64,000 nucleotides of DNA, taken from positions 1-64,000 of the forward strand of contig CAVPOC010000012.1 of the NCBI GenBank assembly GCA_963706955.1, written 5' to 3'. The translations under genes were made by a program, and so were the position numbers. This document shows positions 1 through 64,000 of this stretch, piece by piece; position 1 is the stretch's first letter; the number at the start of each line of letters is the position of its first letter. The notes under the pieces are model-generated. The model was given only the letters and a program-made list of their open reading frames with translations. It was not told where the DNA came from and searched no databases. Source of the DNA: an uncultured Verrucomicrobiae bacterium (lineage in GTDB: Bacteria; Verrucomicrobiota; Verrucomicrobiia; Chthoniobacterales; Terrimicrobiaceae).

Positions 1-97
1 CCATGCGGATCACATTCGCAGCTACACGCCCTGACGGGTCTGAAAACTCCCGTGCGTGGATACGGCCGCCGCATTGCCCGATTGCCTCCGGGCTGGC

Positions 98-126
98 TTG
101 ACGCGTGAAACCAAACACCTTGTAAT
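98..126 (+). promoter_or_regulatory. Putative sigma70 promoter of glgP
   Basis: TTGACG (98-103), 17-bp spacer, TGTAAT (121-126), ending 10 nt before the ATG at 137. Confidence 0.5.
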
Positions 127-136
127 TCAGGCAGAA

Positions 137-2596
137 ATGTCCTCAGAGTTTCAATCCTCGCTCGAGAAGTCCGTTGGCGGACTTAGAGCTCTAATCTTAA
201 ACAGCCTGAAATTCAGGTTGGCGCGCGATACTTCGACCGCATCGAAGCGCGACTGGTGGTTGGCGACGTCCAAAGCGGTTCAGAGCATCGTTGTCGAACG
301 GATGATTGCCACTGCCACCGTTAATAACGATAAGAACGCCAAGCGGGTCTATTATCTCTCTTTGGAATTCCTCATGGGGCGGCTCTTTTCCAACAGTCTC
401 TACAACGCGGGAGTCTTCCACAACATGGTGCAGGCCCTCGAGGAACTGGGTTTGGACTACGAGGAGCTCCGACAAGAGGAGTACGACATGGGGCTGGGCA
501 ACGGCGGTCTTGGCCGTCTCGCGGCGTGCTTCCTCGACTCGTTGGCGACACTCGATTTACCAGCTATCGGCTACGGAATCCATTACCAATACGGACTCTT
601 CAAGCAGAAATTCCTTAATGGCTATCAGGTCGAACTGCCCGACGCATGGATGCAATACGGAACGCCTTGGGAAATCGTCCGGCCCGAGCAGACCACGGAA
701 ATTCAAGTTTATGGTTACGTCGAGAACGTCTTCGACGACAGGGGCAACTACGTTCCGCGCTGGATGGGCTGGAGAAAACTGGTCGGCATTCCGTATGACA
801 TTCCAGCCCCCGGCTACGGAACCAACACCGTCAACTTCCTGCGCCTCTGGGAATCCCGGGCGTCGGAGGAATTCGACTTTGAGGCCTTCAACCGCGGCGG
901 TTACGAGGAAGCCGTGCGCGAAAAGAACCACAGTGAAACCATTTCGAAAGTTCTTTACCCGAATGACAAGACCGAGAGCGGAAAAGAGCTTCGTCTGCTC
1001 CAGCAGTATTTCTTCGTTGCCTGTTCGCTCAAGGACATCATCCGTCGCTTTCGCAGAACGAACGACCACCTGGAAGACTTCCCGGATAAGGTAGCCATCC
1101 AGCTCAACGATACACACCCCGCGATTGCTGTGGTCGAGCTGCAGCGCCTTCTGCACGATGAATACGGAATGACGTGGGAGAAGGCTTGGTCAATTGTTAC
1201 CCGCACATTTGCCTATACTAATCATACCCTTTTGCCGGAAGCGCTGGAAAAATGGAGCGTCGAACTGTTCCAGAAGGTCGTGCCGCGTCACCTGCAGATC
1301 ATTTTCGAGATCAACGAGCGCTTCATGGAGGAAGTGGAAGCGAAGTGGCCGGGAGACGCAAAGAAGAAGCAGATTCTCTCCATCATTGAAGAAGGCGCTG
1401 CCCAAATGGTGCGGATGGCCCATCTAGCAGTGATCGGCAGTCATTCCGTCAACGGAGTAGCCGCGCTGCATACTAAGCTTCTCAAAAAGGATCTTTTCCC
1501 CGAATTCGACGCTCTTTATCCAGGCAAATTTAACAACAAGACTAACGGAATTACTCCGCGACGCTGGCTCTTGGCGTGCAATCCTCGCCTCAGCGGCCTA
1601 ATTACTTCAAGAATCGGTCATGGCTGGGAACGTGATCTCGACAAGCTACGCGCTCTTGAAGAGTTCGCAGACGATTTGCAATTCCAGATAGATTTCATGA
1701 ACATCAAGCACGCGAACAAGGTCGATCTGGCAAGCATCATCAAAAGAGACTGCGGCGTCGCGGTAAATCCCACCGCACTTTTCGATGTGCAAATCAAGCG
1801 ACTCCATGAATACAAACGTCAGCATCTGAACCTCCTGCACATCCTCGCGCTTTACCGCCGCCTGTTACAAAACCCGGATCTCGAAATCACCCCGCGAGTC
1901 TTCATCTTTGCCGCCAAGGCCGCGCCCGGATACGAGATGGCCAAATGTATCATCAAGGCTATCAACGCGGTGGGCAATTGTATCAACAACGACAAGCGCG
2001 TTGAGGACAGGATAAAAGTCGTTTTCCTTCCGAACTATCGCGTCTCACTCGCCCAACGCATTGTGCCCGCAGCCGATCTCTCCGAGCAAATTTCGACGGC
2101 AGGCAAGGAGGCCTCAGGCACCGGCAACATGAAACTTGCTCTCAACGGAGCCCTGACGATTGGCACGCTGGACGGTGCAAACGTCGAGATCAAGGAGGAG
2201 GTCGGTGAGGACAATATCTTCATCTTCGGAATGACAGTCGAGGAAGTCGTCGAACTGTTTAAGAAAGGTTACGACCCGCAGGAATACTTAAAAAAGAACG
2301 AGGAATTGCGCGCCGTGGTGGACTGGGTGGGGTCGAACTACTTCACTCCCGACGAGCCGCCCGGCGCGCTGACAATGCTCCGCGACAATTTTTACCATAG
2401 CGATCCGTTCCTCTGCTTGCCGGACTTCGAGTCTTACAGCGAGTGCCAGAAGAAAGTGGGCGCCGCCTTCCGTGAGAAATCGCGCTGGTCGAAAATGGCC
2501 ATTCTAAACACGGCACGAATGGGAAAATTCTCAAGCGACCGCACCATTGAGGAATACGCGCGCGATATTTGGAAGGTCGCGCCGGCCCATATCTGA
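137..2596 (+). CDS. glgP: Glycogen/starch/alpha-glucan phosphorylase
   Basis: Motifs [46 protein letters not shown] and PLP-binding [12 protein letters not shown] at 137 preferred over GTG at 56. Confidence 0.97.
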
Positions 2597-2905
2597 GGGG
2601 GCGCCGATCACCTACTTGGGGCACCCGAGTGACGGTTTTCAATACGTCCCTACCCACTCTTCGCTCTTCGTCGTGTTAGTTCTGGCTCACTATCCGCTTG
2701 GCATCCTTTTCAGAAATGGACAAGGGGCGACGGGTTATGCACCCCGTTCTGGGGCTCGCACTACAAAACAGGACAAATTTTCGCGAAAACGCACTTGCTT
2801 GTAGTTTTCAAAAACACGCCCTGATGCCTTGCACTCGCGAGCGGCGCGCACGCGCATTGGGCCTTTATTTATCAAGGTTTTCTGGCGATTTTGCCCAAAA
2901 AGAAA

Positions 2906-2931
2906 TGGGGGTACCGACGGGACTCGAATCC
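2906..2931 (-). mobile_element. tRNA-His-like 3' fragment (att-site scar)
   Basis: Minus strand GGATTCGAGTCCCGTCGGTACCCCCA gives T-loop, T-stem, acceptor 3' strand, C73 and CCA, with no 5' half. Confidence 0.55.
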
Positions 2932-3085
2932 CTAGGACATAAACACTGAAGAGCTCAAACCTTGGGCCTGTACCCAAAACTGTCCCGAGTTGTAGTCGCC
3001 TCCTAGGTTCCAAACACGTGCGGATAGTGCTTGATTACTCTGACGAGCGGTGCACAACATTCCGTCAAATCAAGTAGGATTTGAG

Positions 3086-3103
3086 CGAATCCCACCCTCT
3101 CCG
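3086..3103 (+). mobile_element. tRNA-Ser-like 3' fragment (att-site scar)
   Basis: CGAATCCCACCCTCTCCG matches typical tRNA-Ser 3' ends (G73), has no upstream tRNA body, and is followed by AT-rich sequence. Confidence 0.55.
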
Positions 3104-3377
3104 TTGATTTATAACGAGTTAACTGGTTTTCCGAAAGGGGATGCTTGAGGGTCGATTTCGCAGGAATTTGAACGAAATAGCATCATTTTGTAGCAAAAAG
3201 CGCATGCAAACTGCATGCAATTTTGTGGCGAACCCCATTGATACACCCACCTCGGCAAGGAAGCTTTTTCACGAGCAACCGAAGTCATTGCCTGTCGTTC
3301 CTTGAAGACGAAAGTGCAGAAAAATCAGTCTGGCACGAACCCGCGTGCAATGCTCTTATACCGCAGAAATCAAAACT

Positions 3378-3788
3378 ATGAACGCCATTGAGGTTGTAAA
3401 ACGCTATGCCGACGCCTGGCACCGTCACGATGCCGATGCGATCGTTGCGCTCTTCGTGGAAGGCGGCACCTACAGTAATCCCGACGTAGGTCAAGGCCTT
3501 ACCGGCCAAGCCATCGCGGACTTCGCCAAAGGGCTTTTTGCGACTTTCCCGGACCTGTCCATTGAGATCGTCAGCATCGGCGATACCGGCGGGGGCTTAG
3601 TGGCCTGGCAGTGGCTGGCGCGTGCTACGAACACTGGCCCGTTAGCCGAAGGCAGCGCACCGCCTGGTCGTCCCATTGCGCACCCGGGCGCGAGCTTCAC
3701 TCAAGTGGAGGGTGACAAGATTCGCTCCGACCAGGCCTATCATGACCGAAAGTCGCTGGATGAGCAACTGGGGCTGAAACCGAAGTAA
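3378..3788 (+). CDS. SnoaL-like / NTF2-family (ester cyclase-like) protein
   Basis: VVKRYADAWHRHDADAIVALF...FPDLSIEIV...VEGDKI pattern, about 136 aa. Confidence 0.85.
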   Translation: MNAIEVVKRYADAWHRHDADAIVALFVEGGTYSNPDVGQGLTGQAIADFAKGLFATFPDLSIEIVSIGDTGGGLVAWQWLARATNTGPLAEGSAPPGRPIAHPGASFTQVEGDKIRSDQAYHDRKSLDEQLGLKPK

Positions 3789-3869
3789 TTAACAGTCGCT
3801 TCGATTGCTCTGGGAAATTGCGGCGATCTATTTTTTGGTAGGGGAGGCAAACGTCGAGGATCGGACCGA

Positions 3870-3935
3870 AGCTTTCACAGCTTGCGTCACACCGCGGTTT
3901 CGCTGCTCAAGGACGCCGGCGTCCCCGATGCCGTG
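3870..3935 (+). pseudogene. Tyrosine recombinase/integrase box II fragment
   Basis: Translates to SFHSLRHTAVSLLKDAGVPDAV (H-x-L-R-H motif). The downstream GH and catalytic Tyr are missing and there is no upstream body. Confidence 0.75.
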
Positions 3936-3977
3936 GGAAATGCACCCTTTTGGCCTCCGCTGTTCTGGGAATCAATC

Positions 3978-4550
3978 ATGAGAAAATCGTCCTTCCAGCA
4001 AGCCATCGAGACACTCGAGAAACCGTATACCGACGTGCTGGCCCTGCTGCGCAAGCATAAGATCCTGCCCTCGGCCTCCGAAGTGCGAGAAATCCAGTTC
4101 GTCCCAGACAAGGGGATCGCCGACAAGCTCCAGGAGGCGGTGCTCCACATCGATGCCGCGGCCCCGCACCAAGTCGTCGGATCGACCGTGGCAGGCGTCT
4201 ACATTTTGTACGCTAACGTGAACACCGTGTTATCGGCGCCCTTGCCGCCCTACGTACGGTTTGAGAGCTTCCCAGGGGCCCCGTCGCTCCCTCGGCACCT
4301 GTTTTTCTTTTTCATGGGCTTGCCTGCCGACACCCAGCACACGGTGGCGGTCAACCTGCAGGTGTTCACGACGGGAGGCACCGTCGGGATCACTGCCACA
4401 AACAGTCCGGTGGAGGTCCTGGTGAGGAAATCGGCGACCCCGGTGACCGTGCCGGTCGCGTTCACCACGAACGCGGAAGGGTCCAGCGGTGTCCACCTGA
4501 GTCCTGTCGACGAGACCGGTTTCGATTGGTTCCGCGCCACTCTCCTCTGA
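3978..4550 (+). CDS. Hypothetical protein (beta-rich C-terminal half)
   Basis: 190-aa ORF from ATG 3978 with gene-like codon usage; no family recognised. Confidence 0.6.
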   Translation: MRKSSFQQAIETLEKPYTDVLALLRKHKILPSASEVREIQFVPDKGIADKLQEAVLHIDAAAPHQVVGSTVAGVYILYANVNTVLSAPLPPYVRFESFPGAPSLPRHLFFFFMGLPADTQHTVAVNLQVFTTGGTVGITATNSPVEVLVRKSATPVTVPVAFTTNAEGSSGVHLSPVDETGFDWFRATLL

Positions 4551-5056
4551 CGCGGCCTTCATCATTCCATCCAATCCCGATCTTCGTTACGCAGCCGTCG
4601 CTCGTTCACTCTGGGACGCTTGGGTTGCTGGGAAGCGAGACCGGTGCCGCACCTTGGTCCATAAACTTCTACTGCCAGGCATTGGGTCAAATACACGGCT
4701 CAAGAGGCCGCGAATCCCTCTTCCGAAGCTCTTTCGTCGTCCCTGTCAGAGCCGTGAAGGCTTGCGGTGTGCGAAAAGGCTTTGAATGGATGTCAGCGAG
4801 GGCGGGAACGGTGCTGCTATGACACCGACCGATCGTGGCGTTCTTCGCCGCTTCAAACGTTCGGCAGCGCCCCCGTGCGCTTTTCTCGCATCCTTTCCGA
4901 CGGTTCTACGGCGGGCTCCTTGCTATTCTCTGGTTTGTTCGACCAAATGTGTGTCCGGTATTTCGTGTCAGCGCGCCATTGCATCTTGCCTTTCGGGAGG
5001 TTTTTGCCAAATTCCGAGTGACCGCCTCGCGCGAAGCGGATTGTTAATTTACTCCT

Positions 5057-6079
5057 ATGAAAGCAGTGGTTTACGACGCACCTCACTCATTCTCCTACCG
5101 AGATATAGCCGACCCTCAACCCGCAGCGGACGAGGCGCTCGTGCGCATCCATGCCTGTGGCCTGTGTGGGACCGATCTGCACATTCATGAGGGTGAATTC
5201 GGGCCCCGTTTTCCACTTATCCCAGGTCACGAGTTCACCGGTGAGATCGTCGCCGTTGGCGCCGACGTTTCGGGCTTCCACCCCGGTCAGCGTGTTGTCG
5301 CCAACAGCAATACGGTTTGCGGAACCTGCTTTTATTGCATGCGCGGCGATTTTCTTCTTTGTGAGAATTTGGGAGCCTACGGGGTGACGCTCAACGGCGG
5401 ATTCGCCGAGTATTTGAAAATCAAAGCCGACAGGGTTTTTCCGATCCACAATCTTAAACCTCGCCAGGCGATTATGGTAGAGCCCACGGCATGTGCGCTC
5501 CACGGTGTCGAGGTTCTCGATGCCAAACCTGGAAGCGACGTCCTTCTCTTTGGAGCCGGTCCGACCGGACAGGTGCTCGCTCAATTGGTGAAGTTGAACG
5601 GCGCCGCTCGCTTGGTTGTCGCAGCGCCACCGGGCAAAAAGCTGGACTTGATTGCGAAGTTGGCTGCCGACGAAGTCGCACCGATGGATCGACAGGATCC
5701 GGATGTGCATCGCAAACGGCTGCGCGAATTGAGTCCCAACGGGTTCGACTATGTGATTGAGGCGACAGGGTCGGCATCGGTTTGCGAGGAAGCGCTTCAA
5801 TTCGTTCGGCGTCGCGGAACGCTGCTGGTTTACGGTGTTTATCCGGAAAAGGACACTGTGCGGTTGAAGCCTTTTGATATATTTCGCGGCGAGATCAGTA
5901 TCAAAGGCTCGTTCGCGCAGGTGGACAGCTTTGGCCGGGCTCTTGCCTATCTGGAGAGCGGAAGAGTCAAAGTCGATGAGATCGTCACCGACGAGGTCCC
6001 TCTCTCCGATTACCAACATGCTCTGGAAATGGCTTGGGCCCGCAAAGGCGTCAAGACCATGCTCGTCCCGAATTCATAG
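5057..6079 (+). CDS. Zinc-dependent medium-chain alcohol/polyol dehydrogenase
   Basis: CGLCGTD, GHE, structural Zn motif CGTCFYC...C, nucleotide-binding GAGPTG. Confidence 0.92.
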   Translation: MKAVVYDAPHSFSYRDIADPQPAADEALVRIHACGLCGTDLHIHEGEFGPRFPLIPGHEFTGEIVAVGADVSGFHPGQRVVANSNTVCGTCFYCMRGDFLLCENLGAYGVTLNGGFAEYLKIKADRVFPIHNLKPRQAIMVEPTACALHGVEVLDAKPGSDVLLFGAGPTGQVLAQLVKLNGAARLVVAAPPGKKLDLIAKLAADEVAPMDRQDPDVHRKRLRELSPNGFDYVIEATGSASVCEEALQFVRRRGTLLVYGVYPEKDTVRLKPFDIFRGEISIKGSFAQVDSFGRALAYLESGRVKVDEIVTDEVPLSDYQHALEMAWARKGVKTMLVPNS

Positions 6080-7060
6080 ACCGGCGAGCCCGGCTTCCTG
6101 CAAGGGCGCATGCACGTTCTTTCGCGGGCGGTGGTGGCCGTCGGCGCCCGGGAGCGGCTCGATCCGCTCGAGGGTAGCGAAACTCACATCGCGCATAATG
6201 CGCAGGAACTCCTGCATATAGGCGTGTGAAGAACCCGGCTCAGTGGTTGCGGCATAGAGACGACTATGCAAGCCAGCCTTGCCCACCGGCTTCCAGGCGA
6301 CATACTTGCGGTCCAAGTATGGTTGAACCGTCCAGCCCGGCAGAGCCGCCACTCCTCGGCCGCTCGCCACCAGCTGGAGAATCGCCACCGTCAGTTCGGT
6401 TGTTCGACGCGTGGGATTGACATGAGCGGGGCGAAGGACGTCGCGCACTAGATCCAGGCGTTCATCGGGGATCGGGTAAGTCACCAGCACCTCCTTCTTG
6501 AAATCCTTGGCCGTGAGATACGCCTTGCGGACAAGTGGATGGCGATGCGAAAGCAGTGCCAGAACCTCATAGCCAAAGAGGGGATGGTAGATCACCCCGG
6601 CACGCTTTCCGGCATGGGAAACAATGACCAGATCGGCGCGGTTTTCCCCAAGAAGCCCGACCGGATCGGCGTGAAACCCGGAGACCAGATCGAGCTCTAC
6701 TTGCGACCAGCGCTCGCGGAAGGCGTCCATCGATGGCATCAGCCAGTCGAAACACGAGTGACATTCCACCGCGATGCGAAGGATACCGGCCTCGCCTTGG
6801 GCAATACGTGCTACGTCCCGCTCTCCATCCCGAATGCGACGGCTGATGTCATAAGCAAGATCCACCAAGTGTCGACCGGGCAGCGAGAACCGTAGCGGAT
6901 CGCTCTTTCGTTCAAAGAGCTGAATGGCATATTCCTCTTCAACTGCTCGCACATGGTGCGAAACAGCCGGTTGCGAAAGATTCAGCCGCTTCCCGGCTTT
7001 GGATAAATTCCCCGTCTCGGCCAAAGCGATCAGGGTTCGCAGATGACGCAATTCAAGCAT
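6074..7060 (-). CDS. metR: LysR-family methionine regulator MetR
   Basis: N-terminal LysR HTH, MetR-typical AVECHSCFDWLMP, divergent from metE. Confidence 0.9.
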   Translation of the reverse strand: MLELRHLRTLIALAETGNLSKAGKRLNLSQPAVSHHVRAVEEEYAIQLFERKSDPLRFSLPGRHLVDLAYDISRRIRDGERDVARIAQGEAGILRIAVECHSCFDWLMPSMDAFRERWSQVELDLVSGFHADPVGLLGENRADLVIVSHAGKRAGVIYHPLFGYEVLALLSHRHPLVRKAYLTAKDFKKEVLVTYPIPDERLDLVRDVLRPAHVNPTRRTTELTVAILQLVASGRGVAALPGWTVQPYLDRKYVAWKPVGKAGLHSRLYAATTEPGSSHAYMQEFLRIMRDVSFATLERIEPLPGADGHHRPRKNVHAPLQEAGLAGL

Positions 7061-7139
7061 GGCCTTTATAAATTTGATGAATGATCATGGCAAAAACAAC
7101 GAATTTTGAGAGTGCTCGGATCTGCGGCATATTGACAGG

Positions 7140-9476
7140 ATGGACGGTCACATTACTACGCATAACCTCGGCTATCCCCGCATCGGCGAAAAGCGGGAAC
7201 TAAAGAGGGCCACCGAGACCTACTGGCGCGGCGAGATCTCGGTTGCGGAACTCGAGGAGGTCGGCCGAAATCTGCGAAAGGCGCACTGGCTCGCCCAAAA
7301 AGAGGCCGGCATCGAGCTTATTCCCTCCAACGATTTCTCCTTTTACGACCAGATGCTGGACATGACCTGCCTGCTCGGGAACATACCTTCACGGTTTGCG
7401 TGGAATGGACAGGCTCCTGGACTTGACCTTTATTTCCAAATCGCTCGAGGGGGAGGTGGCAAGCAACAGACGTCGCTTCACCCCAGTGAAATGACGAAAT
7501 GGTTCGACACAAACTATCACTACATTGTCCCCGAATTCCATGCGGAGACAAAATTCCAGCTGAGTGGCAGCAAGCCGTTCGACGAGTTCAAGGAGGCTCT
7601 CGCGCTGGGTCTTCGAACCAAGCCGGTGCTCATCGGGCCGTTGACCTACCTCTACCTCGGAAAGAGTAGCAGCTCCGAGTTCGAGCGGCTCGCCTTACTT
7701 GATCGGTTGCTTCCCGTGTATGCGGACATCCTTCGCCAGCTCGACACGCTCGGAGCCGAATGGGTGCAAATCGACGAGCCGATCCTTGCGTTTGAACTTA
7801 GCTCCGACTGGCAAACAGCATTTCTCCAAGCTTACCGAAACCTTCGCTCCGCGCTATCCAACACCAAGCTCCTCTTTGCCACCTATTTTGGTGAACTTCG
7901 GGAGAACATTCCCCTGGCGGTGAGTTTGCCGGTCGATGCCTTGCATCTCGATGTTACTCGGGCGGGCTCTGAACTCGATCAGCTCGTTAATCGACTTCCT
8001 TCCTCCATGGCCTTGTCGCTGGGCGTGGTGGATGGTCGAAATGTTTGGCGAAACAATTTTGAAGTATCATTAGAGCAGATCAATCAGGCGAAACGGGTCC
8101 TGAGTGCGAATCGCATCCTGATTGCACCGTCGTGCTCGCTGCTCCATTCTCCGGTGACACTTCGCCACGAGTCGGCTTTCGACGCTGAAATTAAGGAGTG
8201 GCTCGCGTTCGCTGAGGAAAAGCTAAAAGAGGTAACGCAGCTTGCCCGCTTGGCTGAGGGTGGGGGGGACGCCATGGTCGCTTACCGAAACCGGGTGGCG
8301 TTGCATTCCCGGCGCGCCAGTGAACGCATTCATCGTTCCGAGGTGAAGGCTCGGTCTCAAGCCGTGAAGCCGGAGGATAGCCGGCGAAAGGCTCCGTATC
8401 GAGAACGCCGCCACCAGCAACGTGCCGCTCTCGGCCTTCCCCTGCTTCCTACGACCACGATTGGCTCTTTTCCGCAGACGGCCGATATCCGATCGACGCG
8501 AGCGCGGTGGAAGCGCGGCGAACTTGCCGATGACGAATACGAGAAATTCCTTCGAGAGAAAACTGCAGACTGCATCCGCTTGCAGGAAGAGGTCGGGCTG
8601 GACGTGTTGGTGCATGGCGAATTTGAACGCAACGACATGGTTGAATATTTTGGCGAGCAACTCGATGGCTTTGCTTTCACCGAAAACGGATGGGTTCAAA
8701 GTTACGGGTCGCGCTGCGTGAAGCCGCCCATCATCTACGGCGACGTTCGCCGTCCGCACGCGATGACCGTGGAATGGTCTCGCTATGCGCAATCGCGAAC
8801 ATCCAAACCGATGAAGGGTATGCTTACTGGCCCGATCACTATTCTCCAGTGGAGCTTTGTGCGCGACGATCAGCCGCGGAGCGAAACAGCGCGACAAATC
8901 GCTTTGGCAATCCGAGATGAGGTTCTTGATCTTGAAGCCGCTGGCATCAAGGTAATTCAAATTGATGAGCCGGCGCTTCGCGAAGGCCTCCCCCTGCGCA
9001 GGAGTGATTGGCAGGGCTACTTGCAGTGGGCGATCGAATCGTTCCGACTGGCATCATCTGGGGTTCGCGACGAAACGCAGATTCATACTCATATGTGTTA
9101 TTGCGAGTTCAATGATATCATCGATTCGATTGCGGCTCTCGACGCTGATGTCATCTCCATGGAAGCCTCGCGGTCCAACATGGAGCTTCTCGACGCCTTT
9201 GCCGCTTTTCGCTATCCAAATGAGGTCGGGCCCGGAGTCTGGGATATTCACTCACCTCGAGTGCCTGGCGCCGCGGAAATGGAAACCCTCCTGCGCACCG
9301 CTGCCGCCGTTTTGCCCATCGAAAATCTTTGGGTCAATCCCGATTGCGGATTGAAAACTCGCGGCTGGGACGAGGTCATCTCTTCGCTGCGGAACATGAC
9401 AAAGACGGCGGCGGCCCTTCGAAAGGACCGATCCGTCTTGTCCGGCGTCTCTGCCCAGCCGGAGACCAAATCTTAG
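7140..9476 (+). CDS. metE: Cobalamin-independent methionine synthase
   Basis: GYPRIGEKRELK, KWFDTNYHY, HGEFERNDMV, HTHMCY, WVNPDCGLKTR. Confidence 0.98.
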   Translation: MDGHITTHNLGYPRIGEKRELKRATETYWRGEISVAELEEVGRNLRKAHWLAQKEAGIELIPSNDFSFYDQMLDMTCLLGNIPSRFAWNGQAPGLDLYFQIARGGGGKQQTSLHPSEMTKWFDTNYHYIVPEFHAETKFQLSGSKPFDEFKEALALGLRTKPVLIGPLTYLYLGKSSSSEFERLALLDRLLPVYADILRQLDTLGAEWVQIDEPILAFELSSDWQTAFLQAYRNLRSALSNTKLLFATYFGELRENIPLAVSLPVDALHLDVTRAGSELDQLVNRLPSSMALSLGVVDGRNVWRNNFEVSLEQINQAKRVLSANRILIAPSCSLLHSPVTLRHESAFDAEIKEWLAFAEEKLKEVTQLARLAEGGGDAMVAYRNRVALHSRRASERIHRSEVKARSQAVKPEDSRRKAPYRERRHQQRAALGLPLLPTTTIGSFPQTADIRSTRARWKRGELADDEYEKFLREKTADCIRLQEEVGLDVLVHGEFERNDMVEYFGEQLDGFAFTENGWVQSYGSRCVKPPIIYGDVRRPHAMTVEWSRYAQSRTSKPMKGMLTGPITILQWSFVRDDQPRSETARQIALAIRDEVLDLEAAGIKVIQIDEPALREGLPLRRSDWQGYLQWAIESFRLASSGVRDETQIHTHMCYCEFNDIIDSIAALDADVISMEASRSNMELLDAFAAFRYPNEVGPGVWDIHSPRVPGAAEMETLLRTAAAVLPIENLWVNPDCGLKTRGWDEVISSLRNMTKTAAALRKDRSVLSGVSAQPETKS

Positions 9477-9514
9477 GGCAAGCCCGGAGACCTCCCAGAG
9501 AGCGCTGTGTCCGA

Positions 9515-11758
9515 TCATCCGCCGACCGCCGGCGATGTTTCGATTTCCGAGGCTGCTTTTTTCGCGAGGATACTCGAAAGAGTTTTTTGCAGGCGATCGA
9601 TGTCGATCGGCTTTGTCAGATGTTCTTCGAAACCAGCCTGCAGACATCTGTCGATATCTTCCGCCATTCCATAACCGCTGAGAGCCACCGCGGGAGTTTG
9701 GCAGATCTCTCGGGCTGCTTTGATGAAGTCAATACCCGACCCATCTGGCAAACCAATGTCACTCAGGATGACATCAAATTTCATCTCTCTAAGCTTCTGA
9801 CAGGCTGTCGCGACCGTCGAGCATGTCTCCACTTCGTATCCCATCTGCTGCAAAACTTTCGCTAAGACGCGGGCAGTATCCTCGTGATCTTCGAGCAAAA
9901 GGACGCGAAGGCTGCTCGAATCACGTCGGGACCGGGCAGCAGGGGCAACCGCCGGCCCAGATGTGGGCATAGGCGGGCGGGCGTTGGCAAAGCTAACGGT
10001 GAATGTTGATCCGCACCCTGAGCCTTTGCTCTCGGCTCGAAGCGCTCCGTCATGCGCTTCAACCAGGGCCTTGGCGATGGACAGCCCGAGCCCTAGTCCT
10101 CGGAATTTTGTTTCCGAGGGAATGTCCCCTTGCTCGAAGCGCTGAAACAAACGCGCAATCAGCTCTTTGGGCATCCCGATCCCATCATCCGTAATGGCGA
10201 TGTTTAACTCCCCCCCTTGAGGGTTGCTGGTAACAATTTCTACAGTGCCGCCCTCGCGACTAAATTTCACCGCATTGCCAATGAGATTGAGAAGTATCTG
10301 CTGAAGCCGGGCGGGATCTGCTTCCAACCACGAATTCTTCGCATCGAGCTGAGCGTGAAGTCGCAGCCCTTTCGCTTGAACTTCCTCGCGGAAGAGGGCT
10401 GCAGCGGACTGAATAAGGTAGTGAACACCTACCGGCTCTTTTTCGAGGGAAAGCTTCCCGTTTTCGATCCTGGTCAGATCGAGGAGATCGTCGATGAGGC
10501 GTGCCTCGAGTTTGACGTTGCGCCGCAGACGCTGAAGATCCGAGCGAAGTGTGGCCGGGAGCGCGTTGCTGGCCTCCCACGACGAGAGGGTGGCCAGAAC
10601 CGGAGTAAGGGGGGTTCGCAGTTCATGCGAAAGCGCGGCCAGAAACTTGTCCTTGGCGTTGCTCGACGCTTCGATTGCTTCCTTGGCACGCACCAGTTTG
10701 CGCTCCGACTCCTTGTGGGCTGTAAAATCTCGAAAGATAAGGACAACCCCACGCACGGTTCCATCTGTCTCCCGGATCGCTGCGCCGCTGTCGTCGATGG
10801 GAAGTTCGCTCCCATCCCGTCGAATAAGTACAGTATGGCTGGCAAGACCCACGATCGCGCCGGTCGCCAATACCTTGTCGACGGGGCTTTCCAGCGGAAG
10901 GCGCGTTTCCTCATCGACGATACGAAAGACTTCCGCGCAGGGACGATCCTCAGCCTCCTTGGCGGTCCATCCGGTCAGCTTTTCGGCGATCGCATTCAGG
11001 AAGGTGATGCGCCCCTTAGTGTCTGTGATGATCACAGCATCCCCGATGCTCGCTAGTGTGACGGCCAGAATCTCCCTTTGCCGGCGTGTTTCGAGATTCG
11101 CCACGAAATGATGCATCATTTCCTTGCGTATTCGATGATAAGCCCACAACAAAAATGCGAGATTCAGAAGAATCGCGCAGAGAAATACCCATCCGCGAGA
11201 CTGGATCGCGGCATCTGCCCGCTCGCTGGCTGCCGCGCGACCATTTTCCTGAACTGAGACGATGTCGGCCATGGTGGTGCGAATCGACTCCATCGTCCGC
11301 TCTCCTTCGTCGCTCCGGACGATTTCCATCGCCGCGGATATTCGCCCGGACTGGACGAGACTCACGGTCTTTCGCAACTCCTCAATCTTGGCCTCGATCA
11401 ACCTTTCCAACTCACTCACCTGCTCCGCCGACAGCAATCCAGCCTTGGCTAGTTTGTCGACTGCTTGAAGTCTCGGCTGAATGGTTGCGATCGCCTCCTC
11501 ATAGGGGCCGAGATATTTCTCTTCGCGAGTCAAGAGGTATCCTCTCTGGCCCGTCTCGGCGTTCTGGACAGTGGAACGCAAATCCTGAATCGCCTCGATG
11601 GCTGCATCAAATTCTCTGATCCCTGCGATCGCATCGAGAGCGGCTCGCCCTGCAAAGTAGCTGGCCGCGATACCAATGATCAGAACTGCCGACATCAAAA
11701 GAAAGAAGAGGCGAACCTTGTCGCTCGCCTCGTTGATCGATGATGGATCCGGGTTCAT
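9515..11758 (-). CDS. Membrane hybrid sensor kinase (CHASE3-PAS-HisKA-HATPase-REC)
   Basis: Two TM segments flanking AETGQRGYLLT, PAS, SHELRTPL, GLGLGL, receiver SDIGLPDGSG...KP. Start uncertain (11758 or 11797). Confidence 0.93.
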   Translation of the reverse strand: MNPDPSSINEASDKVRLFFLLMSAVLIIGIAASYFAGRAALDAIAGIREFDAAIEAIQDLRSTVQNAETGQRGYLLTREEKYLGPYEEAIATIQPRLQAVDKLAKAGLLSAEQVSELERLIEAKIEELRKTVSLVQSGRISAAMEIVRSDEGERTMESIRTTMADIVSVQENGRAAASERADAAIQSRGWVFLCAILLNLAFLLWAYHRIRKEMMHHFVANLETRRQREILAVTLASIGDAVIITDTKGRITFLNAIAEKLTGWTAKEAEDRPCAEVFRIVDEETRLPLESPVDKVLATGAIVGLASHTVLIRRDGSELPIDDSGAAIRETDGTVRGVVLIFRDFTAHKESERKLVRAKEAIEASSNAKDKFLAALSHELRTPLTPVLATLSSWEASNALPATLRSDLQRLRRNVKLEARLIDDLLDLTRIENGKLSLEKEPVGVHYLIQSAAALFREEVQAKGLRLHAQLDAKNSWLEADPARLQQILLNLIGNAVKFSREGGTVEIVTSNPQGGELNIAITDDGIGMPKELIARLFQRFEQGDIPSETKFRGLGLGLSIAKALVEAHDGALRAESKGSGCGSTFTVSFANARPPMPTSGPAVAPAARSRRDSSSLRVLLLEDHEDTARVLAKVLQQMGYEVETCSTVATACQKLREMKFDVILSDIGLPDGSGIDFIKAAREICQTPAVALSGYGMAEDIDRCLQAGFEEHLTKPIDIDRLQKTLSSILAKKAASEIETSPAVGG

Positions 11759-11878
11759 CCGTGGTTGAAGACGCTCATATCGAACGGAGGACGTCAATCA
11801 GGCTCAGTCCCCATTTTAGATCAGTGAGTGAGTCATTGCGCTCGCCTTCCTGCCGGAAGCTCTTTAAGCTCGCGCAAA

Positions 11879-14800
11879 ATGCCCCGCCCCAGCAAGAATT
11901 CCTCTAAAGAAATTCCGAACAGCAAGGATGTGTCAATCGCCCCGTCGGCTGGCACTCTTTGGTTCAAGGACGCCATCATTTATCAGCTGCATGTGCGCTC
12001 GTTTCGCGACAGCACCGGCGACGGTATCGGCGACTTTCGCGGACTCCTTGATAAGCTCGGGTATTTGGAGGAATTAGGCGTCACGACCTTGTGGCTGATG
12101 CCGTTTTATCCTTCCCCGATGCGTGATGATGGCTACGACATCGCGGACTACTTTTCGGTCAATCCTTCGTATGGAACGCTCAAGGACTTCGAAGATTTTC
12201 TCGCCGAGGCGCATCGGCGCAAGCTGCGGGTGATCAGCGAACTCGTGATCAATCATACCTCGGATCAGCACGGCTGGTTTCAGCGTGCGCGCAAGGCGCC
12301 TGCGGGCAGTCCTGAACGCGACTTCTACGTATGGAGCGATTCTCCACGACGCTTCGAAGAAGCTCGCATCATCTTTAAGGATTTTGAGACCTCCAATTGG
12401 GCCTGGGACCCCGTGGCGGGAGCATACTACTGGCATCGATTTTATTCACACCAGCCAGATTTGAACTTCGACAATCCGCTTGTTCGCGAAGCTGTTCTCA
12501 GCGTTGTCGAGTTTTGGCTGAGGCTTGGGGTCGATGGAGTCCGGTTGGACGCGGTGCCTTATTTGTTCGAGCGCGATGGAACCTCTTGTGAGAATCTTCC
12601 GGAAACGCATGCATTCCTACGTGAACTGCGTGAGCAGTTGGACAAGAAGTATCCCGAACGGGTCTTGCTTGCCGACACCAATTTATGGCCGGAGGAGGCG
12701 GCCGCCTACTTTGGTCAGGCCGATGAATGCCACCTCGCATTTCACTTTCCTTTGATGGCGCGGCTGTTCATGGCCCTGCAAATGGAAGACCGCTTTCCGA
12801 TCATTGATATCCTTGAACAGACACCGGAGATCCCGCCGAACTGCCAGTGGGCGATTTTCCTGCGAAATCACGACGAGCTCACCTTGGAAATGGTGACAGA
12901 CGAAGAGCGGGACTACATGTACCGTTTGTTTGCTGAAGACCCGCGTGCGCGGCTCAATCTTGGGATCCGTCGGCGTCTCGCCCCATTGCTAAACAATAAT
13001 CGTCGCCGCATCGAATTGATCAACGCTCTCCTTCTCTCGATGCCAGGGACGCCAATCATTTACTATGGCGATGAGATCGGGATGGGTGACAATATTTATC
13101 TCGGCGATCGCAATGGAGTTCGCACCCCGATGCAATGGAGCGCCGATCGCAACGCTGGATTTTCCAAGACCAATCCACAACGTCTGTTTCTTCCGGTTAT
13201 CGTCGACCCGGAGTTTCACTTCGAGGCGGTCAATGTCGACGTTCAACTGAAGAATGTTTCGTCGCTGTTCTGGTGGATGCGCAGAATCATTGCGGTCCGG
13301 CGTCGCCTTCCTGCGCTCTCCCATGGCACGATTGAATTCCTCCATCCGACAAACGCCAAAGTCCTCGCATTTCTGCGCCAACACAAAGGCGAGGCTGTGC
13401 TGGTTGTCGCCAATCTCTCCCGCTTTTCGCAATCGGTGACGATCGATCTATCTCGATTTCAGGGCCATCAGGCCGAAGAGCTTTTTGGCGGCGGACCCTT
13501 CGTCGAGATCACGGACACTCCAATTTTCTTCACAATCGGACCGAATGATTTCTATTGGCTGCTGCTGACGAAGGCAGTAGCCCTGCCTCCTCCGGCGCCG
13601 GAAAGCCTCATCCGAACTCTCGAGACGGCCTCGGTTTGGTCCGATGAGCTGTTGCAAGTCTTGCGGAAAACTGTGTTGCCCGAGTACCTTCCCCTGTGCC
13701 GCTGGTTTGGCCAGAAGCAGCGAACGCTACGGTCCATCGAAATTCTTGAGGCCCGCCCCGAGCAAAAGTCCGACGCGATTCGTGTGATGCTTCTGAAGCT
13801 CTCCTTTGCTGATGGAGACCCGGTCACCCAAGTGATGCCGCTCTTCATTGGAAAGGAGGATGAGGGGGAACCGAAAGGAGTGCCCGCGATAGTCGCAAGG
13901 TTTGCCGACGGGATGGTGCTTTGGGATGCGCTTTATGTCGGCGCATGCCGCAAGAAGGTCTGGGAGGTTCTGGCTGGTCGCGATGCCTGGCATGGATCTG
14001 GCGTGCGTCAGTTTGGAATCAAAAACAACCTTACGGCAGAAATCCGGCCGTCGAAAACACGTCTCCTCGGAGGGGAACAGTCGAATTCGACGCTTTCCTT
14101 CGACGACGCGTTTCTCCTCAAATTTCTGCGAAAATTCGAGCCCGGTCCCCATCCGGACGCGGACATCATACGCGCGCTCGGCAACAAGAATTTTCCAAAT
14201 GTCCCAAGGTATGCCGGGGAGATTCGTTGTCGCGCCGATCACGAGGAGGGGGTCTTGGCTCTTATGACAACCTACGTCAAGAATCAGGGCGAATGCTGGA
14301 CGTATGCCCTGGATGGGATTGCTCGATTCTTTGAACGCGTGCTCTCGAGCACAGTGGAGTCGGACGAGGAAGAGCCGAAGCTCTCGGAACTCGCCGGCGC
14401 CGAACTTCCGCCGCGAATGCGCCAACTCGGTGTTCGAACAGCCGAATTACATCGATGTCTCGAATCGATCGAAGGGTCCGATTTTGCCCCAGAACCTTTC
14501 ACCCTTCTTTACCAGCGTTCTCTCTACCAAACAATGCGCACTCTTCTCCGGCGCACGGAGCGGGAGGTCACCAACAAGCTGCCGGATTTGCCTACGGAGA
14601 TCCGGGCCCAAGCTCTCGAGTGGTTCTCTCGCACACCGCGAATTCTCGCGGCCTACTCGGTCCTGCTGAAGCGAAAAATCACCGCGACGAAGACGCGTGT
14701 TCACGGTGACTATCATCTCGGGCAGGTCCTGAATACCGGCAACGACTTTATCATTCTCGACTTTGAGGGAGAGCCGCGTAAAACCCTCGGGGAACGCCTG

Positions 14801-15169
14801 CTCAAGCGATCGCCGCTGGTGGACGTCGCGGGCATGGTGCGATCATTTGACTATGCCGTCGAGGTTAGTCTCTTGCAGCAGAAAGCCCAGGATCAGGACC
14901 GGCTGCAACCGTGGGCTATGAAATGGCTCGAGCTTGTCACCACAGAGTTTCTTGAGGGTTATCAAACAACTGCAGCGGGAGCATCCTTCCTGCCCCCGAC
15001 TGCCGGAGAGTTCGACGCGCTCCTTAAACTCTTCGCTCTCGACAAAGCCGTTTACGAAATCGGCTATGAGTTGAATTATCGTCCCGACTTTCTTCGAATT
15101 CCACTCGCCGCAGTTAACCGGTTGGTGGAGGGCGGTGAACTTGCGATGCACCACTCGGAAAGTGCTTAA
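11879..15169 (+). CDS. treS: Trehalose synthase-maltokinase fusion (TreS-Mak)
   Basis: GH13 motifs RLDAVPYL, FLRNHDELTLE, RNGVRTPMQW; C-terminal kinase motifs EQSNS, RVHGDYHLGQVL, DFEGEP. Confidence 0.95.
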   Translation: MPRPSKNSSKEIPNSKDVSIAPSAGTLWFKDAIIYQLHVRSFRDSTGDGIGDFRGLLDKLGYLEELGVTTLWLMPFYPSPMRDDGYDIADYFSVNPSYGTLKDFEDFLAEAHRRKLRVISELVINHTSDQHGWFQRARKAPAGSPERDFYVWSDSPRRFEEARIIFKDFETSNWAWDPVAGAYYWHRFYSHQPDLNFDNPLVREAVLSVVEFWLRLGVDGVRLDAVPYLFERDGTSCENLPETHAFLRELREQLDKKYPERVLLADTNLWPEEAAAYFGQADECHLAFHFPLMARLFMALQMEDRFPIIDILEQTPEIPPNCQWAIFLRNHDELTLEMVTDEERDYMYRLFAEDPRARLNLGIRRRLAPLLNNNRRRIELINALLLSMPGTPIIYYGDEIGMGDNIYLGDRNGVRTPMQWSADRNAGFSKTNPQRLFLPVIVDPEFHFEAVNVDVQLKNVSSLFWWMRRIIAVRRRLPALSHGTIEFLHPTNAKVLAFLRQHKGEAVLVVANLSRFSQSVTIDLSRFQGHQAEELFGGGPFVEITDTPIFFTIGPNDFYWLLLTKAVALPPPAPESLIRTLETASVWSDELLQVLRKTVLPEYLPLCRWFGQKQRTLRSIEILEARPEQKSDAIRVMLLKLSFADGDPVTQVMPLFIGKEDEGEPKGVPAIVARFADGMVLWDALYVGACRKKVWEVLAGRDAWHGSGVRQFGIKNNLTAEIRPSKTRLLGGEQSNSTLSFDDAFLLKFLRKFEPGPHPDADIIRALGNKNFPNVPRYAGEIRCRADHEEGVLALMTTYVKNQGECWTYALDGIARFFERVLSSTVESDEEEPKLSELAGAELPPRMRQLGVRTAELHRCLESIEGSDFAPEPFTLLYQRSLYQTMRTLLRRTEREVTNKLPDLPTEIRAQALEWFSRTPRILAAYSVLLKRKITATKTRVHGDYHLGQVLNTGNDFIILDFEGEPRKTLGERLLKRSPLVDVAGMVRSFDYAVEVSLLQQKAQDQDRLQPWAMKWLELVTTEFLEGYQTTAAGASFLPPTAGEFDALLKLFALDKAVYEIGYELNYRPDFLRIPLAAVNRLVEGGELAMHHSESA

Positions 15170-15241
15170 AACCACTTATGTGTCAGCATGCGATTGGGAA
15201 TAGAACTGTGAACCTTACTAGTATGGGGCGAGCTCTAAGGT

Positions 15242-17440
15242 ATGGGAGATAACTCGACCGCGCCAGTCTGGCCCGGGAAGCCGTATCCACTAGGCGCAAA
15301 AGTTACGGCTCAGGGAACGAACTTCGCCCTGTTCTCGGAAAACGCCACCGGCGTCGAGCTCTGCTTGTTCACTCGTCCCGAAGATGTGCAGGAAAACGCT
15401 AGAGTGCGGCTTACTGAGGTTACTGACGGGGTCTGGCATTGCTTTCTGCCGAACGTGAGCAGCGGTCAACTCTACGGCTACCGTGTGCACGGACTCTATA
15501 CGCCGGCGGAGGGTCATCGCTTCAATGAATTTAAGCTCCTGCTTGATCCCTATGCACGCGCAGTCGCGGGACTGATCAAATGGAGTGACCAGATGTTCGC
15601 CTATCAGCTCAACGGTCAAGAGGCAGATTTACAAAAGGACACTGGAGATAACGCCGCCGGCCTCCCAAAATCGGTTGTCGTCAGTGATGATTTCGATTGG
15701 AGCGGCGACAAGAGCCCCGACGTGCCCCTTTCCGAGTCCGTAATTTATGAGGTGCATGTCAAGGGCTTCTCGAAGCTTTGCCCCCATATCCCCGCGGAGA
15801 TTCGCGGCAGCTACGCCGGCCTGGCCAGCGATTTTGCCATTGACTACTTTAAGAAGCTCGGGGTGACAGCCGTCGAGCTTCTGCCCGTCCACCATTTTGT
15901 AAACGACGAATATCTGGAGAAGAAAGGTCTATCGAACTACTGGGGCTACAATTCGATCGGATACTTTGCGCCGCAATGCACCTACTCAAGCAGCGGCTTT
16001 CTGGGTCAGCAGGTCATCGAGTTCAAGCAGATGGTCAAGAAGCTCCACGCAGCAGGCTTGGAGGTAATTCTCGACGTCGTTTATAACCATACCGGAGAGG
16101 GAAATCACATGGGGCCGACCCTCTGCTTCCGCGGCGCGGACAATCCCGCGTATTATCGGCTCGTCCCCGAAAATCGGCGCTACTACATGGATTACACGGG
16201 CTGTGGGAATTCCCTGAACATGATGCATCCCAGGGTGCTCCAGCTCATCATGGACAGTTTGCGCTATTGGATCCTCGAGATGCATGTCGATGGCTTTCGT
16301 TTCGACCTGGCCTCCACCTTGGCTCGCGAGCTCCATGAAGTGAACCGCCTCTCTGCCTTCTTCGACATCGTTCACCAGGATCCCGTCATCTCACGCGTCA
16401 AGTTGATCGCCGAACCATGGGATGTTGGGGAAGGAGGATATCAGGTGGGGAACTTTCCGGTGCTCTGGGCAGAGTGGAACGGCAAATACCGCGACTGTAT
16501 GCGCAAGTACTGGAAGGGCGACGAGGGCACGATTGGAGAGTTCGCTTCTCGGCTGACCGGCAGCTCCGATCTGTATCAGCAGGATGGCAAGCGCCCATAC
16601 GCGAGCATCAACTTCATCACGGCGCACGACGGGTTTACTTTACACGATCTGGTCGCCTATAACGAAAAACAAAACGAGGCCAATGGAGAGGACAACCGCG
16701 ATGGGGATAGCCACAACAACTCGTGGAATTGCGGGACGGAGGGGAACACCGAGGATGAAAACGTTAACCGTCTGCGTCGCCGTCAGATGCGCAACTTCCT
16801 GGCGACATTGTTCCTCTCGCAGGGCGTGCCGATGCTCTCAGGTGGCGATGAGTTTGCTCGTTCACAAAGAGGGAACAATAACGTCTATTGTCAGGACAAC
16901 GAATTGAGTTGGTTTTCCTGGGAGCGAAAGCCTTTCGAGATTGCACAGGCCGAGTTCGTTGCCAAGCTCATTCGCTTCCGTAAGGATCACCCGGTTTTCC
17001 GTCGGCCAAAGTTTTTTCTAGGGAGGCCGATCCGCGGATTAGGTATCAAGGATATTATGTGGCTGAATGCCGCCGGCAAAGAGATGACCGACGACGAGTG
17101 GAACACAGGACACGCCCGTTCAGTTGGCCTGCTGCTGAGCGGCCAAACGATGGACGTCCGCGATTTACGGGGCGAACCGGTCACCGACGATACTTACGTG
17201 CTCTTCTTCAACGCTCATCATGAAAAGCTTCCCTTTCGCTTGCCCAGGCTTAGGACGAGCCGAGCGGGCTGGGAGCTTGTCCTCGATACGACACGAGAAG
17301 CCGGCTTCGTCGAGGAGAGAGTTCAATATCCTGCGGCTGGGACGCTCGAGCTGCTTGAGAGGTCCTTGGTTGTTCTTAGGCATGGATTGACTCGACAAAG
17401 GCCCAAGCACCTGCCCGCGCAGGACATGATAACTCAGTGA
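15242..17440 (+). CDS. glgX: Glycogen debranching enzyme
   Basis: PGKPYPLGA, NYWGYNS, DVVYNHT, GFRFDLA, AEPWD, AHDGFTL. Confidence 0.97.
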   Translation: MGDNSTAPVWPGKPYPLGAKVTAQGTNFALFSENATGVELCLFTRPEDVQENARVRLTEVTDGVWHCFLPNVSSGQLYGYRVHGLYTPAEGHRFNEFKLLLDPYARAVAGLIKWSDQMFAYQLNGQEADLQKDTGDNAAGLPKSVVVSDDFDWSGDKSPDVPLSESVIYEVHVKGFSKLCPHIPAEIRGSYAGLASDFAIDYFKKLGVTAVELLPVHHFVNDEYLEKKGLSNYWGYNSIGYFAPQCTYSSSGFLGQQVIEFKQMVKKLHAAGLEVILDVVYNHTGEGNHMGPTLCFRGADNPAYYRLVPENRRYYMDYTGCGNSLNMMHPRVLQLIMDSLRYWILEMHVDGFRFDLASTLARELHEVNRLSAFFDIVHQDPVISRVKLIAEPWDVGEGGYQVGNFPVLWAEWNGKYRDCMRKYWKGDEGTIGEFASRLTGSSDLYQQDGKRPYASINFITAHDGFTLHDLVAYNEKQNEANGEDNRDGDSHNNSWNCGTEGNTEDENVNRLRRRQMRNFLATLFLSQGVPMLSGGDEFARSQRGNNNVYCQDNELSWFSWERKPFEIAQAEFVAKLIRFRKDHPVFRRPKFFLGRPIRGLGIKDIMWLNAAGKEMTDDEWNTGHARSVGLLLSGQTMDVRDLRGEPVTDDTYVLFFNAHHEKLPFRLPRLRTSRAGWELVLDTTREAGFVEERVQYPAAGTLELLERSLVVLRHGLTRQRPKHLPAQDMITQ

Positions 17441-20244
17441 GCGAAGGCGTCTCGCCTCGGATCCCGAGGTCAACATATCGGCTGCAGTTCCACGCTGATT
17501 TCAACTTTGACGACGCGCGGCAGATAGTTGACTACTTAGAAGCTCTCGGAATCAGCGATGTTTACGCATCACCATACTTTCAATCAGCGCCCGAGAGCAC
17601 TCACGGCTACGATGTCTCCGACCATAACCGCCTGAATCCACTTCTTGGTGACGAGGCCTCATTTCAGGCCTATTGCTCGGCGTTGAAGGAACATCAGATG
17701 GGGCAGGTGCTCGACTTCGTTCCCAATCACATGGGAATCGGTGGCCCGTTGAACACCTGGTGGATGGATGTCCTCGAGGATGGAAGAATCTCACCATACG
17801 CCCGCTATTTCGATATCGACTGGCACCCGATTAAGACTGTGCTTTCCGATCGAATTCTGCTGCCGATTCTTGGAGATCGTTACGGAAAAGTGCTGGAGGA
17901 GGCCGGGTTCAAACTCTTGTTTGAGGCGGGCGGATTCTTTCTGTCCTATGCCAAGACGACGCTTCCGATCAGTCCGGCGACATATGCAAAGCTTCTGCAA
18001 GGCGCCCGCGAGCACCTCGCTTCTTCCTTCCAGCAAGCGCTGGACGCATCCGCCAGGGAGTTTGCGGTGCTTCCTTCAGATCAATCTCGATCCATGGCGA
18101 AAATGGCTGCCAAGGTTCACCTGCGCGAGCTCGCTGAGAGTGCGGAGCCCGTGGCGAAGGCAATCGATCTGGTCCTTCGGTCGATTGGAGGCGAGCCCGG
18201 CAAGACCTCGAGCTTTGACACATTGCACGAACTGCTGGACGAGCAAGTCTACCGGCTCAGCTATTGGCGCACCGCCGCCGAAGAAATCAACTACCGGCGC
18301 TTTTTCGATATTAACCATTTGGCTGCAATCCGCGTCGAGATTCCTGAAGTTTTCGAAGCCGCTCACCAGCTCGTCTTCAAACTGCTTGCGAGCGGCGCTG
18401 TGACCGGCTTGCGCATCGATCACGTTGACGGCCTCTGGAATCCGCGCGGCTACCTGGATCGCTTGCAGGAACGCTACAGACAACTGCGAGCGCTCCCGGA
18501 GAATGGAAAAGGATTATTCCTGGTCGTGGAAAAGATCCTCGACCTGACCAGGGAATCGCTGCCTCTGAATTGGCCGGTGCATGGCACGACCGGATACGAG
18601 TTTGCCAATCAAATGGTGCAAATCTTTACCGATCCGAGCGCGGAAAAGCGAATGACGAAGATATTCGAGAGCTTTAGTGGATTGCATGAGAACTTCGTCG
18701 CCCTGGCCTACGAAAAGAAGCTATACACCATGCAGTTCTCACTCAGCAGCGAAATCGCCGCGCTCGGAAAGCTGCTCGACGAACTCTCGGAGATGTATCG
18801 CATCTATCGTGATTTCACAACGAACATGCTTACGTCGGCCGTTCGTGAGGTCCTCGCTTGCTTTCCGGTTTATCGCACTTATACGACCGAAGAGGGAGTT
18901 GTCTCCGACGAGGACGAACGAGTCATCTTGCGTGCCATCCTCGCGGCGCGTCGGCGGAATCCTTCGATAGAAAAACCAGTGCTCGACTTCCTTAGAGGAA
19001 TTTTGCTGTTGCGCCTCCCCGAACATCTCACTCCGCAACAAAGGGCTGCGCATGTCCGGTTCGTGATGAAGTTTCAGCAGTGTAGCGGCCCGATCATGGC
19101 AAAGGGGGTGGAAGACACCGCCTTCTACGCATACAATCGTCTCGTCGCGCTCAATGAGGTGGGCGGCAAGCCAGAGCAGTTCGGGATCGATCTCGCCGAC
19201 TTCCACACCTTGAATCAGGCAAGAGCTGACCACTGGCCGCATACACTACTGGCGACCTCCACGCATGACACCAAGAGAAGCGAAGATGTTCGGTTGCGCA
19301 TTGTTGCGCTCTCGGAAATCCCGCAACTCTGGAGCAAGGCGATCCTCCGTTGGAGCAAACTAAACAAGAAGTATCGCGTTGAAATAGATGATCACCGCGC
19401 GCCCTCTGCAAATGAAGAGTACCTCATCTATCAGACGCTTCTCGGAACATGGCCGCTGAGCGATTTTCGAGATACCGAGCGTCGCGAGTATGTCGACAGG
19501 ATTCAACAATACATGGTCAAGGCGGTCAAAGAGGCCAAGGTCAATAGCAGCTGGATCGAGCCTAACGAAGCTTGGGAAGAGGCGACGACATCATTCGTTG
19601 AGAAAATTCTGGATGAGGAAACCAACGGAAAGTTTTGTCGCGATCTCGCCGAACTGGCCCAGCTGGTGGCGCGACTTGGCGCGATCAACTCGCTCGCGCA
19701 AGCTATCATCAAGTGCACTGCACCGGGTGTCCCGGATTTTTACCAGGGGACTGAGGTCTGGGATTTTAGCCTGGTCGACCCCGACAACCGCCGGAAGGTG
19801 GACTATTTGGCAAGGCGACGGCTTTTGGCGTCGTTGCGCCATGCGCATCCCAGAGAGTTGCTCGAAGATTGGCAGAGCGGCCGGATTAAGCTTTTCGTCA
19901 TAAAGCGTCTCTTAGCCTTTCGTGCGGAAAATCAACGACTGTTTCTGAAGGGAAGCTATCAAGAGGTGCCGATCGCGGGAGAACATTCTCATTCCGTTAT
20001 CGCCTTCGAGAGGAAATTTGGTTCCCAGCGCCTCCTGGTTATCGTTCCTCGCCTCACCTACAGGGTCGGTCTTTGGCCAACCGGCGACGTCTGGAAAGAA
20101 ACTCTCCTGACAGGATTCAAGCCAGAGGCGCACGGTTGGCAGGACGTCCTCATACAGAGGGGACCGATTACACTCCCAGATCGCGTTAGCTTATCCACGA
20201 TCCTTGCAGATCTACCCTTCGCAGTTCTGTTTTACCCCGGCTAG
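17437..20244 (+). CDS. treY: Malto-oligosyltrehalose synthase
   Basis: STYRLQF, STHGYDV, DFVPNHMG, LRIDHVDG, VVEKIL, STHDTKRSEDVR; GTGA overlap with glgX. Confidence 0.96.
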   Translation: MSEGVSPRIPRSTYRLQFHADFNFDDARQIVDYLEALGISDVYASPYFQSAPESTHGYDVSDHNRLNPLLGDEASFQAYCSALKEHQMGQVLDFVPNHMGIGGPLNTWWMDVLEDGRISPYARYFDIDWHPIKTVLSDRILLPILGDRYGKVLEEAGFKLLFEAGGFFLSYAKTTLPISPATYAKLLQGAREHLASSFQQALDASAREFAVLPSDQSRSMAKMAAKVHLRELAESAEPVAKAIDLVLRSIGGEPGKTSSFDTLHELLDEQVYRLSYWRTAAEEINYRRFFDINHLAAIRVEIPEVFEAAHQLVFKLLASGAVTGLRIDHVDGLWNPRGYLDRLQERYRQLRALPENGKGLFLVVEKILDLTRESLPLNWPVHGTTGYEFANQMVQIFTDPSAEKRMTKIFESFSGLHENFVALAYEKKLYTMQFSLSSEIAALGKLLDELSEMYRIYRDFTTNMLTSAVREVLACFPVYRTYTTEEGVVSDEDERVILRAILAARRRNPSIEKPVLDFLRGILLLRLPEHLTPQQRAAHVRFVMKFQQCSGPIMAKGVEDTAFYAYNRLVALNEVGGKPEQFGIDLADFHTLNQARADHWPHTLLATSTHDTKRSEDVRLRIVALSEIPQLWSKAILRWSKLNKKYRVEIDDHRAPSANEEYLIYQTLLGTWPLSDFRDTERREYVDRIQQYMVKAVKEAKVNSSWIEPNEAWEEATTSFVEKILDEETNGKFCRDLAELAQLVARLGAINSLAQAIIKCTAPGVPDFYQGTEVWDFSLVDPDNRRKVDYLARRRLLASLRHAHPRELLEDWQSGRIKLFVIKRLLAFRAENQRLFLKGSYQEVPIAGEHSHSVIAFERKFGSQRLLVIVPRLTYRVGLWPTGDVWKETLLTGFKPEAHGWQDVLIQRGPITLPDRVSLSTILADLPFAVLFYPG

Positions 20245-20262
20245 TTCGACCAGGTCACCTAA

Positions 20263-20535
20263 GAGACTGTTGAAAAACTCACGCATGTCACGCGCGAGCT
20301 CTTTGGGGTAGATATCGGTGAAGCGACGAAGGAGCATCCCCTGAAGGGGCTGTAACTGAGGAGCGACGCCGAGAGGTGCCCCAAAAAGTTCGCGCCCTCC
20401 GGGTTGCGCTAATTTTCGGCCCTCGCGGTGTCGCCAAGCTTGTCCGTAGCACTGCGGCTACGACCTGCGCTTGGCTCCTTGCGATCTTCCGAAAATTGGC
20501 AGCAACGTGGCATACGTGAGTTTTTCAACAGTCTC
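20263..20535. mobile_element. MITE-like non-autonomous element, 273 bp
   Basis: 30-bp terminal inverted repeats (GAGACTGTTGAAAAACTCACG..., 28/30 match), CTAA duplicated on both flanks, two internal long hairpins, no transposase. Confidence 0.85.
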
Positions 20536-20550
20536 CTAAGCGGAGTTACG

Positions 20551-20736
20551 CTAGTAAACGGTTCGCTCCACCGTTGTCGAGGGGGCGGGAACGATCGTCG
20601 AGGAGCGAGTCTCCGTGGTCGTGACGGTTGTGATGGGCTCTGTCTCTCGCTTCACAGTTATGCAGCCCGTCAGGCACATCAAAACTCCAACAATAATCAA
20701 GTGACGCAGCCGAGGTCCGAAATCTGTATGCTTCAT
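20551..20736 (-). CDS. Small Thr-rich lipoprotein
   Basis: Hydrophobic stretch, lipobox LTGC, then a T/E-rich tail; 61 aa. Confidence 0.65.
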   Translation of the reverse strand: MKHTDFGPRLRHLIIVGVLMCLTGCITVKRETEPITTVTTTETRSSTIVPAPSTTVERTVY

Positions 20737-20770
20737 TCTTCTAAGCTTCCCTCGAAGTTCGTTCTGGAAT

Positions 20771-21688
20771 CTATTGGCGATGGTCATAAACAGGTGACTG
20801 CTGCGTTTCGGATCCTGGTTTACTTGCTGTCTCCAGTGGTTTGATATCGACGCTAACCTCCATCGTCAGGTAGCTGCCGCTCGAGCCAGAGTAATAGCCA
20901 CTGACCGGCATTACCCCGCGCGGATGCGAACTGACACCGCAGACAATGTGTTTTTCTGAGGTTCCCTCACCGAGGCTGGGGTCGCAGCCAAACCAACCAT
21001 GCTCGGGAAAATAGACCTCCGCCCAAGCATGCGTGACGGCCTGACCCGCGCGGGAGGCGCTACCGTCCAAGTAGCCACTGGCAAAGCGGGCCGCTAGCCG
21101 CAAAGCTCTGGCGGTCTCGAGCAACAAGGTTGCCATGTCCCGACAGGAGCCGCTGCCCAGTCGCAAAGTCTCAAGTGAGCTTTGCACCCCACGATCTTCT
21201 CGCCGGCGATAGCGGACGGACCGGTGAATCCATTCATTGATCCTTTCCACAAGGAGAACGGCATCGTCGCCGGAATTGGGGGCAAAGGTTGCTTCCGCCC
21301 ACTCGCGGAGTTCCTCGGTCTCGGTGCGGTAAACCGAATCTAAATAACCTCCCGCAACCGACGCTTCGATCTCCGAATACCGCACGGGAAACTTTATGGG
21401 CAGAACATCCAACAGGCGACGGTGCGAAGTGTGATCACGGCGGCAAACAACCGCTTCGCTGGAGAACTCCAGCAGATCGGCCGGTTCGGAAAATGACGCC
21501 AATGCAATCGAGTTGCCGAAGATGTCTCGGTGCCAGCTCACGGCGGCAGCCGGGCTCACTTTGAGCGAAAGATTTTCGACCTGGAGATCGTGGCCCTCGC
21601 GGGGCCGGATCACCAAGCGATGGATCCCAAACGACACCGGTTCCGAGTAACGGTAAGCGGTCGTATGAGAAATACGAATCCGAATCAT
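20771..21688 (-). CDS. Transglutaminase-like family protein
   Basis: N-terminal IRISHTTAYRYSEPV; catalytic GSCRDMA, HAWAEVY, GWFGCDP. Confidence 0.92.
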   Translation of the reverse strand: MIRIRISHTTAYRYSEPVSFGIHRLVIRPREGHDLQVENLSLKVSPAAAVSWHRDIFGNSIALASFSEPADLLEFSSEAVVCRRDHTSHRRLLDVLPIKFPVRYSEIEASVAGGYLDSVYRTETEELREWAEATFAPNSGDDAVLLVERINEWIHRSVRYRRREDRGVQSSLETLRLGSGSCRDMATLLLETARALRLAARFASGYLDGSASRAGQAVTHAWAEVYFPEHGWFGCDPSLGEGTSEKHIVCGVSSHPRGVMPVSGYYSGSSGSYLTMEVSVDIKPLETASKPGSETQQSPVYDHRQ

Positions 21689-21816
21689 TGATACTTGATC
21701 AAGGGAGATGGCGAATTGTTCAATCAATTTCCAACCCCTCCGGAAATTTTTGCAAGAATCCCCGCCGCGGCCTTACCTTGTTCCGACCGCGCGATCTGAT
21801 CAATGACCGACGGCGG

Positions 21817-21969
21817 CTAGATTCTTCCGAGCAGAACAAGAATTAAGAGAATCACCAGGATCAGTCCCAGTGCACCACTTGGATAATAGCCCCAGCCGCT
21901 GCTGTAAGGCCACGATGGTAATGCACCAATCAGGAGAATAATCAGTATTATCAACAATAGAAGGCTCAT
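21817..21969 (-). CDS. DUF3309-family small membrane protein
   Basis: 50 aa, LLIGALPSWPYSSGWGYYPSG signature. Confidence 0.88.
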   Translation of the reverse strand: MSLLLLIILIILLIGALPSWPYSSGWGYYPSGALGLILVILLILVLLGRI

Positions 21970-22045
21970 AGGAATCGGATCTCTATCGTTACTTCGCAGA
22001 CGGGATCTTGCCTGAGCGTATGAATGTGCGGCGCATGCCGCATCG

Positions 22046-22264
22046 CTACAGCGACCCCTTGCGGGCTGATGCGATGACGATGCCCGCCCCGGCAAGGAGA
22101 ACAACCACACCAATGATAGGCGAAACGGGAATACGTTCCTTCTTTTCCGCCACTGCCTCTATCGGGCCGATATCCAACACCTTCTCTTGCTTGGTGAAAG
22201 TAATGTAGGGAAGAGCCAGCGTTAGGAGTCCAATGCAGATTAGAACAATTCCGACGATGCGCAT
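22046..22264 (-). CDS. Small two-TM membrane protein (DUF3185-like)
   Basis: 72 aa, TM-TKQEKVLDIGPIE-TM. Confidence 0.8.
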   Translation of the reverse strand: MRIVGIVLICIGLLTLALPYITFTKQEKVLDIGPIEAVAEKKERIPVSPIIGVVVLLAGAGIVIASARKGSL

Positions 22265-22417
22265 AATTGATAGTTTCCGAAGATCGGCTACCTAAAGGCT
22301 CCCGCGCGTATTTCGCAACGCAAATTTTCCACTTACTGAATTGCCAGTCAGGGAAGACCTGAAGCTATCAGCTTCATTCTTTTGCGAACCCGTAGTGTGA
22401 TTTATAAGGATTCGGAA

Positions 22418-22765
22418 ATGCGCCAGCAGTGGATGAGACTTGTCCACAACAAACTTATCCCGCTCAGGTTGCTGATCCCGATAGGACCGGGCATCCATGA
22501 GTGGTCACGCACCTATCGAGACCTGATCTTTGAGATGGCATTTTTCATGGGCCGCTCTGGAGGTGAAGTGACGCTCGAGGAGGTTCGTAAATTCATCGGT
22601 CGCCGGCCGAGAAACGACATCGTCGCGAGCTTCTCGGAATCTGAGATCGGCGTGCTCATGCGAAAATCGGTCGAGTATAATCTTCCGGTGCACAGGTCTT
22701 CTCCAGTGCGCGCAAACTCTCAAGCCACTCGCTTCCAAAAAGAGGAGGCTCCGCTCTCGATCTGA
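22418..22765 (+). CDS. Hypothetical protein
   Basis: ORF filling the gap upstream of an ECF sigma gene; no motif recognised; start uncertain. Confidence 0.4.
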   Translation: MRQQWMRLVHNKLIPLRLLIPIGPGIHEWSRTYRDLIFEMAFFMGRSGGEVTLEEVRKFIGRRPRNDIVASFSESEIGVLMRKSVEYNLPVHRSSPVRANSQATRFQKEEAPLSI

Positions 22766-22904
22766 ACAGCCAGTAGAGAAAACCCCGAGGCGGAGGTCGG
22801 GGGTCATGCGGATATGTAAGATTTTCACTGATATTTCAATCGCTAAGGGCACCGATTGGGGAATGTGAGGCCGTCAGCTAGCGTTAGTCGAAACCAGATC
22901 GACT

Positions 22905-23504
22905 ATGGAAATGACACTTGATCGTGATTCAATGCAGGACGACCAGCAGCTGATGGATGGGATTCTGCACAAATGGCCCGATGCTCTTGACCGCCTCTAC
23001 AAGCGCTACCGGGTAGTCTTGAAGTCAATCATCATGCAAGTGCTCCACGATGAAACCGAGGCCGACGACGTGTTGCAGGAAGTTTTCCTGCAAGTATGGA
23101 ACCGCGCGCCAAGCTATTCTTCCGGTAAGGGAAAGCTTATGAGCTGGCTCTGCACGCTGGCGCGCCGCCGCGCGATTGACCGTCTTAGACAGCACGCCGC
23201 GTATCGCCGCGCTACCGACCGTTACGAAGTGTCCTGCAAACACTTCGAGAAGGGTTTTGATGAATCGCACAGCGTCGAGCGAGAAGCCTTTCGCGATGAC
23301 CTGCGCTCCTTGCTTCGTCACCATCTCGAGACGCTGCCGGTCAATCAACAGGAAGTTATCCGGTTGGCCTTTTTCCAAGAGAAAAGTCAGCGCGAAATCT
23401 CTGCGCTAACCAAGATCCCCCTAGGCACCGTGAAGACGAGAATTGAGCTTGGGATCAAGAAATTGTCCCACTCATTGGGAGGTTTGCGAGAGAAAGTCGT
23501 TTAG
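22905..23504 (+). CDS. ECF RNA polymerase sigma factor (SigK-like)
   Basis: Region 2 ADDVLQEVFLQVW...WLCTLARRRAIDRLR; region 4 SQREIS...IPLGTVKTRI. Confidence 0.93.
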   Translation: MEMTLDRDSMQDDQQLMDGILHKWPDALDRLYKRYRVVLKSIIMQVLHDETEADDVLQEVFLQVWNRAPSYSSGKGKLMSWLCTLARRRAIDRLRQHAAYRRATDRYEVSCKHFEKGFDESHSVEREAFRDDLRSLLRHHLETLPVNQQEVIRLAFFQEKSQREISALTKIPLGTVKTRIELGIKKLSHSLGGLREKVV

Positions 23505-23529
23505 CCAATTCTCGCACTGCGCCTGACAG

Positions 23530-24582
23530 CTATTCGAGCTTCAGGTTCTCGGGGAGAGGGCCGGGCGCGAGGACATGAAGCTCGGACAGGCCGTCGCGCG
23601 GGCTATCGGTGCCATCCGCGATCGGGTGCTTGGCCGGACGCACCTCGACCGACATCTCTTGTCCCTCACGTTGAATGGTGATGGGCACTCGGTCGCCAGC
23701 TGTGAGGAAGAACGATGCATCAATGACATCTTCGGCGGTTGCGATGTTCACGCCGCCAATCTTCGAAACGACATCTCCCTCTTTCAATCCTGCTTCGGCC
23801 GCCGGTGACGCCGATCCCAGCTCAGCGATTCGAACGCGCGACCCTTGGCCAGGAACATGTTCATCCACTACGTCTGCGCCGACCCACCCATATCTTGGTT
23901 CACCAAACCGGATGTAGTCCATCCGAAGCTTCTCGGCCGCCTCGATTGGCAGAGCGTAGCAGGCGCCGCCGCCTTCGATTCCCGAGATGATGATTCCGAC
24001 GACCTCGCCTCTCAGGTTCATCAAGGGTGCCCCCCCAAACCCGGGTTCAACGGAGACAACGGCCCGGATGTGCGTGGTCATGAAATATCTGCCGAGAAAC
24101 TGGCGGTCGAATCCAGCCACAATTCCAAAACTGGGTGTGGCCGCGAGGTCCACCGGAAAGCCGATCGCCAGCACTGGAGTGGCCAGTGAAAGTCCCTTGG
24201 AATTGCCCACCGGTATAAAGGGAGAATTATAATCGACCTTAACCAGCGCGATACCACTGCGGGCATCAGCGAGCAGAAGCTTTGCAGGGATGCGGCGATC
24301 GCCGTGGATCACAAGAATCTCGTCGGCGTTCGCAACGATGTAGGAAAGCGTGTAAATTGTGCCGGCTGGATCGGCAAAAAAACCAGTCCCACTAAGTTTC
24401 CCGTGACGGTCGTATGCTTCGACCCGAACAGTCGATGCACGTCGCTCATCGAAGAGCCGTCGAACCTCGGAAGAGATTTTCTCACCAAGGTTGTCTTCTG
24501 CCCGACTCGCGACCGTCACGAGCAGGAGAAGGAGAACGCCAAGCTTTCCGCCCAGAGCGCTAGAAACTGAGCGGCTGCTCAT
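23530..24582 (-). CDS. HtrA/DegS-like trypsin-PDZ protein lacking the catalytic triad
   Basis: Signal/TM segment, GTGF, AIGFP, LMNLRGEVVGI, PDZ SPAAEAGLKEGDVV; His, Asp and Ser positions substituted. Confidence 0.88.
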   Translation of the reverse strand: MSSRSVSSALGGKLGVLLLLLVTVASRAEDNLGEKISSEVRRLFDERRASTVRVEAYDRHGKLSGTGFFADPAGTIYTLSYIVANADEILVIHGDRRIPAKLLLADARSGIALVKVDYNSPFIPVGNSKGLSLATPVLAIGFPVDLAATPSFGIVAGFDRQFLGRYFMTTHIRAVVSVEPGFGGAPLMNLRGEVVGIIISGIEGGGACYALPIEAAEKLRMDYIRFGEPRYGWVGADVVDEHVPGQGSRVRIAELGSASPAAEAGLKEGDVVSKIGGVNIATAEDVIDASFFLTAGDRVPITIQREGQEMSVEVRPAKHPIADGTDSPRDGLSELHVLAPGPLPENLKLE

Positions 24583-24988
24583 TGCTCACGGGCCTGGACT
24601 GAAGCACATAGTGTGATGGCAGCGACCCGCCGGTTTGTGCGGAGACCGGAAGCGTATCAGTGATTGTGACGGGTTTGGAGGCAGTAAGTGAGAATGAGGT
24701 CCGGGAACCATCTGCCGGCGCAAGTGTTCCCGAAGGCTGCTGAGTAACGATCAGCGCCGAGGCGACCGCAGCCAGCATGAGAATCACCGCATAGGCAAAC
24801 TGAGGAACTCGAAAGGTCGGCGCGATTGAAACAATCCGCTCCCAGAGTATCGCCCAGCCGGGACGTCGAAGAGCCTCGACGCGCTGGCGCCTTTGGAACT
24901 CCCGAAGAAAGTCATCAAAGTAAGCAGGAGGGGGCGTTTCGTAGCGCTTTAATCGCAGCAACTTTGAGACGTTCGGGTCTTCGTCCAT
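24560..24988 (-). CDS. Putative anti-sigma factor (single TM)
   Basis: Directly downstream of an ECF sigma; N-terminal LLRLKRYETPPPAYFDDF and one TM helix. Confidence 0.65.
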   Translation of the reverse strand: MDEDPNVSKLLRLKRYETPPPAYFDDFLREFQRRQRVEALRRPGWAILWERIVSIAPTFRVPQFAYAVILMLAAVASALIVTQQPSGTLAPADGSRTSFSLTASKPVTITDTLPVSAQTGGSLPSHYVLQSRPVSNEQPLSF

Positions 24989-24997
24989 ACCTTTGAG

Positions 24998-25585
24998 TCA
25001 GTGTTTGATAAACTCTTCGAGATAATTTTGCAACTGGCGGTGCGCATAAAATAACCTCGATCTGACGGTGCCTTCGGAAATCCCAAGGATCTTGGCGATT
25101 TCGGCGTGGGGCATTCCTTGAATGTCAAACATGGTAACGACCGCTCTATGTTCATGAGACAGCTTCTGCAATGCCTCGTTCAATCTTTGTTGCAGTTCGG
25201 AAATATTCGCATCCTGCCGCGGATCGCCTCCGGTGGTGGCTTCGATGAAGTCGGGATCGTTCTGCACGCCGGCATCCATGTCATCGAGGCTCATCGCATG
25301 TCGTCGGCCACGTTTTTTGACAAAGTTGATCGTCATGTTAACAGCGATGGAATGTATCCAGGTATAAAAGCTCGATTTACCTCGAAAGCCGCTGATTGAA
25401 CGATAGGCTTTGGCGAAGACTTCCTGGAGGAGATCGTTGGTATCTTCATGGTTGGAAGTCATATTGTAGATAAGCCCATAGAGCCTCGGACTGTATCGAA
25501 CCACCAGTTCATCAAATGCCTCCGGGTCTCCGCCCTGAGTGCGGGCGACCAAATCGTCGTCGTGTGGTTCCGGAGCTTCGTCCAT
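24998..25585 (-). CDS. ECF sigma factor (RpoE/SigW-like)
   Basis: LVAR..GDPEAFDELV, FRGKSSFYTWI, EIAKILGISEGTVRSRLFYA. Confidence 0.95.
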   Translation of the reverse strand: MDEAPEPHDDDLVARTQGGDPEAFDELVVRYSPRLYGLIYNMTSNHEDTNDLLQEVFAKAYRSISGFRGKSSFYTWIHSIAVNMTINFVKKRGRRHAMSLDDMDAGVQNDPDFIEATTGGDPRQDANISELQQRLNEALQKLSHEHRAVVTMFDIQGMPHAEIAKILGISEGTVRSRLFYAHRQLQNYLEEFIKH

Positions 25586-25686
25586 GCAGCGAAAAGCGCG
25601 ACAGGATACCAGAGATGGCCCGGTTTGCCACTAGCTGATTAGGGTGGGCAAGTCTTCACGCCATGGAAGTGCGGTCCGTATCCTCA

Positions 25687-26640
25687 TCAAGCGGGGCGAC
25701 CCTCGGCTGCTTGGGGCAAGGGAGATTGAAGTTGCTTAAGACGCTCGTAGAGCAGCTGGAGGTGCGGAAGCGATAGTCCGATTTTGTTCGCGCGACGTAG
25801 GGGTTCTCCCCACATTGCCTCGATTTCCAATTCCCTTCCCGCGAGCCAATCGACAAGCGTCGAGGGCTGATAGGCTCCCATTGGATAGGTCCGCTCAATT
25901 TGCAGGTCGGCGTATTGTCGCTCGATCGGATAACCAAGGGCGGTTGCCGCGGTGATCGTCTCGTCCATCAACGCGCGGCAGCGTATTTTGAGCCCTGGGT
26001 CTCCGAGTATCTTGTCTACCGTAAGGCCGCCTTCCGTCACGGCCAGCCCGTTAAACGGAATATTCCAGACGAGCTTGCGCCAGCGTTCGGTGGCCAAATC
26101 CTTTACCAACCGCGCGTCGATACCGCTCTCGCAGAATGCCTGGACGAGTGCACCTGTGCGGGCGAGGGGAGATCTGGCATATTCGCCGATGGAAAGCATC
26201 CCGTGACCAAAGTGGTCAACGCTGGCTGCCGTTCGTCGAGTGAGGCAAACAAAGCACAAGCCTCCCAACACGCGCTCGGCTCCGCAAAACGCTGCCAGCA
26301 GTTCTTCGTTGCCGAGGCCGTTCTGCAGCGTGAGCAAAATGGTCCCGTCGTGGAGAAGGGGCGGAACCAATCTCTCGAGAGCACCGTTCGAAGTCGTCTT
26401 TAGCGCCACGATGACAACGTCGCACTGGCCAATTTCACGAACATCGCGAAATATCTTCGGCCGATCGAGGTGAACCTCTTCGCTGTTGACGCTAAAGATG
26501 GATATCCCGTGCTGACTCGCTTCATCGAAGCCGGAGCGGAGTAGAAAATGAACATCCACCCCCTCGGCAGCCAGCTTCCCGCCGTAATAAAGACCGACCG
26601 ATCCCGAACCGATGACGGCGACTTTGCCGACGGCTGACAC
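25687..26640 (-). CDS. panE: 2-dehydropantoate 2-reductase family protein
   Basis: GSGSVG, LQNGLG, WRKLVWN, PSTLVD...ELEIE. Confidence 0.88.
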   Translation of the reverse strand: MSAVGKVAVIGSGSVGLYYGGKLAAEGVDVHFLLRSGFDEASQHGISIFSVNSEEVHLDRPKIFRDVREIGQCDVVIVALKTTSNGALERLVPPLLHDGTILLTLQNGLGNEELLAAFCGAERVLGGLCFVCLTRRTAASVDHFGHGMLSIGEYARSPLARTGALVQAFCESGIDARLVKDLATERWRKLVWNIPFNGLAVTEGGLTVDKILGDPGLKIRCRALMDETITAATALGYPIERQYADLQIERTYPMGAYQPSTLVDWLAGRELEIEAMWGEPLRRANKIGLSLPHLQLLYERLKQLQSPLPQAAEGRPA

Positions 26641-26783
26641 AAACTAACTCTTAAGTTGAACGCGCTTCCGACAGACAGGCTTCGAAACCCCTCTCAAGCT
26701 CTGCTCTTTCGGTCGCTGGATAGCCGGTATCAGCCAGGTTGGAGATGCGAGACCAGCCTTCCGCAAATTCACTTGCGCTGCTG

Positions 26784-28136
26784 CTAATCGGGTGCACCAG
26801 CGCCTTTTTCTTTCAGCACGCCCTCCTTGCCGACCTTTCCGGTGATGAGCCGAGCACCCTTTGCGTAGTTAACGTGTGCCCAAGCCCACTGCCAAAAGAC
26901 GAAAACGCGGTTTCGGAAACCGATCAGAAATATCAGGTGAACGAAAACCCAGGCCAGCCAGGCCAGGTGTCCGCTAAACTTCATTCCAGCCACGCTGGCA
27001 ACCGCCTTGTAGCGCCCGATCGTGGCCATGCTTCCCTTGTCAAGATAGTTCCATTGCAGTGGCGGTTCACCTCGAAGCTGGCGCTCGATATTCTTGGCGG
27101 CATGGCGTCCAGCCTGCATAGCCGCGGGACTCACTCCTGGCACAGGCTTGCCGCCGTCATAGCTGGTGGCTATCATGTCGCCGATCGCTTGGATTTCTGG
27201 ACGGCCCTGGATGGTCAGGTCCGGGTTCACTTTGACACGGCCCTGGCGATCAGTCTCCCCACCGAGCATTGCGGCCAGCGGTGAAGCTTTATTTCCAGCC
27301 GCCCAGATCACCGTGCGTGCCTTGATGACCTGCTGATTAACGTCCACTTCGCCCTCTGCCAGGCGGGTCACTGCGCTGTTCAAGAGGACTTCGACGTGAA
27401 GTTCCTTAAGCTGCCGAAGCGCACTTTCGGAAAGCTCTGGGTCAAAGGGAGGAAGGACCCGCGGAGCGGCCTCTACCAGGATGACACGAGCCGATGTTGG
27501 ATCGATGTGGCGAAAGTCGCTCCGAAGGGTGAAACGTGCGAGTTCGGAAATTGCCCCGGCCATTTCGACTCCCGTCGGACCCGCCCCCACGATCACGAAG
27601 GTCAAAGCTTGCCTGCGCTCTTCATCATTACTGGCCTTTTCAGCGACCTCGAAGGCCAGGAGCACGCGGCGCCGGATCTCGAGAGCATCTTTAATGCTTT
27701 TGAGACCGGGCGCTTGATCTTCCCACTGGTCATTGCCGAAATAATGGTGACGCGCCCCCGCCGCCACAATCAGGTAGTCGTATTTAAACGTGAGGTCTTC
27801 CGTAATCACCTCGCGGATCTCCGGATTGATTTGTTTGACCTCGTCAAGAACGACTCGGACGTTGGGTTGGTTGCGAAGAATGCCGCGGATCGGCTGGGCG
27901 ATATCGGCAGGCGACAATTCGGCAGTGGCTACCTGATAAAGAAGGGGTTGGAAAAGATGATGATTGCTCCTGTCGACAAGGATGACTTTGACGGGAGCAT
28001 TGGCCAGCGCCTTGGCGGCACTGAGCCCCGCAAAGCCTCCTCCAATGATGACAACCACGGGCAGGCTTGCTTTTTCGTTCGAAGAGGAAACGGTAGGTAG
28101 GCTTGCTTTTTCGTTCGAAGAAGAAACAGTAGTCAT
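26784..28136 (-). CDS. ndh: Type II NADH dehydrogenase (NAD(P)/FAD-dependent oxidoreductase)
   Basis: GGGFAG, HLFQPLLYQVAT, GAGPTGVEMAG, DKGSMATIGR. Confidence 0.92.
   Translation of the reverse strand: MTTVSSSNEKASLPTVSSSNEKASLPVVVIIGGGFAGLSAAKALANAPVKVILVDRSNHHLFQPLLYQVATAELSPADIAQPIRGILRNQPNVRVVLDEVKQINPEIREVITEDLTFKYDYLIVAAGARHHYFGNDQWEDQAPGLKSIKDALEIRRRVLLAFEVAEKASNDEERRQALTFVIVGAGPTGVEMAGAISELARFTLRSDFRHIDPTSARVILVEAAPRVLPPFDPELSESALRQLKELHVEVLLNSAVTRLAEGEVDVNQQVIKARTVIWAAGNKASPLAAMLGGETDRQGRVKVNPDLTIQGRPEIQAIGDMIATSYDGGKPVPGVSPAAMQAGRHAAKNIERQLRGEPPLQWNYLDKGSMATIGRYKAVASVAGMKFSGHLAWLAWVFVHLIFLIGFRNRVFVFWQWAWAHVNYAKGARLITGKVGKEGVLKEKGAGAPD
28059..28130 (-). repeat. 36-bp tandem duplication in the ndh N-terminus
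   Basis: TVSSSNEKASLP twice; four nucleotide differences, all at third codon positions. Confidence 0.9.
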
Positions 28137-28206
28137 AGTTCGCGATCTTTTGAGAGTCTATGAGGTGGGGCAGGCGTCCAAACTAGAAGCGCAGCAAAAT
28201 CCAAAC

Positions 28207-29454
<1,248 letters not shown>

Positions 29455-29470
29455 CCGGGCAGGAGCTTGG

Positions 29471-29809
29471 CTACCCGGGCGGCCACTTCATTTGGCGCCC
29501 ACCGAGCACATGAACGTGAAGATGCGGCACGCTCTCGCCCGCATGCCAGCCCTGGTTCACAATGACGCGATACCCATTTTCCGCGATACCCTCCCGCTTA
29601 GCCACCTCTGCCGCCGTCAGCAGCAAGTGACCCAATAGAGTTTCATCGGCCTCGGTCGCCTCACCGAGCCGCGGAATAACTTTTTTGGGGATGACGAGAA
29701 CGTGAATCGGGGCTTGCGGGTTGATATCCCGAATCGCCACGCACCGGTCATCCTCGTGAATGATCTGCGCCGGAACCTCTCGGTTAACGATTTTTTCAAA
29801 CAGGGTCAT
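29471..29809 (-). CDS. HIT (histidine triad) nucleotide-binding protein
   Basis: DINPQAPIHVLVIPK, HLHVHVLGGR, terminal WPPG. Confidence 0.95.
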   Translation of the reverse strand: MTLFEKIVNREVPAQIIHEDDRCVAIRDINPQAPIHVLVIPKKVIPRLGEATEADETLLGHLLLTAAEVAKREGIAENGYRVIVNQGWHAGESVPHLHVHVLGGRQMKWPPG

Positions 29810-30363
29810 GACAATTGCATCTGCAACTCCGCGCCCGGTGAAGAGTCCACTTCGTTGCGCACGAAGTTGACGACTTCTTCAAGAAGCCCGGAGCAATCCC
29901 GGCGCCAGTTTTTGGCGGATCTCAGGAGCTTAATTCCGGAATGGGCATCACAAATTTCCAAGCGCTCGACCTTGGCCTCGAGAGCTTCGCGAAGACGCGA
30001 ACGAAGAAGATCAAAGAAGGCGAGTTCGTAGCCGCAGCCGGCGGCCCGCGCAAGGTCGACCAGTGAGATCCGCGTCGGAGGAGGAACAGCGCAAAAGTGA
30101 CCGGCGACGTCCGCATAGCCGATGACTTGAAGAACTGATTGCACCGCCTTTTCGAGACGTCCGATCGCGACAATACTTTCGGGGAAATCTTGTTCGAGAT
30201 AGCTGGTGACACTTTCGGTTACATGAGGGGCTAGCCACCACTTCTTGTATCCGGCGCGCTCCGCGGCGCGGGCCAGCGTTCCGGCAAGCCAGCCACGCTC
30301 GAATTGAATTACTTGGCCATCGCTAAACCGGACGAGGGGCAAGTTATTCGGAAGGCTGATCAT
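29806..30363 (-). CDS. Hypothetical protein with ATP-cone-like N-terminal domain
   Basis: ATGA overlaps with both nrdR and the HIT gene; V.FSDG...FE...L..AA...A..V...V..VL..IGYADVA pattern. Confidence 0.7.
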   Translation of the reverse strand: MISLPNNLPLVRFSDGQVIQFERGWLAGTLARAAERAGYKKWWLAPHVTESVTSYLEQDFPESIVAIGRLEKAVQSVLQVIGYADVAGHFCAVPPPTRISLVDLARAAGCGYELAFFDLLRSRLREALEAKVERLEICDAHSGIKLLRSAKNWRRDCSGLLEEVVNFVRNEVDSSPGAELQMQLS

Positions 30364-30854
30364 GCCTGGAAGAGTTCGGGTTGCGCAGAAGAGCGTGACG
30401 AGCGCTTTTCCTGATAGGTCTGGATTTCCTCGATGAAATCTCCAATCTCCTGAAATTGCCGGTAGACCGAAGCATAGCGAACATAGGCGATGGGATCGAT
30501 GGCGTGCAGCTTCTCCATGACCATAGCCCCGATCAAGCGCGTGGGGATTTCGCGCTTCTGTTGCGACTCGAGCTCGTGCAATAGCTCCTCAACCGCTCGC
30601 TCAATTTGTTCCATCCCGATGGGCCGCTTTTCACAAGCCTTGACCAGACTGGTGAGAAGCTTGTGCCGGTCTAAGGGCTCGTGTCGGCCGTCGCGCTTAA
30701 TCGCACGCAACTCGACCCGTTCAATTTCTTCGTAGGTTGTGTAGCGCGTCTCGCAGGCGAGGCACTCCCGCCGTCGACGAATACTATCGCCGTCTCTCGA
30801 TAGACGGGAGTCAATCACCTTATCTTGAAGGGAACCGCACTTAGGGCAACGCAT
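30360..30854 (-). CDS. nrdR: Transcriptional repressor NrdR
   Basis: MRCPKC...VIDSR...IRRRREC..C zinc ribbon, ATP cone, AYVRYASVY. Confidence 0.97.
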   Translation of the reverse strand: MRCPKCGSLQDKVIDSRLSRDGDSIRRRRECLACETRYTTYEEIERVELRAIKRDGRHEPLDRHKLLTSLVKACEKRPIGMEQIERAVEELLHELESQQKREIPTRLIGAMVMEKLHAIDPIAYVRYASVYRQFQEIGDFIEEIQTYQEKRSSRSSAQPELFQA

Positions 30855-30885
30855 TGTGGTGCCTTAACTCTTGGTTGCGAATTCA

Positions 30886-30901
30886 CCACAATATCTTGAG
30901 A
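30886..30901. promoter_or_regulatory. NrdR-box-like operator upstream of nrdR
   Basis: CCACAATATCTTGAGA matches the strongly conserved positions of the consensus acaCwAtATaTwGtgt. Confidence 0.6.
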
Positions 30902-30912
30902 TGTCAACCGGT

Positions 30913-32031
30913 TTATCGATCTTTTCTCGACAAGAGGTCGATGAGTAAACGTTCGATGATTACCGCGTCGGTGAGCGTTCCGCTAAGGAGTTGCTGGTTT
31001 GCCGCCGCGCAGGAGGAAAATCCCTCCCTAAGCTCCTCGAGCGTGTAACGGGAAGCGCCGGTCGCCGCAATTCCCAGAAGATATACGCTGAGGGTGCCAT
31101 CCTTCTTACGGGGAAGATGCGCGGTGTCGGCCGGGGAAAGGCGCTTGAGGGTTCCGGCAAAGAACTGCGGCTGCGAGGGAGGGGACAAGTGGTGTCTCAA
31201 AATAAGATCCTTGACGAGAAGAAGATTGCGCACGGTGGGGACGACGGCGGCGAGAAGGATGGCTATGCCACGTTCGCCTTGGTGAATCAGCTGTTGGAGA
31301 GTTTCCAGCGCCAGCGCAAGGTCTCGTTGCAGAATGGCGTCGCTCAGGTCGAAAATGCCCCCTTCGCGGGTCTGCGGCACCAGAAGCCGGATGTCTCCTG
31401 AGCTGATCTGGGTGCCGGTTCCGAAGGCCGTCTCCAGCTTCCCGAGTTCACTCTCGAGTTGAAGCGGATTCAGTCCAACGCGGGCGGCGAGGATATCCAC
31501 TGCGTCCGGACGCAATTGCACGCCGTGCTCCCGCGCCCGCACAGCCGTCCATTCCGCAATCGCCTCCTCGTCTCCCCGAAATCCAAGGTTGGGAAGATCA
31601 TAGACCGCCGTGGTCGCGAGTTTCGTTAAGAGCTTGTAGCCGGTTCTGCGCTTGTCGGCCAACGGTGCGCTGAAAAGAAAGCTAACGCCTTCGGGTAGTC
31701 CCGTTTCAACAACCGCGCAGAGTCTTTCAAGCGCACGAGTGACGCTCTCCGAGCGTCCGGCGCCGAGATCAGCCAGGAACGAGGCGTTCTTCAGCCAAAC
31801 CAATTTGGAACCGCCGAGAAATGGGAGGGTGAGCAACGCCTGGCTGGCTTGCTGGAGCGCGCTAATCGCCGCCTCGGCGTTGTCGGCGGCGCCGTCGATC
31901 ATCTCGAGACCGAATACGTCTGCATCCGGCGCCAGCTCTTTTGCGAGCTCGATGGACGCCTTCCTTACGGCCGCCTCATCGGATCCAGTAACGAAGTGGA
32001 CTTCAGAAGCTCTCGTCTTCGCCGAAACCAT
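30913..32031 (-). CDS. holA: DNA polymerase III delta subunit
   Basis: VHFVTGSDE, TLPFLGGSKLV, ELGKL, IFDLSDAI; TGATG overlap with uvrB. Confidence 0.85.
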   Translation of the reverse strand: MVSAKTRASEVHFVTGSDEAAVRKASIELAKELAPDADVFGLEMIDGAADNAEAAISALQQASQALLTLPFLGGSKLVWLKNASFLADLGAGRSESVTRALERLCAVVETGLPEGVSFLFSAPLADKRRTGYKLLTKLATTAVYDLPNLGFRGDEEAIAEWTAVRAREHGVQLRPDAVDILAARVGLNPLQLESELGKLETAFGTGTQISSGDIRLLVPQTREGGIFDLSDAILQRDLALALETLQQLIHQGERGIAILLAAVVPTVRNLLLVKDLILRHHLSPPSQPQFFAGTLKRLSPADTAHLPRKKDGTLSVYLLGIAATGASRYTLEELREGFSSCAAANQQLLSGTLTDAVIIERLLIDLLSRKDR

Positions 32032-34211
32032 CAGACAACCGATCGTTTGCGGCCTCTCCTTCCGCTTGGATACCTACTGGGAACTCTCCTTGGTTCGACC
32101 TTCGCAATCCCTGAACCGCTCTTGAGCTCGGCAATTTGATCACGCAACAAAGCGGCGCGTTCATATTCGAGACCGGCAGCAGCAGAGGCCATGTCACGCT
32201 CCAATTCGCGGATGAGTTCGTTGAGATCGAAGTCTGCCGGAGACTCATTGACGATGCCTTGCTCCACTTCGCGGGCCTTCAAGATCACATGCAAACTTTC
32301 CTGGACGGCACGTCGAACACTCTTGGGGGTGATGCCGTGTTCCTCATTGTACGCCAGTTGGCGTCCCCGCCGGTAGTCACTCACATCGAGCAGCTTTTGC
32401 ATGCTGCCGGTCACCTGGTCCGCAAATAGAACGACCTCTCCGTTGACGTGCCGCGCAGCTCGTCCCGCCGTCTGGATCAGGGAAGTCTGCGAGCGCAGGT
32501 AGCCCTCCTTGTCAGCGTCCAGAATGCAAACAAGGCTAACCTCTGGCAGGTCCAAACCTTCACGAAGCAGGTTAATTCCTACCAACACGTCGCACTCTCC
32601 GGAGCGCAGACCACGTAGGATTTCGACTCGTTCGATTGTATCAATGTCGCTGTGAAGGTAGCGGACTTTCAGGCCGATGTCGCGCAGGTAATCCGCCAGG
32701 TCCTCGGCGGTCCGCTTCGTCAAGGTGGTCACGAGAACTCGCTCGCCTTTCTCGATGCGCTGTCGACACAATTCGATCGTGTCGTCGATCTGATTTTTCA
32801 GTCCTCGAACAGTGATTTTCGGATCGAGAAGCCCGGTCGGGCGAATGATCTGCTCAACCACAAGAGGAACGCCAGGAGTTAATGGGTCGAATTCGCGGGC
32901 AACCTCCGGTTTTTGATTTTGGCCCGTAACGTCAGAGAAGCTAGCCCACCCTCGCTCGCGGAGCTGGTCACCAGGAGTGGCGATATAGCTTCGGTTACCG
33001 ACAACACTGTTCCGAAGCTCGAATTCGCCGGGCGTAGCACTGACGTAGACTAACTGGCGCGTCATCGTCATGAATTCCTCGAAGTTTAGCGGTCGATTGT
33101 CGAGCGCGCTGGGGAGCCGGAAACCGTAGTTGACGAGCACTGTCTTCCGCGAGCGATCTCCCGCAAACATGCCACCGATCTGTGGAACGGTGGCATGAGA
33201 CTCATCGATCACGAGAAGGAAATCTTCGGGCAGAAAGTCCATCAGGGTGTAGGGTCGCGAGCCGGGAGGGCGTCCACTGAGGTGGCGCGAATAGTTCTCG
33301 ATGCCATTGCAGAATCCCATTTCCTGCATCATCTCCAAATCAAACTCTGTGCGTTGTTTAAGCCTCTGCGCCTCGACCAGTTTGTTCTCGCGCTCCAGCA
33401 AGGTAATTCGCTCATCAAGTTCATGACGTATTGCCCGCACCGCCCGCTGGAGCTTGTCGTAAGGAGTTACGAACTGCTTGGCAGGGTAGATCGTTAGAGT
33501 AGTAAGTGTCGACGTAGCCCGCCCGGTCAGCGGATCGAATTGGCTAATGCGTTCGATCTCATCACCGAAAAATTCAACGCGAATGGCTTCTTCGTCCACC
33601 TGTGCCTGGTGCACCTCAACGACGTCGCCGCGAACGCGAAACTTCCCTCGACCGAACGCGATATCGTTGCGCTCATAAAGCATGTCCACGAGCTTCGCCA
33701 GAAAGGTCTCGCGACTCATCGTCTGTCCCTGCTTGATGGTGACGAGCATTTGCAAGAAATCCTCGGGCGAGGCCAGCCCATAGATGCAGGACACGCTTGC
33801 CACAACGATCGTATCGCGCCGCGAGAGCAGCGAGCTAACAGCCGACAGTCGAAGCCGCTCAATCTCTTCATTGATTGAAGAATCCTTTTCGATGTAGGTA
33901 TCGGTCCGCGGGATGTAGGCTTCCGGCTGATAATAATCGAAATAACTGACAAAATATTCGACGGCATTGTGCGGGAAGAACTGCCTGAACTCGCTGTAGA
34001 GCTGGGCCGCCAGCGTCTTGTTGTGAGACATCACCAAAGTTGGCCGATCGAGTTCCTGGATGACATTTGCGATGGTGAAGGTCTTGCCTGAGCCGGTAAC
34101 GCCCAGCAAGGTTTGGTGGCGGTTTCCTGCCACCAGCGAACGGATCAATTTGCTGATGGCTTGTTCCTGATCACCACGGGGCTCATAGCTGGCCGCCAAT
34201 TCGAAAGACAT
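32031..34211 (-). CDS. uvrB: Excinuclease ABC subunit B
   Basis: [34 protein letters not shown]-terminal UVR domain. Confidence 0.98.
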
Positions 34212-34364
34212 AACCCAACAATTTACTGGGGAACGGAGCTCGCCGCAAGCGATCGGCTGCGGATGGTCACTCCGGCACGTTGCCTTCAGCTCCGCAGCTG
34301 GCGATTGCAATAAGAAGTTGCCGTGCGACCATGAGTCTGTGAAATACTTTGTGGCAGGCCCATT

Positions 34365-35498
34365 ATGAATCCGCGTCTGATCTCGAGAGACTTGCAGCCA
34401 CTCCTACGCAAGGTCGAGAGTGGGCTTCGCATCTCCGAAGAGGACGCAAACCTCCTTTATAACAGCACCGACATTAATGGCATTGGGGCGATCGCAAACA
34501 TCGTCCGTGAGCGGAAGAATGGGAACGTTGCGACCTATATTCACAATCGCTACGTCAACTATTCCAACGTCTGCCTCCTCTCCTGCCAATTCTGTGCCTT
34601 CGGTGCCAAGAAGCGCGAAGCGCATGCATTCGAGATGGCAATCCCCGAGATCGTCCAGATCGTTCGTGACGCTTTGAACCTTGGTATTACCGAGATTCAT
34701 ATGGTCGGGGGACTCCACCCGACTCTGAAAGGGGATTGGTATCTTGAGTTATTACGCAGCCTTCACGGACTCGACGAGCAGTTGATCATCAAAGCGTTCA
34801 CCGCCATCGAGATTAGACACCTCGCCGAGCGCGTCTTCAAACTTCCCCTCCGTGCTACCCTTGAGCTTCTCCGGGAGAACGGACTGGGTGCGATTACCGG
34901 CGGCGGCGCCGAGATCTTTGATCCGGAGATTCGCGATAAGATCTGCCGGGGCAAGGAAAGCGCCGAAGAATGGCTTGAAGTGCACAGAACCTGGCACCAA
35001 ATGGGGGGCCACAGCACTTGTACCATGCTCTACGGTCACATCGAAACTGCCTCTCACCGGATCGATCATCTGAGACGCCTGCGCGAACTTCAGGACGAGA
35101 CCGGTGGCTTTACCGGATTTATTCCCTTTGCTTTTGAGCCTGAAGGTGCTCGCCCTGTCCTGCACGGAATCGCCCATGCCACCGCATTCGAAGAATTGCG
35201 CAACCTGGCGATCAGCCGACTTTTCCTCGATAACATTCCTCACATCACCGCTTATTGGATCAGTCTTGGACTCCCTCTCGCGCAACTTTCCCTCAGTTAC
35301 GGAGTTGATGACCTTCATGGCACCATCATCGAAGAGAAGATCTTCCACATGGCAGGAGCACGAACACCACAGCAGCAAACGGTAGAGGCTCTTGAGAAGG
35401 CCATCCGTGAGGCAGGTCGCATCCCGATGCAACGGAACAGCTTCTACGAGCGCATATCCAATACCATGCCGCGGGCCCCGCACCTGGCGGCGGCGTGA
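34365..35498 (+). CDS. mqnE: Aminofutalosine synthase (radical SAM)
   Basis: [44 protein letters not shown]; coupled to mqnA. Confidence 0.9.
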
Positions 35499-36271
35499 GT
35501 CCAGCTGTCTTCGCTCTTTCCGGTCTGCGAATCGGTCCGGTTTCCTATCTCAACGCCAAACCGTTGATCTGGGGCCTCAATTCGAGTCTCCTTCGAACGG
35601 ATATTCCAGCGGTCTTGTCGGAGCAGTTTTTCGCGGCAAAATTGGATATCGCCCTGCTGCCGGTTGTTGACGTCCTTCGAGCGGGCGCGGCATCGATTGT
35701 CGATAATGTTGGTATCGCCTGCGATGGCGAGGTCTTCAGCGTGGTGGTCGCCAGCCGGACAAGCTTCTTGGAGACGCGCAAGATTCACCTCGATCCTGCT
35801 TCCCGCAGCTCGACAGCGCTCCTGCGGGTTTTGCTTGCTGAGTTTTATCCCGGAGGTCCGCAAATCGCGGAAGGCGAGGAGATGCCTCACGAAGGAGCGC
35901 GACTCCTGATCGGTGACTCGGCCATCGCGTTCCGTCGATCTAAGGGATCAACCTGGCACTATCACGACCTGGGATGGCTTTGGAAAGTTCATACCGGACT
36001 TCCCTTCGTTTTCGCCGTCTGGGCGGTGGCCAGTGGTGCCAGTTCTTTGGTTTTCGACGCGCTCCGCGACGTCAAAGCGGCCGGGCTCGCGGCACGCAGA
36101 GAGATCGCTGCGCGGGAACCCGATCCAGAGTTCGCCTATGCCTATCTGACAAAGCATATCCGCTACGACATCGGCAGCGACGAGAAGGCGGGTCTTCGAC
36201 ACTTTGAGGGGCTGGCGAAGCGTCACGGCATTCTTCCCGAGACCTCTGCAGCCAGACTCGATTTCCGTTGA
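35495..36271 (+). CDS. mqnA: Chorismate dehydratase (futalosine pathway)
   Basis: VSYLNAKPL, ASRSSTALL, LLIGD.A, DLG..W...TGLPFVFAVW. Confidence 0.92.
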   Translation: MSPAVFALSGLRIGPVSYLNAKPLIWGLNSSLLRTDIPAVLSEQFFAAKLDIALLPVVDVLRAGAASIVDNVGIACDGEVFSVVVASRTSFLETRKIHLDPASRSSTALLRVLLAEFYPGGPQIAEGEEMPHEGARLLIGDSAIAFRRSKGSTWHYHDLGWLWKVHTGLPFVFAVWAVASGASSLVFDALRDVKAAGLAARREIAAREPDPEFAYAYLTKHIRYDIGSDEKAGLRHFEGLAKRHGILPETSAARLDFR

Positions 36272-36280
36272 GGCGATCTT

Positions 36281-36691
36281 TCAATCCGAGCGCGACGGCG
36301 ACGCGTTCGGGGCAAAACGGGGTAGATATTGTTCGCGAAAGAACTCAGCATTCCACGGCTTCTCCGACAGAATGGATCTGCGGGAAGGAGGCACGACATA
36401 GGCAAGAGCAAGCCTCTCTCCTTCCGGGCAGAGCACGGACACCTCTTCAAGCTCGTAAAAATCATCCTCAAACGCGGTAAGACGCTCCCACTCGAGCTCG
36501 CTGATGTTCGAGTAAAGGATTCCTTCTACTTTCCCGCCGCCACTCTCCCTGATCAGGGCAGGAAACAACTCGCCAAGAACCTCGAGGCACCGATAGCCGT
36601 TGATTGCCGCGGGACAACACGCGGGAACACGCCCGAGAACCGATCTGATCACCGGCGCGAACATCAGTGTGCCGTAAGCAAATAGCGGCAT
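36281..36691 (-). CDS. Gamma-glutamylcyclotransferase (AIG2-like) family protein
   Basis: LFAYGTL, VEGILY, LTAFEDDFY. Confidence 0.85.
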   Translation of the reverse strand: MPLFAYGTLMFAPVIRSVLGRVPACCPAAINGYRCLEVLGELFPALIRESGGGKVEGILYSNISELEWERLTAFEDDFYELEEVSVLCPEGERLALAYVVPPSRRSILSEKPWNAEFFREQYLPRFAPNASPSRSD

Positions 36692-36722
36692 GCTCCCGAG
36701 AGATTGTCCGGTCACACCAATC

Positions 36723-37808
36723 TCAGATGAACGCTTCAGCAACCGAATCTGCCAGGAGCCGTCCCTTGGGTGTCAGAAACCAGCGACTTTCCCTCAAAAC
36801 GAGCAGGCCGATCGTGGCGAATTCCTCGGCTTGAGCTTTCGCAACGAGCTCCGAAGCGACCCCGTAGTTCGTGCGTAGGGAAAAGGCGACGCGTTCTGAG
36901 CGGCGCACGCTTTCGGAGAGCCTCTCTTGGAAGTCGACTGGCTCCCGACCCGCGTCGACGGCACTGACGTACTTCGCCGTGTCGCTGACGTTCTTCCATC
37001 GCTTGTGACCCACAGTCGAGAACGCGCTGGGGCCAAGCCCAAGAAAGTCTTCCCCGAGCCAATAGGCAAGATTGTGACGGCACTCTCGATTCGGCCGCGC
37101 GTAGTTAGAGATCTCATACTGCGAGAAGCCGGAGCCTTCCAGCATCTCCATCGCCATCTCGAACAGATCGGCCTCGAGCGACTTGTCAGGAACATATTCC
37201 GCACGGGTCATGCGTGCGAAGTATTCAGTGTCCTCCTCGTAGGTTAGGCAATACGCCGAAACGTGGTCGGACTCGAGAGCAAGCGTTTCATCTAAAGTCG
37301 CTCGCCACTGTTCGCGATTCTGCCCAGGTATGCCGAACATGAGGTCCAAATTTATGTTGTCGAAGCCAGCCTCGCGAAGGAGCGCGTAGCTTCTTCTCGC
37401 CTGTTGCGATGAGTGAACCCGGCCGAGCGTCGCAAGTAACCCGTCATCCCAGCTCTGCACTCCCATGCTCACGCGATTGACGCCCATCCCACGAAGCATC
37501 GCCGCTTTCTCAAGTGAAACCGTGGCGGGATTCATTTCCACGGTGAATTCCTTGAGGTCCGAGACGTCGATGCGCTCTCGCAGACCGCTAATCAGGTAGC
37601 GCAATTGTGGGGTCGTAAGTGCTGTCGGAGTGCCGCCGCCAAAGAATATCGTCTTGGGTCTCAGATCAGCGGCGTGGCCCTCCGCCTCAACCAAGACAGC
37701 ATCAAGGAAGCTTGCCGTTTTGTGGCGGTCACTCGATTCCTTGTAAAAGCTGCAATATGGGCACACCTTCGGGCAGAACGGGACGTGGACGTAAAGATGC
37801 GCGATCAT
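36723..37808 (-). CDS. hemW: Radical SAM heme chaperone
   Basis: HLYVHVPFCPKVCPYC, FFGGGTP, YEISNY, HNLAYW. Confidence 0.92.
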   Translation of the reverse strand: MIAHLYVHVPFCPKVCPYCSFYKESSDRHKTASFLDAVLVEAEGHAADLRPKTIFFGGGTPTALTTPQLRYLISGLRERIDVSDLKEFTVEMNPATVSLEKAAMLRGMGVNRVSMGVQSWDDGLLATLGRVHSSQQARRSYALLREAGFDNINLDLMFGIPGQNREQWRATLDETLALESDHVSAYCLTYEEDTEYFARMTRAEYVPDKSLEADLFEMAMEMLEGSGFSQYEISNYARPNRECRHNLAYWLGEDFLGLGPSAFSTVGHKRWKNVSDTAKYVSAVDAGREPVDFQERLSESVRRSERVAFSLRTNYGVASELVAKAQAEEFATIGLLVLRESRWFLTPKGRLLADSVAEAFI

Positions 37809-37847
37809 TCGGCTGGATTTTCGAGGCGGATTGACAAAATTCAGAAG

Positions 37848-38897
37848 ATGAAGGCGGTTCTCGGTTTTGCGTTTCTGCTGGCTGTGAGCCTGCCTGCCAC
37901 TGCTCAGGATGCGGCCAGAGTCTATTACGCGCTCGATACGAATGCAATCGGCCCCGCTCGATCGATTCAGACACGCGTGGTGCGAAGGATGGTTGATAGC
38001 CTGATTTGCCGGGTCACTGGCACTTATTCTGTCGCGGCAGCTTGGAGGTCGCTCTTAAACCCAAAGGATAGGGTGGGAATCAAAGTTTCCGCCTCGGGTA
38101 GGTCGGTCAGCGGGACGAACCCGGAGGTCGTCGATGCCATCGTGGAGGGCTTGACCGAGGCGGGAGTCCCCTCGAAAAGCATTATCGTTTGGGATAAGAG
38201 TATCGACGATCTTCTGGCTGCGGGCTTCAAGAAGGATGGTACGCGCTACCTTCTCCAAGGAATTGATCCGAAGAGCGGCTACGATCAGCAAGCCGGAGTG
38301 AGTGCTCCTGTTCTCGGGAAGCTTATCTGGGGAGACAGTCGGTTCGGCGATCGTCGCGGGCATCGCTTCGCGGATCTTCTCTCGAGCGGCGAGCAACTTA
38401 GTAGTCAAAGCTACTTTGCCAAAGTCCTCACCACGGACGTCACCAAGGTGATCAACGTCCCGTCCTTGAGTGACAGTTACCTTACGGGAATAAATGGTGG
38501 CATCGTGAATATGACCCTTCCAAACCTGGACAATTGGCGCCGCTTTGCTAAGGCGGCGGCAGAGGGCGGTTCTTATATCGCGGAAGTCTATGCCGATCCA
38601 CTGATCCGAGAAAAGGTGGTGTTAACGCTTCTCGACGCGCTCATCCTGCAATTCGCGGGCGGACCATTTCCGGATCCAAACTTCTCGCTTGAAAACTATG
38701 CCTTGTTTGCCAGTAAGGACCCGGTCGCGATTGATGTGATCGCTTTGCGGCTCATTGAGGACGCTCGAAAAGCCAGCAAAATGCCTTCGATTAAACCAAT
38801 GACTGCCTACTTGGGAGCCGCTGCCGAACTCGGGCTGGGAGAGGCCGTCGAGTCACGCATTCAAACGATCCGGGTGGGGGTAGAGGGATTCAGATAG
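37848..38897 (+). CDS. Secreted DUF362-family protein
   Basis: Signal peptide ending ATA|QD, DRVGIKV, VINVP, ASKDPVAID. Confidence 0.75.
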   Translation: MKAVLGFAFLLAVSLPATAQDAARVYYALDTNAIGPARSIQTRVVRRMVDSLICRVTGTYSVAAAWRSLLNPKDRVGIKVSASGRSVSGTNPEVVDAIVEGLTEAGVPSKSIIVWDKSIDDLLAAGFKKDGTRYLLQGIDPKSGYDQQAGVSAPVLGKLIWGDSRFGDRRGHRFADLLSSGEQLSSQSYFAKVLTTDVTKVINVPSLSDSYLTGINGGIVNMTLPNLDNWRRFAKAAAEGGSYIAEVYADPLIREKVVLTLLDALILQFAGGPFPDPNFSLENYALFASKDPVAIDVIALRLIEDARKASKMPSIKPMTAYLGAAAELGLGEAVESRIQTIRVGVEGFR

Positions 38898-38907
38898 AGC
38901 AGAGCCA

Positions 38908-39711
38908 ATGCCTGCCTCCAACGCTTTTCTTGCACGTGAAACCTCAGCCTCGTTGCGAGCGCCTTCGGTAGACTGGCCGCTGCTCAAGCGGGTTTCGCGT
39001 TCTTTTTATCTGAGCCTTAGGCTTCTGCCCAGACAGGTCCGCGAATCGATAGCGCTCGCTTATCTTCTCGCCAGACTATCCGATACTTTGGTCGATGGAG
39101 CGACCACCGACGCAGAAAGGCAACTCCTGGCGCGACGCCAGGAAATCGAGGCATGGCTTTCCTGTTCGCCGGATCGTCTTGAGATCGAAAGCGTCTGGTC
39201 AACCATTCGCCAGGGTCAGGGGTTCGACCATGAACGCTTCTCGGCCAATTCAGCCCCACTTAGCCCGGAGGAGCTCGATCGCTATACGTATCTCGTAGCC
39301 GGATGCGTCGGCGAATTTTGGACGCTTCTTTGTGAAAAGAAAATACCTGGCTTTGCATCCTTGGAATTCTCCAAATTGCGCGATTTGGGTATCCGCTTCG
39401 GCAAAGGGCTTCAACTCGTCAACATACTGCGCGATCGACACGGCGACGCGCTGATGGGGCGCATCTATGTGCCTCCTGAGCGGTTCGCGGCCGCCTTGGC
39501 GGAGGCTCGCGCGCATCTTGATGCTGCCCGGCAATACGTCGATTCGCTGCGGATTTATCGCTTGCGGGTTGCTTGCACTCTCCCGCTCTACCTGGGAAAC
39601 GCCACTCTCGATCTGGTCGAGCGCTATCCGTCAAGGGAGCGCGTGAAGGTCCATCGCCTAAGCGTGTGGCTCCAGTTCCTGCGAGCTTTGCTGCCCGGAA
39701 AGATCAGCTGA
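38908..39711 (+). CDS. Squalene/phytoene synthase family protein
   Basis: LLKRVSRSF, ARLSDTLVD, YTYLVAGCVGEF, GKGLQLVNILRD...GRIYVP. Confidence 0.88.
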   Translation: MPASNAFLARETSASLRAPSVDWPLLKRVSRSFYLSLRLLPRQVRESIALAYLLARLSDTLVDGATTDAERQLLARRQEIEAWLSCSPDRLEIESVWSTIRQGQGFDHERFSANSAPLSPEELDRYTYLVAGCVGEFWTLLCEKKIPGFASLEFSKLRDLGIRFGKGLQLVNILRDRHGDALMGRIYVPPERFAAALAEARAHLDAARQYVDSLRIYRLRVACTLPLYLGNATLDLVERYPSRERVKVHRLSVWLQFLRALLPGKIS

Positions 39712-39737
39712 AACCAAGAGGCGCCCCTGGGCTGGCA

Positions 39738-42700
39738 TCAATCGAAGGATGTTTTCGCGTATTCCCGCAAAATCCCGGCCAGGACCTTAACGGTGGGTTG
39801 GCTCAGCATCTGATCGGGATCGCAGTTCAATCGATTAATGGCCGCGTCGGGGGCACAAGCTCGCCAGGCGGCTTCGTGATCACGCGCCATCGTCGTCCCC
39901 ATTACTACGCAGCAGGGACCGCTCAGCGGTCGCGTGCGAAACTCTCTCAAGGCATTGGCATGCGAGATCTCGACCGAGCGCATGTTTGAATCGACAAGAA
40001 CCTCGCGCTTACCAGAGCGCGAAAATGCTCGTGAAAGCGAACGCATCCAGTCATCGGCCTTTCCGTTGAGCAAAGGAGCGCGCGAGCCCGTCAAGGCAAG
40101 ATAACGGACGCGAGAACCCGCCTCGCGCATGCGGTGAGCCATCTCAAACGCGAGAACCGCCCCGAAACCGTAACCCAAGAGATGATACGGGCCATCGGGG
40201 TCCTGCATTCGCACCGCTTCAACCAGGGCGGCAGCCTCACTTTCCACGGTTTGATGGCATGCTGCCGGTTCGGTGAGCCCGCGGGCTGTTGTCCCGATCA
40301 GTGTCCAATCTTCGGCGAGCAGTGTGATGAGTTCTCGGTATTTTTCCGGACTCCCTTCGACGTCATGAATAAGGAACAACGTGGGAGCGTTGGGAGTAGT
40401 GTGCAGGAGCAACAGCGGCTGCCAGGTGATCGAATCGGCCGGATGGACTGTCGGCGAAGTCTTCGTGAGCACGTCAGTCAACGATCGATGCAGCCTCGCC
40501 GAATCAATTCTCCCGCCGGCGGTGAGTGGAAACTCAGCGACGGCATGCAGGTAGTCTGGCTGCATCGTTTTTGGCTGAGCACTAATTGCACTTTGTATTG
40601 TCTCCGAGACATGAAGGCTGCGATCTTGCAGAATTAACCAGGCATGGCGAGCGGCCCTGGCACCGCCTGCCATGGTTACGCAATGTGCGTCTTGAACTCC
40701 TGCAATCTCGGTCAGCGATCGTTCGATAAGCTCGTCGTCCGAGGGGATCAGATGAATGACGCCCGATTTGTCGCGCCAGGCGGGCGCGGCGAACTTCTCT
40801 GCATGGTCGCGGAGCTGAATGGTCAATCGTCCTGGGTAGCGCGGCGGAATGAGATGGCCGGCCGAATCGATCAAGCGCGCTGCAACTCCGGCGCGTGGAG
40901 TTCCAAGAGGAACTTCGGTGATGGAGACGGAAAGGCCCGGTCGATCCCCGGCTTCATAGTTAACACTCAAACCGGAAAATCCCACCGGGCTGGAAAAGAA
41001 GATCGTTCTCGCCCGGCCGTCGTTGATCTCCTGCCACTGTCGATGGATTGCCGGCGCCAAAACTTTCCGCTCGATGCATACACAACGCAGCGAATCTGGA
41101 AAAGCCGCCCGCTCTCCTCGTAGCCCTGTTGTCCAGCTCCGCCATTGCGCGGAAGTTAGACGCAGATGCGAAGGCCTAGCATTTCTTAGCGTCGCGGCGA
41201 GTTCTCCCTCTCCGAGCAGAATGATGGTCGACCCTGCGAGCATTGCCGAAAGCACTATTTCTGCGAAAGCGGCAGTCCCACCGGTTGTTAGGAGAGGAAT
41301 TCTATCTCCTGGTTGCAGCTCCCAGAGAGTAATGGTCTCCAGACACGCCTCGAGCAGCAGTTGTGAGCTTAAAGTTTGCACGGCAGGCGGCTCATCAAAT
41401 TCCGTGCCCGTAAGAACCAAAGCGGGCTGGGGGTCGGCCACTGGCGGAACTTCCCCGCTGGATGTCGCGGTGATCACATCCCACTTTTGATCCAAGATAA
41501 TGAGCTTGCACCTCAGGTTCGCGAACAAGGGCGCGGTGATTGAATCACAGAGAACAATGTTCACATCGAGAGCGGTGAGCTTGCTGGCGAGCCACGTCGC
41601 ACTGGAATTTGGATCTAGAGGCACGCACGTTTTCCCACCGATAAGAATTCCCAGGACGGCGACCGGCAGCCAGGGCGTCGGTGTCAGACATGTCGCGACA
41701 CGGCCAGTATGGGCGGGATCTTCAGTGCGAAGATGAGCCGCGAGCAGCTTTGCGCATGAGTCGAGCTCGGCAAGGGAGAGCGCCGCATCGTTTGGTCCCT
41801 CAATCGCGAGTGATAAAGGCTGTCGCGTAATCACCGCGGCGATTTTCTCCTGAAGGGTCAGGCTCGGCTTTTCGCTCAGCCGCCCGAGCTCCTTAGGTTG
41901 GGGGATTTCGGTTTCGGCCTTGGTGAGAATAGAGAGCGACCCCACCTTCCCCGCAGGGTCTTTGATGACCGACTCGGTCACCCGCACGATCCGCTCCAAA
42001 AGATTTGTCGCTTCCAAAGAAGGAAAGAACTCGGGATCGAATTCAACCCGCAGTTCGAATTGTTGTCCCGACCGCACCTCGATGGTGAAGGGAAAAATCG
42101 AGCGCTGGATCGCCTTGACGTCGAAGCGAATCCAGCGGGGAAGTGCGCGGTGGATACGATCATTCAGCGCCGTCGGCAACCACAAAAAGGCGACGGGAAA
42201 CTCGCTGAGAGGGCGATTCGGCTGCGAGGACTGGAGGGCTTGGGAAAGGCTGATGGCGGCGTGATAGCGACGTTCCTCCTCCTCGAAGGCAATACTCTTC
42301 AACCATTCGGTTGCCGTGCGTTCATCTCGAATCGAGACAAGCGCAGGTAGAAGATTCTCGATCAGACCCCAGCCCAAATTTCTCGGACCGGCCACGGAAC
42401 AGCTTGCCAACAAAGTCAGGTTATCGCGGTCGGTCAATCGGCCGATTGCCAGCGCCCAAAACGCGAGGAATGCGTCCCGGGCCGAAACTCCGAGCTGTCG
42501 GCATAGCTTCTGGAGAGACGCAGAGACCTCGCGGTCCATCGTAAGGTGGCTTTCAGCACGCGCACTGGTAGGCAAATCCAGCGCCCGATGGGGGTAGACC
42601 CGAAGCATCCGGGGCTGGGCAGCCTCGGCAAGATGTTTGGACCACCAGTCGGCCGTCGTCTCAGACGCCTCGAATAGTCTGGATGGTTCTTCCGCATCCA

Positions 42701-43187
42701 AAGGTAATGCTCCTTCCAAGGCACCGAGCCATGCACAAAGCAGGCGGAAGACAGCATCTTCATCAAGGAGGACCTTCGGATAGGTCATTAACAAGTGGCA
42801 GTGGCCTTGCGGCAACTCAATCGCGATGAATCGAACCAGGGGCGGTTTAGCGAGATCAAACGGCTGAGCGGCATCTTCTTCGAGTAACGCAGACCAGCGC
42901 TCAGGCGCCTCTTCGGCAGCCAGCTTCGTCCAATCGAGCAATCGCCATGAGGCCTCGATCCCATCGTGCTCGCGGTAGAGAAAGTCACCCGCCGGGACCT
43001 TGAAAAAGCTTGAGCGAAGGACGCCATAGTTGGCGGTGACCTGCTGCCAAGCCTGGCGGACGCGGGCTGCCGGACAGGCTTCCCCGAGACTTATCGACAA
43101 CTGGATGTTTTGAAACGCCGCCGAAGGAGAAGAAGCATGTAGAAAACAAGCAGTGGTTTGAGCAGGGTGGGCGGGTGACTCGCGCAT
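39738..43187 (-). CDS. Degenerate NRPS-like protein (condensation-adenylation-thioesterase, no carrier domain)
   Basis: C scaffold LRSSF and PFDLAKPPLVR; A scaffold VPLDP and PLTAGGRID; TE DGPYHLLGYGFG; catalytic residues substituted. Confidence 0.82.
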   Translation of the reverse strand: MRESPAHPAQTTACFLHASSPSAAFQNIQLSISLGEACPAARVRQAWQQVTANYGVLRSSFFKVPAGDFLYREHDGIEASWRLLDWTKLAAEEAPERWSALLEEDAAQPFDLAKPPLVRFIAIELPQGHCHLLMTYPKVLLDEDAVFRLLCAWLGALEGALPLDAEEPSRLFEASETTADWWSKHLAEAAQPRMLRVYPHRALDLPTSARAESHLTMDREVSASLQKLCRQLGVSARDAFLAFWALAIGRLTDRDNLTLLASCSVAGPRNLGWGLIENLLPALVSIRDERTATEWLKSIAFEEEERRYHAAISLSQALQSSQPNRPLSEFPVAFLWLPTALNDRIHRALPRWIRFDVKAIQRSIFPFTIEVRSGQQFELRVEFDPEFFPSLEATNLLERIVRVTESVIKDPAGKVGSLSILTKAETEIPQPKELGRLSEKPSLTLQEKIAAVITRQPLSLAIEGPNDAALSLAELDSCAKLLAAHLRTEDPAHTGRVATCLTPTPWLPVAVLGILIGGKTCVPLDPNSSATWLASKLTALDVNIVLCDSITAPLFANLRCKLIILDQKWDVITATSSGEVPPVADPQPALVLTGTEFDEPPAVQTLSSQLLLEACLETITLWELQPGDRIPLLTTGGTAAFAEIVLSAMLAGSTIILLGEGELAATLRNARPSHLRLTSAQWRSWTTGLRGERAAFPDSLRCVCIERKVLAPAIHRQWQEINDGRARTIFFSSPVGFSGLSVNYEAGDRPGLSVSITEVPLGTPRAGVAARLIDSAGHLIPPRYPGRLTIQLRDHAEKFAAPAWRDKSGVIHLIPSDDELIERSLTEIAGVQDAHCVTMAGGARAARHAWLILQDRSLHVSETIQSAISAQPKTMQPDYLHAVAEFPLTAGGRIDSARLHRSLTDVLTKTSPTVHPADSITWQPLLLLHTTPNAPTLFLIHDVEGSPEKYRELITLLAEDWTLIGTTARGLTEPAACHQTVESEAAALVEAVRMQDPDGPYHLLGYGFGAVLAFEMAHRMREAGSRVRYLALTGSRAPLLNGKADDWMRSLSRAFSRSGKREVLVDSNMRSVEISHANALREFRTRPLSGPCCVVMGTTMARDHEAAWRACAPDAAINRLNCDPDQMLSQPTVKVLAGILREYAKTSFD

Positions 43188-43196
43188 GCTGAGGAA

Positions 43197-44900
43197 TCAA
43201 AGGCCAGCGTCCGTCACCGCCCCGAGCGAAGCGGTCGTCACGTGTGCCGCATACTTAGCCAAAACCCCTCGGCGATAACGAGGCTTTGGACGCTTCCAGC
43301 TTTTCAGCCTCGTTCTGATCTCACCTTGTGAGACGCGAAGATCGATGGTCCGACTTTCCGCGTCGATCGTGATAATATCGCCATTCTTGACAATTGCGAG
43401 GGGTCCACCGTCGAACGCCTCGGGCGTGATATGCCCCACCACAAAACCGTGAGTGCCACCGGAGAAGCGTCCGTCGGTGACCAACGCCACTTCCTTGCCG
43501 AGGCCGCGGCCCATGACCGCGCTGGTCGGCGAGAGCATCTCGCGCATCCCGGGTCCTCCGCGTGGTCCCTCGTAGCGAATAACGATAACGTCTCCTCTCT
43601 TGATCTCTCCTTGAAGGATCGCATGCATAGCCGCCTCTTCGCTGTCATAGACCCGGGCAGTTCCGCTAAATTGCTCGCCTTCCTTGCCGCTGATTTTGGC
43701 AACGGCTCCCTCCGGTGCCAGATTGCCGCGGAGAATGACCAAATGGCTGTCCTTTTTCAGAGGCTTGCTCAGCCGAGCGATGATTTGCTGACCCTTTGGA
43801 TAGGCTTTAAACGGCGCGAGATTTTGCTTAAGCGTCTTGCCGGTGACCGTCAGGCAATCGCCGTGCAACAAGCCGGCATGGACGAGCTCTTTCATCAAGG
43901 GAACGATGCCGCCGATCTCGACCAACTGGCTCATCATAAAGCGACCGCTCGGTTTGAGATCGGCTAAGACCGGGACGCGCTTTCCGATTCGCGTAAAATC
44001 ATCCAAGTCGAGACGCACATTTGCCGCATGTGCGATGGCCAGCATATGAAGCACCGCATTTGTGGAACCCCCCAAAGCGATGACCACCGTGATCGCGTTT
44101 TCGAACGACTCCTTGGAAAAAATGTCCGAAGGCCGAATGCCCCGTTTCAGCATCTGGATGACCGCGGCGCCGGCATCGTGACAATCGCGGACTTTGTGCT
44201 CGGAGATTGCTGCCTGTGCCGAACTGTTTGGCAAACTAAGGCCCATCGCCTCGAGCGCCGAGGCCATCGTATTGGCGGTGTACATTCCCCCGCACGATCC
44301 AGGACCTGGGATAGCGCAGGATTCGACAGCATGCATTTCCTCCTTGTTGATCTTACCGGCGGCTTCGGCCCCAACCGCTTCGAAAACGGAAACGATGTCG
44401 AGATTCCGGCCGTTCAGACATCCCGGCAGAATTGTGCCACCATAGACAAACACCGCTGGCCGGTTCAGCCGCGCCATGGCAATGCAACAGCCCGGCATAT
44501 TCTTGTCGCAGCCGCCGATCGCCACAAAGCCGTCAAAGCCCTGGCAACCAACCACCGTTTCGATTGAGTCGGCAATCACTTCGCGCGAAACGAGCGAATA
44601 CTTCATTCCCTCCGTTCCCATCGAAATTCCGTCCGATATGGTAATGGTGTTAAAAATGGTCGCCTTTCCTCCGGCGTCGTTGACTCCCGCAGCGGCTTCC
44701 CGCGCAAGTTGATCGATGTGCATGTTGCACGGAGTGACCATGCTCCAGGTCGAGGCAACACCAATCTGCGGTTTGGAAAAATCGTTCTCCCGGAAACCAA
44801 TCGGATACAACATCGCACGGCTCGGAGCGCGGCTCTCGCCGTCCAGGACAACGGACGAGAATGGACGCAAACCGTTTTTTGCAGAGACTTTGATTCTCAT
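43197..44900 (-). CDS. ilvD: Dihydroxy-acid dehydratase
   Basis: [47 protein letters not shown] 44900 chosen. Confidence 0.97.
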
Positions 44901-44955
44901 GGACCTAACCACATTAGATAAGTGGCTGGAAGGTCGCAAAGCCAAAACCTTAGCC

Positions 44956-46353
44956 TCAACGGGCTCTCTTCGATTCGATCGCTTCAATGGCGTCGCGAAT
45001 GTCGTCTCTTTCCCGAGGCCCAAGTTGGTCGCTTTCGAGCGCAGCACGATAGCTGCGCAGCGCCGACTCGGCCAAGCCCTGTTTGGCGTAGGCCTGCCCC
45101 AGGTAGATCTGATAATCAACGGGGGAGACCCCCGCGTTTCTCGCGTTGGTGACGAGTTTTTCAAGGGATGCGGCTTCGCCGCTGTAGTCAGTGAGGGTTC
45201 TCCGAATTCGCGCCGAGAGAAACAGAGTGTATGAATCATTGGGCGACTCGAGGAGCACCTCCTCAGTAAGCTTCTCCGCTTGCTCCGTCTCACCTGTTTC
45301 GAAGAGTGCCAACGCCTGAACCAACTTCGCATGGCCAAGGTTAGGGTTGCTCTCGAGAGCCTTTCTGCTATGGGCAAGGGCGTCCTGCCAACGCCGCTGC
45401 GCGACGGCAAAGTTGGCCGCGTGGGAGAGCACTGAGGTGTTTTCAGGAGCCAAGCGAAGTGCACGCTCAAGGCAAGCGCGCGCATCTCCGGTCCGCCGAA
45501 TCGCTTCATAGTAACCAGCGATCTGGGCTAAATAGAGCGCGGTTCCATTATCCGGTCCAAATTGAAAGGTCTCCTCGAGAGCCCGTGGCGGAAGCCCGGG
45601 ACCATGGCGAAAGAGAAAGCCATGGTTGGTCACAGAAGCAAGGTGCCAGTCGGGCGATATCAGCAGGTGATCCAGCAAGGGTCTGTATTCTCCGATCGGG
45701 CCGGACAGAACGACGGCAGGCCATCGCTGCCGGCGAAATGCCTCACGCCATTGGCTGGGATTTAGCGCGAGGCGGGCAGAATCCTCTAGCGAAACGCCGC
45801 CTCCCTCCTTCGGAAGAAGAAGCAAGAGCAAATGCCTCAATGCGGTGGGATTTGCAAACACCTTCTCTCCGCTCAGCCGCCGGACCTCGTCAGCCAATTC
45901 CGATGGAAGCAGGAGGCGCAGATCGGATGCCGTCTCCCCGCGGTTTCTCCAGCTCATCCACACTGGCGGGACACACGTGGCCAAGACAAGGATAATGGCA
46001 GAACCGAAAAGAATCGCCCGGGAGCGCCGATCATCGAGCAGTCGCACAATCGCGTAAATTACCGCCAGCGAAAACAGCGTTGCCAGCGTCCAGCCGGCAA
46101 AGACCGCCACCCATTGTCCGGTAGCCAGCAGGGAGGCTCCGCCAGCCTCCCAGAGACGGCCCGCGACCAAGTCCGACACTGACGCATTCCCAAATCCCTC
46201 GATCCTCCGGAGTGACGCCAAGCCACGGATTGCCGCTGCCAGGCTCCGCTGCGTAGGAAAGCCACTGAGAAAGGGCAGGGAATGCAAGAAACCGCAGATA
46301 ACGGAGGCAGCGACGCCAAATATCGCGTATCTGAAAGACGACGACCTAGACAT
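44956..46353 (-). CDS. Membrane protein with C-terminal TPR repeats
   Basis: About three N-terminal TM helices; TPR-like units such as [25 protein letters not shown]. Confidence 0.8.
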
Positions 46354-46386
46354 TCTTCAAGAGACTGCGACTTTTCTCACTAAGCC

Positions 46387-46893
46387 ATGAAACTACCACT
46401 TCTCGTCCTCTCCGCGATAAGCTTGTTTGCGTTGACGGGCAGAGCTGAACCACTCACCGTCGGCACGCCCGCGCCTGTTATCACCGCCAAAGATCAAGAC
46501 GGTCAGGCCATCAACTTTGCGGATGTTTACTCCAAGGGAACGACGCTGGTTTATTTCTACCCCAAGGCGGGCACCGCTGGTTGCACGGCACAAGCATGTT
46601 CGCTCCGCGACTCGTTCGCGGATTTGAATCAGAAAGGATTGCAAATCATCGGCGTGAGCGAAGACACCGTCCAGTCTCAAAAGAAGTTCAGGGACGAGAA
46701 CCAACTTCCATTCACCTTGATTGGGGATAGCGATGGCAAGGTCGCTGAGGCCTTCGGAGTGCCCATAACCATGGGTCTCGCCAAACGGCAGTCGTTTATT
46801 ATCAAAGAGGGGAAGATCGCGTGGGTTTCTCCGCAGGCGAAGACGAAGGAACACGCCCAGGAGGTCCAGGCCGCGCTTCAGTCCCTGAACTAG
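46387..46893 (+). CDS. bcp: Peroxiredoxin BCP/PrxQ with signal peptide
   Basis: VYFYPKAGTAGCTAQAC; N-terminal signal peptide. Confidence 0.9.
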   Translation: MKLPLLVLSAISLFALTGRAEPLTVGTPAPVITAKDQDGQAINFADVYSKGTTLVYFYPKAGTAGCTAQACSLRDSFADLNQKGLQIIGVSEDTVQSQKKFRDENQLPFTLIGDSDGKVAEAFGVPITMGLAKRQSFIIKEGKIAWVSPQAKTKEHAQEVQAALQSLN

Positions 46894-47066
46894 AATCGCT
46901 ATTTCCTCCGATTTTGCGCTTCAGCCGACGGACCAAGCGTGCGACGCGTGGACGTTTTGAAGTCTCAGCGCCCGTCGCGGGCTCAAGTTAGGTGGGCGCT
47001 CGTGCGATTGTCGCTCAATCGACACGGCAAGATTGCTGAACCGCTAGCAATGATCTTCTAGCGAGG

Positions 47067-47318
47067 TCAGTTCCCTTCCTCGTCTGCCGCCGGGGTGGGG
47101 CGCTCCGACTTGGGAAGCCTTTTCAGGATCTTCTCGGTCTTCTTTTTCTTTCTGACTTCAAGTTCCCACTTGACGGGATTGATCTCGCCCTTGGTGCTCC
47201 ACCAACGGCTGCCCGTCCACATTCCCAAGGTGCGGGTTCCGTTTGGAAGCCAGACGCGAACTGCCTTATAGGGCACCGGTTTCTCATTATCGGACTGTTC
47301 CCGCTCTCTATCCTTCAT
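47067..47318 (-). CDS. Small hypothetical protein (Trp-rich, basic)
   Basis: 83 aa from ATG 47318, downstream of tRNA-Lys; the longer ORF crosses the tRNA. Confidence 0.5.
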   Translation of the reverse strand: MKDREREQSDNEKPVPYKAVRVWLPNGTRTLGMWTGSRWWSTKGEINPVKWELEVRKKKKTEKILKRLPKSERPTPAADEEGN

Positions 47319-47434
47319 CGAGTAAATTGTGGGACCTGAGGGTAATGGAAGCGCCTCCGGTCCGTCAAACCTCTGATGCTCGCAAGCCCAGTCGCCTCGC
47401 CTCGGTATATCACTAGAACACTCAGCTGGGGGAG

Positions 47435-47506
47435 TGGGTTGGGAGGGACTCGAACCCTCAACCAACGCCTTAAAAGGGCGCTGCTCTACCATTGAGCTAC
47501 CAACCC
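47435..47506 (-). tRNA. tRNA-Lys(TTT), CCA not encoded
   Basis: GGGTTGG/CCAACCC acceptor stem, D arm GCTC..GAGC, anticodon loop CTTTTAA, T arm GAGGG-TTCGAGT-CCCTC. Confidence 0.96.
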
Positions 47507-47653
47507 GCAGTCCGGCCCCAAAACCAAGAAAGAGAACTCCATCCGGCGGCTTTGTTTTGCGCTCTCCAGCCATCCACGTGGCAATTGGAGCGACGTCGCA
47601 TATTAATCCACAATCGCTCGGAAGGCGCAAGAGTCTTCCCCCAAGCGCTGGCC

Positions 47654-48995
47654 TCATTCGCGAACAGGCTCTTTCGCTTCGACTTCGTCGGTCGCCAAGA
47701 GGGTAATCCGCGCCCGACGTAGCCCGGAAGCGTGTGTCTGCAATGCAGTGATCTCAAACTCGCCGATTCGCAGACTTTCATCTCGTTGCAAGAGTCGTCC
47801 CGCGAGTCGCTTTACCCAGGCTTCGACCGTCTCACGGGGTTGAAACTCAAAGTTCCAACCGGTTTCCGCGCGGAGTTCGCGGATGGGGAGGGAAGCATCG
47901 ACCACGATGGAGTGCTCGGTTTGCTCGAAGATCGGGCCTCGTTCGATGTCGAGCTCGTCGCGGATCTCTCCGACGATTTCTTCAAGGACATCCTCGAAGG
48001 TAACGATGCCGAGCATCGCCTCATTTGTATCAATGACGACAGCCAAGTGACGGCGCGAGGAGCGAAACAGCTCCATCATTGTCGGCAATGGTGTCATCGG
48101 GAAAAAGGTCAACACAGGACGCATCAGCGGTTGAAACGACGACTTTTCTCCCAAGCGCTTGAATTTGCCAGAGCCATTCCTTGATCAGGACCATTCCAAG
48201 CACATTGTCGAGAGATTCCTGGCAGACGGGATATCGACTGTGACCACTCTTTTGCGCAATCCTAAGATTCTCATCGATGCTCTTGTCCACCCAGAGCGCC
48301 ACCACTGTTGTCCGGGGAAGCATCACCTGCTGCGCAGTAACGTCGCGCAGTCGTAACGAGCGGACCATGATCTTATTGATCAAGGCGTCACCGGGATGAA
48401 TGTGCCTGGAATGGCTGAGGACATACTCCAGCTCGTCGGCGGAGAAGGCGTGCTCGCTTTCGGAAGCCGGCTGCAAGCCCGCCCAGCGAAGAAACATGTT
48501 TGCCGTGCCGTTCAGGACGTAAATAAACGGAAAGAAAATATAATAAAAAATCAGCAGCGGGGCTGCGATCCAGAGAGAAACGCCCTTAGGCCGTTGAATG
48601 GCCAATGATTTCGGAGCGAGCTCACCCAGGACGATGTGGAGGAAGGTAATGATCGTGAACGCTACTCCAAACGCCAGCGAGTGCTGCAAACGGACGCTGT
48701 TCACGCCGAGATACGCAAACGCCGGCTGCAGCCAGTGTGCCAGAAATGGCTCACCGAGCCAGCCAAGGCCGAGGCTGGCGAGAGTAATCCCAAGTTGAGT
48801 GGCCGAAAGGCAGGCATCCAGATTGTTGACCGCCCGGAGCGCCATCGGCACCCGCCAATCCCCTGATTTGAGCAGGGGCTTGAGCTGACTGGCCCGGATC
48901 TTCACAATGGCGAACTCCGCCGCCACAAAGAATCCGTTCGCGCAGACAAGCAAAAGGATGACCAGAAGCTGCCATCCCAGTTCAAATAGCATCAT
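47654..48995 (-). pseudogene. CNNM/HlyC-CorC (hemolysin-family CBS) transporter, frameshifted
   Basis: DUF21 (NGFFVAAEFA, GELAPKS) and CBS1 (HSRYPV) are in one frame; CBS2 (GIVTFEDVLEEIVGEI) and the CorC domain are in the +1 frame; switch near 48150. Confidence 0.85.
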
Positions 48996-49137
48996 CGTTA
49001 AAGCCTTTTCCGCACCTTGGTCACCGTTTCAATCTCCTCATCCGCCGAAGACAAGGCAAACATAAGTAGCGTTTTTTCGCCAAGGCCGAAAATGGGGATT
49101 GGATTTTCGCGCATCACGCTGATATTTCCGCGCGACC

Positions 49138-51063
49138 ATGCCTGATTTCGGCCGAGAAGACGCCATCTCTCTCTACAACGTAGACCGCTGGGGCGAGGGG
49201 TACTTCACCGTGAATCGGAAAGGTCATATGGTCGTTCTACCCAATCGCTCGAGCGATCAAAAGATCGACCTGATGGAGGTTGTTGCAGAGGCAAAACGGC
49301 GCAAACTCGGCTTTCCCTTGACGGTGCGTTTTCACGATCTATTGCGTGATCGCGTGGAGACCATCAACATGGCCTTTGCCGACGCGATCGAGACCATGGG
49401 CTACCGCAACGTCTATCGAGGCGTGTTTCCGATCAAGGTGAACCAACTCCGGGAAGTCGTCGAAGAGATCCTCGACGCCGGCAAGCGCTGGAATTTTGGT
49501 CTCGAGGCGGGAAGCAAGCCGGAGCTCATGGCGGCTCTGGCCCTTCATCAGGATTATGAAAGCCTGATCGTCTGCAACGGCTACAAGGATACTGATTTCG
49601 TGCGCACGGCTCTGCTTGGACGAAAGTTGGGGAAAACCGTTATCCTGGTTGTCGAGAAGGTCGAGGAGTTGACGCATATCCTCAAGGTCTCCGCCCAGAT
49701 GAAGGTCGAGCCATACGTTGGCTTCCGCGTGCGTCTGCTCTCAAAGGGAGCCGGTAAATGGGCGACAAGCGGAGGAGAAAACGCCAAGTTCGGTCTCGCT
49801 ACGGCCGAGCTCGTCGCCGCAAGCGACTTGCTGACAGAGGCTGGTCTGGCTCATGCGCTCAAGCTCGTCCACTTTCATGTAGGTTCCCAGGTTCCTGATA
49901 TCGGGACGATCAAGCGTGCCACCAAGGAGGCGGCGCGTTTCTATTCGAAGCTGCAAAAGATGGGCCATGAGATGGGCTATCTGGATGTGGGAGGAGGTCT
50001 CGGTGTCGACTACGATGGTTCCCGGACGACATTCGACAGCTCAACGAACTACTCGCTCAACGAGTATGCTCGCGACATTGTCTACAGCATCATGGAGGTG
50101 TGCGACGCGGAGGGCGTTCCACATCCCACCATCGTGAGCGAAAGCGGTCGGGCAATCGTCGCCCATCACTCCGTGCTCATCGTCGAGGCCTTTGGATCCA
50201 TCGAGAAAAGTCCCGACGGTGAAAAAATCGAAGCGACCGAAGATAATCCCCAGATTCTTCACGATATCGTCGAGATCTTCGAGAACCTCGGCAAAAAGAA
50301 CCGGCTCGAGAACCTCCACGACGCCCACGAAATTCGTGAACGCGCCCAGGCTATGTTCGACTTGGGACTGCTCGATCTGCGAGCGAAGGCGAAAATCGAG
50401 ACTGTATATTGGCAAATAGCCGGGGCCGTCGTCGCGATGTTTCGAGGCATGCGTTACATTCCGGAAGAGGTCAAGGAGATGGAGGTGGCCTTGGGTGACC
50501 AGTTCCTTTGCAACTTCTCAGTCTTTCAATCGCTTCTTGACCATTGGGCACTCGGTCAGTTGTTCCCGGTCATGCCGATTCACAGACTAAACAAGCTGCC
50601 CGATCGCAACGCCACCATCGTTGACATCACTTGCGATTCGGATGGCAAAGTGAGCAAGTTCGTGGACCTGCAAGACGTCAAGGAAACTCTTCCTTTGCAC
50701 CGGTGGGAACCCGGTGAACCATACTACATCGGCTTTTTCCTGGTGGGCGCCTACCAGGATATCATGGGTGACATGCATAACCTCTTCGGACGAGTGAACG
50801 AGATGCACATCTATCTGGATGAGGACGAGGACTGCGGCTATTACGTGGAGGAAGTCCTTCCCGGCAGCACCATCGGCCAGGTCCTTTCCCTTACGCAGTG
50901 GGATACAAATGAACTTGCGCGCCGCATGAAGTCGCAGGTCGATGCAGCCATCAAGAGCGATCGGCTCAAGCCGAGCGAGGCGATGCGTGTGCTCGATGAT
51001 TACGAGAAATGCCTCTTCACCTACACTTATCTCAATTTTGACGATCAGAAAAAGAAGCGATGA
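49138..51063 (+). CDS. speA: Biosynthetic arginine decarboxylase
   Basis: FPIKVNQ, GLEAGSKPEL, HFHVGSQ, DVGGGLG, ESGRA, TCDSDG. Confidence 0.97.
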   Translation: MPDFGREDAISLYNVDRWGEGYFTVNRKGHMVVLPNRSSDQKIDLMEVVAEAKRRKLGFPLTVRFHDLLRDRVETINMAFADAIETMGYRNVYRGVFPIKVNQLREVVEEILDAGKRWNFGLEAGSKPELMAALALHQDYESLIVCNGYKDTDFVRTALLGRKLGKTVILVVEKVEELTHILKVSAQMKVEPYVGFRVRLLSKGAGKWATSGGENAKFGLATAELVAASDLLTEAGLAHALKLVHFHVGSQVPDIGTIKRATKEAARFYSKLQKMGHEMGYLDVGGGLGVDYDGSRTTFDSSTNYSLNEYARDIVYSIMEVCDAEGVPHPTIVSESGRAIVAHHSVLIVEAFGSIEKSPDGEKIEATEDNPQILHDIVEIFENLGKKNRLENLHDAHEIRERAQAMFDLGLLDLRAKAKIETVYWQIAGAVVAMFRGMRYIPEEVKEMEVALGDQFLCNFSVFQSLLDHWALGQLFPVMPIHRLNKLPDRNATIVDITCDSDGKVSKFVDLQDVKETLPLHRWEPGEPYYIGFFLVGAYQDIMGDMHNLFGRVNEMHIYLDEDEDCGYYVEEVLPGSTIGQVLSLTQWDTNELARRMKSQVDAAIKSDRLKPSEAMRVLDDYEKCLFTYTYLNFDDQKKKR

Positions 51064-52175
51064 ACCGCCGGACACCGCTTTATGACAGGCACGTGTCCGG
51101 TGGGGCACGCATGGTGGACTTTGCCGGGTGGGAGATGCCAGTTCAATACGGAGGCATCCTCGAGGAACACAGGGCGGTGCGGGAGAATTGCGGCATTTTC
51201 GATATTTCTCACATGGGCGAGTTCCTCATCCGCGGGCGCGAAGCCGCTTCCTGGTTGGATTCGCTGCTCACGAACTCCGTAACCAAGCTCGCGGAAGGAC
51301 AGGCACACTATTCGTTGCTGCTGAACCAGCATGGCGGCATCATCGACGATCTCATCGTCTACCGAACGGGAGCGCAGGAATTTCTGCTGATTGTCAATGC
51401 GGCAAAAATCGACGAGGATTTCACCTGGCTGCGTGACCACATCCCCGGGGCTGAAGAGGTTGCCCTCGTAAATCTGAGCGATGCCTACGCGGCTCTAGCC
51501 ATCCAAGGACCCCGGGCACCGGAGGTTTTCTCGAGAGCATTTTCTCTTTCTTGGGAGCAGCGCAGAAATCGCATCGCGGAATTCGACAATGAACTTGCCC
51601 GCGGCGGAAATCCGAATTTCGACCGGACGGTTCGCTCGTTGGTTGCGACCACCGGCTATACCGGTGAAGTGGGATTTGAGGTTCTCATTCCCGCAAATGA
51701 AGCGACGCGGTTCTGGGATTCGTTCATCGCCTCGGGAGCCAAGCCCTGCGGGCTGGGGGCGCGAGACACGCTTCGCCTTGAAATGTGCTATCCACTCAAT
51801 GGTTCTGATCTCTCGGTTAACCACACGCCCTTGGAAGCGGGACTCGGCGCTTTCGTGGACTTTGAAAAAGGACACTTCGCCGGTCGCGACGTTCTCTTGC
51901 GGCAAAAGGAGAAAGGCATCGCTAGAAAGCTCGCCGCAATCCGCGTCCAAGAGAAGTCGCCACCGATTCGCGCGCACTACTCGATCGTGGTGAACGGAGA
52001 GAAAGTTGGCGAAACCAGCAGCGGGGCGCTGTCGCCGACACTCGGCTGCGGAATCGCTTTGGGCTATTTGCCGTTCCCACTTGCCAAGATTGGGCAGGAT
52101 TTGGAAATTGAGGTTAGGGGCCGCCTCTATCGCGCCTGTGTCGTCAAAAAACCATTTTACAAGCCAAGGTCATGA
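51060..52175 (+). CDS. gcvT: Glycine cleavage system T protein
   Basis: [34 protein letters not shown]. Confidence 0.96.
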
Positions 52176-52548
52176 ATGTTCCCGACGATTTGAAGTTTGC
52201 CGAAACCCACGAATGGATTCGCGTTGACGGAGACGTCGGCACGGTGGGCATTACGGATCACGCCCAGGCTGAACTGACCGACATTGTCTTTGCCGAAGCG
52301 CCCAAGGTCGGCACCAAGGTCTCCGCCAAGGAAGCACTCGCTGTCGTCGAGTCCGTCAAGGCGGCCAGCGACATTTATAGCCCTGTAGGGGGAGATATCG
52401 TCGAAGCGAACGAGGCACTCTCTGAAAATCCGGCGTTGATCAATCAAGACCCCTACGGCGCCGGATGGATCTTCAAGATCAGAATCGCTGATTCTTCTGA
52501 ACTCAATAGCATGCTGGACGCGGCGGCCTATCGCGCCCAAACAGAGAA

Positions 52549-52552
<4 letters not shown>
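52172..52552 (+). CDS. gcvH: Glycine cleavage system H protein
   Basis: HEW, GITDHAQ, lipoyl motif [15 protein letters not shown]. Confidence 0.97.
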
Positions 52553-55428
<2,876 letters not shown>

Positions 55429-58318
55429 ACTCCGGATCGTTCTTCCACGTGGAGAAGGTTGGGTCGCTAAGAAAGGCTTTCCGCAAGGAAGGCCCGCCCA
55501 GCCTGATTGCAGCGTGGGCGGCCTCGTAGAATTCGCTCTTTTTGTTCAGCACGAAGCACGCCCGTGCGAGAAGAAGGTAGTTCTGGACATTTGAAGTCTC
55601 CACACGGGTGAGATGCCGGGCTGGCTCGAGCGTTTTAGCCAGTTCGCCACGCTCCTCATAATAGCGGATGATGAACCTTAGCATATCCGCGTCCTCAGAG
55701 AAACGGCTTTGCGCCTGCTGCAGCAGAGGTTCGGCCTTGTTTGTTTCGCCGACGCTTGAATAAAGCTGAATCAACCTGCGGAGGGTTTCGCCGCTGGTTG
55801 GCTGGCTGATCAGCAGCTCGCGGAGGGCGTGAATTTCGCCCGCCGTCTCCTTGCGCTTTTCCGCATAGAGTCGGAGCCGCCACAGGTCAATGCTATTGGG
55901 ATCATCGGTAAGCGCTTGGTTGTAAAGGTCAATCGCCTCTTCAAAATCTCCACGATCCCAGAGGTAAGAGGTGAGTGCGACCAGCGTTTCCGCATTACCA
56001 GGCCAGAGAGCGAGTGCTTCGCGATACGCGCGCTCCGCTTCGGCAGACATTCCGCGGTGTCGATAGATATTAGCTATGGTTTGACGCAACTTCGAGAATG
56101 ACCGCCGAGCGTCAAAGTCGCTCTTAAAATTTGGATCGCCGAGTAATCGGTCGGAATATTCCTTCCAAAAGGCGAAATCCCTGTCGACAATCTCTTTTGG
56201 GAGAACCTCGAGCTTGGTCCGATTGAGCTTATAGAGCAGTCCGTGCGGAACTGCGTAGTCATAGGTCCACCGGATCGGAAAGCTCTCTTCAATGAAGAAC
56301 TCGTGCTGATCACGATTTTTCTCCCATACCCATTGCAGAATCGTGCCGAAGAGCTCGGCGGTATCCCCGGCATCGCCGTTCTCCACGTCTTTTGCGGCGG
56401 CAAGGTCTACCAAATCCTGGACTTCTTTTTCGTTTGGTAGAATCAACGGCCTAGACGGGTAGATGCTCTCGCGCCCAAGCCATCTCTCGAAAGCATTCGA
56501 TGGCGGCGGGCGCGCGACGGTGTATTGATCGCGCAAGTACTTCATATAGTTGCGCTCCCCTAGAGCATTTTGGGTGATGATATAGAGATCGCGGCGGTCG
56601 AACGCTGGGTCGCGTTTATGGCGCGGCGGCTGCATGCTTTCTCCGAAGATCATGTAGGTCGGCACAAATCGTCCAGGATCGGTCCCCCCAATTACCACAC
56701 TGCCAGCCGGCAGATCTTTCAACATGTCATGGCCGTACATCCATCCAAACCAGTGATCCTTCTGACTCGCGGCGTTTTTGCTTCCTGCAAACGTAAATAA
56801 CGGGAGCGCCAAAAGACCCGGGGCCAACCAGAAAACGTAAGCGCGTGCCTTGGAGAATTTGCTGATGAGCAGTCCCATCCCGAGCCCGGAGAGCGTGGCA
56901 AAAATGAGGTTTGTGTAGGTATGGTACGGCATCTGCGTCCACCAATCTGCATTGTCGATTTTCGAGTTTGCGGTCAGCGGCTGGAGAAATGCCGCGAGCA
57001 CAAATGCGACGTGCAAGAAATAGATCCAGATGCGTTTTGGCAGGGAGAGCGCGAACACAAGAACAAACGAAGAGAAATATCCGATCAGGCCAAAAACCGA
57101 AAAGGCCTTGAGAAGTTGCTGCCAAAAAAAACCGATCCAAAGCTGCGCGGTCTGCCATCGGTTGCCCTGTTTTTGAGCGCCGGTCCGCGTTGCCTCGGGA
57201 TCGCCTTGCGGCGTCCCCATCAGGCGCCCCAAAGACTTGACGCTGACCTCTGAAAGGCTGCCTGAATACTGCGACCGGTTAATTGAAAAGAAAAATCCGG
57301 CCGAGTCGCGAGTGTATCCCCAGTTCATCGGAGGGTTCGTCGCCGAAGCCAGCGGCATATATGCGTAGGGAAGAAGGCCCGCCGCAACCACGATGGGAAG
57401 GAACGCAATCAATCTCCAACGGAGCCGGCCACGCCGCAGCCAGACAAACGTCCCAAAGGCAAGCGCGACACAATAGAAGAAGCGAATGGCTGTGCGAAGA
57501 ACAGCGGGATTCTCGGACAGGATGGCGAAAGCCAGATAACCTAACAGAACCGTCAGGACCCCAGCAAAGAACCAGTCGAAAAATGCACGTCGACGGAGCA
57601 GCAGAATCAAGAGATAGGGAAGCGGCGCCAGCGTCATCGTGAGGTGATGATTGCTAAACGACAGCCCAAGGACGAAGAAGATGCTCAGCATCAAGCGATC
57701 GCTGGCAGGCTGCTGTAGCCAGCGATAGCAGAGCATAAGAAAAATCGCGATCAGCAGTGCATGCAAAGCATAGACCTCGGCGATGACTGCCTGTGACCAC
57801 ATTGACATGCTGAAAGCCAGCATCAGGGAAAAGGAGAGGGCCACGATGCGTGACAGAATTTTTGCCTTGGCCCCAAGCCAGGTCCCATAGCACCAGAGCT
57901 GAGCGCTCGAAAGAAGTGCCGCGCAGCAACCCACAGCGCCGGCTGCGCATAGCCCACTAAAGATCGCCACTTTCCAAGCAGCGTTGCCTAACGGAAGCAG
58001 AAGGAAAAGCCAGTTGAGAAAAGTCCAAAGCGGGTAACCAGTGGGATGGGGCACTCCGAAGTGCTGCGCTGCCACAACAAATTCGCCCGAGTCCAGGAGC
58101 GTTACATTCGGAGCGGCCGACCACGCGTAGACGGCAAAGCTTATTACGCCGGCGACGATGCCCAGTGGGCCATCGAGACTTTCCCGCACAGCTGGAGGAG
58201 CATGGCCGCGCGGAGCTTCCCCCTTTGTCAGCAGAGTGTCCACTGGCGAGCCTGGAGAACCGGATGACATCGTCCCTTTACTAGGCGGCCTTCGCGGAAA
58301 ATTTCAACAATCCCAATC

Positions 58319-61300
58319 TCATCGTTTAAAAATTGCGAGCTGAAGAACGCGGCAGATCGCCTCCAAAGCGATTGCTGCGGTCATCTTTGTTTGCCCTGAC
58401 CGTCGTTCCGTAAACACTATCGGCACCTCGACGAGACGTGCTCCTGTTTTCCAGAGGAAGTAATGAAGTTCTACCTGAAACCCGTAGCCCTCGGTTCTAA
58501 ACTGTTTCCAATCGAGATTGCGGAGCGCATCGCAGCGGATTGCTTTGAAGCCGCTCGTCACGTCCGCCAGCGGCAGACCGGTCAACGCTCGCACAAATCG
58601 CGAGGCTCCCACGCTGAGGAACAACCTTTCCTGGGGCCAATTCAACACCCGCACTCCGCCGGAGTATCGCGAACCAATGGCCACATCGGCTCCATTTTCG
58701 AGTGCGACTAGCAGGCGGGGAATATCGTCTGGGTCGTGAGATAGGTCGGCATCAATTTGAATGCACGTATCGAACCCTCGCTCCATCGCCCACCGAAAAC
58801 CTTCCTTATAGGCGCTGCCAAGTCCGAGTTTACCTTTTCGTTCGAGGAGATGCACCCGCTGACCAAATGCTCGATGAGCTTTAACCACCTGCGCCGTCTG
58901 GTCGGGCGAGTTGTCATCGATGACGACCATTTCCAACCCATGATTCGCATTGAGCACTCTGTTAAGAATGCTATCGATTCCGGATGCCTCATTGTAAGTC
59001 GGAATGATCGCGAGGACTCGCGACGGCGCGTCCTCGTTCATTCTCTTGTGCGGGGAGGGTAAAACCATAGGTTGGGCCCGAGGCGCGCCCAACCAAGGAG
59101 TTCGCCACCTTGCCGGGACTAGCGCCAGCTTCTCGAGTGCAAGAATGCCGATGACTCCGAGCCATCCGGCAAGAGCGGTCCACACACTGACGGGGTACCA
59201 CCAGGGGGCCTTAAACGACAAAGCAATCTTGCCTGGTTTTCCGTCGAGGCGAATCGCGATCAAGGCGCCGTATGCCTTGGCAAGTTCAAGGTCGTGTCCG
59301 GCCCGGACTGCCCTCCAGTCCCGGTGATAAGCTTCCGGGATGACAAGCCAGCCAGTTTCTTCCGACTGGTCAATCTCAAGTGCCTCCGCCGTTCTTCTCT
59401 GAACGGCGGCTTGGGAAAGCTTGCTGATTGGAGTCGCGGGGCGGAGATCCTCAGATCTTATTAGACCTTCGCTGTCGCCGAACCTTGTTCGTGCGCTTAC
59501 GACAAGCAGTCCGCCCGCCGCAGCGGCTAGCGAGCGAGCCGCAATCTCTTCAGGCGTCCCGTCGAGATCCATGAAGTATTTTGAATACGCTGCCGGATAG
59601 AGCGAATCAGGATTGTCGAGAATGACGAAGTGCTCGTTCTCAAAAACCGGGATTCCGACAGACCGGAGAAATTCCTGCAAACTCTGCGGCGTGTCCGGAT
59701 CTTTCTTATCGATCAATATCTGCGAAACCCCAGCAATCTTCAGAAAAGTGAGGAAGCTTTGCCTTGACTGCAAGGATGCGCGCTGAAGCTCGGCAACCCC
59801 ACGCAGCATCAAATGGCTATTGAATGCCTCCGCGATGATAGGTCGGCCCGACAGTATGGGCGTAAGCAGGTAGAAATAGCGGCCTGAATACGGAGCTACT
59901 CGCCCAGGCCGAGCTTGTTCTGAGAGAAAATGTTGCGCCGCCAGAAAATCATCGAACGTCTGGCGATCGATTGGCCCTTTGAAAAACGATGGAACCGAGC
60001 TGACCGAATCTAACCACGCTAAGCCAAGCAGAGCGACCGCAGCAATCGCTCGCAGGTTCGGGCCGCAGATTTCCCGGAGGAGGAGCCGTGCAGCCACACC
60101 GCAGGCCACCGAAAAGCAAAAGGTCCCCCCCATCTCGAAAAAATCATGCGGTGCCCGAATATCGGCATAGAGCGATAGGTTCTCGATTACGCGAAATCCT
60201 GGAACGCCAAAATACACCACGATGGCAACGGCAGCGATCCAACCCCGCCCTGGGAGCGCACTTGGCAGAATACACCAGATCGCCACACCTTGAAGCACGA
60301 GGAGTCCCCACGAGATGGCAATTGCCGGATCCCACGCCGAACCTGCGTGGGTAAGAAAAGCAAACTGACCCGATAGAGCCGTGTTCGCGCCGAGTCCTAA
60401 CCAATGCGCCAGCAGCGTCAACGCCACAAAAAGCCGAAAGATTCCCGCCTCTACGGTCCGCCAGGTGTCTCGCCGACGAACAAAGAACAAACCGATGACA
60501 CACGCTACGCCGAGAAGTCCCATATACGAGGAGCTCGCCCGCACCTCGCTTTGCGCCGATGGCTGTCGCCCAGTAAGGAAACCTTCCCGATCGATCCACG
60601 AAATCATCGATTCGGCGGAGTAGCTTCTCTGCCACGCCTCGAAAGGTCCGAAATCAAACATCGCGACCCCACCTGCTTCGCGAAAGGATGGCAGGTTCGG
60701 CAGCACCCCTAAGATCACGAACACGCCAACGCACAGCAAGACGAGCCGTCCTGCAGGCAAGTAAAAGCGAGCACGTGCGATCCAAGTCCAAAATGCAAAT
60801 ACCACCAGCAAGGGGAGGACAAGAACCGCCACCTTCGCATACGAAAGCACTAGCAGGGCACTCGTCGCCGCGCACATCACTGCGGCACGAGCTGTCCTCT
60901 CCTCGAGGAAGACCAGCACGCCCTGGAAAACCAATGGGATCGCCGCGAAGCCCAGTACGTTCGCAAGATGCTCCACGTGCCCAAGCCGCAGCAGCACTGC
61001 CGGCGCGAGCGCGTAGGCGACGCCGCAAGAAAATGCCGTCCATCCATCCCCCGGACAGAGCCGTCGGACGAAGGAAAACATCGTCAGCGGACATAGGAAA
61101 AGAAAGGCGAGCGCCGCGATCTTGACGCCCGCATACGGTCCAACCATCGCTGCGCAGGCATACAGCGTCAGACTGGAGAGCGCTCCCAAAGAAAGAAACG
61201 CCAGCGAGCAACCTTGCAGAAAATTCGGTGTCCACCACGGAAGGCCCCTGACCGAGGCTGCCGCATTGGCGTAGTCAGCCACCTTCGCGTAGTTGGCCAG

Positions 61301-61402
61301 GAGCTCCTGATTCGATGGCGGTTGCTCCAACCAAGAGAAACCAAGAAACCCAACGAACAGGGAAGCAAAGGCCAACAAGGCCAGCCAAGGACCAAACTTC
61401 AA
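58319..61402 (-). CDS. Fusion of a multi-TM GT-C-like (YfhO-like) domain and a polyprenol monophosphomannose synthase-like GT2 domain
   Basis: N-terminal PWWTPNFLQG and EAYHRDWRA; C-terminal IIPTYNE, DDNSPD, GLGSAY, DADLSH, GSRY, GYGFQVE, EVPIVFTERRSG. TTG start. Confidence 0.85.
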   Translation of the reverse strand: MKFGPWLALLAFASLFVGFLGFSWLEQPPSNQELLANYAKVADYANAAASVRGLPWWTPNFLQGCSLAFLSLGALSSLTLYACAAMVGPYAGVKIAALAFLFLCPLTMFSFVRRLCPGDGWTAFSCGVAYALAPAVLLRLGHVEHLANVLGFAAIPLVFQGVLVFLEERTARAAVMCAATSALLVLSYAKVAVLVLPLLVVFAFWTWIARARFYLPAGRLVLLCVGVFVILGVLPNLPSFREAGGVAMFDFGPFEAWQRSYSAESMISWIDREGFLTGRQPSAQSEVRASSSYMGLLGVACVIGLFFVRRRDTWRTVEAGIFRLFVALTLLAHWLGLGANTALSGQFAFLTHAGSAWDPAIAISWGLLVLQGVAIWCILPSALPGRGWIAAVAIVVYFGVPGFRVIENLSLYADIRAPHDFFEMGGTFCFSVACGVAARLLLREICGPNLRAIAAVALLGLAWLDSVSSVPSFFKGPIDRQTFDDFLAAQHFLSEQARPGRVAPYSGRYFYLLTPILSGRPIIAEAFNSHLMLRGVAELQRASLQSRQSFLTFLKIAGVSQILIDKKDPDTPQSLQEFLRSVGIPVFENEHFVILDNPDSLYPAAYSKYFMDLDGTPEEIAARSLAAAAGGLLVVSARTRFGDSEGLIRSEDLRPATPISKLSQAAVQRRTAEALEIDQSEETGWLVIPEAYHRDWRAVRAGHDLELAKAYGALIAIRLDGKPGKIALSFKAPWWYPVSVWTALAGWLGVIGILALEKLALVPARWRTPWLGAPRAQPMVLPSPHKRMNEDAPSRVLAIIPTYNEASGIDSILNRVLNANHGLEMVVIDDNSPDQTAQVVKAHRAFGQRVHLLERKGKLGLGSAYKEGFRWAMERGFDTCIQIDADLSHDPDDIPRLLVALENGADVAIGSRYSGGVRVLNWPQERLFLSVGASRFVRALTGLPLADVTSGFKAIRCDALRNLDWKQFRTEGYGFQVELHYFLWKTGARLVEVPIVFTERRSGQTKMTAAIALEAICRVLQLAIFKR

Positions 61403-61726
61403 GGGAGCGATAAGACCAATCCTCCAGCCACCGAAAGAAATGATCTCGGTCCCGCAGCGATCTCGTCACATCGATATCCGCATCTGGAAAATGAGACGGT
61501 CACGACCATGTCACTGGCAAAAAATTTGTTGGAGGTCTTTCTCTCGTGCCGACCATAGTACCCGTCGGGTCAAGGAGCGCAACTTGCGAACAGTGTCGAA
61601 ACAGTGCTTGGCCAGATTCGGCACGCCTCCAAACGCCCCGCCTGGCGCCGAGTCCAGCCCTCTCTTTTCAAATGTATTGAAAAACGGCTTGCTTGGGCGT
61701 TTCTAGACCAGAGCGTCTCCGGAATA

Positions 61727-62413
61727 ATGGACTTTGATTCGTTCGCGGAAAGTTATGAGCGCGAAGTCGCGGAAGCGATTCGCTTTGCAGGGATTCCGCA
61801 TCGGTTTTTCCTCGATGCCAAACTGGACCATATGTTGGACACACTGCGCCGACGATTCGAGAACTTACGTCGGCTTCGAGTGCTCGATCTGGGTTGTGGG
61901 ACTGGCCTGGTCGATCACCTCCTCAAAGTTCACCTGCCGAAGTTGGTGGGAGTGGATATTTCGGAAAAGGTTCTGCAAGCCGCAAAGTTCAGGAATCCGG
62001 AAATCGACTACCGGCACTTGACCGACGACGTCCTCCCGTTCGGAGATCGGTCGTTTGACGTGGTCTTTGCAATTTGTGTCTGGCACCACGTTCCGCCCGA
62101 TCGATGGAGAAACTTTCTTGCCGAGATTTCCCGGATCGTTGCTGCAGACGGCGTTCTTCTAATTTATGAGCATAATCCGTGGAATCCTCTGACGCGAGTA
62201 GCCGTCTCTCGCTGTGCGTTTGACGCTGATTCCGTCCTGCTAAGCGCTCGGCAGGCCGCCAAAAACATTCGTTCGGCAGGATTTGGAAGCGTAATTACAG
62301 ATTACATTTTGTTCCTGCCGTTCAGAACCCACTTCACAGAATTTTGCGAAAGGAAAATACTCCGGAAAATTCCTATCGGAGCTCAGTATGCACTCTGTGC
62401 GACGCGACCATGA
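61727..62413 (+). CDS. Class I SAM-dependent methyltransferase
   Basis: VLDLGCGTG, GVDIS, CVWHHV, EHNPWNPLTR. Confidence 0.92.
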   Translation: MDFDSFAESYEREVAEAIRFAGIPHRFFLDAKLDHMLDTLRRRFENLRRLRVLDLGCGTGLVDHLLKVHLPKLVGVDISEKVLQAAKFRNPEIDYRHLTDDVLPFGDRSFDVVFAICVWHHVPPDRWRNFLAEISRIVAADGVLLIYEHNPWNPLTRVAVSRCAFDADSVLLSARQAAKNIRSAGFGSVITDYILFLPFRTHFTEFCERKILRKIPIGAQYALCATRP

Positions 62414-63345
62414 GGGCCAGAGCTATTCCCGCCAACGTCTCGATCGTCGTTCCAACGTTCGCGAACGCAAAGGCACTTGAATCGCTCGTCCACGAAATCT
62501 CGCAGGTTCTACTACTTGAGAGCCGCGAGTTTGAAATAATTCTCGTAAACGATGGTAGTCCGGATGCGACGTGGGATGTTGTTCAACGGATGCATTTGGC
62601 GCATCCCTCCGTGCGAGGAATTAATCTTATGAGAAACTACGGACAACACAGTGCTCTGCTCGCAGGCATCTTCAATGCCCGCTATAAAGTGATCGTCACG
62701 TTAGACGACGATTTTCAGACTCCGCCCACGGAAATTCCTAAGCTCCTCCGCAAACTAGACGAGGGATTCGATCTGGTCTATGGAGCAAGAAATAAGGAAC
62801 AGCACGGCCTTGCGAGGAACATCGCATCTTCCGGCGTAAAGTGGCTGATGCAGTACGCGCTGAATGTCCCCCATACTCGCTCGGTCAGTTCGTTCCGGGC
62901 CTTTCGATCCCATTTGATGCGCGACTATCCTCGTAACCCGCCGCCGGCGGCTTTTCTCGACGCACTTTTGGGCTGGACAGCACAGCATGTCACTTCTGTG
63001 CCGGTCGTGCACAATCCCCGTGCGAGCGGCAAGTCAAACTACACCTGGCCAAAGCTGATCCGTCATGGTGTGGATATGGCCATGAGCCTTTCTGTCGTCC
63101 CTCTGCGGGCGGCAGCCTGGCTCGGATTTCTAATCGCAGTGCTCGGCGCGGGTCTCTTCGTTTTCGTGATGGTTTCTTACCTGCTACATGGAAGAGAGGT
63201 GCCAGGCTTCACCTTCCTTGCTGCAGTCATACTCCTGTTTGCCGGTGCGCAACTTTCCGTCCTGGGAATCATCGGGGAATACCTTTCCCGGGTCTATCTT
63301 CGCCTTCTTGGCAAACCTGCATTCGTAATCAAGGAAATCCTTTGA
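62410..63345 (+). CDS. GT2 glycosyltransferase, ArnC/GtrB-like (undecaprenyl-phosphate sugar transferase)
   Basis: VNDGSPD, RNYGQHSA, LDDDFQTPP, two C-terminal TMs, GIIGEYL; ATGA overlap. Confidence 0.9.
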   Translation: MRARAIPANVSIVVPTFANAKALESLVHEISQVLLLESREFEIILVNDGSPDATWDVVQRMHLAHPSVRGINLMRNYGQHSALLAGIFNARYKVIVTLDDDFQTPPTEIPKLLRKLDEGFDLVYGARNKEQHGLARNIASSGVKWLMQYALNVPHTRSVSSFRAFRSHLMRDYPRNPPPAAFLDALLGWTAQHVTSVPVVHNPRASGKSNYTWPKLIRHGVDMAMSLSVVPLRAAAWLGFLIAVLGAGLFVFVMVSYLLHGREVPGFTFLAAVILLFAGAQLSVLGIIGEYLSRVYLRLLGKPAFVIKEIL

Positions 63346-63362
63346 GTCTTTCGGCCGTTCTC

Positions 63363-64000
63363 ATGCGATGCAGAGACCGTCTCCTCGAGAGAAGGTACCT
63401 CTATAATCTGTTGCAGTCCACCGTCGGCGCGACGAACGCCAGGCGCTATTTCGTAGAGCACTTTGCGAGCTTGCCAGAGGCCGCCGGGGTATTGGACATC
63501 GGCTGCGGACCGGGCACCCTGATCCCGTTTCTACCTCGGCATGTTGCCCGATACGTCGGTTTCGACCCTAATCCCCAATATATCGAGGTCGCCAAACGGC
63601 GCTTTGGTAGCGACTCACACAGCTTTTTCGAGGCGGACTGTTCCACTGCCGGAGACTGGTTGGCCGAACGGGGCGGTCGCTTTAATGTTATCCTCGCGGC
63701 CGGCGTTCTGCATCACCTGGATGATCGCGAGGTGACGGAATTGCTGGATCTTGCCATCACTTACTGTGAACCCGATGGGTTTTTCGCGTCCTTTGACAAT
63801 GCCATTCTTCCGCATGAAAATCCGATCGCTGCCGCCCTCATCCGTGTGGATCGCGGCGAACACGTCCGGCCGCCTTTCGAATACGAGATGCTACTGCGTG
63901 CCAAATTTTCGAACATAAAGTCCGAACTCCATCGCAATCTAATGCGAGTGCCTTATCCTTTGGTCTTCTTTAGAGCCACGGCTCAGTCTTCCTCGAGCTT
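63363..64000 (+). CDS. Class I SAM-dependent methyltransferase (runs off the window end)
   Basis: Translated by hand: VLDIGCGPG, GFDPN, GVLHHL; no stop found before 64000. May start at TTG 63342. Confidence 0.85.
   Translation, partial: MRCRDRLLERRYLYNLLQSTVGATNARRYFVEHFASLPEAAGVLDIGCGPGTLIPFLPRHVARYVGFDPNPQYIEVAKRRFGSDSHSFFEADCSTAGDWLAERGGRFNVILAAGVLHHLDDREVTELLDLAITYCEPDGFFASFDNAILPHENPIAAALIRVDRGEHVRPPFEYEMLLRAKFSNIKSELHRNLMRVPYPLVFFRATAQSSSS

Follow-up and report, generated by a model that had tools for sequence, protein, structure and literature searches.

The 64,000-nucleotide stretch of DNA analyzed here (the window) encodes a 1149-aa protein that is laid out like the termination module of a nonribosomal peptide synthetase (NRPS) and that, judged from its sequence, lacks any known chemistry for making a peptide. 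Because this pseudo-NRPS is retained intact across a large branch of the Verrucomicrobia, even in symbionts with tiny genomes, the dead peptide-synthetase family to which it belongs has probably acquired a new non-enzymatic job.

A previous sequence-only reading had described an open 1149-aa frame located 9 bp after ilvD, with no biosynthetic cluster around it, and our analysis agrees on each point (Table 1). The ilvD gene is upstream, its stop codon is separated from the pseudo-NRPS gene by 9 bp, and no clear terminator was found between the two. They are probably co-transcribed, and likely belong to a single operon in which the TPR protein gene (tpr) comes first. A promoter scan of the locus gave matches at chance level. 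The flanking genes are of housekeeping types (ilvD, TPR protein, AhpC/TSA, squalene/phytoene synthase, DUF362, and GGACT).

Table 1. Features of the pseudo-NRPS locus in window coordinates
Feature	Coordinates	Strand	Details
Squalene/phytoene synthase-family gene (sqs)	38908..39711	+	Convergent
Pseudo-NRPS gene	39738..43187	-	1149 aa, C-A-(T deleted)-TE; from ORF, Pfam, AlphaFold2, and fold search
Dead thioesterase (TE) domain	39741..40415	-	Residues 925-1149
Basic amphipathic TE-lid helix	40002..40058	-	Residues ~1044-1062; low pLDDT; putative membrane anchor
Linker replacing deleted carrier (T) domain	40413..40490	-	25 residues
Dead adenylation (A) domain	40473..41870	-	Residues 440-905
Dead condensation (C) domain	41898..43187	-	Residues 1-430
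Latch motif	42117..42167	-	Residues 341-357
Former HHxxxDG site	42759..42782	-	Residues 136-143
ilvD (dihydroxy-acid dehydratase)	43197..44900	-	Start placed from orthologs
TPR protein gene (tpr)	44956..46353	-	Heads likely tpr-ilvD-pseudoNRPS operon
AhpC/TSA (bcp-like) gene	46387..46893	+	Divergent; marks ancestral slot

The C, A, and TE scaffolds recognized by the sequence-only reading are found in this order by Pfam, by structure prediction, and by fold search. In the 1149-aa protein, Pfam matched Condensation, AMP-binding, and Thioesterase but not PP-binding. The structure prediction that had been called for, an AlphaFold2 model (mean pLDDT 85.4, pTM 0.71), has the fold of a C-A-TE NRPS module. 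Its best fold matches (Foldseek, 16-17% identity) are the termination modules AB3403 (4ZXH), ObiF1 (6N8E), SrfA-C (2VSQ), and EntF (5JA1). These share the domain order and folds of the pseudo-NRPS, whereas the pseudo-NRPS has lost the catalytic motifs and the T domain, lies in no biosynthetic cluster, and is inherited like a core gene.

Motif positions were aligned with the catalytic motifs that intact relatives carry, and columns were counted over 51 family members; the A3, A7, A8, and A10 motifs are those defined in a section of PMC10510592. The disabled motifs quoted previously for the C, A, and TE domains are all present as stated. In the C domain, the HHxxxDG position reads PKVLLDE, with K138 at the catalytic second His. 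This column is His in 1/51 members (L072, which keeps HHxxxD), and the Gly of the motif occurs in 0/51 members, with Glu instead in 39/51. The A domain has lost A3, A5, and A7 as well as the P-loop and A8, and its A7-A8 stretch is 40 residues long versus 79 in intact relatives. The A10 Lys is replaced by R893, and this column is Lys in 2/51 members. The A4 Asp that binds the amino group is absent in 51/51 members, and in the pocket, position 676 is mostly Arg and position 706 mostly Glu/Asp; on this pattern of residues the amino-acid pocket looks plugged. Because the linker from A10 to the TE domain is 25 residues long versus 98-100 in intact relatives, we conclude that the T domain was deleted, which together with the Pfam result upholds the claim that there is no carrier domain. 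A Ser-less T remnant is found in 7/51 members, and the T domain is absent in the other 44/51.

The TE nucleophile position is occupied by G1007 (Gly in 46/51 members, never Ser or Cys). The TE His column is Pro in the window protein and His in 0/51 members, and the acid is lost, with Gly in its place in 39/51. The sequence-only reading was correct that TE catalysis has been lost, but the GxSxG motif it assumed does not apply because the lost nucleophile is Cys (GWCYGG), not Ser, in the nearest intact relatives. A nucleophile-elbow Gly is also seen in NDRG proteins and neuroligins, which are pseudo-alpha/beta-hydrolases whose fold is reused for binding; they are eukaryotic single-fold proteins, likened to the pseudo-NRPS TE domain by this Gly and not by homology. 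The dead motifs are also missing across orthologs: of 78 family rows, none fits the patterns for the C, A3, A5, A7, T, or TE motifs, and 2 contain a match to the A10 pattern somewhere.

The hallmarks of an active module (HHxxxDG; A3, A7, A8, and the A10 Lys; a carrier Ser; and a TE Ser/Cys-Asp-His triad) are thus missing. It is quite improbable that the catalytic residues have shifted elsewhere in the sequence to give a new enzyme. Conserved residues outside the canonical motifs (H131, E143, D356, H674, and D833) and the HHxxxD retained by L072 are compatible with such a change. However, when a complete set of catalytic residues was sought in each domain, none was conserved in any of them. In addition, there is free variation at the canonical columns, Gly occupies the TE nucleophile position, and members have either no T domain or one that lacks the carrier Ser.

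Orthologs were found in 65/72 sampled genomes of families f1, f2, f4, f9, f10, and f16. Another 13 matches in f7, f8, and f14 were left out of this count: the three that were read carry intact motifs, L053 groups with active modules in the tree, and the other nine were set aside on low score and frame length alone. G302, considered as an ortholog outside the order, was rejected as an intact sister enzyme. A search with the single protein recovered only 2 close loci, and the ESM Atlas returned the probable cluster of the family itself (79 members, "hypothetical protein") along with ordinary NRPSs.

The family forms one clade (SH 100) that two trees place as sister to intact C-A-T-TE(Cys) enzymes, and its frames are open at 1050-1280 aa with 19-30% identity across six families. 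Its ancestor was a single-module C-A-T-TE(Cys) NRPS. The chemistry of all four domains was lost once, at the base of the six-family clade, and the T domain was deleted later, in most branches; inheritance since then has been vertical and under purifying selection. Values of dN/dS are 0.09-0.32 overall and far below 1 at every distance. They are 0.11-0.22 among congeners, similar to the neighbors sqs and tpr, and 0.19 between two closed 0.9-Mb endosymbiont genomes (G044 and G058). By dN/dS, the gene evolves at 1.6-3 times the rate of six other symbiont genes. The TE domain has the lowest dN of the four parts. The sequence-only reading had favored repurposing over decay and had named neutral-rate divergence without orthologs as the contrary outcome; the orthologs in six families, their single clade, and the purifying selection with retention in 0.9-Mb genomes instead support repurposing. 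As in functional pseudoenzymes, an enzyme fold whose catalytic residues are lost across orthologs has been retained over the long term under purifying selection.

The gene is nonetheless dispensable in some lineages, with at least three losses. Four congeners carry a clean whole-gene deletion, and their ilvD abuts the squalene/phytoene synthase-family gene. The pseudo-NRPS was not found in f13 or G037, bcp-tpr-ilvD is kept without it in f12 and f13, and some NRPS-rich congeners have lost it. These losses, evolution faster than that of neighboring enzymes (dN/dS up to 0.32), and erosion of Asub and T could be taken as signs of a functionless remnant that is slowly decaying inside the ilvD operon. 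Such decay is very unlikely given that long frames are still open at low identity in six families, that dN/dS is far below 1 throughout, that 0.9-Mb genomes retain the gene after its parting from ilvD, and that the losses are clean deletions of the whole gene.

A similarly implausible explanation is that the protein acts as a helper or inhibitor of an active NRPS within its own cell. The genome of the window does have an intact multi-module NRPS cluster (contig C8), and 4/47 carriers have other NRPS-sized C-domain genes. However, the proposed "partner of an active NRPS" fails because 38/47 carriers have no other condensation-domain match, and no active paralog of the kind expected for a prozyme was found in the two closed small genomes, where the pseudo-NRPS is the only PF00501 (AMP-binding) gene. 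Moreover, the tree places the C8 modules at a long distance from the family, and NRPS-rich congeners are among those that lost the gene.

Outside f9, ilvD is directly upstream in 24/24 fetched loci (gaps of -1 to 204 bp in 23), whereas tpr-ilvD (13/23) and pseudoNRPS-sqs (9/24) are looser adjacencies. This arrangement would suit a regulator of IlvD, or a sensor of branched-chain amino or keto acids, that is co-transcribed with its target, although we judge this unlikely. Also in its favor, ilvD is present in all four f9 genomes, the pseudo-NRPS converges on Liv-type ABC genes in the two small genomes, and a LeuA-family gene is near it in G240. Yet in f9, a symbiont family, ilvD moved and the pseudo-NRPS stayed beside bcp (the AhpC/TSA gene is still upstream in 3/4 genomes), such that the link is broken in 4/4, and f12 and f13 keep ilvD in its usual setting without the pseudo-NRPS. 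Carrier-conserved IlvD positions are unchanged in the four congeners lacking the gene, with no residue that tracks its presence. The Liv permease occurs in non-carriers and is missing from all 3 f16 carriers tested, and the distribution of neither this permease nor the TPR neighbor tracks the pseudo-NRPS. Thus, the tight ilvD link behind the earlier "branched-chain amino acid sensor" stands, but the proposal is weak because f9 has split the two genes and the pocket, with its Arg and Glu residues and no A4 Asp, looks plugged. A related proposal, in which a membrane-docked pseudo-NRPS domesticated as a housekeeping regulator binds and controls IlvD or the flux of branched-chain amino acids and is kept in nematode symbionts, is likewise doubtful.

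The C domain holds the residues with the strongest deep-time conservation (S31, G35, E36, W86, W98, L125, P126, H131, P350, W352, and D356). Non-catalytic positions have become newly fixed there (S31 in 49/51, H131 in 49/51, D356 in 51/51, and R219 in 45/51), while the catalytic columns drift freely. The HxALPxW core of the latch was inherited from intact sisters, and N342, D343, and D356 are new. Based on secondary structure and general C-domain topology, we infer that the conserved residues form one surface patch. At the TE lid, an amphipathic 11-mer occurs in 46/51 members versus at most 27/51 at any other position (median 10%), by a position-controlled count that replaces a tally biased by best-window choice.

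We tentatively favor, at somewhat less than even confidence, a non-catalytic, membrane-docked binding or scaffold protein derived from a complete NRPS module. The protein would sit on the inner face of the cytoplasmic membrane via the basic amphipathic TE-lid helix and would bind a protein partner through the conserved N-lobe edge of the C domain and the latch, as X-domains recruit P450s, with the plugged A domain perhaps serving as a rigid spacer. Among the roles suggested by the sequence-only reading, "scaffold" fits best, but on the partner side it is still a candidate role. The dispensability of the gene and its dN/dS relative to the six other symbiont genes count against this assignment. 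Regarding the membrane, the basic amphipathic lid is common to intact sister enzymes, and a helix inherited from active ancestors may be kept for folding.

The partner would most likely act in envelope glycan or lipid metabolism because of the glycan clusters of the ancestors: both readable intact-sister loci are located among glycosyltransferase and sugar-transferase genes. A search for further contexts of intact sisters gave the same two loci, and HMM scores identified the remainder as ordinary NRPSs. The glycan link is based on these 2 loci and applies to the ancestor only, and the dead gene has no glycan neighbors.

Another role, which we rate as fairly improbable, is that of a membrane-located sensor or chaperone whose dead C tunnel or TE cleft holds acyl-ACP, acyl-CoA, or a lipid-linked sugar. 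New polar residues near the former C active site and the latch (E143 in 39/51, N342, D343, D356, and R376), the membrane-type lid helix, and the low dN of the TE domain are consistent with this role, and the one stand-alone carrier protein in each of G044 and G058 could dock. However, the Gly-to-Glu change may merely block the tunnel, and these carrier proteins are probably ordinary fatty-acid ACPs.

The family's closest intact relatives are the single-module C-A-T-TE(Cys) NRPSs L065, L122/P0079, P0142, P0219, P0225, and P0267. They share the latch core and the basic amphipathic lid with the pseudo-NRPS, but they keep the A, T, and TE motifs and lie outside the ilvD slot of its clade. In this group, the C domain of P0142 is already dead and P0225 has no T motif match. 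The TE domain of ObiF1 is described as Cys type in a section of PMC10510592, as in these sisters. The same source, in part, describes the X-domain of glycopeptide NRPSs as a catalytically inactive C-like domain that recruits a partner protein, so dead single NRPS domains are already known. The X-domain (Tcp12, 4TX2) is the best functional analogy for the scaffold reading, but it is one dead domain embedded in an active glycopeptide assembly line with P450 partners, whereas the pseudo-NRPS is a whole dead module that stands alone beside ilvD. No X-domain rows were among the PDB hits at E<=1e-30, and the trees contained none; by its C domain the protein falls with the intact sister clade, and the best other matches of that clade are NRPSs labelled TIGR01720. 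In the literature, we found no report of a multi-domain module that is dead throughout and inherited like a core gene across families.

The family preserves every stage of an evolutionary series, from intact through C-dead, all dead with a T remnant, and T deleted to gene lost. Its close congeners include natural knockouts, and the function can therefore be tested by comparative genomics. These results also correct an annotation. Gene lists in two symbiont papers, as far as those lists show, name the Xiphinematobacter gene only as "lgrB", linear gramicidin synthase, and one files it under defence; genome miners would score it as biosynthetic. If the IlvD or branched-chain amino acid regulator were true, a secondary-metabolism assembly module would serve as a housekeeping regulator in nematode symbionts, which are proposed suppliers of essential amino acids. 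The retention of a ~3.6-kb gene in a 0.9-Mb symbiont points to an unrecognized cellular function in bacteria that are abundant in soil and freshwater.

The pseudo-NRPS gene is an uninterrupted frame of 1149 aa whose GC content equals that of the remaining window. Pfam matched its product to Condensation, AMP-binding, and Thioesterase domains, and the same scan found no carrier domain. An AlphaFold2 model (mean pLDDT 85.4, pTM 0.71; 23-row alignment as input) has whole NRPS termination modules as its structural matches. The sequence-only reading had listed catalytic motif losses throughout the protein, and every one was borne out by alignments to solved NRPSs and intact relatives. These alignments showed two further losses, of the TE acid and of the A4 Asp. 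Apart from the A4 Asp and the substrate-pocket numbering, the residues required in active NRPSs follow PMC10510592.

The same reading had suggested examining orthologs, their dead motifs, and dN/dS. An order-wide search (261 genomes of the order Chthoniobacterales, with families coded here) used a 34-row profile and a strict first pass, so its counts are lower bounds. Dead orthologs were matched in at least 65 of 72 genomes of six families, excluding G000: f1 (44/50), f16 (12/12), f9 (4/4), f4 (3/3), f10 (1/1), and f2 (1/2). A 95%-identical record is named Terrimicrobium sp., phylum Verrucomicrobiota. Two f1 misses (G003 and G678) also lack ilvD, and thus this region is probably unassembled in both. 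Four others (G006, G009, G011, and G013) carry a clean deletion: ilvD directly adjoins the squalene-synthase gene, and the block is otherwise identical. The profile had no match in f3, f5, f6, f11, f12, f13, or f15, and no dead ortholog outside the order appeared among the matches examined in a class sample of 301 genomes. Thirteen weak matches in f7, f8, and f14 were put aside as ordinary NRPSs (4 of 13 checked). On a 55-row IlvD tree, all carriers fall within one clade (SH 95) that also includes non-carriers, and pseudo-NRPS presence needs six changes, at least four of them forced by well-supported branches. We read this history as a single gain followed by three or more losses.

The motif losses proved common to the family. 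Among rows of 1000-1400 aa, 78/84 match none of the motif patterns compared (C, A3, A5, A7, T, and TE); the other 6 have them intact or nearly so. Across 51 members (<60% identity), only one retains the catalytic His of the C motif and two retain the A10 Lys, while the A4 Asp, TE nucleophile, and TE His are gone from all. Seven still have a carrier remnant of full length that lacks its Ser; the others have deleted the carrier. One member, the only one with both C-motif His residues, is dead in its remaining domains. A FastTree phylogeny of C-A units (42 dead, 57 active) and an IQ-TREE phylogeny (58 C domains), both with long branches and no bootstrap, each recovered a single dead clade (SH 100) adjoining a small group of single-module C-A-T-TE enzymes that are intact and have Cys as the nucleophile. 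This kinship is supported beyond the trees because three of these sisters share the latch LHRALPxW with the pseudo-NRPS. As judged from these sequences, all members are dead through one event. The sister P0142 resembles an intermediate, its C motif being dead while A, T, and TE are intact. Two readable sister loci are surrounded by GT4/GT2, WecG-type, sugar-transferase, and chain-length genes. NRPSs of this uncharacterised family may decorate glycans with amino acids, and we infer that the ancestor moved an aminoacyl or acyl-aminoacyl unit onto a glycan.

Nei-Gojobori dN/dS against five congeners was 0.195, 0.143, 0.113, 0.116, and 0.113, the last three at dS of 1.65-1.98, near saturation. Neighbouring sqs (0.11-0.25) and tpr (0.13-0.22) are similar, and ilvD is lower (0.03-0.05). 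Within the protein, the TE is most constrained and Asub least. Between two 0.9-Mb genomes the value was 0.187 versus 0.06-0.115 for six other genes; further genome pairs gave 0.093, 0.185, and 0.317. Therefore, the pseudo-NRPS is maintained, under looser constraint than core enzymes. All pairs compared (0.093-0.317) are far from neutral, which makes a decaying remnant very improbable, and the protein is most probably a selected pseudoenzyme of some kind.

Positions newly fixed relative to three aligned sisters include S31, S33, H131, E143, W153, R219, N342, D343, D356, R376, H674, D833, and G1007, and all ten columns that are invariant in the 34-row alignment lie in the C domain. Since the C-domain latch contributes strands to the N-lobe sheet (PMC10510592), a single face made up of the first strand, the 125-131 hairpin, and the latch is plausible. 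In the A domain, the substrate-pocket positions that are Asp and Gly in the sisters are mostly Arg (33/51) and Glu/Asp (39/51) in the family, a pattern suggestive of a pocket that plugs itself. The TE lid of 46/51 members contains a basic amphipathic 11-mer, the top of 280 positions scanned (next best elsewhere 27/51, median 10%). This helix is poorly predicted in the AlphaFold2 model, as membrane-binding helices often are. In our preferred reading, to which we give slightly less than even chances, the protein would dock at the membrane, perform no catalysis, and serve as a scaffold holding a partner through its C domain. A lipid or metabolite binder is unlikely, and an enzyme whose catalysis has migrated is quite improbable.

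The sequence-only reading had also offered a partner of an active NRPS. This fares poorly, as 38/47 carriers have no other condensation-domain match, although draft genomes can miss NRPS clusters; 5/47 have a stand-alone condensation frame (443-511 aa) and 4/47 have NRPS-sized genes. We consider a helper of an active NRPS hardly credible.

A regulator of IlvD or branched-chain amino acids, putatively binding IlvD, would suit the position of ilvD directly upstream in 24/24 fetched loci outside f9 (comparison pairings: tpr-ilvD 13/23; sqs downstream 9/24). However, ilvD lies elsewhere in 4/4 f9 genomes, where bcp is still upstream in 3 and tpr was found in none. Because f9 separated the two genes, their adjacency may reflect a shared promoter. 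The presence of the pseudo-NRPS is tracked neither by any IlvD residue nor by a Liv-type permease or the TPR gene (the latter present in 32/43 panel genomes), and such a regulator is rather unlikely. In one f9 genome of 3 Mb, the relocated ilvD is followed directly by a large NRPS cluster of active type, with frames of 3,610 and 10,137 aa (G563:C3). Two f1 genomes carry an array of related 305-963-aa ORFs directly downstream of the pseudo-NRPS, with no Pfam match in the three scanned. Elsewhere in the window, a gene pair syntenic in several families reads like futalosine-pathway mqnE and mqnA, and a 196-aa ORF is probably spurious where it overlaps a tRNA gene.

Coordinates of the pseudo-NRPS and of related or neighbouring features
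Feature	Location	Strand
Pseudo-NRPS	window 39738-43187	-
TPR neighbour	window 44956-46353	-
Putative mqnE and mqnA	window 34365-36271	+
tRNA-Lys(TTT)	window 47434-47506	-
196-aa ORF	window 47067-47657	
Member with both C-motif His	L072:1579-5097	-
Intact C-A-T-TE NRPS, Cys-type TE, polysaccharide cluster	L065:7665-11630	-
Intact C-A-T-TE NRPS, Cys-type TE, polysaccharide cluster	L122:9965-13945	+
Phosphopantetheinyl transferase	L062:1113-2096	+
Phosphopantetheinyl transferase	L063:17868-18518	-
Active-type NRPS cluster	L247:8613-14999	+
ORF array	L077:6837-8273	-
ORF array	L078:1-8044	-
Stand-alone condensation frame	G020:C9	
Stand-alone condensation frame	G732:C15	
Stand-alone condensation frame	G575:C362	
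Stand-alone condensation frame	G025:C10	
Stand-alone condensation frame	G252:C4	

In the single-contig 0.9-Mb genomes G044 and G058, the pseudo-NRPS is the only AMP-binding-family gene, and each has one carrier-protein match only. A phosphopantetheinyl transferase gene lies ~6 kb away in both. In one Xiphinematobacter supplement the gene is listed next to livF under the name 'Linear gramicidin synthase subunit B' (PMC7857533), a neighbour that agrees with the symbiont locus read here; a second files that name under 'Defense mechanisms' (PMC4607532). Term searches of passages from the main texts of both papers found no mention of the gene.

Databases name the family hypothetical protein or NRPS component, and searches of open-access literature listings turned up no account of this family or of a wholly dead NRPS module. 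The finding is real, and its kind is that of a pseudoenzyme. If our inference holds, the pseudo-NRPS would work like an X-domain, the dead C-like domain of glycopeptide NRPSs, enlarged into a free-standing protein; it is an NRPS by descent, not by function.
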